Both the position numbers and the translations under genes were made by a program. Under the pieces are notes generated by a model, which saw only the letters and a program-made list of their open reading frames with translations, had not been told where the DNA came from and made no database searches. 64,000 nt of DNA from Podarcis muralis (lineage: Eukaryota), in the NCBI RefSeq assembly GCF_964188315.1, contig NC_135667.1, positions 25,916,001 to 25,980,000 of the forward strand. Reading direction: 5' to 3'. How positions within the stretch are numbered: position 1 is the stretch's first letter; every line of letters begins with the position of its first letter. This document shows positions 1 through 64,000 of this stretch, piece after piece.

Positions 1-2292
1 GTCCGCGACCTCCCCTCTCATTCCAGGCCACCAGAAATCCCTGGCGACTAATTCCACCGTCTTCTCCTTGCCGAAGTGCCCTGCAGTGGGCGCGTCGTGC
101 AGCTGCTGCAGCACCTTGGCGCGAAGTTCGTCTCCCGGCACGTAGATGGCCCCTTTACGGATGAGCAATCCATCTCTTAGCTGGAAACCGTCGGCCGCTG
201 CCTTGCCCCTTTGCACCTCTGCCATCTTTGCTTGCGCGAAGGAGTCCCCCTGCAACGCTCGTCGCACCGCCTCCAGATCCACGGTTGCCGCGGCGCACGC
301 CCACACTGTTGGTGCGAAGATGTGCATGGCGGCCGCTGGCGTTGCGTCCTCCAGATACTGTGGCTTGCGAGAGAGAGCGTCCGCCATGATGTTGGTGTCC
401 CCCGGGACATACTCTATTCGGAAGTCGAAGTTCGCAAAGAACTCAGCCCAACGTATCTGCCTTTGGTTCAGGAACTGTGCCGTGCGCCAGTGCTCTAGGT
501 TCTTGTGGTCCGTGCAAACCTGCACCGTGTGCTTGGCGCCGATCAGAAAGTGCCTCCACGCCTTGAACGCTGCATGAATGGCCAGCAACTCCCTGTCCCA
601 TATGGTGTAGTTCTGCTCGGACTTGCTGAGCTTCCTGGAGTAAAACGCTCCCGGTCGCCACACCCCCTGCGGGTCTTTCTGCAGCAGGACCGCCCCCACG
701 GCTCTGTCCGAGGCGTCTGTCTCCACCCTCATCGGCTTGCTGGGGTTGACATGAAGCAGCTGCTCTTCCGACGCGAAGAGACGCTTGAGTGCCTGAAAGG
801 ACTGTTCCGCCTGCTCTGTCCAAATAAACTTCTTTTTCTTGGAGCTAAGCGTGTCAGTGATGGCCGCCGTCTGCATAGCGAAGCCCTTGATAAACTTGCG
901 ATAGAAGTTCGCAAAGCCGACAAACCGTTGGACCTCCTTCCGGTTGCGCGGGCTCTTCCAATCCAACACCGCTCGAACCTTGGCGCTGTCCATGGCGAGC
1001 CCCTTGTCAGACAGCTTGTAGCCCAGAAAACCCACCTCCGTCACGTCAAATTGGCACTTCTCCAGCTTGGCGTAGAGCCTATGTTGCTTTAGCCTGTTCA
1101 GCACTTCCTTGACGTGTTTGTCATGCTCCTGTTGCGACTCCGAAAAGATCAGGATGTCATCTAAGAAACAGACGCATGTCTTGTAGAGAAGTCCCGCCAA
1201 CACGTGATGCATGAATGCTTGAAAAACGTGGGAGCCATTTTGCAATCCAAAAGGCATAACTCTATATTCGTAGGTCCCCAGTGGCGTGAACATGGCTGTT
1301 TTCCACTCATCTCCCTCCCGCATGCGAATGAGGTTGTACGCCCCTCGCAGGTCCAACTTGGTGAACACTCTGCCCTTCCGCACCTTTGCGAGGAGGTCGT
1401 CAATTCGGGGCATGGGGAAGTCCGACGGCTTAGTCACACTGTTCAAGATCCTGTAATCCACTACGAGTCTCTTTTGGGGCGTATCCCGCTTCTTAACGAA
1501 GAACACCGGGCTGCCTCCCGCCGCCTCGGACTCTCGGATGAAACCGCGCTCCAAATTATGATCTATGAACTCTTTGAGTTCTTGCAGTTCGTCCTCTGAC
1601 ATGGAATACAGTCTCCCCTTAGGCAGCGCCGCCCCTGGCAGCAGGTCAATCTTGCAGTCATATGGCCTGTGAGGGGGTAGCCTGTCTGCCTCCTTCTCGC
1701 AGAAAACTTCCAAAAATTCTGCGTACTTGTGGGGAATCGCTTGCAGCGTGCCTAGCAGCAGCTGTGACTCTTCTTCCTCTCCTTCCTGCCTGGGCACGAT
1801 GCAGTGTTCAGCACAAAAGGAAGAGCCGAAGGTCAGCTGCCTCTGGTACCAAGCCAGCGTTGGGCTGTGCTTGTCCAGCCAACTCATGCCCAACACAATG
1901 GGCGTGTCCGACAATTGAGTGACGTTGAAGCTGATGACTTCTTTGTGATTCCCAAGTCGCATCACCATTGGTGGCGTCTGCTGCACCACTTGCCCCCCTA
2001 GCAGCTCCCTGCCATCCACCGTGACAACCTGCAGGGGCAGTGTGGCCGGCAGCAACTGTATAGCATGCTTGTTGACAAAGTCCTGCCCTATAAAGTCCGC
2101 ATTGCTGCCTGAGTCAATGGTGATTGGCACGTCCAAGGTGATGCCATTGGGCAGCTGGAGCGATGCGGTGAGCCTCACCACTGGTTTGGGCGGGAGGGGG
2201 TTCACGGGCTGTAAAATCTCTGGGGACTGCATCATTAATACGTCTGGCTGGGCCCCAGTGCCTCTTCCTCCAGCCAGACTGCATCGTTTCCC
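1..2292 (-). CDS. pol: Gypsy Pol (protease, reverse transcriptase, RNase H, start of integrase), expressed by -1 frameshift from gag; partial, open at the window edge
   Basis: Manual minus-strand translation found no stop from 2292 to 1. Motifs: IDSG (2107-2118), LPPHRPYD, RLVVDYR, KLDLRGAY, VMPFGL, FLDD (1156-1167), ETDASD, ELLAI, TDHKNL, ADALSRK and LHDAPTAGHFG (first half of the HHCC finger). Absent from the ORF track, probably because it has no stop inside the window. Confidence 0.93.
2220..2292 (-). promoter_or_regulatory. -1 programmed ribosomal frameshift signal: G GGA AAC slippery site + pseudoknot
   Basis: GGGAAAC (2292-2286) lies in the gag frame. A 6-nt spacer is followed by stem 1 GTCTGGCTGG/CCAGCCAGAC (10 bp) and stem 2 CTGGGG/CCCCAG. 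The pol frame is -1 relative to gag. Confidence 0.88.
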
Positions 2293-3308
2293 TGCTGTGG
2301 TTCTCCTTGCTGCGTTGCTGCAGTCGCCATTGCTGAGGCTGCAGTGAGCTTGCGGAGCCTCTGGGGACACTCTTTCGCCATATGCCCTGGCTCCTCACAG
2401 ACGTAACACTTCCTGTTCCCTCTAGGAGGCTTCGCTTTCACTGCTGCTGGTGCTAGGGCTCTGGTTGCTGACTGAGCCCTGGCACCTCCAACCTCCATCG
2501 GTTCAGCTCCTCCTCCTGGCGGAGGCGTGGATTGCGTACGTGCTGCTTCTCTGGGAAAGAAGGAGGAGCCCCTGGCTGGTTCGCGCCCTCCACGCCCTTC
2601 GTCCCTGCTCCACGGACGTCCTTCCAGCCGTACCCCCACTGCCAGCGCCCTCTGCACGACCTCCTGGGTGGTCCGGGGTCTCTCCCCCCTCGCAATTTCA
2701 TCTTTCACAGAGCTGTTTAATCCCTCCCAGAACAGGTCTCTTACAGGAGTCGCATCTCTGTCCCATTCTAGGGCACTGGCCAAGGCGAAAAAGCGGGCAT
2801 GGTACTGCCGTACGCTGGCCCTTCCCTGCTTCAGTCCATGAATCTGTTGCCGAGCAAGATCCACGTCAATGCTTGATAAAAAACACCCATCCATCGCTTT
2901 AATAAAGGCATTCGCATTTTGGAGCGCCGGATCGTTATCCCTCCACAAATTGCGCAGCCATGCCCTGGCATCCCCATGCAAATAGGACATGATGAATCCC
3001 ACTTTCTCCTGCTCATCTCTAAAATCTTTATTCAGCAGTTGCAGTGCACACAGCACGTCTGCTCTAAAATTGGGATACTGTTGCAGGTTCCCATCGAAGT
3101 GAGAGACCAGACCGCCTGTGCGTCTCCCCAAACCAATCCCCTCTGGTTTGGGTGTCTGTTGCCCTTGCTTCGTAAGCACTTCCAACCTGACCTGGAGATC
3201 CCTGTAGGCGGCAGCTGCGTCCTCCTCTCTCTTCCTGGATGCGAGAGCCTCGGCATTCAGCTGTGACACTGCTTCTCTGAGTTCCGCTATTTGCTGTTCA
3301 GCCATCAT
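2235..3308 (-). CDS. gag: Gypsy Gag (N-terminal coiled coil, capsid-like domain, CCHC zinc knuckle), 357 aa
   Basis: FDG...F...KVGFIMSYLHGDARAW capsid motif; LFWEGLNSSVKDEI; EPMEVG motif; CYVCEEPGHMAKEC knuckle. Starts about 80 nt after the PBS. Confidence 0.93.
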   Translation of the reverse strand: MMAEQQIAELREAVSQLNAEALASRKREEDAAAAYRDLQVRLEVLTKQGQQTPKPEGIGLGRRTGGLVSHFDGNLQQYPNFRADVLCALQLLNKDFRDEQEKVGFIMSYLHGDARAWLRNLWRDNDPALQNANAFIKAMDGCFLSSIDVDLARQQIHGLKQGRASVRQYHARFFALASALEWDRDATPVRDLFWEGLNSSVKDEIARGERPRTTQEVVQRALAVGVRLEGRPWSRDEGRGGREPARGSSFFPREAARTQSTPPPGGGAEPMEVGGARAQSATRALAPAAVKAKPPRGNRKCYVCEEPGHMAKECPQRLRKLTAASAMATAATQQGEPQQGNDAVWLEEEALGPSQTY

Positions 3309-3387
3309 GTCGGCTGCCGTTCGTGAGCTCGCTGGTAGGCACCTGCTTCTCTCCTCTCCTCGAGGCTGTATATGCCCACAATTCTTG

Positions 3388-3399
3388 CAGACGGAGCTT
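3388..3399 (-). promoter_or_regulatory. Primer-binding site, self-priming type
   Basis: AAGCTCCGTCTG lies 2 nt inside the LTR boundary and is the exact reverse complement of 3549-3538 (CAGACGGAGCTT) at the predicted TSS. It does not begin with the TGG expected for pairing with a tRNA CCA end. Confidence 0.85.
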
Positions 3400-3401
3400 A
3401 C

Positions 3402-4157
3402 TGTCAGAGTTGCTTCAAGATCCTAGCTCACAGAGGATCACGCTAGCCAACGGTCATTAAGTAAAAGTCTTTATTGAGTTACAGTTTCCATTCTCAAGCT
3501 GTTGCGTGCAACTCTACGTCTAGTAGCTAGATCGGCGAAGCTCCGTCTGAATCTCCGCCCCTTGTACACCAACTTAATATCCTAGCCCTGCTCCACCTTT
3601 TCCGCCTGACTGTTCTTCTCTGGGTCCCTCTGCCCCCCTGGGTCTCTTCCTTCCGGGATTCTTCTGACGCTGACCCCCCGGACCCTCCTGTCTCCTTGCG
3701 CCGGGCTTTAGGACCTGGCTCTCTTTCCGGGCTGCCTACTGCGCCGCCTTCCTGTGCATTTGAACTTGGCGCGCGCGCCCAACCTTCCACCTTCCGTCTA
3801 ACCGTCTCTTCGCTCCCAGATGGAGGTGTGGCCACCCCTGACTCGTGCCCTCCCTCCTGTTGTGAGCTGCCAGCGCTTGCCCCCTGGCTCCCTTCCTCTT
3901 CCCTGTTCTCTGGCGGTGACGCTGGTCCCGATCTCCAACTGCTCTCCTCTGAGTCCCCTCTGGCTCTATCTTCCTGGGGTGCCCCCCTAAACTCCCCCCT
4001 TGCCTTGGCCACTGGTGCTCCTTTCTGTGAATCCTCCGATTCACTGGAAAGACTCGGAGATCTCGGGTCGTCGTCATCACTCATCTTTTCTTCTGCCTCC
4101 TCCCCTTCGCTCTCTGTTTCCTCCCTTGCCCTTGCCTCTGCTCCTGAACCCCTGACA
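3402..4157 (-). repeat. 5' LTR of the Gypsy element (756 bp)
   Basis: TGTCAG...CTGACA terminal inverted repeats. On the minus strand: TATTAAG (3579-3573), predicted TSS about 3549, AATAAA (3475-3470) and a purine-rich U3. Confidence 0.88.
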
Positions 4158-4988
4158 AATACTAATAACTTTTTTCAAAAAAAAAAGTGTCCCTGGATTC
4201 TTTGAAAAAAAATCTGGTAACCTTACTATAGTTTCTACAATTTTTGGGGTGAATAATGTGTATCAAATGTGTGCTGAACATGCTTTAGGTGTATAATATG
4301 GATCTTCCATAAATTTCACTATCTTTCATTTTCTTTGTTCCTTTGCATGCAACTGGGGCAATGAGTTTCCCATGTTTGCAGCTGTCCCATTGTGCTGTAA
4401 CTTTAACTGCAGTTTGATGTTGAGCAACTTTGCAGCTAATAATGTTTAACTCAATGTCTTTTTTCTTGGGGGAAAAGTGACATCAAACTTCCCATAATGA
4501 CACAGCTACAGGGGCCAGTTAAAGTTGCCAGTCTGAACCAACAAGAACAAATCTTTTTGTAGTTTATGCAACACTTGTTGTTTTTGTTATTTTCTACACA
4601 TTTAACAAATGGAAGAAAGGGGGAACAAAAAGAAACATGGGACACATCTGAAGAAGCCAGTTTGGTTGTTTGTGAGCACTCTGGTGAGTTGAGTCTTTTA
4701 AAGGATGTGCATATGAAATGGAAGGAGGGGCATATAACCACAGACCAATGCAATAGATAGCCCAAGCCTGTAAGTGTGATGTAAGGCAGGTTTACAAAGG
4801 TTGCTAAAACAATGACAAAGCAATGCAAAGTTGTTCCTTGTTTATGTTCAGAGCAAGAAAAAGAAGTGAGGGATACATTTATTGCTTGGACAAGACAGTG
4901 AAGTGTTAACAGGTGATGGAGAGAAGGTGCAACCACTAATTTTTTTTTGCTTTGCACTTCTCCCACAGCGGGAATGGTGTTCTACCTG

Positions 4989-4991
<3 letters not shown>

Positions 4992-5032
<41 letters not shown>
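4992..5032. repeat. (GA)n microsatellite
   Basis: Direct reading. Confidence 0.95.
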
Positions 5033-5035
<3 letters not shown>

Positions 5036-5634
5036 TAGAAGTGACTCTAACAAACTCATTTCATACAAAATGTGATCTGATTATTCAATATGTCACTAAC
5101 TGTGTTTCTCTAATTCAGGGGCGGCCAATGCAGTACCCTCCAGAAGATGCTATTACTCACTCAATTCCTGAACAAACTGGCTAGAGCTAGTGGCAGTTGG
5201 AATCCAACAACATCTTGAGGGCACCACTTTGACTATCCCTGCTCTAATGAAAATTCATCACTCTTTTGGGAATGACAGAGTGAGATAAATATCGCATCAG
5301 ATTTATTCCATCCGGCATTCAGCACTCTACTTAAAATCACGAAGATGGAAGAAATGATGGAGATTATTTAATCCAACACTCTGGACTTCTGCTGAAATAC
5401 TAGATACTTTGAAAATAATCTTCATGCCTTTCTATCTCATATTGTTTTCCTTAATATTAATTTAAAAACTGACCAGGGAAAGAAGCCTTGTCAAATTGCC
5501 TTCCTGGCTTCAGTCCCAACACCACAATCAATTGTCTTTCAATTCATTCATCACTACAGTACATTCTCTTCTAATTCCATTCTAGAACCACTGGCCTATT
5601 TCCCCCCATTTTTATTTTTTTTATTTGCACAGAG

Positions 5635-6573
5635 ATGGGGAACCAGACAGAGGTCTACGAGTTCATTCTCTTGGGTATAGCAAATGACCACAGACAGCAA
5701 CACATGCTTTTCACAGTCTTCCTGCTGCTCTATGCGGCCTGCTTGCTAGGAAATGGGGCCATTTTGGCAGTAGTCCTGGTTGAGCAACGGCTTCACACCC
5801 CCATGTATTTTTTCCTTGGAAATCTCTCTTGCCTGGATATATGTTGCTCCACAGTTACTGTACCCAAAATGCTGAATGGCTTCCTAAAGAGGCACAACAC
5901 TATCTCCTTTATTGGTTGCTTGACTCAACTGCACTTCTTCCACTTCTTGGGCAGCAGTGAAGGCATGCTTCTGGGAGTCATGGCATATGACCGCTATGTG
6001 GCCATATGCAACCCTCTGCGTTACACCATCATCATGAATAAATGGGCTTGCCTTGCGCTAGCTGTGGCTACCTGGGCCGCAGGCTTCTTTCATGCCCTAA
6101 TGCACACAGTAGTCACTTCCCGGCTGTGGTTCTGTGGCCCCAATCTTATCCAGCACTTTTTCTGTGACATCAAGCCCCTGCTAGAATTGGCTTGCAGTAG
6201 CACGACCCTCAACATGACCCTCCTCAACGTTGTCACAAGTTGCATTGCTCTAGGTTCCTTCTTTCTCACTCTCCTTTCTTATCTCTATATCATCTCCTTC
6301 CTCTTCTTCAAAGTCCAGTCATGGCAGAGCCGTTGGAAGGCCTTCTCAACCTGTGCTTCTCACCTAACGGTGGTAGCACTTTTGTATGTTCCAGTTATTT
6401 TCAACTACATGCTTGCCTCTACTGGTGAATCTTCTGAAAGGGAAATGAGCATCACTCTGTTGTACAGTGTGGTCACACCTGTTTTAAACCCCTTGATCTA
6501 CACTTTGAGGAATCAAGAGGTAAAATCTGCTCTGAGGAAAATATTATGCAGAAAAATTATATTTCAAACATAG
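5635..6573 (+). CDS. Olfactory receptor, class II, OR12D-like, intact (312 aa)
   Basis: NQT glycosylation site, [51 protein letters not shown] polypyrimidine tract and CAG acceptor lie just upstream of the ATG. Confidence 0.95.
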   Translation: MGNQTEVYEFILLGIANDHRQQHMLFTVFLLLYAACLLGNGAILAVVLVEQRLHTPMYFFLGNLSCLDICCSTVTVPKMLNGFLKRHNTISFIGCLTQLHFFHFLGSSEGMLLGVMAYDRYVAICNPLRYTIIMNKWACLALAVATWAAGFFHALMHTVVTSRLWFCGPNLIQHFFCDIKPLLELACSSTTLNMTLLNVVTSCIALGSFFLTLLSYLYIISFLFFKVQSWQSRWKAFSTCASHLTVVALLYVPVIFNYMLASTGESSEREMSITLLYSVVTPVLNPLIYTLRNQEVKSALRKILCRKIIFQT

Positions 6574-6859
6574 GAAGCTGGCTTATACAGAATTGGATCA
6601 TTGATCTATTTGACTAACTGATTATGGCTCTCCGGGGTGTAAGACAGGGTCCTCTCCTAGTCCTACCTGGAGATGCTGAGGAATAAATCAGAGATGGTAG
6701 CCTGGGCCATACTTTCGAACTTTGAGTCATGCCATGTAACTTACCCACAAAACAGTTTCTAATGAACTGTTAGAAAGGAGGCAATGCTGTGGTGTCCCCA
6801 AACAGGTTTGCACAAATCAGAGATCTTGTTTAGACACCTGTCAGCTGCAGGGAATAATG

Positions 6860-7285
6860 CCTGGAGGCTTAAAGGCCTGGTTGAAAATATGATTGGTTTG
6901 ATGACAAGCCAAAAGTGCTTGGCTCATGTGGCAGTTTAGGCATTTGCTTGGCCTTAGTCTTGGTGGAGGGCAGGCTGTAATCCTCTGCTTGTTCCACCAA
7001 AGGAAAGAGGTATCCCATTAAAGGGATCCAGGAGGATGCCTAGGAGGGGGCTATGGTCACTGCACCCCTTAAGGTGGTTCTCTTGTGGGGGTGACCCATT
7101 TTGATGTATGTTATGGGTCCTCCTGGTCTCAGGGGCAAACCCCTTTGGAAATACTTCCAGCAGCCAGGCTGGATGTTAATGGTTATCCCCAATGCTATGC
7201 CAAACCTATTACATTTGCAATGAATGAAAGTTGTGGACCTTTTTGACCCCAAAATGTAAATGTTGTGTCTTGACTGGTTCTTTTC
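6860..7285 (+). repeat. Partial copy of an unclassified LTR-like interspersed repeat family
   Basis: Shares GGTATCCCATTAAAGGGATCCAGG and the ...AAAGTTGTGG...TGTGTC 3' segment with 27480-28075. Confidence 0.45.
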
Positions 7286-7489
7286 CTAAATCAGGAAACA
7301 TTGCATGTGGTGGGGCCTGAACACACAACTTCTAAAGAGAGGAGAGAATGGTGTTAAGATGGACTATCTACTAAAAAATGTGAGCCTTTTAAAAAATTGT
7401 GGGAAGAGCAAACATTGATGATGTTAAAAATAATCTTGGTCATTAAAAACAACATAGCAGAATATATGGATTGCATAATTTTTGTACTC

Positions 7490-7830
7490 TCAAAAGCACA
7501 CTTTGTATTCTCGAAAGCACAAATTGTTTATTTTCTCAAAATAAAGAGCATTGTGGACTCAATTCCCACATGAGCAATCAAGAGGCACTAAATTAATGAA
7601 CGTAGCTGATTTGCCCAATAATAAGATTTGCCCAACGGCGGCCAATAATCTTAACAAGCTGGGCACATGTTGCATACTAAAATTGTGTGGGCTCACACAG
7701 CAATCAGAGTGTTGTTGTTGTTGCTTTGTCTCCTTTAAATACTTCCTTCATACCACTTAAAGCAGTCTCAAGTTCAATGGACAAGCGGACATACCAAAGT
7801 AGGTGCTGTCTGCAGCTTGAATGAATGCAC
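7490..7830 (+). promoter_or_regulatory. Putative promoter / first exon of the OR at 9928, ending in a predicted donor AAA|GTAGGT (GT 7799-7800)
   Basis: The block is conserved at about 12780-13130 and 18510-18840, each roughly 2.0-2.4 kb upstream of a paralogous OR. It contains a homeodomain-type TAATGA (7584-7589) and a conserved donor-like motif. Confidence 0.55.
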
Positions 7831-8464
7831 TATATAGCTATCCGTTAATCAAGAAATGTATGCTCATCCCATTCTTTACTCCAAGGATGAAAGTATACAT
7901 GTTTGTGCTGACAGTCTGCATTTGTGGAAATCTACAGCTGATAAACCTGACTAAAGCACACAATAGAAAAATGGAATTTTAATTATGATAACATAGAGCA
8001 AAGGGTTTTATCCAGGTTACTCATTTCAGGAAATTATACTTTGTAGTCATTTTAGGTTCCATATAAGTTGCATTAATTCTTTTTGCGAATCTATTTTCAA
8101 GGAGGAAGTGCCCTTCCATTGCATGCCTGCCGTTTTCCTAAGGTTCTGTTACATATGTAGGGTGACTGGGAAATTAGTAGTTACCGTATATTTTAGACAT
8201 TAGTTAAAGTATTTCTGTATGTATTTCTAAAGTCTTTAAAAGTTGTTACACACCTTTGTTCTGGGTCTTCCTTGCAAGGAGGGAGAGAACTCTGTTGCAA
8301 CAGAAAATAAAAATCTTCATTGCTTTCCAACCCCACTGAGGCACAGAGACACATGAGGGAGCCAACAAAGGCAAAGCAAAACTGCTATGTAGTGGGGCGG
8401 GATGTGTGTGACTGGGCAGCCCAGGCTTATTGCTTGGAGGCTCAGAGCTTCAATGGCTCTAGAG

Positions 8465-8668
8465 CCATGGTTCTCAACATGGGGCACATGCCCCACAAGG
8501 GGGGAATTTGATTTTTAAGGGTGGCAATTTGAGAATGAATTAGACCAAGTTTAATAGGAGTTCACTTTTTGAATAATAAGAATTATATGTCACCGGGGTG
8601 GGGGGGTGGGGATCAGGATTTTAGAGAGGCTTAGGTGGGTCATGACCAAAAAAAGTTGGGAACCACTG
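8465..8668. mobile_element. hAT-type MITE
   Basis: Terminal CCATGGTTCTCAAC / GTTGGGAACCACTG; 8-bp TSD CTCTAGAG/CTATAGAG. Confidence 0.75.
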
Positions 8669-9115
8669 CTATAGAGGCTTCACCCAGGACAAAATTCCTG
8701 GCTAAACCCCCTTCATTTCACCACTGCTGTAGTTATTTATGGAATCAGATACTAAAATGTTAGTGTCTTATAGAATCAAAGAGTTGGAAGAGACTCTGAG
8801 GATCATCTAATTTAATCCCTGCAATGCTATTCCTGTGTGATGGATAATGAAATATTCATATATCAGTGTCTGTTTCTGTGGGTAACAGGAACAAGGACAA
8901 AACAATGCTTTTGTTGGATTAGGAAGTCTTTAATACTGAAACTGAGTTATAATCAATGTCTGGAGTTAATTTACCAGTATTAATGTTGCTAGAGACAGAA
9001 TACCTTCTGCTGTGATTCAGATGTGCTTTTTAAGCAGAGACTCATTGAGAATTTTGCAGCAAAGACCACCATGTATAACATACAGTTAATACCTTACTTG
9101 AGCTGCAAAAGAGAC

Positions 9116-9117
<2 letters not shown>

Positions 9118-9169
<52 letters not shown>

Positions 9170-9262
9170 GCCACCCATCTGACTGGGTTGCCCCAGTCAC
9201 TCAGGGCGGGTTCCAACAAAATATTAAAAACACAATAAAACATTAAACATTATAAACTTCCC
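9118..9262 (-). mobile_element. LINE (L2-like) 3' end with (AAT)n tail
   Basis: (TAT)n followed by GCCACCCATCTGACTGGGTTGCCCCAGTCACTCAGGGCGG; the same sequence occurs at 17810-17898 and 38817-38966. Confidence 0.65.
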
Positions 9263-9927
9263 TATACATTAGAGCACTCTGCAAACATTTTGCATTACTG
9301 TAATTACCATGTAGAAGTTCTAGATGTTATTTACACAAACTCAAAAATGTATTGTTAATGCAAGTTAATGATGTTTTGGATAGTTGTACTTCATTATTCT
9401 TTAGAAAGCTTACAACATTTTTCATTAACAGCTTCCTGCTGGTTTTCTCTCATACAGAGTCTGGCTAGATTCTATTTTTAAGAGACTTAACCATTTGGGC
9501 TATGGTTTTCATCCACTGTTTTCCTCCACCCCATTTTCTGGGAATTGTAGGTGGAAAAAGTGGAACTGCACTGAGGTTCTGCTTGTGAACTGGAAATAGA
9601 CATCTGGCCAACCACTGTGAGAACAGGATGCTGGGACAAATGTTCTAGTGAGTAAAGGCTCAGGAAGAGTGACCCATGAGCTTCTCTGCACATTTAAAAA
9701 GTCTGTAGATTTTACAACTCATTCATCCGTATGATATGACTAGGAATCTCAAAAGTAATGAAAATGGTTGAAGGAAAAGAAAATCACTTCTCTATATAGG
9801 AAGTTGGTTTAGAATTAGACTGAGTTTTATCTGCTTATGTCTGTATGGATTTCTGATATGGGTGATGGACTTGAATAATACTCTACAGTGATCTCACCTA
9901 CCTTTCTTCCTCCCTGCTGTCTTTTAG

Positions 9928-10898
9928 TGACAAAGAACCAAACAGAGGTGAGAGAATTCATCTTGACGGGCCTGACCAATCTCTGGCAGCTTCAGTGTAC
10001 ACTCTTTGCCGTCTTCCTGATGATGTATTTGGCCAGCCTACTGGGGAATGCAGCTATTGTGCTTGTTGCAATAGTTGAACCAAAACTTCACACTCCTATG
10101 TACTTTTTTCTTGGAAACCTTTCCTGCCTTGACATCTTCTTTTCCACAGTCACTGTCCCAAAGATGCTAGCTGGTTTTCTGTTGCCAGTCCAAACCATTT
10201 CCTTTCCTGGCTGCATGGCCCAGCTCCACTTTTTCCATTTCTTGGGCAGCAGTGAAGCCATTCTTCTTGGAGTAATGGCATTTGATCGCTATGTTGCAAT
10301 ATGCAATCCTTTGCGTTACTCCATCATCATGCGCAGGCAGGTTTGCCAAATCTTGGCAGCAGCCACTTGGTCCGCTGGCTTTTTTCATGCCTTGATGCAT
10401 GCAGTGGCAACTGCCCGTCTGCCCTTCTGTGGGCCAAACCACATTGAACACTTTTTATGTGACATCAAACCTTTGCTGAAACTGGCCTGTGGGAGCACCT
10501 ACCTCAACCTCATGCTCCTCAACACTGTAGCTAGCTCCGTTGCCATGGGACCTTTCATTGCCACACTCCTCTCCTACTTCTATATTATCATTTTTCTTCT
10601 CTTCAAAGTGCAATCCCGAAGTGGTCGACAGAAAGCCTTCTCCACCTGCGGATCCCATTTGATGGTGGTTGGGTTGATGTACGTGCCAGTGTTGTTTAAC
10701 TACATGCTGCCCTCTGTGGAGAATGCTTCGCAAAGAGAAATGATGGTGACCCTCATATATAGTGCAGTTACCCCAGTTTTGAACCCACTTATTTATACAC
10801 TGAGGAACCAGGAAGTCAAAACTGCTGTGTTAAAGATTTTCACCAGAATATTTCAGTTTCCACTGAAAGGAAAAAATAAAAAAAGACTTTGTGAATAA
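9928..10898 (+). CDS. Olfactory receptor OR12D-like, main coding exon; the paralogous ATG is mutated (ACA), probably started from an upstream exon
   Basis: Full 7TM ORF with all OR motifs. Acceptor TTTTAG (AG 9926-9927) is followed by TG ACA AAG AAC, where the paralogs have TG/CA ATG GAG AAY. The first in-exon ATG is at 10020, inside TM1. Confidence 0.85.
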
Positions 10899-11824
10899 TA
10901 CTACAGTAGGACAAGCATACACCAAAATGGAAACTCAAACTACTACAGTAATACAAGAAGAATAACAAGAAAAATGGGTTTTACAGTGTGGGACATCATT
11001 GCAGGTCTCTGATATCAGCTAAAATCTTTTGTTTAAACATAGCATAATATAAGCCACCACTCCTAAGAAACCATATGACCATCTTGGTCTCTTAGCTTTC
11101 TTTGAAAGTTCTGTTGATGTGTTTCCTAGGTGAAATCTCCAAATGTACTTTATCTCTTGTTGTGAAAGACAATGGACCATTTACTTATCAAAGCACTAAA
11201 AGAATCAGATGCTGTGTCCTCATTTATGTCAATTTAAACCTGGGTGGTGAACCTATTGGGTTCTGGAACTCAAGATTGAAAGGTAGGTAGGAAATCCGCT
11301 CATCAATCACATGATTGATGGTTGCTTTGCTCTTTCCACCACTAAAAATCCCTTCTGCAGAGTTCCCAAGCTCCCAACAATCACCTGGCTTTCACTCACT
11401 TGGGAATCACAGTGTTGAGAGGTGTTTCCTGCCCTTTGCTTGGTGCTTTTGGGAGTTCTAAGTATCTGACTGGTAAAGCCTTGATTATTCCCTCTCCATC
11501 AGGTGATGGAGAGAAGGGAAATAAGGCTGTACTTTGAAGGATTGGTTGCATGCAGGATAAGTCCCCCTCACAGTTGATGCCTGCATAAAAGGGGGACACT
11601 TGCATCCACAGCTAAGCCAGAATTGATCTCTACCCTCCCACTCACCAGCTGATGTCACTTGTGACATCATCTGATTGATATGTGGATGTGGTTTGGGGAA
11701 ATCACAGCATCTGCCAAATTGGACATCCTGGTGGGCCTAGATTGGCCCCTTGCTTTAAGGCATAGTTTATACGCTTCCATTACCTATCACCAATCAAGTG
11801 ATTGAGAGTGGAGAAATAAACCAG

Positions 11825-11830
<6 letters not shown>

Positions 11831-11871
<41 letters not shown>
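11831..11871. repeat. (CA)n microsatellite
   Basis: Direct reading. Confidence 0.95.
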
Positions 11872-11875
<4 letters not shown>

Positions 11876-13734
11876 GTAGGCAGGAGAATCCCTGCCACAG
11901 GCAATGCCTGCAAAAAGTTGGGGCTGCTTTCCTGGGCTATTCCCAGTAGGAGACAGGCATGCAAGTTAGTATTTTACCAGCTGACATCACTTTCGACATC
12001 AGCTGATTGATAGGTGAGCATGATTTGCAGAAATGGCATACGGACCAAATTTGAACCCCCGGTGGACCATGATTGGCCTGTGGGGTGGAGGTTTCCTACT
12101 CTTGCAATACAACATAGCTGAAATTGTGGATACTTCACTCTTTCCTGTTTGTGTTGTTGCCAAGAGCTAAGCCATTCCCTGGTTTCATCCTTCATCTGAA
12201 CCTGGGCCCAATGGCACTAGATGTCCAAAACTGAGTTTGCTTCCAGGATCTTGATAATAAAATGCATGTTACAGTCAACGACTTCTCATCCAAGCACCTT
12301 ACCTCAGTTTAAACAGCAAAATAGAATGATCGTATGGTTTAATGAAATCAATTTCCAACAATATTCTGGATAGTGTTAACTCATGTGAGTGAAAAGCAGC
12401 ATAGAAATATAATAAATGGAACAAAAATGAAATGATCCTAGTTTGCTGAAAGGGCTCCAGTAGAAAATTATTGCTTGTTCTAAGTGTTACTTAAAACCAC
12501 CATGTCCACCATTTTCTCAATACATTGAACACAAACTTATTACAGAAGAGGTTGGTAGAGATTTGTGGGTGAGTGAAATGAGAGGGAATGAGAAAATCTG
12601 CACTGTGTACCAGTCTTCAAGGAGGGAAAATAATGGTGCTTTATAACAGACCCTCTACTCTGAAATGTGAGTCTTTTAAAAATTATTGAAACAATCAGGT
12701 ATAATGATGCTACAGCAGTAAAAAAAAAATGCCATTAAATAAAACTCGTTAGAATTAACCGATGTCACATATTATTTTATTCTCAAAAGCATAAACTGCA
12801 CAATCAGAAGCAGTAATGGTTTATTTTCTTAAAACCAATGTGCTTTTGCATTCAGTTCCCATCTGAACAATCAAGAGTCCCTAACTTGATTATTGTAGCT
12901 GTTTTCCCCAATGACAGCAAAAATCTTTAATTGGCTGGGTACATGTTCCATATTAGGGTTTAGGCTTATAAAGCCATGTGGGGTTCAAACAGCCATCAGT
13001 GTGTATTTTTTCCTGTCACCTTTAAATACATATGGCTTCCTTCATATCTCTTACAGCATTCAAAACTTCAATTTACCTCTAGTCTTATCTAATGGGCTCA
13101 TCAAGGTAGGAGCTGCCTGCAGCATGATCAAACAGAATATTTAGCAAGATGTGTGTCAAGCAAGTTTGCTATCCATTTTCCAAATATTTTTATCATTGTT
13201 TTGACCCTCCAACCCCTTTTGCAATGCAAATAAGGTGGCTTATCTAGAATGTCTGCATTTCATGGTTGTGCACTAGCTACAATAATTCATTGTATCTAAT
13301 GCTGCAAGGGATACATAGGACACAAGATTCACCTTGTATCGGTATCAGTGTCAGGGATGAGCAAATATCTCAATTCTTTCTCTCTCTCAGTGTCTTGCCA
13401 AATGCAAGATGGTTCTTTAAAATTAGATTCAGAAGCAATATAAACACAAGTGGGTGAGAAGATTACAGATTTTATTCCAAACAGCAAGCAAAATATACAT
13501 TACCAAGCAAGCACTTCAATCTGCCACTGAGAAGCCCTGAAGAAGTGGTGAAATGACCCCCTTTAAGGCACAGCTCTGCGGCCAATAGACTGTGCCGAAC
13601 TTCTGACTTCTATGCCCCAAAACTAGATGTTTTATGGCCTGTTAGGGCTTATACAGGCTCAGCTACCAGACAAAAAACCAGGCCATACATGCCATATATC
13701 AAAGGCTTTTACTGACCAGGATAGAGAAAACAAT

Positions 13735-13983
13735 GACTGCTCCCCGCATAAAACGGGAGGCGCCCTTTGCGTGGACACGTGCAGCCCCTGGATCTGGAGC
13801 GGCTCCATCAGCATAGGCTTGGCTTTGCCTTCCCTCAGGTGGGATACCTGGAGGTCTCCGCCTACCCCAGTCAGTTGTCCAGTCCCACCTGGGGGAAGCG
13901 TTGCCAAGGAGACCAGGCCAGGTAGGGGAGGGATTACCTGCCCACACAATAGAGGGAGGATCTTACCTGGGAATCCTCACTTG
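13735..13983 (+). mobile_element. 249-bp repeat fragment flanked by a 21-bp direct repeat
   Basis: GACCAGGATAGAGAAAACAAT at 13714-13734 and 13984-14004. The insert is about 90% identical by eye to the reverse complement of about 58710-58962. Confidence 0.8.
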
Positions 13984-15187
13984 GACCAGGATAGAGAAAA
14001 CAATAAAACACAGATAACCAGTGCCAGGAAGGGATAATCAGAGACAGGAAGAGTTGACCATGCCAGATCACCAATCTCAAAATAACAATAATTATTCTGT
14101 AATAATTATCCCATACACTCAGTTTCTCATATTCTCAGTCTTAAATTTGATTATTCACATTTCTACATCAAGTTTGTGATTTTTTTTAAAAAAAGAAAAG
14201 TCCTCATGAAAATTCAGCATCATTTTAACACAAATTTCTCCCATTTTTTCTAATAGGATACATTTTGGTATGTTGATGCTCACAAGTAGATGAATGTATA
14301 TACATACGATGCCTGCATGTGCATGTATATCAATCTTTGTACAAATTACAAGGCTATAATTGCACCATTCAGATAAGTGTTAATTTTGGAAGAAGGTTGT
14401 GTTTGCTCCCCATGTTGTTTTTGAAAGTATGAATTCTGTTGATAGACTCTGATGCTACAAGGCAGGTTCCTGGTATTTGTTAGGCACACACACCATGTCA
14501 GCTGCTGGAAGTTGTACTCTGTTGCCGCCTGATGCACATATGAAAACCTTCATACTTTTAAGGAATAGAAAACAAAAGGGCCAAAAAGCTGCATCACCAC
14601 TGGATACAGGCATACTATTTTTAACAAACATATTCCAATATGAAGAGAAGAGCATTTTTGTTAGTGTCTTGAATCCATGTTGGTTGCAGACAGCTTCTCT
14701 AACCAATTTCCACACTGATGATGTAATCAACTGTTTTGAAATCTACAAAGCTACAGTATGAGTGGGCACTAGTCACGATGGCCATTTTCTACCTCCCTTG
14801 TCAGAGGCAGTATGTCTCTGAATACCATTTTCTAGAAATTGCAGGTGGATAGAGTGCTGATGCACTCAGGTTCAGCTTTTGATGTGGCCATGAACAAGTA
14901 ATAGGCTACTTGAGAACGGTATGACTCTCATAAGTAGTTATAATATTTTTTTATTATTAAAAAATCCCTAAACAGAATGAAGGTGGGTTTAGAGTTAAAT
15001 AGAAACGTTCTTCGTCATTTTTATTGTTTATGTACATGTTAACAGTCTTTCACCCTTCCTACAATTCCACTGAGCAATTTTATACACTTCTTTCTGAACA
15101 ATTTTCTTATATACTGTAGGTAATGGATATTACTTGCACTCTACAGTGACCTCCTCTCGCCTTATTATTCTCTGCTGCCTTTTAGTG

Positions 15188-16126
15188 ATGGAGAATCAAA
15201 CAGAGGTGACAGAATTCATCTTAATGGGCCTGACCAATGTCTGGGAGCTTCAGTGTATACTCTTTGCCATCTTCCTGATGATGTATTTGGCCAGCCTAGT
15301 GGGGAATGCAGCTATCTTGCTCGTCACAATAGCTGAACCAAAGCTTCACACTCCCATGTACTTTTTTCTTGGAAACCTTTCTTGCCTTGACATTTTCTAT
15401 TCCACCACCACAGTTCCAAAGATGCTGGCTGGTTTTCTATCAGAGACGCAAAAAATTTCATTTGGTGGCTGTATGGCTCAGCTCCACTTCTTCTATTTTC
15501 TGGGCAGCAGTGAAGGCATTCTTCTCGGTGTCATGGCATTTGATCGCTATGTTGCAATATGCAACCCCTTGCGTTACACCATCATCATGCGCAAGCAGGT
15601 CTCCCAACTCATGGCAGCAGCCACATGGTCCGCTGGCTTTTTTCATGCCCTGATGCATACAATGGCAACTGCCCGTCTCCCCTTTTGTGGGCCAAACCGC
15701 ATTGAACACTTTTTATGTGATATCAAACCTTTGCTGAAACTGGCCTGCGGTAGCACCTACCTCAGCCTGATGCTCCTCAACACAGTAACCAGCTGTGTTG
15801 CTATGGGTCCTTTTATTGCCATACTCCTCTCTTACTTCTACATTATCACTTTTCTTCTCTTCAAAGTGCAGTCCCAAAGTGGTCGGCAGAAAGCCTTCTC
15901 CACCTGTGGATCCCATCTGATGGTGGTTAGTTTGCTGTACGTGCCTGTTCTGTTTAACTACATGCTCCCCTCTGTGGGTAATGCTTCTCAAAGGGACATG
16001 ATGGTGACCCTCATATACAGTGCACTCACCCCACTTTTAAACCCACTTATTTATACTCTGAGGAACCAGGAAGTCAAAGCTGCCTTGCTAAAGATTCTGG
16101 GGAAAAAATATTTCATTTTTCACTGA
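15188..16126 (+). CDS. Olfactory receptor OR12D-like, intact (312 aa from MENQT)
   Basis: All OR motifs present; ATG follows a TTTTAG acceptor. The ORF-track extension from 15134 is intronic sequence. Confidence 0.95.
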   Translation: MENQTEVTEFILMGLTNVWELQCILFAIFLMMYLASLVGNAAILLVTIAEPKLHTPMYFFLGNLSCLDIFYSTTTVPKMLAGFLSETQKISFGGCMAQLHFFYFLGSSEGILLGVMAFDRYVAICNPLRYTIIMRKQVSQLMAAATWSAGFFHALMHTMATARLPFCGPNRIEHFLCDIKPLLKLACGSTYLSLMLLNTVTSCVAMGPFIAILLSYFYIITFLLFKVQSQSGRQKAFSTCGSHLMVVSLLYVPVLFNYMLPSVGNASQRDMMVTLIYSALTPLLNPLIYTLRNQEVKAALLKILGKKYFIFH

Positions 16127-17289
16127 AAGGAAATGATCAAAGAAGGTTTTCTTTCCAATGATAGTACTCTTAGACATGTAACCACCAGAGCAGGAACTCA
16201 CACTGTAGCAGAACTGCAAGAGAAAGACAATTGGGTTTTACTTTGTGGGAAATCATTACAGGCCTCTGATAGTGGATGAATTTTTTTGTTTAAATTTGTA
16301 AGCCACCACTCCTGAGAAATTTTATGGGTGTCATGGTATGTTCAGCTTGCTTCTAAAGGACTTCTGATGTGTTTTCTCAGTAAAATCTCCAAATATGCTT
16401 TACATTCTACATCTTATGTAATCAATAGGCACTCTATTTATCAAAGGACCCCAAAATAAATTGCTGAGGCCTCATTCATGTATCAGGGATGAACTCTCCC
16501 TTTTTTTCTTCAGCACATGTGCCAATTTTAAGGGAGGGAGTGAAATCCTCCTGTTGATCATATTACATCATTATGATATCACATAAAAGATGACTGGGTT
16601 GTCCTGTAAACGTCCCTTGCACAGGGTTCTCTAGCTCCTGGCACGTTGTGGTAGGATGCTTGGGGATGGCAGTAACAAGCTTGATGCTTTGGGGAAATCT
16701 GAGGATAGGGTGAAGAAAGCATCTTTTCTTCTGCATTTTACAAACATTGGCTGCATGGGACACAGGACCCAATCACAACTGATGCCTGCAAAATGATGAT
16801 GATGATGATGATGATGCAGATATTTGTCTTGGCTGAACATATGTGTTCCAAGCAGGGAACAGGGATGCACATCCAATAAAGAACTAAATTCTATCCTCTC
16901 TTCCATCAGTTGACATCACTTGCAACATCAGCTGATTGATGGGTGGATGTGGTTTCTTCATGTGCCTCTTCCATAAGAGGTCTGGAGGGTGTCAATATGT
17001 GAACCGGTCTTTTCTACAGTGGCTCCCCATTTATGGAATGGTCTGCTCAAGGAGGTTTTGCTAGTGCCTTCATTACACACCTTTTAGCACCAGGCCAAAA
17101 TGTGCTGGGGCAGTGGGTCGGGGAGGGAGTTATTGGTTTGTTTTTGTTTGTTCTTGTGGATGCTTCACTTTTTCCTGCTTGTGCTGCTGCCAGGAGCACA
17201 TACATTTCCTGGCTTCAGATTCCATATGAACCTGGGTCTCAATAAACCCAAACCAGTAAACCAATGACAAACATTGATTACAACTTGTG

Positions 17290-18188
17290 TGTCAGGACTG
17301 GAGTCAGTAGTAGGTCAGCAACGAAACAATAAATCGCCCGAGGTCAGTGGAGTTAACTCTGTTATTCAAGGAAACAAACCATAGATCCGGCCCAGTGGTC
17401 TCAGCAACTCGTTCTAGGAGGTATTGCCCTGATGAAGTAGTTGCAAGGGCTGAAGATTCTCACCTTCTCAGTGCTGCCTAGGACTCCTCCTCTCCAGGGT
17501 CTTTCCCCTGCAGTCTCATGCTGTGTCTGCACACAACCACCCTCTCCTCTGCACCTTTCATTTCTCAGCATGTTCTAGGAGATAGGGGAAAGGGTAGCTG
17601 GTTGCAGCAGGAGGGGGAGACCTGCTGACTTCTTCAGCAGCCTGCCTCTCTATCTCTTGGCTCCACCCCTCTACAGTCCCTCTTCTGCCTCAGAGTTTGA
17701 ACTGTGCTCTACCTTGGCCTCTTCCTGTTCCCTAAATCCTGTCACCTCTTCCATATCCTCCAACATTTATCCAATGAAAATAGGGAGTCCCATTCCATAA
17801 TGATATTTTTACTATTTATACACCACACATCTTACTGGGTTGCTCCAGCCACTCAGGGCAGCTTCCAACATATATAAAACATAATAAAACATTAAACTCC
17901 AATGAAAATAGGGATGTCCAAAGGAAAAGTGGGACATTCTGGGATCAAATCAGAAACCGGGATGGCTTCTCTAAATCAGGGACATCCCTGGAAAATAGGG
18001 ACATTTGGAGGGTCTGCTCTTCTGCTTCTGACGCTTCCTCCTCTCAGTCTGCTCCTTCTCCCTCTGGCCACTCATTGTCATCTTACCACAAATTCCTCGG
18101 CTCTGAGCCTTCTTCCTCTGGGGGTTCCCTAGAGGGTTCCTCAGCTGGGACCTCCCATCACTCTTCTGAATCCAGCTTGTCTATGACA
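17290..18188 (-). mobile_element. Degenerate Gypsy-type solo LTR, interrupted by a nested MITE and a LINE tail (about 17750-18010)
   Basis: TGTCAG...TGACA ends, minus-strand AATAAA near the left end and CT-rich U3 as in 3402-4157. Flanks TTGTG/GTGTG (5 bp, 1 mismatch). Confidence 0.55.
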
Positions 18189-19113
18189 GTGTGGTTTGTT
18201 TGGAGAGGGGGGGAAATGACCACCCCAGGTTTGGGTGTAACAGTAAGTTATGGGTGGGGAACCACAGCACTACCACCCTGTTCTCTCTGTCTGGCTTTGA
18301 GACTAAAAGGCCACACCCCTCATTGACCTTTCTTTGCCCCCTTTGCCACACATAAGAATGAGTTCTTATGTGTGTCTTGCTAGTCTGAAATCTAGTCCTT
18401 TTAGATTTTACTGAAATAAAATTCATAATGCTACTTTAAAAGAAAATAGAAGAAAAAAGCTTGATCATTGAATGCAACTTGCCAGCATGCATTGATTGCA
18501 CAAATTGTTTCTATTCTCAAAAGCACTATCTGTATTCTCAAAAGTGCAACTAGTTTATTTTCTCAAAATAGATAGGCTTCTAGATTCAATTCCCACATGA
18601 ACAATCAAGAGTCTCTAACTTAATGCTGGTAGTTCTTTCCCCAAATGGGTCACATGTTACATACCAGGGTTTAGGCACATATATTTATGTGTGGTTCACA
18701 CAGCAATCAGTGACACTGTTTTTATCTATTAAAAGTCATATGACTTCCTACCTTGTATAGTATTCTCAGCTTCAATTAACTTCTAGTCTTATGTTATGGA
18801 CAAGTGGATTCATCCATCAAGGTAGGAGCTGTCTGCAGCTTTACAGGACACAATATATAACAGGATGTTAATGAAGCCATTTATGTTTGTCCCATTCTTT
18901 CTTATAAAAGTTGCAGTGTACATGTTCGAGGTTACAGTCTGTTTTGCAGAAAGCTACAGCTAATAAACCTTGATAAAGAACACAATAGAAAATGAAAATG
19001 TTCATGATGATAAAATACAAATATTGTGTTCAATGCTAGTCCTACACAGATAGCATCCTCTGAAATTATTGAAGATTACATAGTTAGGTTCTTTATTTTC
19101 AGTGGGTCTAAAT

Positions 19114-19250
19114 CAGCGGTTCTCAACCTGTGGGTCCCAAGATGTTGTTGGACTACAACTCCCAACATCCCTGAGCTCTGGCCTTGCTAGCTAGGGGTGA
19201 TGGGAGTTGTAGTTCAACAACATCTGGGGACCCAAGGTTGAGAAAGGCTG
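19114..19250. mobile_element. hAT-type MITE (137 bp)
   Basis: CAGCGGTTCTCAACC...GGTTGAGAAAGGCTG TIRs, internal palindrome and a perfect 8-bp TSD GTCTAAAT. Confidence 0.85.
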
Positions 19251-20821
19251 GTCTAAATTGAATAGAATTGGTGGCCTACAACTCAAATAATTGATTAGCA
19301 CACATTGATCCTAAACAATGCTATCTGTTTCCATTCTTTGATCCTAGACAACATGTCAGAAGATCCCCAATGAGGCATACTGGAAAGAGAAAGCAATAAC
19401 AATCTTGCTTTAGTTATTTATGGAATTTGGTATTAAAATATGAGTGCCTATTCCTGTGTGCCTATGTGTATGTTTCCATGGGTAACATGGGCATGGACAC
19501 AACACTGCCATTGTTGCATTAAGTGTTTAATTCTAAAACCGAGTTATCATTAATGTTTGGAGGCAATGCCCCTTGCATTATTGTGGTTTGAGGCAGAATA
19601 CCCTTTGCTGGTCTTCAGATGCGTTTCTAAGCAAGGTGAAAATATTTCAGCAAAGTCTACCATCTTTAACATACAATTAGCATCTCACCTGAACTGCAGA
19701 AAGGACTAAGTTTCATAGTCTCATTAGAACTCTTTATGAACATTTTGCATTCATTATAATTTTGAAATTCTGAATGCTGTTTTCACCAACGGTAAAATGT
19801 GCGGAAGGGCATTTGCATATTTATAACCCATTTTTCCTTCAAAAGCTTACGGCAGATTCCATAAGCCACTTCATTCTGAATTTTCATCCTGACCCCAAAC
19901 ACTGGTGTCCACCAGCTATTCCCAAGTGGCCAAACACTGACCGAAATTAGGCCTCCTTCCTATCTCTGCCACACAAATAGGCACACTCCCCCCCCCAAAG
20001 GCAATCTAACCTAAGTTCATGATTTGTATGCTTCCAAATATATCTGTCATTGTTTTGATTCTTTCCCCCATTTGTATTTCAAGGCAGGAAATCCAGATTC
20101 TAGCTAGATTGTAAGACTGTGCACCAGCTACAAAATTCACCTAGTATCTGTATCTGTGGTAGGGATGGCCAAATATCTCTGTTTGGTTTTTCTCAGGATC
20201 TCATTATTTTCAAACTTAAATTTGGTTCTTTAAATTTCACTATCTATCTGCATGAAGATTCACTGGGTGTTTGCATGAATTTCTCTAAATATACTCATGT
20301 TTGCAAAACAAATTTTATATAATATAATTCATAGCTGAATGTCTTCCTCACTAGCAGATGCATATTCTTCACTCTTCATCTCAGCATGTGATTTTTCTGT
20401 ACACATTACTTAATTGGAAGACTGCATTGCAAAATACAAAGAAGTATGAATGATGAATGTTTTTGAGTTTGTTGACTGAAAGTATGGATTCTCTTGGTCA
20501 TGATGGATTCTGATGCTACAGTGCAGCTTCAAATAGTCATCCCCCCCACCCCATAAGATAAGAGATAATATGAAGATGAAGCTCGTAAGTATTAACTGAT
20601 ATCTCCAAACCCAGTGAGAGATGCATTTACAATTAGGCTGGGAAGTTCTAAGTCACCTTCCATCATTTGTCTGCATGTTATTAGCCTGTTTCGTCCACCT
20701 TCTATTCCCACTGCAGTTTCAGAGCTTACTGACTATTAAATTTTCTGATACGGATAAATGATTTTATGAGCATTCTGCAATGCCCTCACCTCCTCTTATT
20801 GTTCCCTATTGTCTTTTAGCA

Positions 20822-21766
20822 ATGGAGAACCAAACAGATGTGAGAGAGTTCATCTTGATGGGACTGACCAATCTTTGGGAGCTTCAGCACACACTATTTG
20901 CTATCTTTCTCTTGATGTATCTGGCCAGCATTGTGGGAAATGCAGCTATTGTGGTTGTCGCAATAGCTGAGCCAAAACTTCACACTCCTATGTACTTTTT
21001 TCTTGGAAACCTTTCCTGCCTTGACATCTTCTTTTCCACAGTCACTGTTCCTAAGATGCTAGCTGGTTTTCTGTTGCCAGTCCAAACCATTTCCTTTGCT
21101 GGCTGCATGGCCCAGCTCCACTTTTTCCATTTCTTGGGCAGCAGTGAAGTCATTCTTCTGGGAATAATGGCATTTGACCGATATGTTGCAATATGCAACC
21201 CTTTGCGTTACTCCATCATCATGCGCAAGCACGTCTGCCAAATCTTGGCAGCAGCCACATGGTCCACTGGCTTTTTTCATGCCCTGATGCATGCAGTGGC
21301 AACTGCCCGTTTGCCCTTCTGTGGGCCCAATCACATTGAGCATTTTTTGTGTGACATCAAACCTTTGCTGAAACTGGCCTGCGGTAGCACACACCTCAAC
21401 CTCATGCTCCTCAATACTGTAACCAGCTGCATTGCAATGGGTCCTTTTATAGCAACACTCCTCTCCTACTTCTACATTATCACTTTTCTTCTCTTCAAAG
21501 TGCAATCCAGAAGTAGTAAACAGAAAGCCTTCTCCACCTGTGGATCCCATCTGATGGTGGTTGGTTTGCTCTATGTGCCTGTTTTGTTTAACTACATGCT
21601 CCCCTCTGTGGGTAATGCTTCTCAAAGGGACATGATGGTGACCCTAATATACAGTGCAGTCACACCAGTTTTGAACCCACTTATTTATACTCTGAGGAAC
21701 CAGGAAGTCAAAGCTGCCTTGGTGAAGATTTTGGGAAGATTTTCACTTTTCACTGAATGGAAATGA
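20822..21766 (+). CDS. Olfactory receptor OR12D-like, intact (314 aa from MENQT)
   Basis: All OR motifs present; ATG follows a TTTTAG acceptor. Confidence 0.95.
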   Translation: MENQTDVREFILMGLTNLWELQHTLFAIFLLMYLASIVGNAAIVVVAIAEPKLHTPMYFFLGNLSCLDIFFSTVTVPKMLAGFLLPVQTISFAGCMAQLHFFHFLGSSEVILLGIMAFDRYVAICNPLRYSIIMRKHVCQILAAATWSTGFFHALMHAVATARLPFCGPNHIEHFLCDIKPLLKLACGSTHLNLMLLNTVTSCIAMGPFIATLLSYFYIITFLLFKVQSRSSKQKAFSTCGSHLMVVGLLYVPVLFNYMLPSVGNASQRDMMVTLIYSAVTPVLNPLIYTLRNQEVKAALVKILGRFSLFTEWK

Positions 21767-21773
21767 TTAGAGG

Positions 21774-22087
21774 CAGCGCTGGATTTATGTATAGGTTAAG
21801 TAGGCTGAAGCCTAGGGCCTCTAAATCTAGCAGGCCTCACCAGCCTGCCCTCTCCCCAGTGCTGCAGTCTCCCCTCTCCCAAAATTGCTAGCCATTGGGG
21901 CCCAATTTGAAGCAGTGGAGTGCAACTTGGGGTTGTTGCTTTTTGGTAGGGCCCCAGTTCACAGCCAAAGTCTGCAAAATCTCATAGATATAAATATAAT
22001 CCATCTAGATTGCCCTGGTGTGTGGGGCCCCTTAGGAGTGGCACCCAATTTGGCCCAATTGCTCCAATTGCCTTAAGGGCAGCCCTG
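21774..22087. mobile_element. Probable non-autonomous DNA transposon just downstream of the OR stop
   Basis: Imperfect TIRs CAGCGCTGGATTTA / TAAGGGCAGCCCTG; homology to the paralogs' 3' flanks stops here. No TSD found. Confidence 0.4.
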
Positions 22088-23389
22088 ACGAGACTGTGCA
22101 GGGCTTGGACTGACAAGCCCTGCCCCTTCTAGGTCCCTGGTGTCACATAACAAGAATGAAGGACTTGTTATGGAAACAAAGGGGGGGCACTTATTGGAAA
22201 TCAGTTTTGCCACCTCTCCCCCCAAACCCGAAGACAATGAGCCCAGCCATCTTTTATTCACAGTCACGTAAGCACTACACTACAGCATGGCCATAAACCT
22301 GTACGTTCAACTACTGAAATATACACCCAATATGTAGCAATGTAGATTTACGTTACTGCTTTATGAATGAACACTGTGTTTTATGAATGGACTCTGTATA
22401 TTGTGAATTACCTAAAAGCCACCTATAGGGAGCTCTAGAATCTGACAGCTAACCAACTGGGTACTACCAAACAGCGACCCCTATTGCTGAAAGCAGGTAA
22501 CCAGCAGGGAACACGTCAGTTCAGCCTATGCACTGTTGACTGAACACCCCCTGCAGTGCAGATAATGGAGAAAGCTCTTAATTATATCCCTTCTGGCATC
22601 CCGGCCAACTCTATTATGCTGGTGTAAACACTGGGGCTTAATTTGAATAGTAGAGTGCCTGGTATCTGGTAGGCAATCTCATTCTTTATTTCCACACTGT
22701 GGCTGCAGACCAAATCACCTGTTAAGAGAGTTATGAGATTCAGGTGAGGGTCAGATGCCTTGTCAATCGCAGAAGGTATATAAGAGGCCTTCGCCCTGGC
22801 CAGGCCTTTGCCCGCAGTTTTTTTAACAGGGCAGGGCGAGACTCCCAGGGGGGCACCGTCCGCGGTGAGTGGCAAGCCCCTTAGGGGGCGGTGCAGCAAT
22901 GTCACTCCCTCCCAGGGATGACACCCGGGGCAGGCTGCACACACCACACACCACTTCCTCTGCTGGTGTTTGGGGGCATTCTTCCTGCACTTTCTCTTTC
23001 CTGCTAATACATTGTCTCTGATTTTTCCAGCAGCTGCTTGATTTGCAGCTTTTAAAACATGATAACCAGGTCTTTTTCTCAGCTGGAACTCACTGGAATT
23101 CAGTTCCGGCACCTCTCAGATCAATTCCATTGCCATTCTAAGAGAACAAGGGAGGTGTTCATGGTGAATCCCAGCACCTATTTTTCTAGAAAAATAGCAC
23201 CGGTGATAACATTTATCTCTGGATTCAATCACTTTGCATGACAACTCTTGGAAAATGTGATAAAAATACACCTTGAAGTGCATATACAAAAGCACAGATT
23301 GAGTTTATGTTGCTGAACTTCATCATGATCCATGACTTTACTTGTATGACATTTTTTATCCCTATCCCACTAGGGAAATAATGAACAAA

Positions 23390-24120
23390 GTTGTGTCAAG
23401 ATTCCACCCACCCACTGCCCCTCAACTATTTAGGAAGAACCAGACATAATACAGTTTATGGGTCAAATAAGGCTACAACTTTATTGGTTAAAGATGTAAG
23501 AGGTCTGCCATAGGCATTGGGCATAAACCCCAACTTCTGGCCTGCCTACCAGAAGTGAAGCCCTGGGTCAACCTGACAGTGCAGGGTCCTAGGACTTATA
23601 TAAAATAGGAGGGCCCCTGTGGGGATCGTCATCTTGATGAGTGCTGTGGCCCAACCCCCACCCCTCCACCCTTTGGGCATATGAACTCCCCATGTACAGA
23701 AACAACTCATCTCAGATCCCTTTAGCAGGATACCTTTTCACTTGAAGGGGTAGGCAGAGACTACAACCTCCTCTCCATCCAAGACTAAGGTTCACCCAAT
23801 GCCTAAGCCACCTAATTTGTGACCATTGCTATTTGGTAGGCAAAACCAGCAGACAGGAGGTGGACAAATTCCTGCCTGGCCCTGAATATGGCAACCAACA
23901 GAGTCCATAGCAAGGTCAAATTACCCAAGACAAACCTTTACACAATGGGAGGGTGGGTGAGCCAATGAAGAACTGAGCACTAGAGCCAGAGCAGGCTGCT
24001 TTAAATGCCCCAACAGCAGACTCAAAGGAAGACTTCATGCTCCATTGGGTCCACCCCCTGAGTCAGCCCCACCTCCCAACCTACCTGCCATTGACCACTT
24101 TGTAGGCAGTCCTGGATCAA
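23390..24120 (-). repeat. Unclassified LTR-like repeat family copy
   Basis: The reverse complement shares blocks with 27480-28075 (GGCCAGGYAGGAATTT, GGTGGYTTAGGCATTGG, AATAAAGTTGT). Confidence 0.5.
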
Positions 24121-24554
24121 AGTGAAACCATTAAGATCTATTCTTCATAGAATACTTGTTAATAAAGTTTCAGTTTTGTATCCATTGTGCCTCACCTTTA
24201 AGGTGTTCCCAATTCAAGAAATAAGTGGTCACAAGACCCCTGCAACAAGAGTAGTTGCTGTTGGATTATAGTAAACACTGCCAGATACAGAGAACCTCTG
24301 AATTCATAGTCTCTGTCATTTCTGACTTGTCTAAGTTTAAATCACCCAGACCTGGTCACATTCTCATGTTCCCATCTTTACTGAGGGAGTTTGCTACATG
24401 GTATAGAATCATCCTAATTAAAAAGAAAATGAAACTGAAGCCTTTCTAATTAAAAAGAAAGGCATCTGAAGGCTTTCTAGTTTTAGCATGTGGTTAAGAT
24501 GAATTTTCACATATCCACCAATTTGCCACATATGTTTTAATAATAAAAGGAAAT

Positions 24555-24929
24555 TGTCAGCAAGGTGAGTTGTAAGCGCTCAGATGAGATAAGAGTCCGG
24601 GAATCCAGCCATATTTTACAAGGCTTTATTGCTTCTTGACATCATTTACAAGCAGTTCAAAAATGCGATCCGATCATGGTGGGTAGTTGTCCCGACTAAC
24701 TACCTTCCGCTTTGGGGGCCAGCATAACCAACGTCTAAGCCCAACCCCCCTCCTTCCTCTGTGACGAGAGGTACTTGCCCTCGGAAGTACCTCCTCCCTC
24801 TCAGATTCACTCCCCTCTGACCCCCCTTCATCTTCTCTCTCTTCTGAAGACGAGAAGCTGCTAATCAAAGGGGCTTTCTCCTGATAACTTCTCATTCCCT
24901 CCTCCCTCTCTGTCTCCAGTTCCCTGACA
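24555..24929 (-). mobile_element. Gypsy-type solo LTR (375 bp)
   Basis: TGTCAG...CTGACA termini, perfect 5-bp TSD GAAAT (24550-24554, 24930-24934), minus-strand AATAAA (24630-24625) and purine-rich U3. Confidence 0.85.
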
Positions 24930-25291
24930 GAAATTGTGTTAAATTAACTGTGATAATTCATTGTGATGCACAGTCTTGGCTATTTAACCATTCCTCTTGG
25001 CAAATCTGATTTGCCTCCCACCCCCAGCAGCTCCAGTGTTTGTTGCAACATTATTTAACATGCTTTTACTAGTGAAATTTCTCATATTAAACAGGTTTTA
25101 ATGAGAATTTCAGTGTGAGGATACAGTTACCCAAAAGACATATATAGAAAATGTGTGTTGTTTAGCTCCAAGGCAATGAGAGATTTACATTAAGAGTGAT
25201 GGTGTGGCACTATGTAGAATACCCCTAGTATTTCTGATATCAGGCTAGAAGAAATCTGTTCTAATTCTTCAATTCTGAGTTGAGGATTACC

Positions 25292-26221
25292 TTAGTTTCT
25301 GTCTAGCCTCACAAACTTCTTGAATGCCTCTTTTACCTCCTTGTTCCTTAGACTGTAAATAAGGGGGTTGAGAATAGGGGTGATCACTGTGTACAATACT
25401 GCTACAATTTTGTCCATGTCAAGGTACATGGATGGAGGTCTAACATAAGTGTAAATGACTGAACTGTAGAAAAGTGTCACCACCATTAAATGAGAGGAGC
25501 ATGTGGAGAAAGCCTTTTTCTTCCCTTGCACCGATTGGATCTTCAGGATAGAGGAAACAATGTAGATGTAAGAGACTAGAGTCATCAGAAAGCAACCAAA
25601 GCCCAAAAAGAGGTCTGTCACCAACATTAGATACTGGTTGAAGGTTGTGTCTGTGCAGGAGAGCTGAAGCAGTGGCGGTAGCTCGCAAAAGAAGTGGTTG
25701 ATAGTACTGGGTCCACAGAAGGACAAGCGGAGGACAGAGAGAACATGAACATTGGCAAGTAGGATACCAAGCACCCATGTCCCAATCACTAAGTAACTGC
25801 AGACTTTCTGGCTCATGATGACGGTGTAGCGCAAAGGTTGGCAGATGGCTACATAGCGGTCAAAAGCCATCACAGCCAACAACAGCAGTTCAGTGGCCAG
25901 GAAGATGACAAAGAAATAAGCCTGTGTTAAGCAGCATTGGAAGGAGATGGTCTTTTTCTCATCCATTAAATTCAACAGCATCTGGGGAATGATTGCAGTG
26001 ATGGTGCAAATGTCCAGGAGGGAGAGGTTGACCAGAAAAAAGTACATAGGAGTGTGAAGTGTGTGACAGACCCTGATCAATGTGATGATAGAAATGTTGC
26101 CCACCAGAGCTCCTGCATAGGCAGATACAAAGGCCACAAAGAGGGGAAATTGTGCTTGAGAGAAGCCAGAGAAGCCCAGTAAGATGAATTCTGTCACAGA
26201 AGTTTGATTGTTACCTTCCAT
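25292..26221 (-). CDS. Olfactory receptor, class II, resembling family 13 (OR13G/13A-like), intact (309 aa)
   Basis: NQT, LHTPMYFFL, MAFDRYVAIC, FFCELPPLL, KAFSTCSSH, PILNPLIYSLRN. Confidence 0.93.
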   Translation of the reverse strand: MEGNNQTSVTEFILLGFSGFSQAQFPLFVAFVSAYAGALVGNISIITLIRVCHTLHTPMYFFLVNLSLLDICTITAIIPQMLLNLMDEKKTISFQCCLTQAYFFVIFLATELLLLAVMAFDRYVAICQPLRYTVIMSQKVCSYLVIGTWVLGILLANVHVLSVLRLSFCGPSTINHFFCELPPLLQLSCTDTTFNQYLMLVTDLFLGFGCFLMTLVSYIYIVSSILKIQSVQGKKKAFSTCSSHLMVVTLFYSSVIYTYVRPPSMYLDMDKIVAVLYTVITPILNPLIYSLRNKEVKEAFKKFVRLDRN

Positions 26222-26804
26222 TCCTGCATATCCTTTGGATCATACTGAGAGAATTAATTTTAACTGGAAAGGTTTGACAATCAGATTTGTTTCTTTTTAA
26301 GAAAGAAGAGCACCTGGCAAGGTTAGAAGTCTTCTCCTCTGAGGTACTGCAAAGAAGGAAGACTGTTAAGCTGATTCAACCACAATTCAATCCTGCACAT
26401 CTCTACTAAGAAATTAACCTCCACTGAGTTCAACTGGAATAATCCCACAGCTGAGTATATATAGGATCGTAGGCTTGGACATTCATCAAGCCTCTGGGAG
26501 GAGCATGCAATACCATGCATGCTCAGCTAATTAGTTTGGAGTAAATGATCACAAACAAGAGTTTCAAAGAACTGCAAAGCAAATAATTATTAGATTAAGT
26601 GTGGTGTAGAATACAAGTGGCATCATAAGATTCACAATTTATGATTACCGTTATGTATTTTGTGAGTCATTCATCTCCATTTCCTCCTTCTTAGTAGGTA
26701 AAGAAAATGGAGGGGAGGGTACCTCATGCAAGTATTGATAACTTTGGCTGTTTACTTTTATTCCTGTCTCCTTGATCCACTACTCTTTAGTATTACCCAT
26801 TGCG

Positions 26805-26805
<1 letters not shown>

Positions 26806-26842
<37 letters not shown>
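26806..26842. repeat. (CT)n microsatellite
   Basis: Direct reading. Confidence 0.95.
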
Positions 26843-26847
<5 letters not shown>

Positions 26848-27227
26848 CACACACTAGTCTAGAACTCCAAAGGTAAATGACAGAGGATCTAGCAATCCAC
26901 ATATTGTCTGTGCTTGCATGGCACCATGGTAGATGCAAGCAAAAGCAGGCAATGTGTGGTGATTGACAGGCAGGTGGCCCCACATACCGGTCAAACTTTG
27001 CCCATGGAGATGAGGTGGGGGGATAAGGATTCAGCCTACTGCTTGGATCTGGTTCCCCGTTCCTTTTCCACTTTGCAGTCTTTTGCACTTTGGCAGCTAT
27101 ACACTGCATAATTACCATTCTCCACTTAAGGGGCAGAAATGCTCCTTTGAAATGAAATGCATGTATTATAATGTAGAAACAAATCACAATATAAAGAGAC
27201 TCAGCTAGATGGGTGGGGTATAAATAA

Positions 27228-27228
<1 letters not shown>

Positions 27229-27282
<54 letters not shown>
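27229..27282. repeat. (TAT)n microsatellite
   Basis: Direct reading. Confidence 0.95.
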
Positions 27283-27286
<4 letters not shown>

Positions 27287-27479
27287 TTCTTTGGCAGACC
27301 ATCTGCCTCTATGTTACTTTAAATGTACCCCAACATGTATTGTAGTTGCTTGTGGGTTGTTATTTCTCCCCCATAATGTTAGTTTTTGTAAGTTCTAGCC
27401 ACTCTCCAGAGTCTTGCAACATCTAGATAGTTTCATGCATTGCTCCAGTTGCCCTTTTGTCCCTGCTAAAGAGTAAGTT

Positions 27480-28075
27480 GGATCATCTTTAGAATGGTCC
27501 TGGTTGTGGGCAGGCCCCCAACCTGCTTCCTCACCCACCCTGCCAATCATTTTGAGCTGGGTGGCCATGGGGGATTTTAAAGTGGCAGAGCGACGTGTTC
27601 TGAGCCCACCCGCCCTGTAATTTTATGTGTTCTCTGGCCTTGCTTTGGACTTGGGTTTGTCACCTGACTTGGGCCGGGGGCCAGGTAGGAATTTTTCCAT
27701 TGGGCAAATTGGCACTGGCCACTTGGTTTTTGCCTACCTCTTAGCAATCGTCACAACTTTGTAAGGTTTGGTGGTTAGGCATTGGCTCATTGATTTGTGG
27801 GGGTGGAGAGGTCGGCCATTGCCTGCCCCTCCATTGGCCAAGGGTATTCCATTAAAGGAATCCAGGGCCTGGATCCCGTCCGAAGTCCGCTTGAGGGGCT
27901 AGGGCTTTGTAAGGTTTACCCTTATTGACTTCCTGCAAAGGGGGCAGGAGTCTGATATAGTCTAAGCCAATGCCTAAGCCAATACTGCTCACATTTCTGT
28001 AATTCAATAAAGTTGTGGCCTAAAATTTTGCCAATAACCTTAAACTAAAATTCTGTGTCCGTATTGCCACACAAT
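27480..28075 (+). repeat. Unclassified LTR-like repeat family copy
   Basis: AATAAA near the 3' end and ...CACACA terminus; related to copies at about 6860, 23390, 45290 and 58181. Confidence 0.5.
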
Positions 28076-29724
28076 AACCAAGCCTCAGAAACATACCATT
28101 GCGCTCTATAATCTGTGGCTTGGTCTCTCTTTATCCAAAGTTAGTTCTACTCAGAACAGACGCACTGAGATTAATGGATACAACTAACTTAGATTCATTA
28201 ATTTCAGTGAGTCTAGTCTACATTGTAAATTGCTTTAACCTTTTTAAAAAAATCTTTTCAAATTCTTTGAGATTTCTTTTACTGTAAGTGGCAGAAAAAT
28301 ACTATTCTGCATGCAAATACTCGACTGTATTGTTAATATTAATTCATATCCCCCACTTACCTTAGTTGCAGTCATGGTTTTCCACTTGGTGTCTAGCCCA
28401 GTGTTGTTTATGATGCACTTACATGGCGGTGCTGCAGTTTCTTAATTATCTTGTTGAGTTTATTTCAAAGTCGGTGCACTTAGAACAACCCCCCATCCCA
28501 CAAAAAAGCACCAAAATTTATTTTTCGTTACCGCTCCTGATATGAAAGAGCAGCAGTCTGTTATTACTTGGCCTTTAATATATCCTCAAATCCTATTCAC
28601 AAACATGGGCTGGGCCACTTTGACTGCACACATGGGTAAAAGGAAATGCACAAATCATTAATCCAAGTGTGTTTCTAACTATGCAATCATTACATCCCTT
28701 CCAAAATATCACAGATGAAAACAGGAATGCTCCTGGGTACTAGTAATGTGTCTCCCTTGAGATGACTGCCTGCCTCCATCCTATCTGGCTACATATGGGT
28801 TGAGAGGAGTGCTCCTCAGCTATAACCAACAGAGCTCCTAAACTCTTGATATGTGACCTGGGTAAATCTTAATGGCTTGGGCACTCATTGCGAGCAATTG
28901 TCTACTTCCTGGGTCCTAATCTGCATTGACACTATAGTAGATGCAAATGTTAAAGTCATATGAACCCACAAATTTTGGCTCTTGCATATTTCTACATCTG
29001 AAGGCCATCCCTCTATCATTTATGTACACATTCTATGTCCCAATCAATATATGTATTGGTTTGGGAGGTCCTGCATTGTGCCATACTCTCAGGAAAGAGA
29101 AATTGTGAAGAGGGCCGACAAAGTAATTTCTTCCTATGACGATTTTGCCAGGGCCAGGCTCCATACTCTTAAATGGAGAACATGATTGCTCTAGACACTA
29201 TTATCACAGCAGAAATCACATAGTGTGGAAAAACCTGTTAAAACTGCAATTTGTACTTTCATGTCATATAATTTGATGCTTTTCCGTGTGGAATTTAAAG
29301 GAAATAGTTTTTTCTGAAATTCTGAGGTTGTCAATTCCAGTTTCTAAAATCTGCACTCCTTTATGTCAAAACTTACTGTCCTGTAATATTCTGGTATAGG
29401 TTTTATTTTTTATTTTCCCTTTTCTTTTCCTGCACATTAATAGCAAAAAAGAATCACTAGGATAATATTGACCATTCTACCGAGGCCCATTCACAGTAAA
29501 ACCAGAAGGAACAAATCAGTGGTGGACTTTGGTTTTTAAATTTTCAGCGGCACTCTGTGTAATGCCAAAATTTTGCCTTCTATGCTGCTCAATTTGCGAT
29601 GTTATAATTGCAAAGACCTGCAGTACCCTCTAGTGTTGGTGCCCAATGCAGTGGAACCAGTTGCACCCCCTGAAATCTGCCTCTGAACAAGCTGTGAATG
29701 AACACAGAGGCCCAGATGTTGGAG

Positions 29725-29875
29725 TAAAATAAGCCCCAGCTACTCCTCCTCCCTTCCTGTTTGCTCTTAAAAAAAAAAAAAAACAGTTTATACCCCTCAA
29801 TCTCTATATTCCAATCATAAATCTCATACCAGCAAGTTTCAGTAATGCCCATTAGGTCATATCTGCTATCCTGTA
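29725..29875 (-). mobile_element. CR1 LINE ORF2 endonuclease fragment
   Basis: Translation YDLMGITETCWY..DWNIEIEGYKLF..QEGRR matches the CR1 APE motif GITETWW...DWN..IEGYKLFR; interrupted by a poly(A/T) run. Confidence 0.75.
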
Positions 29876-31094
29876 TTTAGAGCACAATTTCATCTTGCTT
29901 GTTTCCCCTACTCTGTGCATTCTTATAGAGACCACTATTCATTTATGCATCTCAGAATTTCTTATTTTTTTAAGAATTCCCACACAACTGTAGTGCTAAA
30001 TATTTTTCTTTATCTTTCATGTTTTAGTTCAATGTTATACATTGCTTGCAAATGAAGAATTAAAAGTTTTGATATCCACTCTCTGTCCAACATTTTCTCC
30101 CTTAATGTATTTCTCATTGATGTTTGGTCACATATTTTTTATAAGGTTTAAGCTGGGCCATGTATATTAGCAGTTTCATTAATGCTCACTTTCTTGCTTT
30201 CTTTGTGTGTGTGGTATTTTACTCTTGTTGTATCTCAGCACACTACAAATTCAGTCTCCTACAGGGATATATTAACAGCTTGCTTCTAACTGTTGAACAA
30301 AGAAAGCTCTGCAAATTCTGTGGATACACCAAGGCCTTATTATTCTAACTTGACTCCTCTGGACCCCTGGGTATTCTGTGGTTAACTCTTTTGTGTTTTC
30401 TTTATTATTACTCTTAACTTTGTCAATTGATACTCCCTCCAGTTACTATTTTAGACTTAAGCATCAACTTGATACGTGTCCTGTATACATAATCAAAGCC
30501 TGTAATTGAATTATATTGAAAATCAACATTGTCCTTTTCATAAACTATTAAAGCTTCACTTTTGGGACCAGAGAGCAATTTGGTCATTTCAGTGTCTTTC
30601 ACTTGGAACTTGAAAGCAAAATCACTGGGGCCAAGAATTCTTTAGGGTTAAGTTAGCCATTTGGGCTTGATGGTTCAGAAGAACAAGTCACGTAAGTCAA
30701 TACAGTAGAATAATGTTAAAAAGGCAGAAGAAGAAAAATCAAATCTCACCCTACTCACACTTTACATGCATATAGCTGCTTTTGCTAAAAAAAAGAGGGG
30801 GGGAAAGTGTTTTGTCTGTATTAATTTTATATTATATTATTTTATCTCTCCCCCCCCCCTCATTCCGTACAGGTAGACAAAGCTGCTTGAAAAATGATAG
30901 CAACATTGACAATGCCAGTGCAAAACAAAGAGTATTTATAAGGTGACAATCACAAAACATAAATCATGGACAATTAATAGAGAACCATATCTTGTTACAT
31001 CTCAAACACCCTCAGAAATAAAATGATATTTAGATGATCCTTAAGCTAAAAGAGAAGAAGCAAGATGTTTCACAGCCTGCCATTCAAATGGCAC

Positions 31095-31095
<1 letters not shown>

Positions 31096-31133
<38 letters not shown>

Positions 31134-31135
31134 GT
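31096..31135. repeat. (TG)n(CG)n(TG)n alternating purine-pyrimidine microsatellite
   Basis: Direct reading. Confidence 0.9.
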
Positions 31136-32721
31136 CATTTGATTGATTATGTGGGGCAGGGCTTGCCTGTCCCCCTCAATACTTTAGTCAAGTTGGTACC
31201 CCTGCTACTGAGAAATTATTTGTGTGTTTCATCATCCCCTCTTCCTCAGAGATGAGGAAACACAGATCAGGGCTTTAATAGTTGACCTAAACCTATTGGT
31301 AGGTCCACAGAGAAACTGGTGGCCCATGACATCTCAGGTTCCATATCAGTTATGCAGGACTAGAGAACATCAGGCCTGGGGGGACTTCCCATAGGTCCAA
31401 GTCCCTTGCATGCATGCTTTTTATGGCTGGAATGTGCCCTTAAACTGTGATATAACTTCTTGCTCACCTAGAAGGAGCAAGGAGATTTGTGGTGCGTGTG
31501 CAAACCTTTGGCATTTGCATGGCTGGAAGGTAGGCTGCAATACAAAGAGGCATAGCCATTCCCCTGCCCATTTTTGCAGCTAGTTCTGTGTGCAGTGTAC
31601 AGCCATACAACAACGAGCTTTATTAGAGTTCAGTGATGCATTCCAGCTGGACAAAAACACTCAATGGGGGTGCAAACCAGGGCTTGTGCCCACCTTCAAA
31701 GCTGACCCGTATAGACTATAGTAAAGTTAAGGATCTGGTCCACCAGCCAGATCCAGTTACCAACCTCTGGGAAGCAGCTGGCAAATGATCACACTGCACT
31801 ATGTAGGATGAGCACCTCCCTGTTCAGGGGAGATGTTAATTCTGTGCTCCTTTGGAAGCAGCTTCTCTCCTGGGACGCCACTTACAAAGGAGCACCCTGA
31901 ATCATGCAACATCAATATCTCCTTTGAGAGCGGCACTGAACTTTCATGGAGCTCCAGGCCTTGAGGGGTAGGCCTCAGGCAGGAAGGGAGTCAGGCATCA
32001 GATGGGAAAACTCAATGGAAAGGCTGAGACCTGCCATTACCTCTGACTGCAAGCTCTTTCTTTCCCCAAAAGATGCAGCCAGAGGTCATGGTTTTCCCAC
32101 CTGATACCTGACTCTCTTTCCTACCTGGTGCCTTACCCCATGACAAGGCCTCACCCCTGAGGCCTCACCCCTTGTATGGATGGCCCTGGCTCATCCAACT
32201 CAACTTATAGGGATCCATGGTTGTCTGTACCTGATTCGTCCAATGCCATAGTCCTTCTGTATATGCCCAATTTGGCTCAGGCTGCCATGTCTTCTTTTTC
32301 CAGAACACATCCTCTTTTTCATGGGTTTGTAAAATGAGAGTCATCATAGCGATTCATAGTTCAAAGTAGAAGTCGACAAATGTGTCCTCTTTTTTCTCTT
32401 CAAAATATGGCAATGCTAATAGATGACTTTAGACAAGCCAATATTTTTGCAAACTGCCTTTTATCTGTAGTGTGGGGTTACGCAAGAGAGTTACTGAATC
32501 AACTCTTTCTGGCGATCTCTATAAAATTTATAAACATCATTCTTACCATAATGGTAGTCATATAATAAGGAGAAAAGGAATGGCCAGGTTATTGGGGTGG
32601 GTTGCTTTTCACTTACTTCCCATCCCACTGGCAGAGACGCCTGACCTTGGACAATGAATTCTTCAGACTTATTTCTTCTTGGTTAAGAGAATCCCACCTA
32701 TCTTGATTTGGAAGGGCAGCA

Positions 32722-33666
32722 TTATTCTGAGCCGAGCCAGCATTTTCTGCCCACATTTTTCTTCAATGTCTCTTTTACTTCTTTATTTCTCAGACAATAG
32801 ATGAGAGGGTTGAGAGCTGGCGTGACCACAGCATAGAAAATGGACACTATTTTGTTGAGATTAAAGGGATGAATTTTTCTAGGTCGAGCGTACATGAAGA
32901 CTGTTGTTGAAAAAAAGATGATGACCACAGTGAGGTGTGAAGCACAAGTTGAGAAGGCTTTTTTCTTCCCTTGGGTTGTGGGGATACGGAAGATTGAATT
33001 GATGATAAAAAGGTAGGACAGAATGGTAACAGACAATGGGATTAGGAGGATGACCAAAGCTAAAATGAAATCGACCAACTCAGCCACTGACATGTCAGTG
33101 CAGGAGAGGTTGAGTACAGGGGAGATGTCACAAAAAAAGTGATTAATGACCCCAGGCCCACAAAAACTCAATCTAGAGATGAAGGTGACCTTGACCAAGG
33201 AGATGGAAAAACCACACACCCAGGAGAACACACCCAGTTGGAAACATAATCTATGGGTCATGATAACTGAATAACGAAGTGGGTTGCATATGGCTACATA
33301 GCGATCATATGCCATCACTGCTAGGAGGACACACTCAGTGCACATAAGGGAGATAAAGAAGTAGAGTTGTGCCATGCAACTCTCGAAGGAGATTACTTTG
33401 GTCTGTGACCAGAAGTCTAACAGCAATTTTGGAAGTGTGACAGTGATATACCAGATTTCTAAGAAAGACAAGATTCCCAGGAAGAAATACATGGGCTTGT
33501 GAAGATTCCGGTTACCTTTTACTACAGAGATAATAATGAGGTTCTCCGTGACTGTTAGTATATAAGTGATGAAGAAGACCACAAAAAGAAAACTCTGGAT
33601 CTCCAGCTCAGCAGGAAACCCCAGGAGGATGAATTCAGAAATGATAGTTTGGTTCTTCATCTCCAA
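32722..33666 (-). CDS. Olfactory receptor family 6, strongly OR6B1-like, intact (314 aa)
   Basis: [77 protein letters not shown]; these match my recollection of mammalian OR6B1. Confidence 0.93.
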
Positions 33667-34398
33667 ATATATCTGTAATAATGCAAACCTAAAGAATAAA
33701 ATGGCAAATCATGATATTTAGTAAAGTAAAATGTACATCAGAAAGAATTATTAATTTTAGTAGTAGTAGTAGTCACATAGGGCACATTACAGCCAACTTT
33801 AAGCATTTTGAATTCTCACTGATTTCATTAACAGAGCAATCCTAAGTGGGACTAGGGAGGAGTGGAATGGCAGATTCACCACTGCATCCCAAGCCCTGTC
33901 AGCTTACCTAAAGGTGATGGAATAGTTCTTTCTCCAATTACTCTGTGCCAGCTACAGGTCAATGCAGCTGAGGAGCCCAAGGATCAGGTCCCTTAGGGTA
34001 ACCACAAGCTTTGGATAAAGCAGATCTAATGCCACCATTGCCCAAGTCTGAAATGTCCAATACCAGGATTTCCCACTTGCTACCACCAGCAGAGGCTGTA
34101 GCTTTTGGCATCGCAGTGGCCCCTACCATGGTCGAGTTCTCCACCAGCAGTTTCCTGCTCTACTAGAGGAGAGGCACCCCTGCACCAACAAAGTACCACC
34201 TTCAGTCATCAACATTGTGGGCAGAGGAGCTGTAGGATCGCTCTCAGAGAAAGAGTTAAGCGCAAACATTTCAGTAATAACTTAATACCTAAGCTTCAGC
34301 AGTGAAATACCAGCATGCATTATAACAATCACCTTTATTGACATACTAAAGCATATAAGCCAAAGCATAAAATTGGCATCTGTTCAGAAAAGGGCATA

Positions 34399-34628
34399 CA
34401 GTGGTATCTCGGGTTACAGACGTTCAGGTTACAGATGCTTCAGGTTACAGACTCTGCTAACCCAGAAATAGTACCTTGGGTTAAGAACTTTGCTTCAGGA
34501 GGAGAACAGAAATCGTGCTCCGGCAGCGGGAGGCCCCTTTAGCTAAAGTGGTACCTCAGATTAAGAACAGTTTCAGGTTAAGAACAGACCTCCAGAACAA
34601 ATTAAGTTCTTAACCTGAGGTACCACTG
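34399..34628. mobile_element. Tc1/mariner (Tigger-like) MITE
   Basis: CAGTGGTATCTCGGGTT...AACCTGAGGTACCACTG TIRs, TA at the left; same family as 37687-37928 and 42831-43057. Confidence 0.85.
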
Positions 34629-36265
34629 TTCTTTGAGGTAAAACTAATAAGAAGGTTAAAAAGTGCCTCTCAAGTCTTATAGTTTCGTGTCATCTCTCAG
34701 AAAAGGTCCTGGAAAGGTCAGGGTAATTTAACCTTCCTTTCAGCATGGAGTTTAAATATTTATCACAGATTTTAAAATGTGTAATATGGGCAGTAAAATA
34801 AAACATGTGCAATGGTTTTGACCTGTTTTATATTGCAATAATAATGCCTTTCTGAAGATGGAATTTTTGAGAATCTTCTGTGCAGAATTACAGGTGGCAT
34901 GATGTGAAATATTGCAAGGGGAAAAGCTCTATGTTGGTGAGGCGTCATATAGGTGATGTATATATGGAGTGGCCTGACCAAGCAAAGGTAGAATCCCTAA
35001 CCCCAACAGAGAAGAAACCTAGGCGGTATGTCTGGAAGTCCTGGGCTATGCAGATGACAAAACCCTCTCTTGGTCTCACTGATGTGGTCCAAAGGAAAGC
35101 AGAGCAATACATTTGACACCAGCTTGGCTGCAGGAGTTGCCAGAAGGAAGCACAAGGTGCCATCCAACCGTTTTAGGCACTCCACTCCAGATTTGTGTAG
35201 GGTTTACTCCTTAGCCATTTATTCTCCTGAAGAAATCCCCTTACTTCCCTCTACAGAAGTGTTTCCCAACCTTGGGACTCCAGCTGATTTTGGACTACAG
35301 TTCCTATCATCCCTGACCACTAGTCTTGCTAGCTAAGGATGATGGAAGTTCTAATTCAGGAGCTCCTGTCTGACAACTGCAACTTGATTTGTACAATTTT
35401 CCATGAGGAAAAAAATCAGTTGAATGAGGATAAGGGAGAGAAAATCAAAGAAATAAGCAATTAAGTTAAATCTGTTTCCTATACTTTAAATTAAAATGAA
35501 TAAGTCCCATTAATGTTCCCCCAATAAATAAAAAGCACAAAAACATACAATTTATCAACAAGACTGATTAGATAAATAAGGCCATTATTGCATTTGGTAT
35601 TTGTGCGTCACCGAACACACAAGGTCTGATAGTTTTCTACTCACATTTGCTTTAAATCGTTCCAGAATCAAGCATGATAGTTTCATAGGTACCTATGTTG
35701 TGGCTTCATTTTTTTTGCTCTGTGAATAAATCTAATAATGCATTTATTTCATTTTGTCTATGGCCCAATTGTAACAGTCAGCTTAGCTTGCTTGTCGTAT
35801 TTTTTTTCCAGTGGCTAGATACTGTAGATGTCTTTCCTTTAAATAAAGTCCCCTGGCTTTCTGAAGACACACCAATGAGTGCATCTACTAATGTGTAATT
35901 AGTTAGCAGACAGTCTCTCCAACCTGACACAACTGGCTGGTGTGTGGGTGTGGGTGTAGGTGTAGGTGTGTATAAAGGGGATAAAGGATACAACAAAGTC
36001 TTAAATGAACTTCTGCCTTGGTTTTGCTCTAAAGTATTCCCTTGGTATTAATTTATCCAGTTTAGTCTAATTTAAGTCAGTAATGATGGCATAAAGGTTA
36101 ACCCTTGTTCAGAGCATTTAATATTATCAATAGAGTGAATATGCTACACTTCTGTATTTGGCTAAGTGTAGAGTTCTAATTTTCATAAATGCTCATAAAT
36201 AGTTTAATGGATTTAGATCTATGACTTGAGAGTCTGTACTTATGGTACTTTAAAAGCACTTTTAA

Positions 36266-36956
36266 AGCTCTACCTCTCATTTAAATCAGAACCAGGGAAG
36301 GCAGTGAATATCTTATGTGAGTGTCTGGAGGCAGCTGGAGGATGGATGGCAGCTAACGGATTGAGGTTGAATCTCGACAAGACAGAAGTATTGTTTCTGG
36401 AGGACAGGGTGAGGGCAGGTTTGGGGGATTCCCTGGTCCTGAATGGGGTGCCTGTGTCCCTAAAGGAGCAGGTGTGCAGCCTGGGAGTCCTTTTGGACTC
36501 ACAGCTGTCCATGGAGGTGCAGGTCAACTGTGTCCAGGGCAGCTGCCTACCAGCTCCATCTGGTATACCGGCTGAGATCTTACCTGTCTGCTCACTGTCT
36601 CACCAGAGTGGTACATGCTCTAGATATCTCCTGCTTGGACTACTGCAATGCTCTCTATATGGAGCTACCTTTGAATGTGAATCAAAAACTACAACTAATT
36701 CAGAATGCAGCAACTAGACTGGTGACTGGGAGCAGCTGCCAGGGCCATATAACACTGGTCCCAAAGGATCTACACTGGTTCCCAGTATGTTTCTGAGCAC
36801 AATTGCAAGTGTTGGTGCTAACCTTTAAAGCCCTAAACGACCTCAGCCCTGTATACCTGTAGGAAAATCTCCACCCCATCATTCAACCCAGACATTGAGT
36901 TCCAGCACCAAGGGCTTTCTAGCGGAAAGAAGTAAAGCTACAGGGAACCAGGCAGA
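36266..36956 (+). mobile_element. L2-like LINE, decayed RT C-terminal fragment
   Basis: LYLSF...WMAANGLRLNLDKTEVL...LGVLLDSQL; CLDYCNALYMELP..KLQLIQNAA.RL..HIT.V..DLHWFPV; frameshifted. Confidence 0.85.
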
Positions 36957-37289
36957 AACGTCATAGTTGGTGCACAGTCTTGATTCAAAATGGCACCTGA
37001 CATCCAAACATTGATGAAGGCCAGCACTCCCACCTGGGAACCCCTCATGCTGAGTTTGGAAGTGTTATGTAGATAGGTGGCCAAACCATTACTTCAAAAA
37101 TGGTGAAGTCATACCAAAGTGAAGTTTTGGGCCTCCATTTTGATTCAAACTGGCAGCTGACATCCAAACATCATAAAAGATCACTGCCCCTACCTCAGGA
37201 TCTGAGATAGATATGGAACTTGGTGTATGATTCATATAATATGGTCAAGGACAGTCTGGAAGTTTCCTGGAAGACTTAGTTTTATAATA

Positions 37290-37541
37290 CAGTAGTACCT
37301 TTGTTTATGAACTTAATCCGGTCCAGAAGTCCGTTCTTAAACCAAAGCATTCTTAAACCAAGGCGTGCTTTCCCATAGCAGCGGGGGACTCAATTTACAA
37401 ATGGAACACACTCAACAGGAAGTGAAACATGTTCTTATTCCAAGGTAAAGTTCACAAACCAAAGCACCTACTTCTGGGTTTGCAGCATACTTAATCCAAG
37501 TTGTTCATAAACTAAGCTGTTCGTAAACCAAGGTACCACTA
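37290..37541. mobile_element. Tc1/mariner-type MITE (second family)
   Basis: TA-CAGTAGTACCTTTG...CCAAGGTACCACTA-TA. Confidence 0.75.
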
Positions 37542-37686
37542 TACTAGATTCAAGCACAGTGTGGAAATCGATTGTGAACACCTGCCTAAATCTCATCTAA
37601 ATAAATACTAAGATGATGACTTGTTACAATGCACACAACTATAAACTGTCTCTACCCAAGTACAAGTGTTTGTGTGAAAGAGTGTA

Positions 37687-37928
37687 CAGTGGTACCTCGG
37701 GTTAAGTACTTAATTCGTTCCGGAGGTCCGTACTTAACCTGAAACTGTTCTTAACCTGAAGAACCACTTTAGCTAATGGGGCCTCCTGCTGCCGCCGCAC
37801 CGCCGGAGCCTGATTTCTGTTCTTATCCTGAAGCAAAGTTCTTAACCTGAAGCACCATTTCTAGGTTAGCAGAGTGTGTAACCTGAAGCGTATGTAACCT
37901 GAAGCGTATGTAACCCGAGGAACCACTG
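37687..37928. mobile_element. Tc1/mariner (Tigger-like) MITE
   Basis: TA-CAGTGGTACCTCGGGTT...AACCCGAGGAACCACTG-TA. Confidence 0.88.
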
Positions 37929-38357
37929 TACACTTCTTGATTTGTACAGCTCAAGCTATTGTTACTGAGGGATTTTTCATTAGTATGATTTGGCGAAGGG
38001 CATGAGAGGACAGTCCCCTGGCCATGTCATGTTTTAAGTTTGCTGCGGCCATTCCTCCCACCAGCGATGATTGGACAGCAGGGCTGCCCATGGGCAGGGC
38101 CCCGCCCAGTGCCAACAACACAGCCAGACGGCTACGAGGAGGGTGTCGGTCTACACCCCCAGCTGGATCACTGCGGGACCTGATGCCCAGCTGCAACGCT
38201 GCCCACCATAAAGGGTAAGCGGACTTTCTCTCCCCCAGCCCCTAGTTGTTGGGACTCAAATATTTGTGGGTTGTTTTTTTTTTTGGGGGGGGGGGAAACT
38301 TGATGGTTCATAGACTATTAAAGAGCATCAGTTTAACTGAAAGGCCATAGGGGTAGG

Positions 38358-38358
38358 G

Positions 38359-38395
<37 letters not shown>
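38358..38395. repeat. (GTT)n microsatellite
   Basis: Direct reading. Confidence 0.95.
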
Positions 38396-38396
<1 letters not shown>

Positions 38397-38814
38397 AAGA
38401 GCTGATTGTGCAATTGAAAAGATGACTGCTCAGGTGAAAAGGCTTCAACTTGACAATTTGGCAATTGACAACATCAGACTAGAAAGCAAACCTGACTCAG
38501 AAGCTTTTAAAAAGGTCATGTGCCATCATTCAAACCACTCCAGGCAGTTATTATAAAGTTTTCTCACTGGTGTGTCTGGTTTCCCTAGAATTTTGTCTTT
38601 TATCCTGAGTTAGCTTCTAATGCACAGAATGGTTTTCTGGTCGTTATTTTTAGCTACGGGATAAAGATGAGGGGGATTTACTAATTCAGTCCCAAATTCT
38701 GAAGGTCATGTCTCGTTTAATTATATATATGACAAGGTCTCATCCAAAAGAGAAAGAGGCTACAATTATTCTCACAGTGTCTGTCTTTCAGAGTTCTCTG
38801 CTCTGGCATCTGTT

Positions 38815-38816
<2 letters not shown>

Positions 38817-38862
<46 letters not shown>

Positions 38863-38966
38863 TTATTTGTACCCCGCCCATCTGGCTGGGTTTCCCCAGC
38901 CACTCTGGGCAGCTTCCAACAAATATTAAAAATACATTAAAATGTCACACATTAAAAACTTCCCTG
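38817..38966 (-). mobile_element. LINE (L2-like) 3' end with (AAT)n tract
   Basis: (AAT)n followed by TTTGTACCCCGCCCATCTGGCTGGGTTTCCCCAGCCACTCTGGGCAGCTTCCAAC; related to 9118-9262. Confidence 0.65.
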
Positions 38967-39434
38967 TACTTCCAATAGCAACAGGGTAAATTATTGGGCA
39001 AGTGTCTGATCTTTGGTCCTACTCATCACTAACTCTTGCTTTCATTAAATGGGGCCATATGCTCCCTTCATATCATGGTAGGAAAGTGCTAGATAATAAG
39101 AGCTCTGCTGATTCCCCAGGTCATATCATAAGGAATGCCCAAGAGAACAAAATAATAATAATCTCTTGAGAGAAAGTGCCACCTTGTAGAAAATAAAACC
39201 CTTATGAAGTTGTTAGATGTAGTTCTCTTTATTTCAGAGCATTGTCATGTTGCTGAGAGACATAGTGGATTATGGTGTCAGTGGATGCGGTAAGTATACA
39301 GAAACGTAGGACACAATATCCCAGGCTATAGTCATTGGAATACATATCTTATACCAATGGTCAAATCCTTTTCAGATTGTTAGATCATTGTTTGCAGTTA
39401 TGCAGAGGAACTGCAGTTGGTAGCCCTTGCATCT

Positions 39435-39578
39435 GAACCAGGGAAGGCAGTGAATATCTTATGTGACTGTCTGGAGGCAGTTGGAGGATGGATGGCAGCT
39501 AATGGATTGAGGTTGAATCTCGACAAGACAGAAGTATTGTTTCTGGAGGACAGGGTGAGGGCAGGTTTGGGGGATTCC
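39435..39578 (+). mobile_element. Isolated 144-bp internal L2 fragment
   Basis: 3 mismatches in 144 bp versus 36289-36432. Confidence 0.85.
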
Positions 39579-40238
39579 ATATTTTCACATTTATTTTCAC
39601 ATTATTCTGGTATTTAAATTTAAAACAAAGATTTATGGGATGGGTGGGGAAAGATGAGCTAAGTTCGATGTGCATTGTGAAAAGGAAACTGCACACTACC
39701 TAGTTGCTATTAAGCAACTGGAAGCATGTTTAAAAATACAACTCAGCTTGGATCACCTCGTGTTTTGCCACCCTTGGAATTCTTACATAAAAGGTGTAGA
39801 TTTTTATGAAGGGTTGCCATATTTTGAAGACCAAAAAAGGGGAAATTTGGCGGATGGATATATGTGAACTGATCCTTAAAACCTGCACAGAAATAGGATG
39901 GAAAAGACTTCAGTCTTATTTGGTGGTGAACTAGGCCCAAAACTGATTTTGTCCTTGAACTTATTCCTATTTGTGATTCATGGACCAATCGCTCCATTCA
40001 GAAAGTGCCTTGGTTCATGCATGCCAAACGATAGCTACCATTTTGCCTAGCTCCATTTATCTTATCAATTCACACTGAAATAAAATGTGTAAATAGCTCT
40101 GAACAATATAAAGGTTAAGCAGATTGTTACCGTAATTTGTTTATCAAGTGTATGTCATTATTACATTTTCCTCTTAAGAATACCATAGCTGCCATGATGG
40201 TCTTTCTATTGCTATTTTCCTCTTAGGTAGCCACCTCA

Positions 40239-41174
40239 ATAAATCAAACTGCCATCACAGAATTCATCCTCCTGGGATTTGGACATCATCCTGAACTACA
40301 GTTTCTGTTCTTCTTGATATTTCTGAGCATCTACATTCTAACCTTAATGGGGAACCTTCTCATTGTTGTGTTAGTTGTGAATGATAGACAGCTTCATACG
40401 CCCATGTATTTCTTCCTAGGGAACTTGTCCTGTTTGGAGATTTTCTATACCTCAACTATTCTGCCCAGAATGCTAGTCAGTTTCCTAACAGAGAATAGAA
40501 CCATTTCCTTTTCTGGGTGCTTTATACAATTATATTTATTTGGTTTTCTGGTGACTGCAGAGGCATGTCTCTTATCTGTGATGTCATATGATCGGTATTT
40601 AGCAATTTGCAAACCACTGCAATACTCGTTTCATATGAACAGCAAGGTCTGTATCTCTTTAGCAGCAGCATCATGGATAAGTGGTTGTTTCTCTGTCTCT
40701 GTGGTAGTCATATGGATGACACAATTAACTTAATGTGGTTTCAACGGAATTGACCATTTCTTTTGTGATTTTATACCTCTCAGTAAGTTGGCCTGTACTG
40801 ACACTTCATTAATTATGGCGATAGCCCTTATGTTATCTTCCTTATTCACTTTCCCTTTATTTATGTTGACCATAACATCTTACATTTGCATAATCTCAGC
40901 CATTTTGAGGATTTCCACCACTTCTGGGAGGCAAAAGGCATTTTCCACTTGCTCCTCTCATCTCATTGTAGTCACCATTTTCTACGGGTCCTTAATGATT
41001 GTTTATGTCCTCCCAGATGACCCCAAACTGAGAGGCTTAACCAAAGTGCTTTCTACTTTCTACACGATCCTTACACCAATGATCAATCCCCTCATATACA
41101 GTTTAAGGAACAAGGAGGTTAAGATGGCTTTGGGAAAACTGGGCCAGACATGCATGTTGTCCATTAGAACTTAG
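40239..41174 (+). pseudogene. Olfactory receptor pseudogene (family 11-like)
   Basis: A single reading frame NQT...LHTPMYFFL...MSYDRY...KAFSTCSSH...YSLRN with an in-frame TAA at 40731-40733 (T*CG). No ATG before NQT (ATA at 40239). Confidence 0.88.
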
Positions 41175-42830
41175 AAAACCATATTATCTAAGTAGGACTA
41201 GATATGTAAAAATACAAACACAGAAACAAGTTCTTCTTTTAATTGACTGTATAAATAATGAGAAATAAAATGTGATGGATATTGAAATAAGAAAACACAT
41301 CATAGGATTTGATTTTCTTTGAATTTTGTCTCTCTGAACCAGAGTAGGCAGCACAATTTCTTCCAGATGTTGCTAAACTACAACTCACATCTTCCCTGCT
41401 ATGTTAACAATAACTAAGACTATTGTTCTTTGGAGTCTAACAATATGTGGAGGACACCACTTGGCTATCCCTGGTATAAATTATTCATTCAAGCTAAACC
41501 ATATGTTGTAACTTTTATTACCATTGTATATATGCCTAATTAACACACATATCTAAATTCCAAATTATGGCAAATATGTACTTCATGAATACTTGATCAA
41601 TTGATATGATAGTTGTATTGAAATCAATATGATATAAGTTCTCATCAACCTAAGTCACATTGATTTCAATGTTTCTGCTCTAAGCATGGTTAAATCTGGA
41701 ACCAACTCATTCTGTACAATACTTTTATCTGGATTCTGTCAGAATGTGGATGGAATGTTTGAAAATTAATTTTAATCCAGAGCTATGTAAAAATTAAAAA
41801 TACATTGGCACTTATATGTTAACACACTTTCTAAAGGATATAACAGCCAAATGGGATCAGACCAAAGGTCATCAAGCCCAATCATCTGTTCTCACAGTGG
41901 CTAACCAAATGCCTATGGCAGGGAGAGCCAATGTTATATCATTTTTTTGCCCCACGTTGCATCAAAAGTTTTGGGGAAAGTTGTAGACCACAACATCTGG
42001 AGAGCACCATGACATGAGTGTGGCAGTACCTTCTTGCTCATGATCCCCAGCAAATAGAACCCATTTTTATGTAGCTAAATAGATAGATAAAAAGTCCTTT
42101 GAATTGCCACTAGTTATTATAGTTTATACACAGTGGATATTAAGCATTAAAAACAAAAAACAACTGTGCAGGTTCCCTATGGGTCAGCTACTGTAGGAAC
42201 AAGATACTCCAGTAAATAGACCTTTGTTCTAATGTAGCACGGCTCCTCTTATGTTCTTATCTTCAGAACAGCTTTCAACTGGAATTAGATTGCAAAGAAA
42301 TATTCAGATACAGGATAAAAGTCTAAAGAATTTGGACAACTTACAATGGACTTAAATTGACATCAGCTCATATTTGAATCCCATAAAATCATTGAGCTAT
42401 GTGATTAGCCTTAAAAACTCAAAGTGCTGAAAATATAACAATGTGATTTTGTATAAATGCATTAGGATTTGAATGCTCTGTAACCCTATGTAAGTGTCTT
42501 TCAGAAGACCCATGTATCTCTAGCCATGAATTTCACTAATGCTCAATGAACCTGGGGCTGAAAACATTCTAAGCTTGCACGAAATCCTAGGAAGTAGATA
42601 ATTATTCTTGATTCAAATTTGTGTACAACAAACACTTTGTAAAAACTTTATTTAACACAGTGTGGGGAAAGTAAACTCCACCAAGATATTGTAACACCTT
42701 TAAATAAATACATACTTCCTTTTAAAATAAGAATTATACATAAGCAAATAACTTTACTTATTACACACACAAAATGTTAATGATTAAAATAAATTGCATT
42801 ACACACAGCAATTAGGCACATATTTAAATA

Positions 42831-43057
42831 CAGTGGTACCTCAGGTTACATACGCTTCAGGTTACAGACTCTGCTAACCCAGAAATAGTGCTTCAGGTTA
42901 AGCACTTTGCTTCAGGATGAGAACAGAAATTCTGCTCTGGCGGCGCGGCAGCAGCAGGAGGCCCCATTAGCTAAAGTGGTGCTTTAGGTTTAAGAACAGT
43001 TTCAGGTTAAGTACGGACCTCCGGAACATATTAAGTACTTAACCTGAGGTAGCACTG
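42831..43057. mobile_element. Tc1/mariner (Tigger-like) MITE
   Basis: TA-CAGTGGTACCTCAGGTT...AACCTGAGGTAGCACTG-TA. Confidence 0.88.
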
Positions 43058-44025
43058 TATGGGTGACAATCGAAAAAGGTGTGTATGAAGAAAGCTTTAG
43101 TTACATTATAGGCATATATAGGGATTATATCACTCTGTCAAGTCTTTTCATAAGGGATCCTGGGATTTCTGAGCTGATGTGGGAGAGAAATTAATTTCCA
43201 TTACCAAATTTGCACTTCCTAAATCAATACATGAACCAAGAAATAGATGTTCTTTGAAAGTTTCACTTCACAAAGTTTGTGATGCAGCTGAGAACACCTA
43301 CAAAAATTCAAAAAATGCAGGCAAAAGAAGTGTACAGAAGTGAAAATAGCGAACAAAATTGTATTCTGTGAAATGAAAACTGCTTGCAAAAAAGCTGTAC
43401 AAAAAATTGCATATGCGGAGAAAAGCGTGCAAAAACGTGTAAGAATTTTCATGAGAATCTAAAAATGAAAGACAAATGGGGGCAGAAACTGGGTGAATTG
43501 GACTACGACTGGAAAAAGGAGAAATTGCGAGAAATGAGATTTTGACAGATTCATCCAACTGCAAATAGTTGGATGATAAAAATTGTGTGGTAATTCTTAC
43601 CACCGAACTACACGTCCTGTGGTTGGAGCAAGCGAATGATTTTAATTCTTTTAGGGAAGGAGAGGGGGAATAAGGGAGAATAAGAGAATAAAGGAGGGAG
43701 GAGAAAGAGAGATTTTGGCACCGGGGTGGAGGAAGGGGTGGTGGTTTGCCCTGGATGTCACCACTGAGGGGGGTGACAAACACGCTGCCCCAAACGGTCC
43801 AGCAACCGCCTCACCCTCAGCTATAGGGCAGCTAAGTGGGAGGAGGCAGGCAGACTCCTCAGAGGCCCCATGGAGCATCCTGCCCCAGCTCACCCCATCC
43901 CCATGGGTGGCTAGCCCTGCCCCTGGGCACAGGGCATGTGCGCCACCCCAGGCGCCCAATCGGCTTGCTCCGCCACTGTTTGGCACATCAGAGCTAATGA
44001 GCATTTTGCCCACATATTGTCTTTT

Positions 44026-44997
44026 CTACCAGCAAACCATGATCATAGCTCCAGTATTTTTAACAAAGACCCGGTTCCTACTCATCAACTTCTTCAAAGC
44101 ATCCTTTACCTCCTTATTCCTTAAGCTATAAATCATTGGATTGAACAGTGGGGTGACTACTGCATAAAAAACTGATGCCACTGTGTCCAGCTTAGAAGGA
44201 GAAGGGGAAATGGGTCTTGTATATATGAAGATAACTGTGGCATAGTAAATCACCACCACAGTAAGGTGTGAGCCACAGGTGGAAAAGGCCTTTTGTCTCC
44301 CACTGGCTGAGGGGATCCTAAGTATGGTTGAGATTATAAAGGTATAGGATACCATGGTGAGCAAGCAGGTGCTGAGGATGACAAAGGAGGCCAGAACTGT
44401 GACTAGGGTAGAGCTGACAAAGGCATTGCCACATGACCGCCTCAACAGGGGCCCAGCATCACAAAAGAAATGGTGAATCTCCTTAGGCTCACAGAATGAG
44501 AGCTGGGAGATGAGGACAATGGGGAGCAAAGGAGCTAGAAATCCACCCACCCAGGCTGCTGTCACCAGCCATGTAGTTACTTGCAGAGTCATAAGAGTTG
44601 GATAATGAAGAGGACGGCAGATGGCCAAGTAGCGGTCATAAGCCATAGTAGCCAGGAGGAAGCATTCAGTGGAGCCCAAGGCAAAGAAAAGATAGAGCTG
44701 GGCAATGCAACCCGCCACAGTGATTGTACTCCCACCAGCCAAGAAACTTTCCAGCATCTTCGGCACAGTGGAGGTGGTATACCAGATCTCCATGAAGGAG
44801 AAGTTGCCTAGGAAGTAGTACATGGGTCGCTGCAGTTTTGGGTTTGCCTTAATGACTGAGATGATGACGATGTTGGCAGTAACAGTGAGAACATAGGTGG
44901 CCAAGGCTAGGGTGAAGAACAGCATAGAAAGCTGTGGAGAAGCTGAGAACCCCAAGATGACAAACGCCTTTACCACACTCCTGTTAGAAGATTCCAT
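44026..44997 (-). CDS. Olfactory receptor, family 6/11-like, intact (323 aa from MESSNRS)
   Basis: NRS, LQRPMYYFL, MEIWY, MAYDRYLAIC, KAFSTCGSH, PLFNPMIYSLRN; CTAACCAG acceptor-like motif upstream. Confidence 0.92.
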   Translation of the reverse strand: MESSNRSVVKAFVILGFSASPQLSMLFFTLALATYVLTVTANIVIISVIKANPKLQRPMYYFLGNFSFMEIWYTTSTVPKMLESFLAGGSTITVAGCIAQLYLFFALGSTECFLLATMAYDRYLAICRPLHYPTLMTLQVTTWLVTAAWVGGFLAPLLPIVLISQLSFCEPKEIHHFFCDAGPLLRRSCGNAFVSSTLVTVLASFVILSTCLLTMVSYTFIISTILRIPSASGRQKAFSTCGSHLTVVVIYYATVIFIYTRPISPSPSKLDTVASVFYAVVTPLFNPMIYSLRNKEVKDALKKLMSRNRVFVKNTGAMIMVCW

Positions 44998-45289
44998 GTC
45001 GACATTCTCTCTGGTTAGCAAAGTTGTGGAGAAGGAGTGACAAAGGGAACAAAAAGGGGAAAGATTAATGTGCTATATTTAAGAACATTTATTTATATTT
45101 GTTATTAGGAATGTCAGAAATGTGATGAATGTGATGAACAGGGATGGAGAACCAAATGTATCCTTCCATACTTCTCTATCTATATCCCTAAATGTTGAGG
45201 AATGTACATCCATATACACTTTATACTTCATGTAGTTGATGGGAAAAACTAATGTAACATAGGGGCATCCATGATGAGCATGATTGCCA

Positions 45290-45990
45290 ACTCTAGATCA
45301 TGGCAAATTCCTGCAAGAGTACATGTGCAGGTATTTCCCCAGTCTTGGCAGGCTGTATGGATATGACTAACTTAACACCATTAATTGCAATGGGTCTTCT
45401 CTGTTTATTCAAATCTTTTTCCATGTCATGTGGGAAAGCGTGTTCTCCTTCATGGAGAGCAAGTGTTGCGGTGGGGGCCGCCAGGACACTCCAAAGTTGG
45501 GGGTGGGCTAATTGTTCGTTGGTCACTGATGCGATTGGGGCTTCCCTTATTGTTGGGAAGAAGTTAATGTTGCCATTTGTTGATTGACAGCCAGAAATGC
45601 TAAAACTCCTTGCACGAGGCTAGGGCTTCCTCTTTTCGACCGTGCATCGGATTGCCCGTCCCCCCCCTCCCTAGAATTAGGGTTGTTCGCTTTGACCTTG
45701 CTATGCCTGTCATGGGGTCGTCTGCTCTTGGGGCAGGGGCCCGGTAGGAATTTTGTCCATCTGGCTGATTGGCTGGGGCCATTTGGTTTTTGCCTAAAGG
45801 TAAAGGTAAAGGTACCCCTGCCCGTACGGGCCAGTCTTGCCAGACTCTAGGGTTGTGCGCCCATCTCACTCAAGAATCCTCACAACTTGTAAGGCTACGG
45901 TTAGGCATTGGTTTATGGTTTGGTTGGTTGAGGGGCATGGATTGGTTGTGCCTGCCCCTCTAATGCTGCTGCCCTATAGGACGAAAAATA
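45290..45990 (+). repeat. Unclassified LTR-like repeat family copy, with a nested SINE tail
   Basis: GGGGCCCGGTAGGAATTT, TGGTTTTTGCCT...TCACAACTT and GGTTAGGCATTGG are shared with 27670-27830. Confidence 0.45.
45796..45875 (-). mobile_element. Sauria SINE / Bov-B-related 3' tail fragment
   Basis: AAAGGTAAAGGTAAAGGTACCCCTG...GACTCTAGGGTTGTGCGCCCATCTC is the reverse complement of the (ACCTTT)n-tailed squamate SINE end. It interrupts the host repeat relative to the 27725-27765 copy. Confidence 0.75.
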
Positions 45991-45991
45991 C

Positions 45992-46025
<34 letters not shown>

Positions 46026-46079
46026 GCTGTAACTCTTTGTATTAATGTGTACATATTAATCCATGCACACACACATAGA

Positions 46080-46523
46080 TGTTCAGTTTCTGTTAATTGG
46101 TTCTCGTGGGAAACTTGCAGATTCTAGCTTCGCACAATTAACTCAGGCTGGTGTCAATTTACTCTTGGCAGAAAGCCCAGGTCTGCTTGACCTAGAAACT
46201 ACTCACTCTGATTGGTTAACGACCAGCACTCAACTCTGTTATCAAGGGTTTGCTAGCTCAGTTTGAAGTGAGGTGTGTTAGGAGTAGAAGTGCTGTGTAT
46301 GGGTTTGAGAGAGAGAGAAAGAGAGGATTTATTTTGTTGTATTTGTATGCAGAAACTCTGCTGGTTTTATTTTCTCCTTTTTTAATAAATCCTGTAAATA
46401 GTTATTCTGAGTCTAGCTGACTTGTCATTACTGCCGCAACTAGCTTCCTCGCTGTGCAGGAAAACTCTGCTACGTTTGGGCTAAAGCCAATAGGGCTATG
46501 CCTGACACTTCAAAGTTCCATGA
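46080..46523 (+). repeat. Copia 5' LTR
   Basis: Direct repeat of 50775-51218; AATAAA at 46384-46389; begins TG, ends GA. Confidence 0.95.
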
Positions 46524-46533
46524 GGTTATGGGC
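46524..46533 (+). promoter_or_regulatory. Copia PBS complementary to the anticodon-arm region of initiator tRNA-Met (half-tRNA priming type)
   Basis: GGTTATGGGC is the reverse complement of GCCCATAACC in vertebrate tRNA-iMet; same type as the Drosophila copia PBS GGTTATGGGCCCAG. Confidence 0.85.
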
Positions 46534-46758
46534 ATTGTGCTGCCAGCCTGAGTTGCGGTGGTGTCAGCATCAACGGCGTTGGTTCCAGTAGTTCCAGAGG
46601 TTGTTGTTCCTGGCTGGTTCCTGACCGTGGTGAGCTGGTGACGCAGTGGACACAAGGACAACAGCTGCAGCGTGTGAGTGCTGGGTGCTGTGGTTCCTGT
46701 TCTCTCTCTCGGTGGTCGTGAGTAGCTGGTTCCGGATTCCAGGGACATCGCTCTCAAG

Positions 46759-49700
46759 ATGGCCTCACAACCAGTTCAGATGGCTTTTGAGCGTCTGAAT
46801 GACTCCAATTACTTGCTGTGGTCGGAACGCATGCAGGCAGTGCTGCAGAGGGATCGTCTCTGGCAAGTGGTGAGTAAGTTTCCTGCGAAGCCTGATGATG
46901 AAGACCTCGATAAAGACCAAAGAGCAAGGGCCACAATTGTCTTGGGGCTGGAAGATTCCCAGTTGCCGTATGTGAGGGGAATCAAGACAGCTAGAGGTGT
47001 GTGGCAAGCACTTAAAGAACTCCATGTGCGTGAGACAGCGGTTTCCAAGCTGTTCATTCGCAAGGCATTGTACAAGGCAATGTTACAGCCTGGGGTTACA
47101 ATGCAGGAACACCTACACAGTTTACAGTTAAAGTTTACTGCACTACAGGAAAGAGACTGTGCGTTAGACCAGCAGGAGAAGGTGGCTATTATTTTAAGTT
47201 CTCTCCCGGAAAGCTGGGATAATTTAGTTTTGTCTCTAGAAGGCATGCAGGAGCATGATTTATCAGTCAGTTACGTTACTGGGCGTTTGATTGAAGAATG
47301 GCAGAAGAGGCAAGAAAGGTCGTTGGCTGCAGAGGCTTCTACAGACGGGCGGTTTGGAAGGAGTTCTCATGCCGTGCCAGAGGTGAAGCAAAAGCAGCGT
47401 ACCGGTGAGGAGTCAGCATTTGCTGTTAGGCGTTGTTTCCAATGTGGGTCTTCAGCGCATCTAAAACGACAATGTCCGGAGTTGGTCAAGTCTCAGTTGC
47501 TGGTGCAGGAGCAGAGACGAGATCAGCAGCAGCAGCAGCGTAAAAGGAAATTCTTCAAACGAAAACAGTCGGCTCAGCTGGTGACCGGCGAGGTCAAGAT
47601 TGCTGATGAGAAACAAGCGGTCTGGGTGGTCGATTCGGGAGCATCTCGCCACATCGTAAATTCAGATGAATTGTTTGTTTCCAAGAACTCAGCACAGCGC
47701 AGCCAGGTGGCTCTAGCAGACGGAAGTACTTCCGAAGTGATTTCGGGGGGTGCAGTTTTTGTTCCTTGTCTTCGTGAATGCCTGCAAAATGTACTTTGTG
47801 TGCCTTCATTAAGGAGCAATCTGATGTCTGTAGATTGTTTGCTAAAAGCTGGGTTTAAAGTGTATTTTGAAGGAGACAGTTGCATCATTAAGAAGGCTGG
47901 TGAGATTTTAGGCACTGCTAAGTCAGAGGGAGGCTTGTTTTGGCTTAAAGCAGGTTTTCAAGTTGCAGCAGTAGTCAGTAAATCTCAGCCTGCAGTGAAT
48001 AACAAAGCTATACATGACAACTGTGTGCACTTATTGCATAGGAAAATGGGGCATGCTTGCTGGAAAAGTGTACTAAAAATGTCTGAATTGGCTGATGGGG
48101 GTAATTTAAAGAGTTGTAACAAGTACCTTGATTGTAATGTTTGTAAAAAGGTTAAAACCCACAGAGTCTCTTACCCCAGAAGTGACAGAGTTAGTGAGGC
48201 ACCGCTACAGCTGGTTCACATGGACGTAATTGGTCCATTTGCTGTAAGCAGGGGTGGATCGCGTTTTTCACTAACAATTGTGGATGACGCCGCGCGTTAT
48301 TCTTGGGTTTTTCCCATGAAGAATAAGGGTGACGTGTTCACTAAGTTTAAAGGCTGGGTGGCATCTGTGGAAAGATTTCTGTCCATTAAACTCAAAAGGA
48401 TTCAGACGGATAGAGGTGGCGAATTTATGTCAAATGCCTTTAAAGATTGGTTACAAAAGCGTGGCATTGGGCATAGGAAAACGAACGTTTTTCCCCCAGA
48501 GGAGAATGGCGTTGCAGAGCGAAAAAACAGATCTTTACAAGATATGATGTTTGCCATGCTTGATGATGCTGATTTGCCCATGTCTTATTGGGGGGAGAGC
48601 ATGCTCACCGCGTGTTATCTCCAAAACAGGCTCTTTCATCAAACAATAGGTACAACCCCGTACTTTAAATTGTTTCAGAAAAAACCCAAAATTGACCATT
48701 TGCATGTGTTTGGATCAAAAGCCTGGGTATTAATTCCGAAACAAATGAGGAAGAAGGGAGATCCTAAGACCAAACAGTTAGTGTTTGTGGGTTACCAGGA
48801 GCTGGGAAAAGGTTTCCGCTTTGCTGAAGGGACAAATGGCATTGTGATCTCCAGGAATGCCAGTTTTTGTGAACATAGTGGCTGGGAGAGACTACATGCC
48901 AATACTGAGGTTTGGTTTGAACCTTCCCAGGAGCTTCATGACTCTGAAAGTGGACACAGAGAATCAGAGTCTGAGGGGGAGGAAAGTTCAGATAAGAGCT
49001 CTCAAGAAAGTGGAGTTAGCCAAAGACCAGTTGCTAAGCAACAAAAGAGAGGTCGTAGTTCTGAGGAGGAAAGTGGGTCAGAAGAAAAATTTTCTCCCAG
49101 AAGATCTAAAAGACAAAACAAAGGAGTGCCTCCGGTGCGTTTTTCTCCAGATACTGCAAATGTGTTTAGTGTAATTGCAGAACCCAAGAGTTTTCAGGAG
49201 GTGTTAAAGTTACCAAAAGAGGAGGCAGAGCGCTGGAAACAGGCAATGGAGGAAGAGATGTCCTCTCTGAATGAGCACAAGGTTTTTACACCAGTGGCAG
49301 CGCCTGAGGGGGCAAAGATTGTAGGCTGCAGGTGGGTGTACAAACTTAAACCTCTGGTGACAGGAGAGTACAAGTACAAAGCTCGTTTAGTGGCCCAAGG
49401 ATACTCTCAGAGGCCTGGAAAAGATTATGACGAGACTTTTTCCCCTACTGCTAAGGGGGACAGTGTAAGGCTGATTTTAACGCTTGGAGCAAAGAGAAAA
49501 CTCCTGTTAAACCATTTTGACATTCAGACTGCATATTTACATGCATCAATATCAGAAGACCTGTATCTAGCTGAACCGCCTGGTTATGAGACAGGTTCCA
49601 ATAGAGTGTTAAAATTAAACAAAGCTCTATACGGTCTCAAACAGGCTGCAAGATCTTGGAACAAGTGTTTCCATGAGGCCTTAGTGTCATTTGGTTTCAA

Positions 49701-50721
49701 GCAGAGTACAGCTGACAATTGTGTTTATGTACGTGGTACAGGCAGTGATCAAGAGTTTTGTCTGATTTATGTAGATGATGTTTTGTATGCTTGCAAAACA
49801 GATAAACAAACTAAAAGGTTTGCCAAACAATTGTCCAGTAAGTTCAAAGTGAAAGACTTAGGCCCGGTTAGGACATATCTAGGGTTGGAAGTGTGCTGGG
49901 CCCAAGATGGCAGCTGTCTAATTAGTCAGCAGAACAAAGTTAAACAACTACTGACTACATACAGGATGCAGGATTGCAAAGGGGCAGTGGTGCCTATGGA
50001 TCCAGGTTTCATAAAAACACTTCATATAGATGAGAGTCCTGAATTTGAACATCCTGATGTATATCATTCTGTAATTGGAAGTTTATTGTATCTAGCACAG
50101 TGGTCCAGACCTGATATTAGCTACGCAGTAGGCATATTAAGTAGATTGGTCTCAAAACCCACACTAAATGCCTGGAAAGGGGTAAAACAAGTTCTGAGGT
50201 ATCTCAAACAGACAATTGGCTATATGTTACAATTAAATTCTTCAGAGGATGAAATGTTGAGTTGCTACTGTGATAGTGACTGGGGAAATTTGCCGGATAG
50301 AAAATCTGTCACAGGACTAGTCATAATGGTCGGTGGAGCTTTAATCAGCTGGCGGTCACGCAAGCAAGACGTTGTAAGTGTGTCATCAACGGAATCAGAG
50401 TACGCCGCATTGAGTGAATTGTGCAATGAGGTGATTTATTTCAAGCATTTGTTAGCAGATTTAAATGTAAATTGTGGAGAACCAGTACAAGTTTACATTG
50501 ATAATCAAGCTTGTATAACCTTAAGTAAAACAGAGGGTTTCAAATCACGTTCCAAACATATCTCTGTAAAATACCAAAATGTACGTTGCTGTGTACAAGA
50601 CAATGTAATCACATGTACATATGTATCAAGTGAAGAAAATGTAGCAGATGTGTTAACTAAACCATTGGCAAAGATAAAGAACAAGCGAATGTGCAAGGGT
50701 TTAGGTTTGCTGGAAAAATGA
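46759..50721 (+). CDS. Copia Gag-Pol polyprotein, intact, 1320 aa (Gag, CCHC, protease, integrase, RT, RNase H)
   Basis: CFQCGSSAHLKRQC, WVVDSGAS, HRKMGH..C..C, LVHMDV, IQTDRGGEF, ENGVAERKNR, KARLVAQG, LNKALYGLKQA, IYVDD, YCDSDW, IDNQ, VADVLTKPL; IN precedes RT (Copia order). Confidence 0.97.
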   Translation: MASQPVQMAFERLNDSNYLLWSERMQAVLQRDRLWQVVSKFPAKPDDEDLDKDQRARATIVLGLEDSQLPYVRGIKTARGVWQALKELHVRETAVSKLFIRKALYKAMLQPGVTMQEHLHSLQLKFTALQERDCALDQQEKVAIILSSLPESWDNLVLSLEGMQEHDLSVSYVTGRLIEEWQKRQERSLAAEASTDGRFGRSSHAVPEVKQKQRTGEESAFAVRRCFQCGSSAHLKRQCPELVKSQLLVQEQRRDQQQQQRKRKFFKRKQSAQLVTGEVKIADEKQAVWVVDSGASRHIVNSDELFVSKNSAQRSQVALADGSTSEVISGGAVFVPCLRECLQNVLCVPSLRSNLMSVDCLLKAGFKVYFEGDSCIIKKAGEILGTAKSEGGLFWLKAGFQVAAVVSKSQPAVNNKAIHDNCVHLLHRKMGHACWKSVLKMSELADGGNLKSCNKYLDCNVCKKVKTHRVSYPRSDRVSEAPLQLVHMDVIGPFAVSRGGSRFSLTIVDDAARYSWVFPMKNKGDVFTKFKGWVASVERFLSIKLKRIQTDRGGEFMSNAFKDWLQKRGIGHRKTNVFPPEENGVAERKNRSLQDMMFAMLDDADLPMSYWGESMLTACYLQNRLFHQTIGTTPYFKLFQKKPKIDHLHVFGSKAWVLIPKQMRKKGDPKTKQLVFVGYQELGKGFRFAEGTNGIVISRNASFCEHSGWERLHANTEVWFEPSQELHDSESGHRESESEGEESSDKSSQESGVSQRPVAKQQKRGRSSEEESGSEEKFSPRRSKRQNKGVPPVRFSPDTANVFSVIAEPKSFQEVLKLPKEEAERWKQAMEEEMSSLNEHKVFTPVAAPEGAKIVGCRWVYKLKPLVTGEYKYKARLVAQGYSQRPGKDYDETFSPTAKGDSVRLILTLGAKRKLLLNHFDIQTAYLHASISEDLYLAEPPGYETGSNRVLKLNKALYGLKQAARSWNKCFHEALVSFGFKQSTADNCVYVRGTGSDQEFCLIYVDDVLYACKTDKQTKRFAKQLSSKFKVKDLGPVRTYLGLEVCWAQDGSCLISQQNKVKQLLTTYRMQDCKGAVVPMDPGFIKTLHIDESPEFEHPDVYHSVIGSLLYLAQWSRPDISYAVGILSRLVSKPTLNAWKGVKQVLRYLKQTIGYMLQLNSSEDEMLSCYCDSDWGNLPDRKSVTGLVIMVGGALISWRSRKQDVVSVSSTESEYAALSELCNEVIYFKHLLADLNVNCGEPVQVYIDNQACITLSKTEGFKSRSKHISVKYQNVRCCVQDNVITCTYVSSEENVADVLTKPLAKIKNKRMCKGLGLLEK

Positions 50722-50774
50722 TCTCCTACATAGGTGTATTTGATGTTAATTGTTCAGCAGAATCTGTGAGGGGG

Positions 50775-51218
50775 TGTTCAGTTTCTGTTAATTGGTTCTC
50801 GTGGGAAACTTGCAGATTCTAGCTTCGCACAATTAACTCAGGCTGGTGTCAATTTACTCTTGGCAGAAAGCCCAGGTCTGCTTGACCTAGAAACTACTCA
50901 CTCTGATTGGTTAACGACCAGCACTCAACTCTGTTATCAAGGGTTTGCTAGCTCAGTTTGAAGTGAGGTGTGTTAGGAGTAGAAGTGCTGTGTATGGGTT
51001 TGAGAGAGAGAGAAAGAGAGGATTTATTTTGTTGTATTTGTATGCAGAAACTCTGCTGGTTTTATTTTCTCCTTTTTTAATAAATCCTGTAAATAGTTAT
51101 TCTGAGTCTAGCTGACTTGTCATTACTGCCGCAACTAGCTTCCTCGCTGTGCAGGAAAACTCTGCTACGTTTGGGCTAAAGCCAATAGGGCTATGCCTGA
51201 CACTTCAAAGTTCCATGA
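50775..51218 (+). repeat. Copia 3' LTR
   Basis: Identical by eye to 46080-46523; preceded by the PPT and followed by the TSD. Confidence 0.95.
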
Positions 51219-52762
51219 ATAGAAACACAGACACCTATATCTACCAATCTACATATCTACATCTGTTTAGTTCTAAGGATTTATTAGATAGACAGATACG
51301 CAGACATTGTAAAAAGATGATATAAGAATATATGGTAAATTCATCAATAACATATGTATTCACCTGAATGAAGGGTAATCCACAGGGCTCACACAAGCTG
51401 CCAGTTATCCAGGAGGCATCAATACTATTCAGGCTAATTGGTAGAATGAAATCCTATGAAAATGGCAGACTAATATAGATTATTGCCAAATGAAACAATG
51501 ATACTGAATCCTTTCATTAAAAGGAATGAGTTTTCAAGAGGCAATTCATAACTCAACCACTTACATCTTTGCCCTTCTTATCTCATCTATCCTTGTGTCT
51601 AAAATTTCCTGCACCATGTTATCCCACAAAAAACATAAGACGGGAAACTGTACAGCCTGAGAAACAGCTTTATGTTGTTTGGTGCTGCTATTTCAAGAGT
51701 CACTTCACACACACAGGAGACCTAATCTATATCTCCGAGTATTAGATAACCTTTGGGATATGTTTAATAACAATTAATTATTTACATATTCTCTCTCTTT
51801 CTCTCCTGCCAATGGCCTAGATCATAATTCTTGTTTACCTAACATAGAGGTGGAAAATTGTTCCATGCACTTTTTAGGATGTGGAAGAATGAACAGATTA
51901 GTAGGCAAAGGAGATCCAAATTGGCCTCACCATTTGGTAGCCTACAGGTCCACAAATTTTCAGTGTTTATTCTAAAACAAACAAAGAAAAGTATGCCATT
52001 AGTCCTTTAAATTATGCAGCTGTAAACAAAGGTCACCCTGTGTGCTCTGGCTAATGTTTTCAAAGGCACTGGACTACTGACAACCACTAGGGGAAGGTAT
52101 TCAAGTATTAAATATATTTTAAAAATATTTTAAATGAACCATAAACTAAAGGCAGATTAAAATACCTGATAGAGTCTACATGTCTGAATAGGTTTGCCAA
52201 ATAAAAAATGTTTTTAGCCACCATGGAAAATAATACAGTGGAAGGGGCTGCCTGATGTCAGTAGATAGGGAGTTTCATTGTTTGGTTGCTGCCATACCTA
52301 AGATAAATTTCTTACAAGTGCTGAATGACTATATGTGACACTTTAAATTTTGGCAGTTCTGCAGCTTGAAGTGGTAAAGTGTACATCTATGGGGTAAAGC
52401 AATCTAGCAGGTAAACTAGTCCCAAAGTATTAAGGACATTCTTCCTATTTATTTCATTATAAATATACCGTACACTGCTCCATTGTAGAAAAACTCAATG
52501 CAGTTTATGTACTTATAGTAACAGCCTGAAGTTGATCCAGTAGCAGACTGTCAACCAGTGCAGTTTTCTGAGCACAGATGTTAAGTGCCAAAGGCACATG
52601 ACTTTCTGCCTTCCAGCACATGTTTTCCTTGCCCACACTGCTGTTTGGTTTGGGGCATGTCTTCCTTGTTATATTTTAATAAATATAACCCTGTCTGAAG
52701 TCCTCATTTGAAGCGTGGTGCAAGTAAACGTATGCCCTTCAGATGCACTTCAGATGTAGATA

Positions 52763-53707
52763 TTAGCCCATTCTCATTGATGAAGGTCCATGCACTGATT
52801 TTCTGAAGGCATCTTTGAATTCCTGATTCCTCAGGCAGTAGATGACTGGATTGAGAAGTGGTGTGAGGACGGTGTAGACAACAGACACCAGCTTGTTGGC
52901 ATAAAAAGAGGTGAGGGCTCTTGGCCGGGCATAGATGAAAATAGTGGTAGAATAGAAAATTGTGACTACCAGAAGGTGTGAAGCACAGGTGGAAAAGGCT
53001 TTGTGCTTCCCTTTGGCTGAAGGTATGTGGAGAATTGTGGAGATGATGCAGATGTAAGAGGTGATTGTTACAGAGAGTGGGCCAATGAGAATGAGTAAGG
53101 CAAGAAGGAAATCAATGAGCTCAGCCAATGACATATCAGTGCAGGCCAAGTTGAGAAGTGGGGAAACATCACAGAAGAAGTGGTTGATAACGTTGGGTCC
53201 ACAGTAGCTCAAGCGTGAGATGAAGATGATCTTCCCCATGGCGATGAAAATGCCACTCAACCAGGAACCAGCTGCTAGACGAATGCATAAGTTTTGACTC
53301 ATAATAGCTGGATAGCGCAATGGGTTGCAGATGGCAACATAGCGATCATAAGCCATAACAGTTAGAAGGACACACTCAGTGCATGCCAAAGCCAGGAAGA
53401 AGTACAGCTGGGCCATGCAACCTATGAAAGAGATTTCTCTTTTCTCTGCCACAAAGCCAGCAAGCATTTTGGGGACCGTGACGGAGACATACCAGATCTC
53501 CAGGAAAGAAAGATTACTCAGGAAGAGATACATAGGCTTATGAAGATTGATGTTCATCCAGATTAAGGCAATGATCACCACATTCTCCATTATTGTCAGT
53601 GTGTAAGCAACCAGAAAAGTGGTGAATAACAAGAGCTGCAGCCTCAGATCTCCAGGAAAACCAACCAGGATGAATTCATTCACTTGTGTCCAGTTTGCCA
53701 GTTGCAT
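52763..53707 (-). CDS. Olfactory receptor family 6 (OR6B/6A-like), intact (314 aa)
   Basis: [46 protein letters not shown]. Confidence 0.95.
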
Positions 53708-54831
53708 CTCAAATGCTTGCTGGTATCATAGATGAAAGGCAGAAAGACACAGAAAGAAGATTAATACACATGACTTGTTCAAAAGCAAATTACAGTGAGT
53801 GCCCTTCCACTCTGCAAATTTAATTTAATATCTTTATTTCCTAAAAATTATTCACCAATTGATTGTAAAGGACCTGAAAGTGATTAGCAAAATGAGAAAA
53901 CCATACAATCAAGAACTGTACTTTAAAACACACAAAGGTTAAAATACCAAAATAGATTAAAATTAATTCAACTTTCTATACATATCTGTTGTTGCATAGA
54001 GAGCTTTACGATTTCTTTATTCAGGAAACCACATTTCACAGGGTTGCATCCAGTCTAAATCCCATTGAAATCAACATGAAAGCCATGACTAAGTAAAGCC
54101 CCACTGATGCCAGTGGGAACTGAGTTCAACTAACTTCGGCTGTAATCCCCACACACCTTATAAGAAGCAAAGTTTACTCATCAAGCTACCATAGCCAGGT
54201 GACCCACTCTACAGCCCAGGGCAGTGCATCTAGTTTCACTGCTTGGGGGAAAACGAGAAGTTCCACTTTGCCCTACTGCCCCCACCCACCTTCTCTTGCC
54301 CCCACCTGCTTTGCTGCTGTTGTGTGTCCTGCCCCATCCTCTGCTGGCATAGAAGCGGCACCACCATCGATGCCAATTTTCAGAGAGATATTGCCCCAAA
54401 GTGGTGCCAATGGTGGCGGTGCTTCTCTGCCACTTGAAAAGGCGGTGGAGCAGATGGATCACCTACAGGCATGCCACCTGGGGGGCTTCTGCCACCTAAA
54501 GCAGTAGCCCCATCTGCCTCATGGCTGGGCCAGCACTGTCTACAGTGAATAGATTTTGAAGGACTGTCAGAGGGCATTGTCTTCTGCTTGAGAATTGTCC
54601 AGTCTAGATTAAAGATAAGGAACCAGAAAAAGGGAGAAATCACCTGATTTCTTCCCCTCTACATTGAGATGTATTGCATTTCTATTTAAATTCTTGTAGT
54701 TCTTTCTAAATGTGTGTCTATACATATAAAGTACCATATGAAAAATTTATGCAAATATTTCATCTTCTTTTTTGTGAATGGGAAGCCTCTTTTTTTGGCA
54801 ATACATAATTGGCCATCCTACATTAAACATA

Positions 54832-55170
54832 AAGTGGTGACTCGCAAGACAAAATTAATCCGTTCCGCGAGTCTCTTCGTCTTGCGGTTTTTTTGTCTTG
54901 CGAAGCACGGCTATTAGCGGCTTAGCGGCTTAGAGGCTATTAGCGGCTTAGTGGCTTAGCGGCTATTAACGGCTTAGTGGCTTAGCGGCTATTAACGGCT
55001 TAGCGGCTTAAAGAAAAAGGAAACAAATTCGCAAGAACTCGCAAGACGTTTCGTCTTGCGAAGCAAGCCCATAGGGAAATTCGTCTTGCGGAACAACTCA
55101 AAAAACGGAAAACCCTTTCGTCTAGCGAGTTTTTCGTCTTGCGAGGCATTCGTCTTGCGGGGCACCACTG
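54832..55170. mobile_element. Tc1/mariner-type MITE with an internal minisatellite
   Basis: TA-AAGTGGTGACTCGCAAGAC...GTCTTGCGGGGCACCACTG-TA; internal GCTTAGCG/GCTATTA repeats at about 54909-55010. Confidence 0.8.
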
Positions 55171-56133
55171 TAGACTTATTTCAGATTAGATATACATAAG
55201 ATGGTCTGGATGTGACTCTTAATGTATAACTGATGACTTAAGTTTTTAATGAGTGTTGCTATCAAGTTGTTTACCAAAACTGATTCATAAATCCATGTTC
55301 ATAAGCATGTAGGTTAAATTTTATAACTGTAAAAGAAATATATATATACAGTATACTCACTTTGGGATGGTTAAAGAAATGAACACCCATAGTGGGACAG
55401 GAAGCCAATGCATTATTGCAACCCCAAATGGTGAGCATTAGACATTTTCAGTAGTACCGGGATTTCCCTTTGGTGCTGGTAACGGTCACTGGACTTATTT
55501 TGCAAACCTTTATTCAGAATGGTGACAGACTGCACCTTTTGGCCATTTTAACCCCACTTATTACAATTACCCTTCAATACATGCCAACTGAGTTGTGCCC
55601 CTGTCTTTTGCCATCATAAATTTGCCACCAAACATTTGTTAATCTTGAAGGTGCGTCAAGACTTTGTTGCAGGGCTAGCCTCAAGCAGAGCAGCCAATGG
55701 TGACTCTCATCCCCCTCAAGTAAATGTTCACACTACCCAAGTAAGCTGGTAAAGGTTTTTGGGCATCTTGAAGCATTTGTCTCTCTCCCCAGCAGTAAAA
55801 ATACAATAATGTTAGCTCGATGTTAGATGGTTCCCCTCCCCATACTTTAGTTAGTGGGTATTGCTGCATTTATTCATTTAATTCCAAACAAATCAGTATT
55901 TTAAATGTTATCTTCTTTCTCAGAACCTCGCATTGTGCACTAACATCCTTAGTTTGTTTAGTTATTTACATTGCAAATGTCCTCTCCTACATCAGCAGTC
56001 AAACTGGAATGCATATACAAACAAGTCTATGCATATTTTAGGGATGCTTCCAAACTTTCCAGTGTCTTAACTATAAATTGGTTCACTTATATATTTTAAT
56101 ATGGCTGTTAAGTTCAATACTAGATACCTCACA

Positions 56134-56632
56134 GCATCTTAAAAAGCAGATACATCACCTTGCCAACAAAGGCCTGTATAGTTAAAGCTATGTTTTTCCC
56201 AGCAGTGATGTATGGAAGTGAGAGCTGGACCATAAAGAAAGCTGATCGCCAAAGAATTGATGCTTTTGAATTGTGGTGCTGGAGGAGACTCTTGAGAGTC
56301 CCATGGGCTGCAAGAAGATCAAAGCTATCCATTCTGAAGGAAATCAGCCCTGAGTGATCACTGGAAGGACAGATCCTGAAGCTGAGGCTCCAATACTTTG
56401 GCTACCTCATGAGAAGAGAAGATTCCCTGGAAAAGACCCTGATGCTGGGAAAGATTGAGGGCACATGGAGAAGGTGATGACAGAGGATGAGATGGCTGGA
56501 CAGTGTTCTCAAAGCTACGAACATGAGTGTGACCAAGCTGCAGGAGGCAGTGGAAGACAGGAGTGCCTGGCATGCTCTGGTCCATGGGGTCACAAAGAGT
56601 CGGACACGACTAAACGACTAAACAACAACAAC
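56134..56632 (+). mobile_element. Bov-B (RTE) LINE, 5'-truncated 3' fragment
   Basis: LPTKACIVKAMFFPAVMYGSESWTIKKADRQRIDAFELWCWRRLLRVPW; 3' end CATGGGGTCACAAAGAGTCGGACACGACT and (CAA)n tail; TSD AGATACCTCACA/AGATATCTCACA. Confidence 0.93.
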
Positions 56633-58180
56633 AGATATCTCACATTTATATTTTGTCATCCATCCACCCTTTTAAAATATCAAATATAATACCCTTCCAT
56701 TTTAATAAGTCAAGGGAAACTGATTAATAAACATTCTGCAATAAAATATTGATTTATCATAATTGTATATTGAATCAGATAGGACTTGATTCTAAAGGGA
56801 CATGCATAGGAATATGTGGTCAGGCTGAAATCCTATACTCAATTAATTTGAAGTAAGTCACACCAAACTCAGGAGAACTTACATCTGATCTCAAACAACC
56901 TCACAGCTAAATAAGACAACCTTCTGAACGTTTTAAAACTGAGTTATTAAAAAAGATAATGTCTAGCAACAGCAAAAAAGACAATGCTACCAAAAATAAA
57001 TTCAGCTGCATTTACTGATTTAACCTCACCAAAGTCAAATTGAAATTCTTCTAAATATAGTCTTGAAACAACTGCATTTAAGCAAACAAACAATCTGCTT
57101 CCAAAAATTAATCTCATCTTCTTTTTTCCTAGTAAATTTACCACTTGGTGAATGGTTTTATATATTCGCTCTTGACCTAATAAGTACACCTAGTTCTGTT
57201 CCGTTGGTGAAAACTACTGATCTCAGAAAGCTGTCCTAAATGATACTAGCACACAAAACCCTTATTTTAAAATATACATAATTGGAACAGAACTGCAAAC
57301 AAAACAACAACAGTGCATTACTTCAAAACCAAATATTGTTTGTCATGCATAGAAAATGAGAAGTGCATCTTTAATCCAAATTACAAATTTGGATTACCAT
57401 TTACAAATCATAAAAATGCACATGTGAAATAATGAAAACATTGCAAATACTTGCAGATACTAATTTTGAGGTTTACCTACACAGGAGAGATGAAGAAACT
57501 ATGGAAAGAATTTCTAGCTTCCCAAAAACTTGTTCAGACAAAAAGTTACAAGAAAATAGAAAAGAAAAATAAAATCAAAAAGAGAAAATTATTTCTTCAC
57601 TGATATATGGGCACTGCTGCTCACGATGAGTAGTGATGATGGTCTCAAATGCAAAAGGGCAGAGGAGATCAATGCAGAAACTGATATAGTCAGGCTGGGC
57701 TGAGAATCACACCATTGCTGAGTCTTTCAGAGATCTGTCCACAAAACAGCAATAGGAAGGTTTCTATTATGTTCATTTGGCAGCCTTTTCCTTTCTCCTT
57801 CCCTTGAGTTGCTGCGCTTGTTTAGGAACAAACTCCTAAACAAAACTTGGAACAAACTACTAACCCAAACCTCTCAGCAGGCGCCACAGTTGTAAAAGCC
57901 TCCTCCTCTGTCACCATCTGCTGCCCTGGAGATCAAACCTGGATTCTGCAGATGCTCTACCACTGAGTCACAGCCCTTTCCTAACGCCTTCATCTCTAAA
58001 CCCTAATAATAAAGCCTTCTCCTATGTTGACACCATCTGTCTCACTTCAGATGGATGGGGGCACCCAAAGGAAAGTTGAGAGCCATCCTCCTACTTGCCA
58101 CAAAAGCATCCCAGTGACTCTGGGAAATGTTTAGTGTGGACAGGCGGAGTCCCTCAGATCCCGGGCGCCCCCCCCCGTCA

Positions 58181-58963
58181 TGTGGAATAGCGACTCAAGA
58201 CAACGTGCTATGGGATTAAATTGGCCAAAACTTTATTATATTTCAGATGTGGGTAGACCTTGGCTCAGGCATTGGGCGTTCTCCCTCCCCAGTCCCCAGC
58301 CGGGGACCTAGGGAGCATCAGGGTTATCCAGTGTTTGTGTGGGGGATGGGCTGGCTCTGGAGAACATATGTTCAAGCAGAGATAGCTGCCCCCGTTATGC
58401 CACCGCCGCAGGGGAGAGCAATGACGACCTTTCGGCGTACGGTCAAAGCCTCCCTTCAGAAACCCCTTTAACAGGGAACCTTGGTATCGCCGCTGCAAGA
58501 GGAAGATGGGCAAAAGGATTCTGCCCAAGGCCTGATACTGGCAAAGTTGTGACGTTTTGCTACAGGAAATGCGAAACCTGCCAATGCAGGGAAATTCCTT
58601 TCCGGCCCTTTAAAAGCGACCTTGACGTGGCAGCACCCGCATACCTGTGAAGAAAAGTTAACCTGCAAAATAAGACTTAATTGAGGGTGGGTAGGGTAGG
58701 AAAAGCTCTGGAGCCAAGTGAGGATTCCCAGGTAAGATCCTCCCTCTATTGTGTGGGCAGGTAGTCCCTCCTCTACCTGGCCTGGTCTCCTTGGCAACGC
58801 TTCCCCCAGGCGGGATTGGACAACTGACTGAGGTAGGTGGAGACCTCCAGGTATCCCACCTGGGGAAGGCGAAGCCAAGCCTGTGTTGATGGAGCCGCTC
58901 CAGATCCAGGGGCTGCGAGTGTCCACGCAAAGGGCACCCCCCATTTTATGCGGGGAGCGGTCA
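58181..58963 (-). repeat. Unclassified LTR-like repeat (diverged family member)
   Basis: Minus-strand AATAAAGTTTTGGCC near the left end; shares GGGGCC.G.AGGAATTT and CGTCACAACTT with the 27480 copy. The right part matches 13735-13983. Confidence 0.5.
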
Positions 58964-59182
58964 TTCTTCTAGAAAATGCACTGACAATGCCCCTTGCTCC
59001 TAGGATGCTATCATTCATGAAAGCAGGGATGAAGGAGGCCTGGGAGAGTCTTTTAGTCCTCCCAGACCTATGGATCTGATTTAGCCAATATCAGGGGCAG
59101 ATAATTGAAGGAGGAGGAGAATGGCCAGGCAGAGTTCAGCATAGCAGGGATTTACGACTGACATATAAAACTCCTGATGATA

Positions 59183-59350
59183 TGTGGTGTGGTGGTTAGA
59201 GTGTTGGACTAGGACCTGGAAGAAAAGGGTTCAAATCCCTACTTAGTTATGAAGCTCACTGAATCAGGCTCTCAGACAAACTTACCACATATGATTGTTG
59301 TGAAAGTAAAATACAGAGGGGGAAGAACCATGTATACGAGCTTGATGCTT
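59183..59350 (+). mobile_element. tRNA-derived SINE (MIR/Squam-like), degenerate
   Basis: Box A TGGTGTGGTGG and box B GGTTCAAATCC (59228-59238). Confidence 0.65.
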
Positions 59351-59672
59351 GAACAAGCGAAGAATCGACCTCCGCAGCCAATCCTTTAAGAAAATAGCTT
59401 TAATTATAAAGTACAGGCATGAATCCAGCCTAGAGCAGGATAAGGTGCTTCCCATCACTAAAACATACTTATGGAAAAACAAAATGTAGGAGGAAGAGAG
59501 TGATGCAAACATATATAATGGGCGGCAGGATAACAGATACTGGGAAATGTCTTAAGCATGCAGCTTAAGATATTAGACCTCAAAACACTTGGTTTGAAAT
59601 ACAGCTGCATATCCAAAAACTTTCCTAGTGTTGTTGCCGATTTCTGCATATCCTAGCTTGGAACTATATGGA

Positions 59673-59728
<56 letters not shown>
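59673..59728. repeat. (AAT)n microsatellite
   Basis: Direct reading. Confidence 0.95.
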
Positions 59729-59729
<1 letters not shown>

Positions 59730-60206
59730 TTACATTGGTTCTCAGCAATTTGTAATGTTCATCTCAAATAAAATTCATATATTGCAGCATCAAGAATTTA
59801 TCACATCAGTTTTGGACAACTTTTTTTTTCATATGATACCAAAAGCATTTGTTTAACTCTCTCCCCCCCCCCCCACCATGTTAATGCTTACTAGATATTT
59901 AGATGTAAGATTCCAGGGACTGCTGGGCAAGGTTAGTGTCACTCCCAACATTCAGGGGGAAAGAAACCATATAGTCCTAGCTTATTTAAGAACAATCCAC
60001 TTCAACAAAGCTTTTGGCTGATTAACATCTGATGCCCTTTAAAATGTGTTGTGGAATGGAGAAATATTGGTTTGTTATTGTTCTTATTTTTACTGTGTAT
60101 TTTTTGGTTTTTATATTGTAATCTTATGTTTTGAACTGCCATGAGATCTACAGATTAAGGGTGATATAAATAAAAAAAAATACTAATTATTAGTATTTAG
60201 AAAATG

Positions 60207-60424
60207 CAGTAGACCCTTGGCTTACGTTACCCTCGGGTAACGTAACCTTTGGGTAGTGAAAGCGGCAAATCCGGAAGCGTATTTCCGGGTTTTGCCGCTC
60301 GTGCATGCACAGACGTGCTCTACGCACCGCGTGTCTGCACAGAAGCGGTGCCTCCAGTTGTGGAAACTTCAGGATATGGCCGAACCTCTGTAACGGATTC
60401 TGTCCGCAATCAGAGGTACCACTG
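60207..60424. mobile_element. Tc1/mariner-type MITE (CpG-rich) just downstream of the OR stop
   Basis: CAGTAGACCCTTGG...CAGAGGTACCACTG-TA imperfect TIRs. Confidence 0.65.
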
Positions 60425-60486
60425 TATAAGTATTTGGAACTGTCTCAATGTTGAAACATCTACCTACTTAGTTCTTTGCCTTATGC

Positions 60487-61416
60487 TTAACGTCGAGAAG
60501 GTCCATGAACTGTTTTGCTGAGGGCATCCTTGAATTCCTGATTTCTCAAGCAGTAGATGACTGGATTGAAAAGCGGTGTGAGGACTGTGTAGACAACGGA
60601 CACCAGCTTGTTTGAGTTAAAGGAAGTGAGTGCTTTTGGGCGTGCATAGATGAAAAGGGAGGCAGCATAGAAAATGGTGACTACCAGAAGATGTGAGGCA
60701 CAAGTGGAGAAGGCCTTTTGCTTCCCTTTGGCTGAAGGGATGCGAAGTACGGTGGAGATGATGTAGAAGTAAGAGGCAATTGTCACAGAAAGGGGGCCCA
60801 GGAGAATGAGTAAGGCCAATAGGAAGTCAATGAGTTCAGCCAATGACATATCAGTACAGGCCAGGTTGAGAAGTGGAGAAACATCACAGAAGTAGTGGTT
60901 GATGGTGTTGGGTCCGCAGTAGCTCAGCCGTGAGATGAAGAAGACCTTCCCCATGGCAATAAAAAAGCCACTCAACCAGGATCCGGCTGCTAGACGAACA
61001 CAGAGGTCTTGACTCATAATGGCTGGATAGCGCAATGGGTTGCAGATGGCAACATAACGGTCATAGGCCATAACAGCTAAGAGGACACACTCAGTACATG
61101 CCAAAGCCAGGAAGAAGTACAGCTGAGCCATGCAACCTATGAAAGAGATTTCTCTTTTCTCTGCCACAAAGCCAGCAAGCATTTTGGGAACCGTGACTGA
61201 GACATACCAGATCTCCAGGAAAGAAAGATTACTCAGGAAGAGATACATAGGTTTATGAAGATTGATGTTCATCCAGATTAAGGCAATGATCACCACATTC
61301 TCCATTATTGTCAGTGTGTAGATAATTAGGAAAAGCGTAAATAGTGACATCTGCAATTCAGGGTTTCCAGGAAAACCTACTAGGATAAATGTATGTGTCC
61401 TGTTCTCCCATTTCAT
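60487..61416 (-). CDS. Olfactory receptor family 6 (OR6B/6A-like), intact (309 aa from MKWENRT); paralog of 52763-53707
   Basis: [37 protein letters not shown]. Confidence 0.95.
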
Positions 61417-62129
61417 CCTCAATAATACGTTGTTGCTGTTTAGAGCTGTAATAATATTCAAAGTTCAGATTTCACAATTTTATAGATACATATTATTCAG
61501 CACCAAATCACATTCAAAATTAATAGATAAATCAGCATCTTGTCATATCATATTTCTTAATCTGCTAAAATCCCATTGTCTATAAAGATTTACCAGACTG
61601 AGTCAGAAAACAATGGCACAGTTCTGCATCTGCAGAGATCCCAACACATATTATAATGCAATAAGGATTATGAGCATGAAAGAAGCCATTGGTTTCTCTG
61701 AAGGTATGGTGATAGTCTTGAACATTTTAACTTCTGAGGGAAGAAAATGCTTGACAGCATGTTCAGAAATAACCCAGATTTTCTGATGTGTGTGAAAGGT
61801 GTTATTCGCTAGAGAAACACCACGCAGGACCTAGGGACCAAAGGATTTATGTGGAGAGAGCTAGAGAGTGAAAAAGCTTAGTGGCACTGGTAAATCATTT
61901 TAGAAGAATGGGATTGTAAGAGACAAGGTACAGCAACATAACCTTCCCTTTTTAAGACCTACAGCTCATCATAGGGGTGTAACTTGGAAGAAGCCATAGC
62001 ACAGTTATAGAACACATGCTCTGTATGCAAAAGTTCCCAGATTCAGTCTCTGGTGCAGGACTCATAAATGATTCCTGCTTCAAATCTTAGAGAGCTGCTA
62101 GTCAGTACTGACAACATTTCACTAGGAGG

Positions 62130-62130
<1 letters not shown>

Positions 62131-62165
<35 letters not shown>
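62131..62165. repeat. (CTTA)n microsatellite
   Basis: Direct reading. Confidence 0.9.
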
Positions 62166-62166
<1 letters not shown>

Positions 62167-64000
62167 TTTGAGACCATCAAAATGGTGTACAATGTGCCAC
62201 ATAGACCTATGTTTCTAAGTAATGTTAGCTTTAGATAAGCAATGATAAATATACCCAGTGGTGCTCTTATTCAGTTTTATGAATTGGGTTCATCCATTTA
62301 ATTACAATGAGTGGATGACATGGGTGACAGATTTCTCTGCCTTTGATTTATTCAGGGGGGGGGGGCGAAAGAGGGGGCACAAATGCTTACACTTTTTCCA
62401 GGGGAGGAGGCAACTCTGATCTGCTTAAAAACATTATAACAAATAATGGAAAAGCAGATCCTTCCTATTACCTTGTTCCTCGTCCACAGTACAGGTGGAA
62501 GTATGCAGAGTGAAAAATGCTCTGTACAGAGTGTAATTCGAGCAAGCCAGTTAGGCAGAAAGCCAGCAACTGCGACCTCTGCCTGGCTGTATAACTGCTG
62601 GGATAGCCAGATACTGAACTAGCTAGATAGGACCTCCCTGGAACACATGTGCAAGCGCGTGTACAAGTGTACACACACACAAACAAACAAAAAAGAGGGA
62701 AGGAAAAATCTGAAAGAACCTCTCAACTTGTCGCAACATATGGCTAACTAAAATGCTGCTTTCTGTACATACTTGAGACAATTTGTGCAATTTTTGCCTC
62801 ATTTCTCTGAAGTTGGAAAAATGTTCTTAAGATAATTCTCCCCATGAAAATGAGATTCAAAGGCATGGGTAGGTGGGAAGACATTTCACAACAGTGGCCT
62901 TGCATTACCAAAATCCCATTTGCTCAGATTTCTAAAATTCTAAAACAAACGTTATACATCAATTATCCACTTTCATGCACATCTCTCTCTTTTTTAAGAA
63001 CAATTCACATAGATTCATCGTGTAAAGTGTTAGCTGATATATAAAAAAGGAGTCATTTGATTGTTCTGCATTGCAAAGATTTGGCATCGTTATTGACAAA
63101 GTTTACTTACATAGCAGTACATCCACAGGATAAATTGTTAGTTTCCACCCCCAAATATATATACGTATATTTGTAAAGGCAAACAATGCGAGTCTTTCTG
63201 TGGTTGTTCCAAAGCTGAAGAGAAGAAAAGTCTCTCTGGGTGTCTTTGCAGGCTTTCAATTACTGGTCTGCTGCATGTGAAGGAAAGATGGGACATAAAG
63301 CATGGAGACTCATGCTAGATGTGTGAGGTAATACTGTTTCTTCCGCAACCCAAGATCAGTCAGTCATAAAATGTTTGGGGAGTTTCCTTGAAGTTCCTCT
63401 GACCCTCTCCTTTTTTTCCTTGTTCCCTCGGGTTATAGCAGCTGGAACATAATCATCAACTCTACTACTGAATCACATGTATTAGCACAGTTCAGCTCAA
63501 ATTTGTCAGTCTTTAATGTTTGAAGTTAACCATTATAGTAGGCATAGTCTATTGATATACTACATTTCCCACAAATACAGCTGTGCTCAAAGTGATTCAC
63601 ATAACAAAAGAATAAATGCAGTAGTAATATTGATAAATAATAAGTATGTAAAAAACACACACAAGTGAGCATAAAGTTTGCCAATATGCCAAGTAAAAAT
63701 ATCCAATAACATCACATCCAAAAGTAGCCGCAAAAGTTCTTCTGGAAATGGCCCCCTTTTGGTTAAATACTGCAATGTGCTTACATGTTTATGAACTTTA
63801 ACCCTTTGCTTTGTGTGCATATTGAAGGGTGAAAGGATGGCGGTTTACCCAAAGCTCTGTGAGTTAGCAATCAAAAGCCATATCAATCAAACCTTGTATT
63901 GTTTCTTGACATCTAAAGCAGCTCTTATTAAATGTTGGTAGAATATCTGCTTACCTGGGGCTCGGGGTGGGGGTGGGCATTTGCTGCACACCATGGCCAT

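What the first reader, a model, noticed from the sequence alone, without database searches (positions are those of the whole stretch)
3388..3579. tRNA-independent, self-priming reverse transcription signal in a lizard Gypsy element
Seen: the 12-nt PBS (minus strand AAGCTCCGTCTG, 3399-3388) lies 2 nt inside the LTR boundary. It is the perfect complement of LTR positions 3549-3538 (CAGACGGAGCTT). A TATTAAG box starts exactly 30 nt upstream of 3549, so this 12-mer should be the first bases of the genomic RNA. U5 also has a GATCCT/AGGATC hairpin, and TCTTG/CAAGA flank the PBS. Known: S. pombe Tf1 and the Tf1/sushi group prime minus-strand synthesis by folding the RNA 5' end onto the PBS, followed by RNase H cleavage. 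Inference: an apparently coding-intact amniote element retains this mechanism.
Basis: partly seen in the sequence, partly recalled or inferred. Interest (0 to 1): 0.85.

Follow-up and report, generated by a model that had tools for sequence, protein, structure and literature searches.

The report
Self-priming signal in lizard Gypsy retrotransposon
A lizard Ty3/Gypsy retrotransposon most likely starts copying its RNA into DNA with a piece of its own RNA instead of a host tRNA; related copies strongly support this, but the mechanism is already known for this group of elements in yeast and vertebrates.

Summary
On the minus strand a 756-nt LTR (4157-3402) is followed by GT and then a primer binding site (PBS, 3399-3388). 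That site is the exact complement of an LTR-internal 12-mer (3549-3538). Only 9 of 20,000 LTR shuffles give a match this long.

Eight natural copies (the window, five short Logan contigs of unnamed species, and two full-length Podarcis lilfordi copies) carry five different primer/PBS sequence pairs. All are 11/11 complementary. Four of the 11 pairs changed, always on both sides. A second duplex (R with the end of U5) and the U5 hairpin also covary.

The conserved duplex is 11 bp, as in yeast Tf1. The 12th pair is not found in any of the seven other copies. The TATTAAG box and the TCTTG/CAAGA pairing are not conserved. An invariant TCAGA places a plausible start at A 3548. RNA reads did not show the start site.

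Two P. lilfordi copies have substitution-free LTR pairs and 5-bp target duplications, so the family moved recently.

Self-priming is already the accepted hallmark of the Tf1/sushi group, vertebrates included, so this is a new member of a known kind. The scan noted an 11-nt LTR/PBS duplex elsewhere in this genome (s1-152854). Side finding: the LTR carries a conserved reading frame.

The parts
3402..4157 (-). 5' LTR, 756 nt, with TGTCAG...CTGACA terminal inverted repeats. Putative U3 is 4157-3549, R is 3548 to about 3450, and U5 is about 3450 to 3402.
   Evidence: Read directly. The same LTR with the same ends occurs in L001, L010, L011, L012, L013 and L014. In L011 and L012 it occurs as two direct copies flanked by 5-bp target duplications.
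3573..3579 (-). TATTAAG, a TATA-like box 31 nt before A 3548. It is not conserved in the family.
   Evidence: Relatives have GTATTAAG, AATCTTAAA or GTCTTGAA at this place.
3546..3550 (-). TCAGA, an initiator-like motif. Its A (3548) is the first base of the 11-nt self-primer and the inferred transcription start.
   Evidence: Invariant in all eight copies. The start itself is inferred and not mapped.
3538..3548 (-). Self-primer, AGACGGAGCTT (11 nt). In this copy the complementarity extends one base further, to C 3549.
   Evidence: There are five haplotypes in eight copies, each the exact complement of its own PBS.
3508..3517 (-). R arm of the second duplex (GTAGAGTTGC).
   Evidence: Pairs with 3413-3403 in the MFE and alignment folds. 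The 8-bp core shows two-sided changes in L005, L011/L012, L014 and L003/L010.
3470..3475 (-). AATAAA polyadenylation signal, which sets the R/U5 border about 15-25 nt downstream.
   Evidence: Invariant in all aligned copies.
3419..3439 (-). U5 hairpin: GATCCT, a 9-nt loop, then AGGATC.
   Evidence: Conserved, with one two-sided and two one-sided changes (GGTCCT/AGGACC, GGTCTT/GGGACC).
3403..3413 (-). U5-end arm of the second duplex (GCAACTCTGAC), directly upstream of the PBS.
3400..3401 (-). GT spacer between the LTR end (CA) and the PBS.
   Evidence: Invariant in all copies. It pairs with CG just after the primer in the alignment fold.
3388..3399 (-). Primer binding site: AAGCTCCGTCT (3399-3389) plus G 3388, which pairs only in this copy.
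2238..3308 (-). gag, 357 codons, open.
   Evidence: Pfam hits to Retrotrans_gag, DUF4939/RTL1-8_LDOC, Ty3_capsid and zf-CCHC. The only solved relative is PEG10.
1..2394 (-). pol in the -1 frame, open for 798 codons and cut by the window edge inside the integrase zinc domain.
   Evidence: Domains are protease, RT, RNase H and Integrase_H2C2. The best solved relative is Ty3 Gag-Pol. A GGGAAAC heptamer lies in the gag/pol overlap.
3527..4156 (-). Conserved reading frame inside the LTR, 209 codons, from the first LTR codon to TAG just after the self-primer.
   Evidence: side finding.

Best explanation
This is the minus-strand priming signal of a Tf1/sushi-type (chromovirus) Ty3/Gypsy retrotransposon of lacertid lizards.

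Proposed mechanism:
1. The genomic RNA starts at or just before A 3548 in the 5' LTR.
2. Its first 11 nt (AGACGGAGCUU) fold back about 150 nt onto the complementary PBS, which lies 2 nt after the LTR.
3. A second duplex (R 3517-3508 with the U5 end 3413-3403) and a U5 hairpin (3439-3419) hold this fold together.
4. The element's RNase H cuts after nt 11.
5. The freed 3'-OH primes minus-strand strong-stop DNA through U5 and R.
6. The primer is copied again during plus-strand synthesis, so each new copy gets a PBS that matches its own primer.

Shown here: the complementarity, its position, its conservation and covariation, the accompanying helices, and recent mobility of the family.

Inferred by analogy with Tf1: the exact RNA 5' end, the cleavage, and the priming itself.
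For: - The complement is exact and sits 2 nt after the LTR. A match this long arose in 9 of 20,000 shuffles.
- Eight natural copies spanning about 59-92% gag identity carry five primer/PBS haplotypes: AGACGGAGCTT, AGATGGAGCTT, AGACGAGGCTT, AGATGGGACTT and AGACGGGTCTT. Each is 11/11 complementary to its own PBS, and 4 of 11 pairs changed, always on both sides.
- The primer-to-PBS spacing is fixed at 149-150 nt.
- Over the whole alignment fold, 234 of 258 cells pair, against 81-103 of about 250 when partners are slid by 1-3 columns. Pairs with two-sided changes number 13, against 0-3.
- The second duplex and the U5 hairpin covary.
- In six of eight single-sequence MFE folds, all 11 primer bases pair with the PBS.
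- The PBS lacks the TGG needed for a tRNA CCA end.
- L011 and L012 have LTR pairs with no substitution and 5-bp target duplications, so the signal worked recently.
- Gag matches the PEG10/RTL families, and the nearest pol relatives are chromoviruses.
- Literature: the first 11 nt of Tf1 RNA pair with the PBS and RNase H cuts between nt 11 and 12 (PMC7175516). A three-duplex 'pretzel' and self-priming are common to Tf1/sushi elements, vertebrates included (PMC10085805, PMC6317226, PMC4600332).
Against: - The RNA 5' end is not mapped. In two RNA runs of the same species label, no cluster of molecule starts appears at 3548/3549. Depth runs on through U3 on both strands, and internal depth is only 1-5 reads.
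- A few reads carrying a 5' tag (the letters ATTGCGCAATG, which I recognise from memory as a Smart-seq3 template-switch tag) end at 3561 and about 3632-3638, upstream of the primer. Both sites are G-runs, so they may be template-switching artefacts.
- The TATA-like box is not conserved.
- The MFE folds of L001 and L010 do not pair primer and PBS.
- No duplex downstream of the PBS is conserved, so the Tf1 'pretzel' is matched only in part.
- No biochemical evidence exists for cleavage or priming.
- The species' tRNA set could not be scanned. No tRNA gene occurs in the window or in L011/L012.
Confidence: 0.85

Rival explanations
1. The R/PBS and R/U5 helices are a conserved leader RNA structure with another role, such as packaging, dimerisation, translation control or strand transfer. 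Minus-strand synthesis would then be primed by something else.
For: Covariation shows that pairing is selected or regenerated, not what the pairing does. The start site and the cleavage are not shown.
Against: - One arm sits exactly where every LTR element needs its primer, 2 nt after the CA end of U5, and no other candidate PBS is present.
- No TGG follows the LTR.
- The duplex is 11 bp long and perfect in every copy, including two very recent insertions. That fits a site re-copied from its primer at each cycle better than a merely selected helix, where G-U pairs and occasional mismatches are expected. The other helices do show these.
Confidence: 0.08
2. Priming uses an internal part or a fragment of a host tRNA or other small RNA, and the match to R is secondary.
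For: Half-tRNA primers are known in other LTR elements (PMC6317226). The species' tRNA set could not be scanned here.
Against: The PBS differs at 4 of 11 positions among family members living in closely related hosts, and every change is mirrored in R. A site matched to an invariant host RNA should stay constant and should not track R.
Confidence: 0.04
3. The 12-nt complement is a chance match in a GC-rich LTR.
For: Short inverted matches are common. 9 of 20,000 shuffles reach 12 nt.
Against: The same two sites are complementary in eight copies with five different sequences.
Confidence: 0.01

Closest known systems
[quoted passage not shown]
   Same: - An 11-nt self-primer that is complementary to a PBS just after the 5' LTR.
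- Extra duplexes between PBS-adjacent sequence and LTR sequence downstream of the primer.
- A U5 stem-loop.
- Ty3/Gypsy gene order.
   Different: - The host is a vertebrate.
- gag and pol are separated by a -1 frameshift rather than forming a single frame.
- Only the duplex upstream of the PBS is conserved here. None downstream of it was found.
- The RNA start and the RNase H cut are shown for Tf1 and only inferred here.
- Here the primer lies inside a conserved reading frame of the LTR.
Vertebrate Tf1/sushi elements (sushi-ichi of Fugu and the Amn-like elements, GyDB 'V-clade'; Butler et al. 2001, cited in PMC10085805, PMC4600332, PMC6317226, PMC2774666)
   Same: - Vertebrate chromoviruses for which self-priming and the 'pretzel' fold were proposed from sequence.
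- Gag related to the sushi-derived PEG10/RTL genes.
   Different: - This family is from lacertid lizards, with nearest proteins in Podarcis.
- I found no paper in the searchable library that describes self-priming in a lizard element. Butler et al. 2001 itself could not be read.
- No tree with reference elements was made here.
Tj1 of S. japonicus, Tcn1 of Cryptococcus and the plant Tcn1 clade (PMC4600332, PMC7175516, PMC6317226)
   Same: Self-priming is inferred from primer/PBS complementarity in the 5' LTR.
   Different: The hosts are fungi and plants. Tj1 was shown to be active by experiment.

Membership tests
Self-priming LTR retrotransposons (Tf1 type) | PBS directly after the 5' LTR that is complementary to a sequence of the same LTR, not to a tRNA 3' end | tested here: met
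   There is no TGG after the LTR. The 11/11 complement holds in eight copies.
Self-priming LTR retrotransposons (Tf1 type) | The complementary sequence is the very 5' end of the element's RNA | tested here: inconclusive
   RNA reads show no start cluster at 3548/3549, and internal depth is too low to judge. The invariant TCAGA with A at primer nt 1 is only suggestive.
Self-priming LTR retrotransposons (Tf1 type) | Additional duplexes between PBS-adjacent sequence and LTR sequence downstream of the primer ('pretzel'), plus a U5 stem-loop | tested here: met
   The duplex 3517-3508 with 3413-3403 and the hairpin 3439-3419 both covary. This is met in part: no conserved duplex was found on the downstream side of the PBS, and TCTTG/CAAGA is not conserved.
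Self-priming LTR retrotransposons (Tf1 type) | RNase H cleavage after primer nt 11 and extension from that end | not testable with these tools
   This needs biochemistry or cDNA end mapping.
Tf1/sushi group of chromoviruses | Ty3/Gypsy pol with the order protease, RT, RNase H, integrase | tested here: met
   Pfam. The best solved relative is Ty3 Gag-Pol.
Tf1/sushi group of chromoviruses | Chromodomain at the integrase C-terminus | tested here: inconclusive
   That part of pol lies outside the window. P0009, 89% identical over the RT-integrase part of pol that was searched, has no Pfam Chromo hit, but it aligns across the chromodomain of the 63% relative P0014. Most hits at 42-63% identity carry PF00385.
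Tf1/sushi group of chromoviruses | Placement inside the group in an RT/integrase tree with reference elements (Tf1, sushi-ichi, Amn) | not tested
The indirect support is gag hits to PF16297 (RTL1-8/LDOC) and to PEG10.

The most novel reading that the evidence does not exclude
In this lizard family the LTR is also protein-coding. A frame under purifying selection (dN/dS 0.22-0.29) runs from the first LTR codon through U3 and ends in R, 9 nt after the self-primer. At the 3' LTR it is continuous with the reading frame upstream of the LTR, which is probably the tail of Pol. The promoter region, the transcription start and the self-primer would then be embedded in coding sequence. Primer changes, some of which alter amino acids, are copied into the non-coding PBS at each replication cycle. 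That would be an unusual architecture for a chromovirus, and a natural record of primer-to-PBS inheritance.
Probability: 0.5. Interest if true: 0.5.

Novelty: new member of a known kind. Interest (0 to 1): 0.35.

Why it matters
It adds a recently mobile amniote (lacertid lizard) family to the self-priming Tf1/sushi elements. It also supplies what sequence-only proposals usually lack: five naturally covarying primer/PBS pairs, plus covarying support helices. Together these act as a natural mutagenesis test of the fold. It does not change the picture of how these elements replicate. The coding LTR is the less expected part and may deserve its own follow-up.

Tried and rejected
- RNA read laying to map the start. 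It was uninformative: LTR reads are dominated by other LTR copies and read-through on both strands, and internal depth is 1-5. Tagged 5' reads at 3561 and about 3632-3638 sit on G-runs. I read them as possible strand-invasion artefacts, not as start sites.
- The TATA box as support. Rejected, because the motif is not conserved.
- The TCTTG/CAAGA pairing. It is kept only in L001 (with a G-U pair) and is absent from the other relatives and from the folds.
- A tRNA scan.
- Rfam. No family matched in 3200-4300.
- The original Tf1 papers and the Tf1/Tf2 review (PMC1369541, PMC109269, PMC231564, PMC6388632) are not held.
- L008 and L009 carry further PBS variants (AAGTCCCCTCC, AAGTCCCCTCT), but their contigs stop before R, so they could not be scored.
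Alignments were made in scripts and only natural copies were compared.

Full report
**What is there.**
- On the minus strand the window holds the 5' part of a Ty3/Gypsy LTR retrotransposon.
- The LTR runs 4157-3402 (756 nt, TGTCAG...CTGACA).
- It is followed by GT (3401-3400), then AAGCTCCGTCTG (3399-3388).
- gag is 3308-2238, 357 codons, with Pfam hits to Retrotrans_gag, DUF4939/RTL1-8_LDOC, Ty3_capsid and zf-CCHC.
- pol is in the -1 frame, 2394-1, open for 798 codons (protease, RT, RNase H, start of integrase), and is cut by the window edge.
- The 3' half of the element and its 3' LTR are outside the window, so 'coding-intact' cannot be judged.

**The observation.**
- The 12-mer after the LTR is the exact reverse complement of 3549-3538 inside the LTR. 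These are the only two matches in the window, even with one mismatch allowed.
- A complement of at least 12 nt to a site starting within 6 nt of the LTR end arose in 9 of 20,000 dinucleotide-preserving shuffles of the LTR.
- Folded from 3549, the minimum-energy structure pairs nt 1-12 with the PBS and keeps the hairpin. The z-score against shuffles is a modest -1.9.

**Relatives.**
- Gag found eight relatives at 59-92% identity in Logan contigs. Their contigs were fetched as L001-L010.
- The LTR reading frame found more relatives. Among them are two 20-kb pieces of Podarcis lilfordi chromosomes that each hold a full-length copy (L011, L012) and one further lineage (L014).
- The nearest pol proteins are from Podarcis muralis, at 84-89% identity. 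The family therefore belongs to lacertid lizards.

**Covariation, the decisive test.** Eight natural copies hold both sites. Their primer/PBS pairs are:

| Copy | Primer | PBS |
|---|---|---|
| window, L005 | AGACGGAGCTT | AAGCTCCGTCT |
| L001, L011, L012 | AGATGGAGCTT | AAGCTCCATCT |
| L003 | AGACGAGGCTT | AAGCCTCGTCT |
| L010 | AGATGGGACTT | AAGTCCCATCT |
| L014 | AGACGGGTCTT | AAGACCCGTCT |

- Every copy is complementary at 11 of 11 positions.
- Four of the 11 pairs vary, and every change is two-sided.
- The spacing is 149-150 nt in all copies.
- On the first five sequences (window, L001, L003, L005, L010), 234 of 258 cells pair over the whole alignment fold and 13 pairs show two-sided changes. 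With partners slid by 1-3 columns, the figures are 81-103 of about 250 cells and 0-3 pairs.
- The 8-bp core of a second duplex joins R (3515-3508) to the end of U5 (3413-3406). It has its own matched variants: AGAGTTGC/GCAACTCT, AGCGCTGC/GCAGCGCT, AGAGCTGG/CCAGCTCT and AGGGCTGC/GCAGCCCT. There is also an AGAGAC form with a bulge.
- The U5 hairpin also covaries.
- A PBS that tracks R in this way is not what a site matched to an invariant host tRNA would do. The PBS also lacks the TGG needed to pair with a CCA end.

- The conserved duplex is 11 bp. The 12th pair (C 3549 with G 3388) is missing in all seven other copies.
- Base 3388 is left out in about half of the DNA contig depth and in all RNA reads that cover it.
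- TATTAAG is replaced by GTATTAAG, AATCTTAAA or GTCTTGAA in relatives, including the two very recent copies. It is therefore weak support for a start site.
- TCAGA is invariant, and its A (3548) is nt 1 of the 11-mer. From general knowledge this resembles an initiator. However, the bases are also coding in the LTR frame, so conservation alone proves little.
- TCTTG/CAAGA is not conserved.

**RNA and DNA reads.**
- Two RNA runs of the same species label cover the LTR on both strands at depth 10-160. The internal region has depth only 1-5, and no cluster of starts appears at 3548/3549.
- LTR depth in the run taken to be DNA (X16, type not on record) is several-fold the internal depth, so LTRs far outnumber internal regions in that run, as expected if solo LTRs are common.
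- Loose ends of one run carry the letters ATTGCGCAATG at 3561 and 3638. I recognise these from memory as a Smart-seq3 5' tag. Both sites are G-runs and may be template-switching artefacts.
- The start site therefore remains unmapped.
- A start upstream of the primer would still allow priming, because the cut after the duplex creates the 3'-OH. A start downstream of 3538 would not.

**Recent activity.** In L011 and L012 the two LTRs (754-758 nt) differ by no substitution, only 1-2 gap columns. The elements are flanked by 5-bp duplications, CCTGA and ATTAT. In these two copies the internal reading frames are split over several frames. I describe this only.

**Comparison with what is known.**
- For Tf1, the first 11 nt of the RNA pair with the PBS and RNase H cuts between nt 11 and 12 (PMC7175516).
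- A three-duplex 'pretzel' is needed for Tf1. Self-priming is called a common feature of Tf1/sushi elements, which include vertebrate elements (PMC10085805, also PMC6317226 and PMC4600332, all citing Butler et al. 2001).
- Here gag matches PF16297 and PEG10, and pol is Ty3-like.
- The nearest full-length relative aligns across a chromodomain without reaching the Pfam threshold.
- No tree with reference elements was made.
- I found no paper on self-priming in a lizard element.
- Verdict: a new member of a known kind, with unusually good comparative support.
- An unchecked note of this scan reports an 11-nt LTR/PBS duplex on another piece of the same genome (s1-152854).

**Side finding: a reading frame in the LTR.**
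- The LTR is open from its first codon (4156) to TAG at 3529-3527, 9 nt after the primer.
- The frame and stop position are kept in L001 and L010, and all indels are multiples of three.
- dN/dS is 0.22-0.29.
- The translation matches the C-terminal 151 residues of P0009 (69% identity, E 2e-41).
- At the 3' LTR of L011 the frame is open for at least 100 codons upstream of the LTR.
- An upstream frame, probably the tail of Pol, therefore seems to read through U3 into R. In that case the primer also codes for protein in the 3' LTR copy.

Noticed in passing
window 4156-3527 (minus strand); also L001 2-667, L010 3-617, L011 9812-10537: The LTR holds a conserved reading frame of about 195-211 codons, from the first LTR codon to a stop in R just after the self-primer. 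dN/dS is 0.22-0.29 and all indels are multiples of three. It matches the C-terminal end of a Podarcis muralis pol protein (P0009). At the 3' LTR of L011 it continues the frame upstream of the LTR. An upstream frame, probably the tail of Pol, appears to read through U3 into R.
   Followed up: partly
L011 4419-10982 and L012 4203-10760 (Podarcis lilfordi, GCA_947686815.1): These are full-length copies of the family. Their LTR pairs have no substitution, and they have 5-bp target duplications (CCTGA, ATTAT), so they are very recent insertions. Their internal frames are split over several frames, by real mutation or by assembly indels.
   Followed up: partly
window 2293-2287 (minus strand): A GGGAAAC heptamer lies in the gag/pol overlap, with pol in the -1 frame. 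This fits the -1 frameshift signal noted by another first-stage note, s1-152806. The pseudoknot was not examined.
   Followed up: partly
window 3561 and 3632-3638: Reads of a single-cell RNA run carry the letters ATTGCGCAATG, which I recognise from memory as a Smart-seq3 5' tag, and end at two G-runs in U3 upstream of the self-primer. They could be upstream starts or strand-invasion artefacts.
   Followed up: no
window 5896-6195, 10191-10490, 15449-15748 and 9861-10160, 15119-15418: These are direct repeats of at least 300 nt at 74-89% identity, spaced 4.3-5.3 kb apart. They are probably other interspersed or LTR-type repeats and are unrelated to this element.
   Followed up: no
L008 about 31-41 and L009 about 45-55: Two more distant gag lineages (59-60% identity) have the same CTGACA-GT junction with further PBS variants, AAGTCCCCTCC and AAGTCCCCTCT. 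Their R regions are not on the contigs, so the predicted matching primers could not be checked.
   Followed up: no

What the first reader, a model, noticed from the sequence alone, without database searches (positions are those of the whole stretch)
46075..51223. Fully intact, very recent Ty1/Copia insertion in a reptile OR cluster
Seen: two 444-bp LTRs with no difference found by eye, a perfect TSD, PBS, PPT and an uninterrupted 1320-aa ORF with all catalytic motifs. Known: Copia elements are essentially absent from mammals and birds and are a minor component in squamates. Inference: a currently or recently active amniote Copia, likely insertion-polymorphic; horizontal acquisition is possible.
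Basis: partly seen in the sequence, partly recalled or inferred. Interest (0 to 1): 0.75.

Follow-up and report, generated by a model that had tools for sequence, protein, structure and literature searches.

The report
Young, still-segregating Copia retrotransposon in wall lizard
A complete, undamaged Copia-type jumping gene sits between two smell-receptor genes of a Podarcis wall lizard, and three other sequenced lizards still carry the uninterrupted site, so it jumped recently; active Copia elements are already known in lizards and snakes, so this is a clean example of a known kind.

Summary
The LTRs (46080-46523, 50775-51218) are 444/444 identical, flanked by a 5-bp target duplication, ATAGA. 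One 1320-aa ORF runs gag, protease, integrase, RT, RNase H, with every catalytic motif present.

New here:
- **Empty site:** contigs of three DNA runs from three studies join 46074 directly to 51219 at single-copy depth. This is the exact empty site with one ATAGA, so the insertion is not fixed.
- **Copy number:** internal pieces have about 110-280 times the flank's word depth, a rough sign of a family with over 100 near-identical copies.
- **Selection:** this copy differs from the dominant family sequence at 28 ORF sites, and 23 are synonymous (p = 3e-8).
- **Other intact copies:** two more 1320-aa polyproteins (98-99% identical) exist in public assemblies, plus Podarcis lilfordi fragments at 96-97%.

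The host is a Podarcis. Its receptor genes are 99-99.7% identical to P. muralis and P. raffonei.

Horizontal transfer gains no support. The nearest relatives outside the family are 36-41% identical. One RNA run is nearly silent.

Copia activity in squamates is already published (corn snake), and this scan had already noted other young Copia copies elsewhere in this genome. I rate it a new member of a known kind, of modest interest.

The parts
46075..46079 (.). left copy of the 5-bp target-site duplication, ATAGA
   Evidence: the empty-site joint has a 5-letter ambiguity
46080..46523 (+). 5' LTR, 444 bp, ends TG...GA
   Evidence: 444/444 identical to the 3' LTR
46384..46389 (+). AATAAA inside the LTR (same motif at 51079-51084 in the 3' LTR); probable polyadenylation signal near the R/U5 border
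   Evidence: one search gives the position; the function is inferred
46524..46533 (+). primer-binding site GGTTATGGGC, directly after the LTR; read as the complement of the anticodon arm of initiator tRNA-Met (half-tRNA priming as in Drosophila copia)
   Evidence: for the sequence; the tRNA match is from memory; half-tRNA priming of copia is cited from PMC5371799
46534..46758 (+). untranslated leader
46759..50721 (+). single gag-pol ORF, 1320 aa plus stop
46831..47322 (+). copia-type gag (capsid) domain, aa 25-188
   Evidence: Retrotran_gag_2, E 1.7e-33; matches the solved Drosophila Copia VLP protein 8vvw, E 6e-18
47434..47475 (+). CCHC zinc knuckle, aa 226-239
47623..47856 (+). aspartic protease domain, aa 289-366, with DSGA at 47632-47643
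   Evidence: (Pol_BBD)
48013..48522 (+). integrase: HHCC zinc finger (48013-48144) and DD35E core (D489, D551, E588)
   Evidence: (rve), and (Ty1 and PFV integrase structures)
48673..48885 (+). integrase C-terminal SH3-like domain, aa 639-709
49279..49998 (+). Ty1/copia-type reverse transcriptase, aa 841-1080, with YVDD at 49768-49779
   Evidence: (RVT_2, E 5.7e-68)
50269..50661 (+). RNase H region with D, E, D, D motifs, aa 1171-1301
   Evidence: motifs read from the sequence; no Pfam model hit
50768..50774 (+). polypurine tract GAGGGGG, abutting the 3' LTR
50775..51218 (+). 3' LTR, 444 bp
51219..51223 (.). right copy of the target-site duplication, ATAGA

Best explanation
This is a real, full-length, coding-intact autonomous Ty1/Copia LTR retrotransposon. 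It integrated recently into the spacer between two intact olfactory-receptor genes of a Podarcis wall lizard, and it is still polymorphic in the species.

Shown here:
- the complete anatomy of the element;
- the exact empty allele in three other DNA data sets;
- a family of roughly a hundred or more near-identical copies;
- other intact polyproteins of the same family;
- purifying selection on the polyprotein between sublineages.

Inferred mechanism (the standard Copia cycle):
1. Transcription starts in the 5' LTR and is polyadenylated after the AATAAA in the 3' LTR.
2. The RNA is translated into one gag-PR-IN-RT-RH polyprotein, which its own protease cuts.
3. Minus-strand synthesis is primed at the 10-nt PBS by the 5' half of initiator tRNA-Met, and plus-strand synthesis at the GAGGGGG tract.
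4. Integration uses a 5-bp staggered cut, which produced the ATAGA duplication.

That the family is still transposing today is likely but not shown.
For: - Identical 444-bp LTRs and the ATAGA duplication.
- Open 1320-aa ORF with all Pfam domains in Copia order and every catalytic motif. The gag part matches the solved Drosophila Copia capsid, and the integrase matches Ty1 integrase.
- Joint 46074->51219, skipping 5144 bases with a 5-letter ambiguity, in one contig each of runs X1, X7 and X12 (three samples, three studies). Its depth of 11.9, 11 and 13.5 equals the single-copy 3' flank, and 38 letters lie on the shorter side.
- Single internal contigs have word depth 1276-3085 against 11-13.5 in the flank (table 8).
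- Of 28 ORF differences from the dominant contigs, 23 are synonymous against 31% expected (binomial p = 3e-8).
- Two further intact 1320-aa polyproteins, 98.1% and 99.2% identical, and two P. lilfordi gag fragments at 96-97%.
- The neighbouring receptor ORFs are intact.
Against: - Contigs show presence, not absence. I cannot say whether the three individuals also carry the filled allele, nor whether one of them is the assembled animal.
- Word depth is only a rough proxy for copy number.
- The one raw RNA run laid (X23, tissue unknown) has almost no reads on the element. The few reads that overlap a diagnostic site carry other copies' letters there.
- The LTR ends in GA rather than the usual CA.
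- The tRNA match of the PBS was not checked against a tool-derived tRNA.
- No long reads were available to confirm the two LTRs independently.
Confidence: 0.88

Rival explanations
1. The insertion is young and polymorphic, but the family is no longer transposing. The copy would be a leftover of a burst that ended up to a few million years ago and is now silenced.
For: - Zero differences in 444 bp only bounds the age to under about 1.4-4.2 Myr, for assumed rates of 2.4e-9 to 0.8e-9 per site per year.
- RNA run X23 is nearly empty on the element.
Against: - The empty allele is present in all three other data sets, which suggests the insertion is not at high frequency.
- More than 100 copies share exact 31-letter words over pieces up to 643 bases.
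- At least three distinct intact polyproteins exist.
- Earlier unchecked notes of this scan list further copies with identical LTRs in this genome.
- One somatic or unknown tissue says little about the germ line.
Confidence: 0.3
2. Assembly artefact: the identical LTRs come from collapse or from polishing with reads of other copies, or the element was placed here wrongly.
For: - The family is highly repeated, so reads map to many places.
- The LTRs show no substitution against the dominant LTR contigs, while the interior differs at about 0.7%.
Against: - A misplacement would not create an exact 5-bp duplication of the very bases that occur once in the empty allele.
- Polishing towards the family majority would also have erased the 30 internal private letters, which are still there.
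Confidence: 0.04
3. The empty-site contigs come from a duplicated paralogous stretch of the receptor cluster, not from an allele of this site.
For: Olfactory-receptor clusters are rich in tandem duplicates.
Against: - In each run the 3' flank (51250-51640) is covered by one contig only. Its depth equals the summed depth, and it has 1 other letter in 422 (tables 2 and 8).
- There is no second copy of the flank, and no other copy of it in the window (one search found no further matches to the element either).
Confidence: 0.04
4. The family entered lacertid lizards by horizontal transfer from a non-vertebrate donor.
For: - In the two protein searches nothing lies between family members (96% or more) and 41% identity.
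- In a quick tree the family is a long isolated branch (length 1.72) inside a clade of nematode and insect elements.
Against: - No candidate donor is closer than 36-41%, and the family is not nested in any arthropod group.
- The family is shared with P. lilfordi.
- Copia is held to be ancestral in vertebrates and retained in reptiles (PMC4350176).
- Vertebrate Copia proteins are almost absent from the collections searched, so the gap probably reflects sampling.
Confidence: 0.08

Closest known systems
Corn snake Copia LTR retrotransposon (5832 bp), cause of the amelanistic OCA2 and Stripe CLCN2 alleles (PMC4657000, PMC11948899)
   Same: A squamate Copia with gag, integrase, RT and RNase H. It has about 85 near-identical copies and recent lineage-restricted amplification, and its insertions segregate within a species.
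   Different: The snake insertions disrupt genes and give phenotypes, whereas this one lies between genes.
Drosophila melanogaster copia
   Same: - Single gag-pol ORF with the order PR-IN-RT-RH and a 5-bp target duplication.
- The gag matches the solved Copia VLP protein 8vvw (E 6e-18).
- The PBS is read as pairing with the anticodon region of initiator tRNA-Met, i.e. half-tRNA priming (PMC5371799).
   Different: - Insect relatives found here are only about 35-41% identical in protein.
- The LTR is 444 bp and ends TG...GA.
- Whether gag is made from a spliced RNA, as in copia, is unknown.
Anolis carolinensis Copia families of Repbase (for example Copia-6, named in PMC4657000)
   Same: Copia families in a lizard genome. 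They show that the superfamily persists in squamates.
Saccharomyces Ty1
   Same: The integrase core matches the solved Ty1 integrase 7z0h (E 1.4e-12). It shares the 5-bp duplication and the same domain order.
   Different: Ty1 makes pol by +1 frameshifting and uses the 3' end of the whole tRNA-iMet. Here there is one continuous ORF and a PBS of the half-tRNA type.

Membership tests
Ty1/Copia LTR retrotransposons (Pseudoviridae) | Two direct long terminal repeats around a coding interior | tested here: met
   444/444 identical LTRs at 46080-46523 and 50775-51218
Ty1/Copia LTR retrotransposons (Pseudoviridae) | Domain order gag, protease, integrase, RT, RNase H, with integrase before RT | tested here: met
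   Pfam positions are gag 25-188, PR 289-366, IN 480-573, RT 841-1080. RNase H motifs lie at 1171-1301.
Ty1/Copia LTR retrotransposons (Pseudoviridae) | Copia-type RT and gag sequence families | tested here: met
   RVT_2 scores 229.6 bits (cut-off 31.6) and Retrotran_gag_2 scores 116 bits (cut-off 27). The gag matches the Copia VLP protein structure.
Ty1/Copia LTR retrotransposons (Pseudoviridae) | 5-bp target-site duplication | tested here: met
   ATAGA on both sides. It occurs once in the empty allele.
Ty1/Copia LTR retrotransposons (Pseudoviridae) | PBS complementary to initiator tRNA-Met, next to the 5' LTR | tested here: inconclusive
   GGTTATGGGC at 46524-46533 fits the anticodon arm of tRNA-iMet as I recall it. 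No tool-derived tRNA was at hand, and there is no tRNA gene in the window.
Ty1/Copia LTR retrotransposons (Pseudoviridae) | Typical but not defining: LTR termini TG...CA | tested here: not met
   The LTR starts TG but ends GA. No other register of the insertion gives CA.
Ty1/Copia LTR retrotransposons (Pseudoviridae) | No env-like third ORF | tested here: met
   There is no further plus-strand ORF of 100 aa or more outside gag-pol, and only 53 bases lie between the stop and the 3' LTR.
Recently active, segregating TE family | The empty allele exists in the species | tested here: met
   Joint 46074->51219 in X1, X7 and X12 at single-copy depth
Recently active, segregating TE family | Many near-identical copies and other intact coding copies | tested here: met
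   Contig word depth is about 110-280 times the flank, a rough figure. P0243 and P0244 are intact 1320-aa proteins at 98.1% and 99.2% identity.
Recently active, segregating TE family | Purifying selection on the coding sequence between sublineages | tested here: met
   23 synonymous against 5 non-synonymous differences, p = 3e-8
Recently active, segregating TE family | Transcripts of the element | tested here: inconclusive
   X23 has depth 1.4 or less, and the few reads that overlap a diagnostic site show other copies' letters.
Horizontally transferred TE | Higher identity to elements of distant hosts than host divergence allows | tested here: not met
   The best relatives outside the family are 36% identical (full length) and 41% (RT-RNase H).
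Horizontally transferred TE | Patchy distribution and a tree that conflicts with the host tree | tested here: inconclusive
   The quick tree has no vertebrate comparators. The family is present in P. lilfordi. Other lacertids could not be searched.

The most novel reading that the evidence does not exclude
This Copia family, an isolated long branch with no relative above 41% identity in the collections searched, entered the lacertid lineage by horizontal transfer from an unsampled donor, perhaps an invertebrate. It is now in an ongoing burst in Podarcis, with copy number differing about two-fold between individuals.
Probability: 0.08. Interest if true: 0.6.

Novelty: new member of a known kind. 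Interest (0 to 1): 0.3.

Why it matters
It adds a documented case, with exact filled and empty alleles, of a Copia element segregating within an amniote species. Birds and mammals have lost this superfamily. Wall lizards are a widely studied evolutionary model, so a coding-intact family with over 100 near-identical copies is a likely source of structural variation, including in the olfactory-receptor clusters. It could also supply markers for population studies. It does not change the picture: Copia activity in squamates is already published for the corn snake, and Copia families are catalogued for Anolis.

Tried and rejected
I could not see which samples hold the 4.5-kb contigs encoding P0243 and P0244, nor the organisms of the nearest 36% relatives, nor other genomic copies.
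- The full-length protein search found nothing above 36%. That blank came from the length window: the family's cluster has a 461-aa representative, which only the RT-RNase H query found.
- No tRNA gene lies in the window to test the PBS against.
- The Rfam scan gave only sub-threshold mir-297 hits (33 and 29 bits against a gathering score of 90) on both strands of the CA/TA-rich simple sequence at 45993-46080. I rejected them as low-complexity matches.
- RNA run X23 gave no support for expression of this copy. That is not evidence of silence.
- The careful tree did not finish in the time allowed, so the quick tree was used.
- There is no other copy, solo LTR or protein fragment of the family in the window.
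- I did not run the large representative protein search, structure prediction or complex prediction.
- No family consensus or altered sequence was built.
Full report
**1. The observation**

The repeat finder found one direct repeat pair in 45000-52500. A script extended it to exactly 46080-46523 and 50775-51218, 444 of 444 bases identical.

The five bases before the 5' LTR (46075-46079) and after the 3' LTR (51219-51223) are both ATAGA. The 30-base LTR start occurs twice in the window and 0 times in shuffles.

The LTR begins TG but ends GA. No register of the insertion gives the usual CA.

Directly after the 5' LTR comes GGTTATGGGC (46524-46533). I read it as the complement of the anticodon arm of initiator tRNA-Met, that is, half-tRNA priming as described for Drosophila copia (PMC5371799). 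The tRNA sequence is recalled from memory and was not tested with a tool. The window has no tRNA gene.

GAGGGGG (50768-50774) abuts the 3' LTR. AATAAA lies at 46384 in the LTR.

**2. Coding capacity**

One ORF, 46759-50721, is open for 1320 codons. Pfam matches, all well above their cut-offs:

| Pfam family | Residues |
|---|---|
| DUF4219 and Retrotran_gag_2 | 13-188 |
| Pol_BBD (protease) | 289-366 |
| rve (integrase core) | 480-573 |
| SH3_retrovirus | 639-709 |
| RVT_2 (reverse transcriptase) | 841-1080 |

A script located every catalytic motif:
- CCHC knuckle at 226-239.
- DSGA at 292.
- HHCC at 419-462.
- Integrase D489, D551 and E588, with 35 residues between the last two.
- YVDD at 1004.
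- RNase H D1173, E1212, D1248 and D1297.

Among solved structures, the gag part matches the Drosophila Copia VLP protein (8vvw, E 6e-18). The integrase matches Ty1 integrase (7z0h) and PFV integrase. The order PR-IN-RT-RH, the 5-bp duplication and the absence of a third ORF make this a Ty1/Copia element.

**3. Host and surroundings**

Seven of the eight other long ORFs tested are olfactory receptors (7tm_4, E 1e-50 to 1e-58). One, at 2235-3308 on the minus strand, is a Gypsy-type gag.

Exact look-ups place three receptor proteins in clusters with named orthologues. They are 99.0-99.7% identical to Podarcis muralis and 98.4-99.7% to P. raffonei. They are 96.5-97.8% identical to Lacerta agilis and Zootoca vivipara. 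The host is a Podarcis wall lizard; the species was not determined.

The element lies about 1.06 kb from the 5' end of the ORF 44026-45021 (minus strand). It lies about 1.5 kb beyond the stop of the ORF 52763-53707 (minus strand). Both ORFs are intact, so no coding sequence is disrupted. The target lies at the edge of a CA/TA-rich simple sequence.

**4. Is the site fixed?**

Twenty runs of one organism, from eight studies, hold 60-68% of the sampled words of 45650-51640. I laid three DNA contig sets from three studies (X1, X7, X12) and one raw RNA run (X23) on that stretch.

In each DNA run one contig joins 46074 to 51219. It skips 5144 bases, which is the 5139-base element plus one ATAGA, with a 5-letter ambiguity. 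At least 38 letters lie on the shorter side.

- The joint's depth is 11.9, 11 and 13.5. This equals the depth of the single contig that covers the 3' flank 51250-51640.
- That flank contig differs from the window at 1 of 422 positions.

This is the precise pre-integration allele. It cannot arise from LTR-LTR recombination, which would leave a solo LTR. The insertion is therefore not fixed.

Because the flank is represented by only one contig per run, a paralogous source is unlikely. Contigs cannot show absence, so I cannot say whether these animals also carry the filled allele, nor whether one of them is the assembled animal. In that case the assembled animal would be heterozygous.

**5. The family**

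Single contigs inside the element have mean word depth as follows (table 8):

| Run | Internal contig depth | Flank depth | Ratio |
|---|---|---|---|
| X1 | 1276-1606 | 11.9 | about 110-135 |
| X7 | 2650-3085 | 11 | about 240-280 |
| X12 | 1642-2530 | 13.5 | about 120-190 |

The tool warns that depth is no copy number, so I use these only as an order of magnitude. They point to more than a hundred copies that share exact 31-letter words over pieces up to 643 bases.

The dominant contigs differ from this copy at 30 internal sites (about 0.7% of 4251 bases), mostly transitions, and at none of the 444 LTR positions. Of the 28 sites inside the ORF, 23 are synonymous, against 31% expected for the observed mix of transitions and transversions (binomial p = 3e-8). 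All sixteen differences in the RT-RNase H part are synonymous.

So this copy belongs to a rarer sublineage. That sublineage diverged from the main one while the polyprotein stayed under selection, the pattern expected when differences arise in replicating lineages rather than by decay.

**6. Relatives**

The full-length search found nothing above 36% identity. The RT-RNase H query found one cluster at 98%, and then nothing above 41%. That cluster holds:
- two further intact 1320-aa polyproteins on Logan contigs of 4.5 kb, 98.1% and 99.2% identical to this one;
- two annotated Podarcis lilfordi gag fragments (CAI5789482.1 and CAI5797341.1), 96-97% identical.

Contigs of 4.5 kb are far longer than the 643 bases or less seen in the three genomic contig sets laid (table 8 lists the longest pieces). 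They may therefore be transcripts.

In a quick maximum-likelihood tree the lizard family is a long isolated branch (length 1.72). It sits inside a well-supported clade (99) with nematode and insect elements, and it is not nested in any of them.

No candidate donor exists in the data, and vertebrate Copia comparators are missing. Horizontal transfer is neither supported nor excluded. Published work treats Copia as ancestral in vertebrates, lost in birds and mammals and kept in reptiles (PMC4350176).

**7. Expression**

In X23, with 12% of the run read, the element has depth of at most 1.4. The few reads that overlap a diagnostic site carry the dominant family's letters there, not this copy's. 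There is no evidence that this copy is transcribed in that sample, whose tissue is unknown.

**8. Age**

Zero differences in 444 bp gives a 95% upper bound of about 1.4 to 4.2 Myr. That assumes rates of 2.4e-9 to 0.8e-9 per site per year; the rates are assumptions. The presence of the empty allele in all three other data sets points to a much younger event, but I cannot put a number on it.

**9. Artefact rivals**

A misplaced or collapsed element would not be flanked by a duplication of the exact five bases that occur once in the empty allele. Polishing towards the family majority would also have removed the 30 private internal letters.

The lack of any LTR substitution against the majority is mildly odd. 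About 3 would be expected at the internal rate, so P is about 0.04. It could reflect chance or template switching between co-packaged RNAs.

**10. What is known**

A 5832-bp Copia element causes two colour mutations in corn snakes. The two inserts differ by one base. It has 85 copies and is restricted to Pantherophis and Pituophis (PMC4657000, PMC11948899). That paper also cites Anolis Copia families in Repbase.

This scan had already noted other young Copia copies in this genome, both autonomous and RT-less. Those notes are unchecked leads.

The present element is a new member of a known kind. The empty-site evidence and the selection signal are the additions made here.

**11. Limits kept**

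Copies were only compared and described.

Noticed in passing
window 45650-46049 (core about 45796-45875): An extremely abundant repeat sits just 5' of the insertion. Summed word depth is 2e5 to 3e6 against 11-13 for single-copy DNA. In RNA run X23 it has hundreds of reads on both strands and sharp loose ends at 45795-45802 and 45871-45875. It is probably a SINE-like or Penelope-related fragment.
   Followed up: no
window 46522-46523 and 51217-51218: The LTR ends in GA, not the near-universal CA. The empty-site joint fixes the register, so this is not a boundary error.
   Followed up: partly
window 46080-46523 versus 46524-50774: This copy has 30 substitutions against the dominant family contigs in the interior, but none in either LTR. 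About 3 would be expected (P about 0.04). It may be chance, or a recombinant origin by template switching.
   Followed up: no
window 46850-50550, runs X1, X7, X12: Depth of element contigs relative to the flank differs about 2.3-fold between individuals (about 110-135 in X1, about 240-280 in X7). This could be a real difference in copy number between animals or lineages, or a library effect.
   Followed up: no
window 49364-49603: In run X7 one contig (depth 95) skips 238 bases inside the RT region. This would be a frame-breaking internal-deletion variant of the family. Only 25 letters lie on the shorter side, so it is weak. Earlier notes of the scan mention RT-less Copia copies in this genome.
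   Followed up: no
window 2235-3308 (minus strand), within the GC-rich stretch 1-4000: A 357-aa ORF with Retrotrans_gag, Ty3 capsid and zinc-knuckle matches. It is part of a Ty3/Gypsy element already noted by the scan.
   Followed up: no
proteins P0243 and P0244 (Logan contigs of 4543 and 4559 bases): These are two more intact 1320-aa polyproteins of the same family, on contigs long enough to be near full-length transcripts.
   Followed up: partly
window 45993-46080: CA/TA-rich simple sequence gives sub-threshold mir-297 matches on both strands (33 and 29 bits against a gathering score of 90). The Copia target site lies at its 3' edge.
   Followed up: yes
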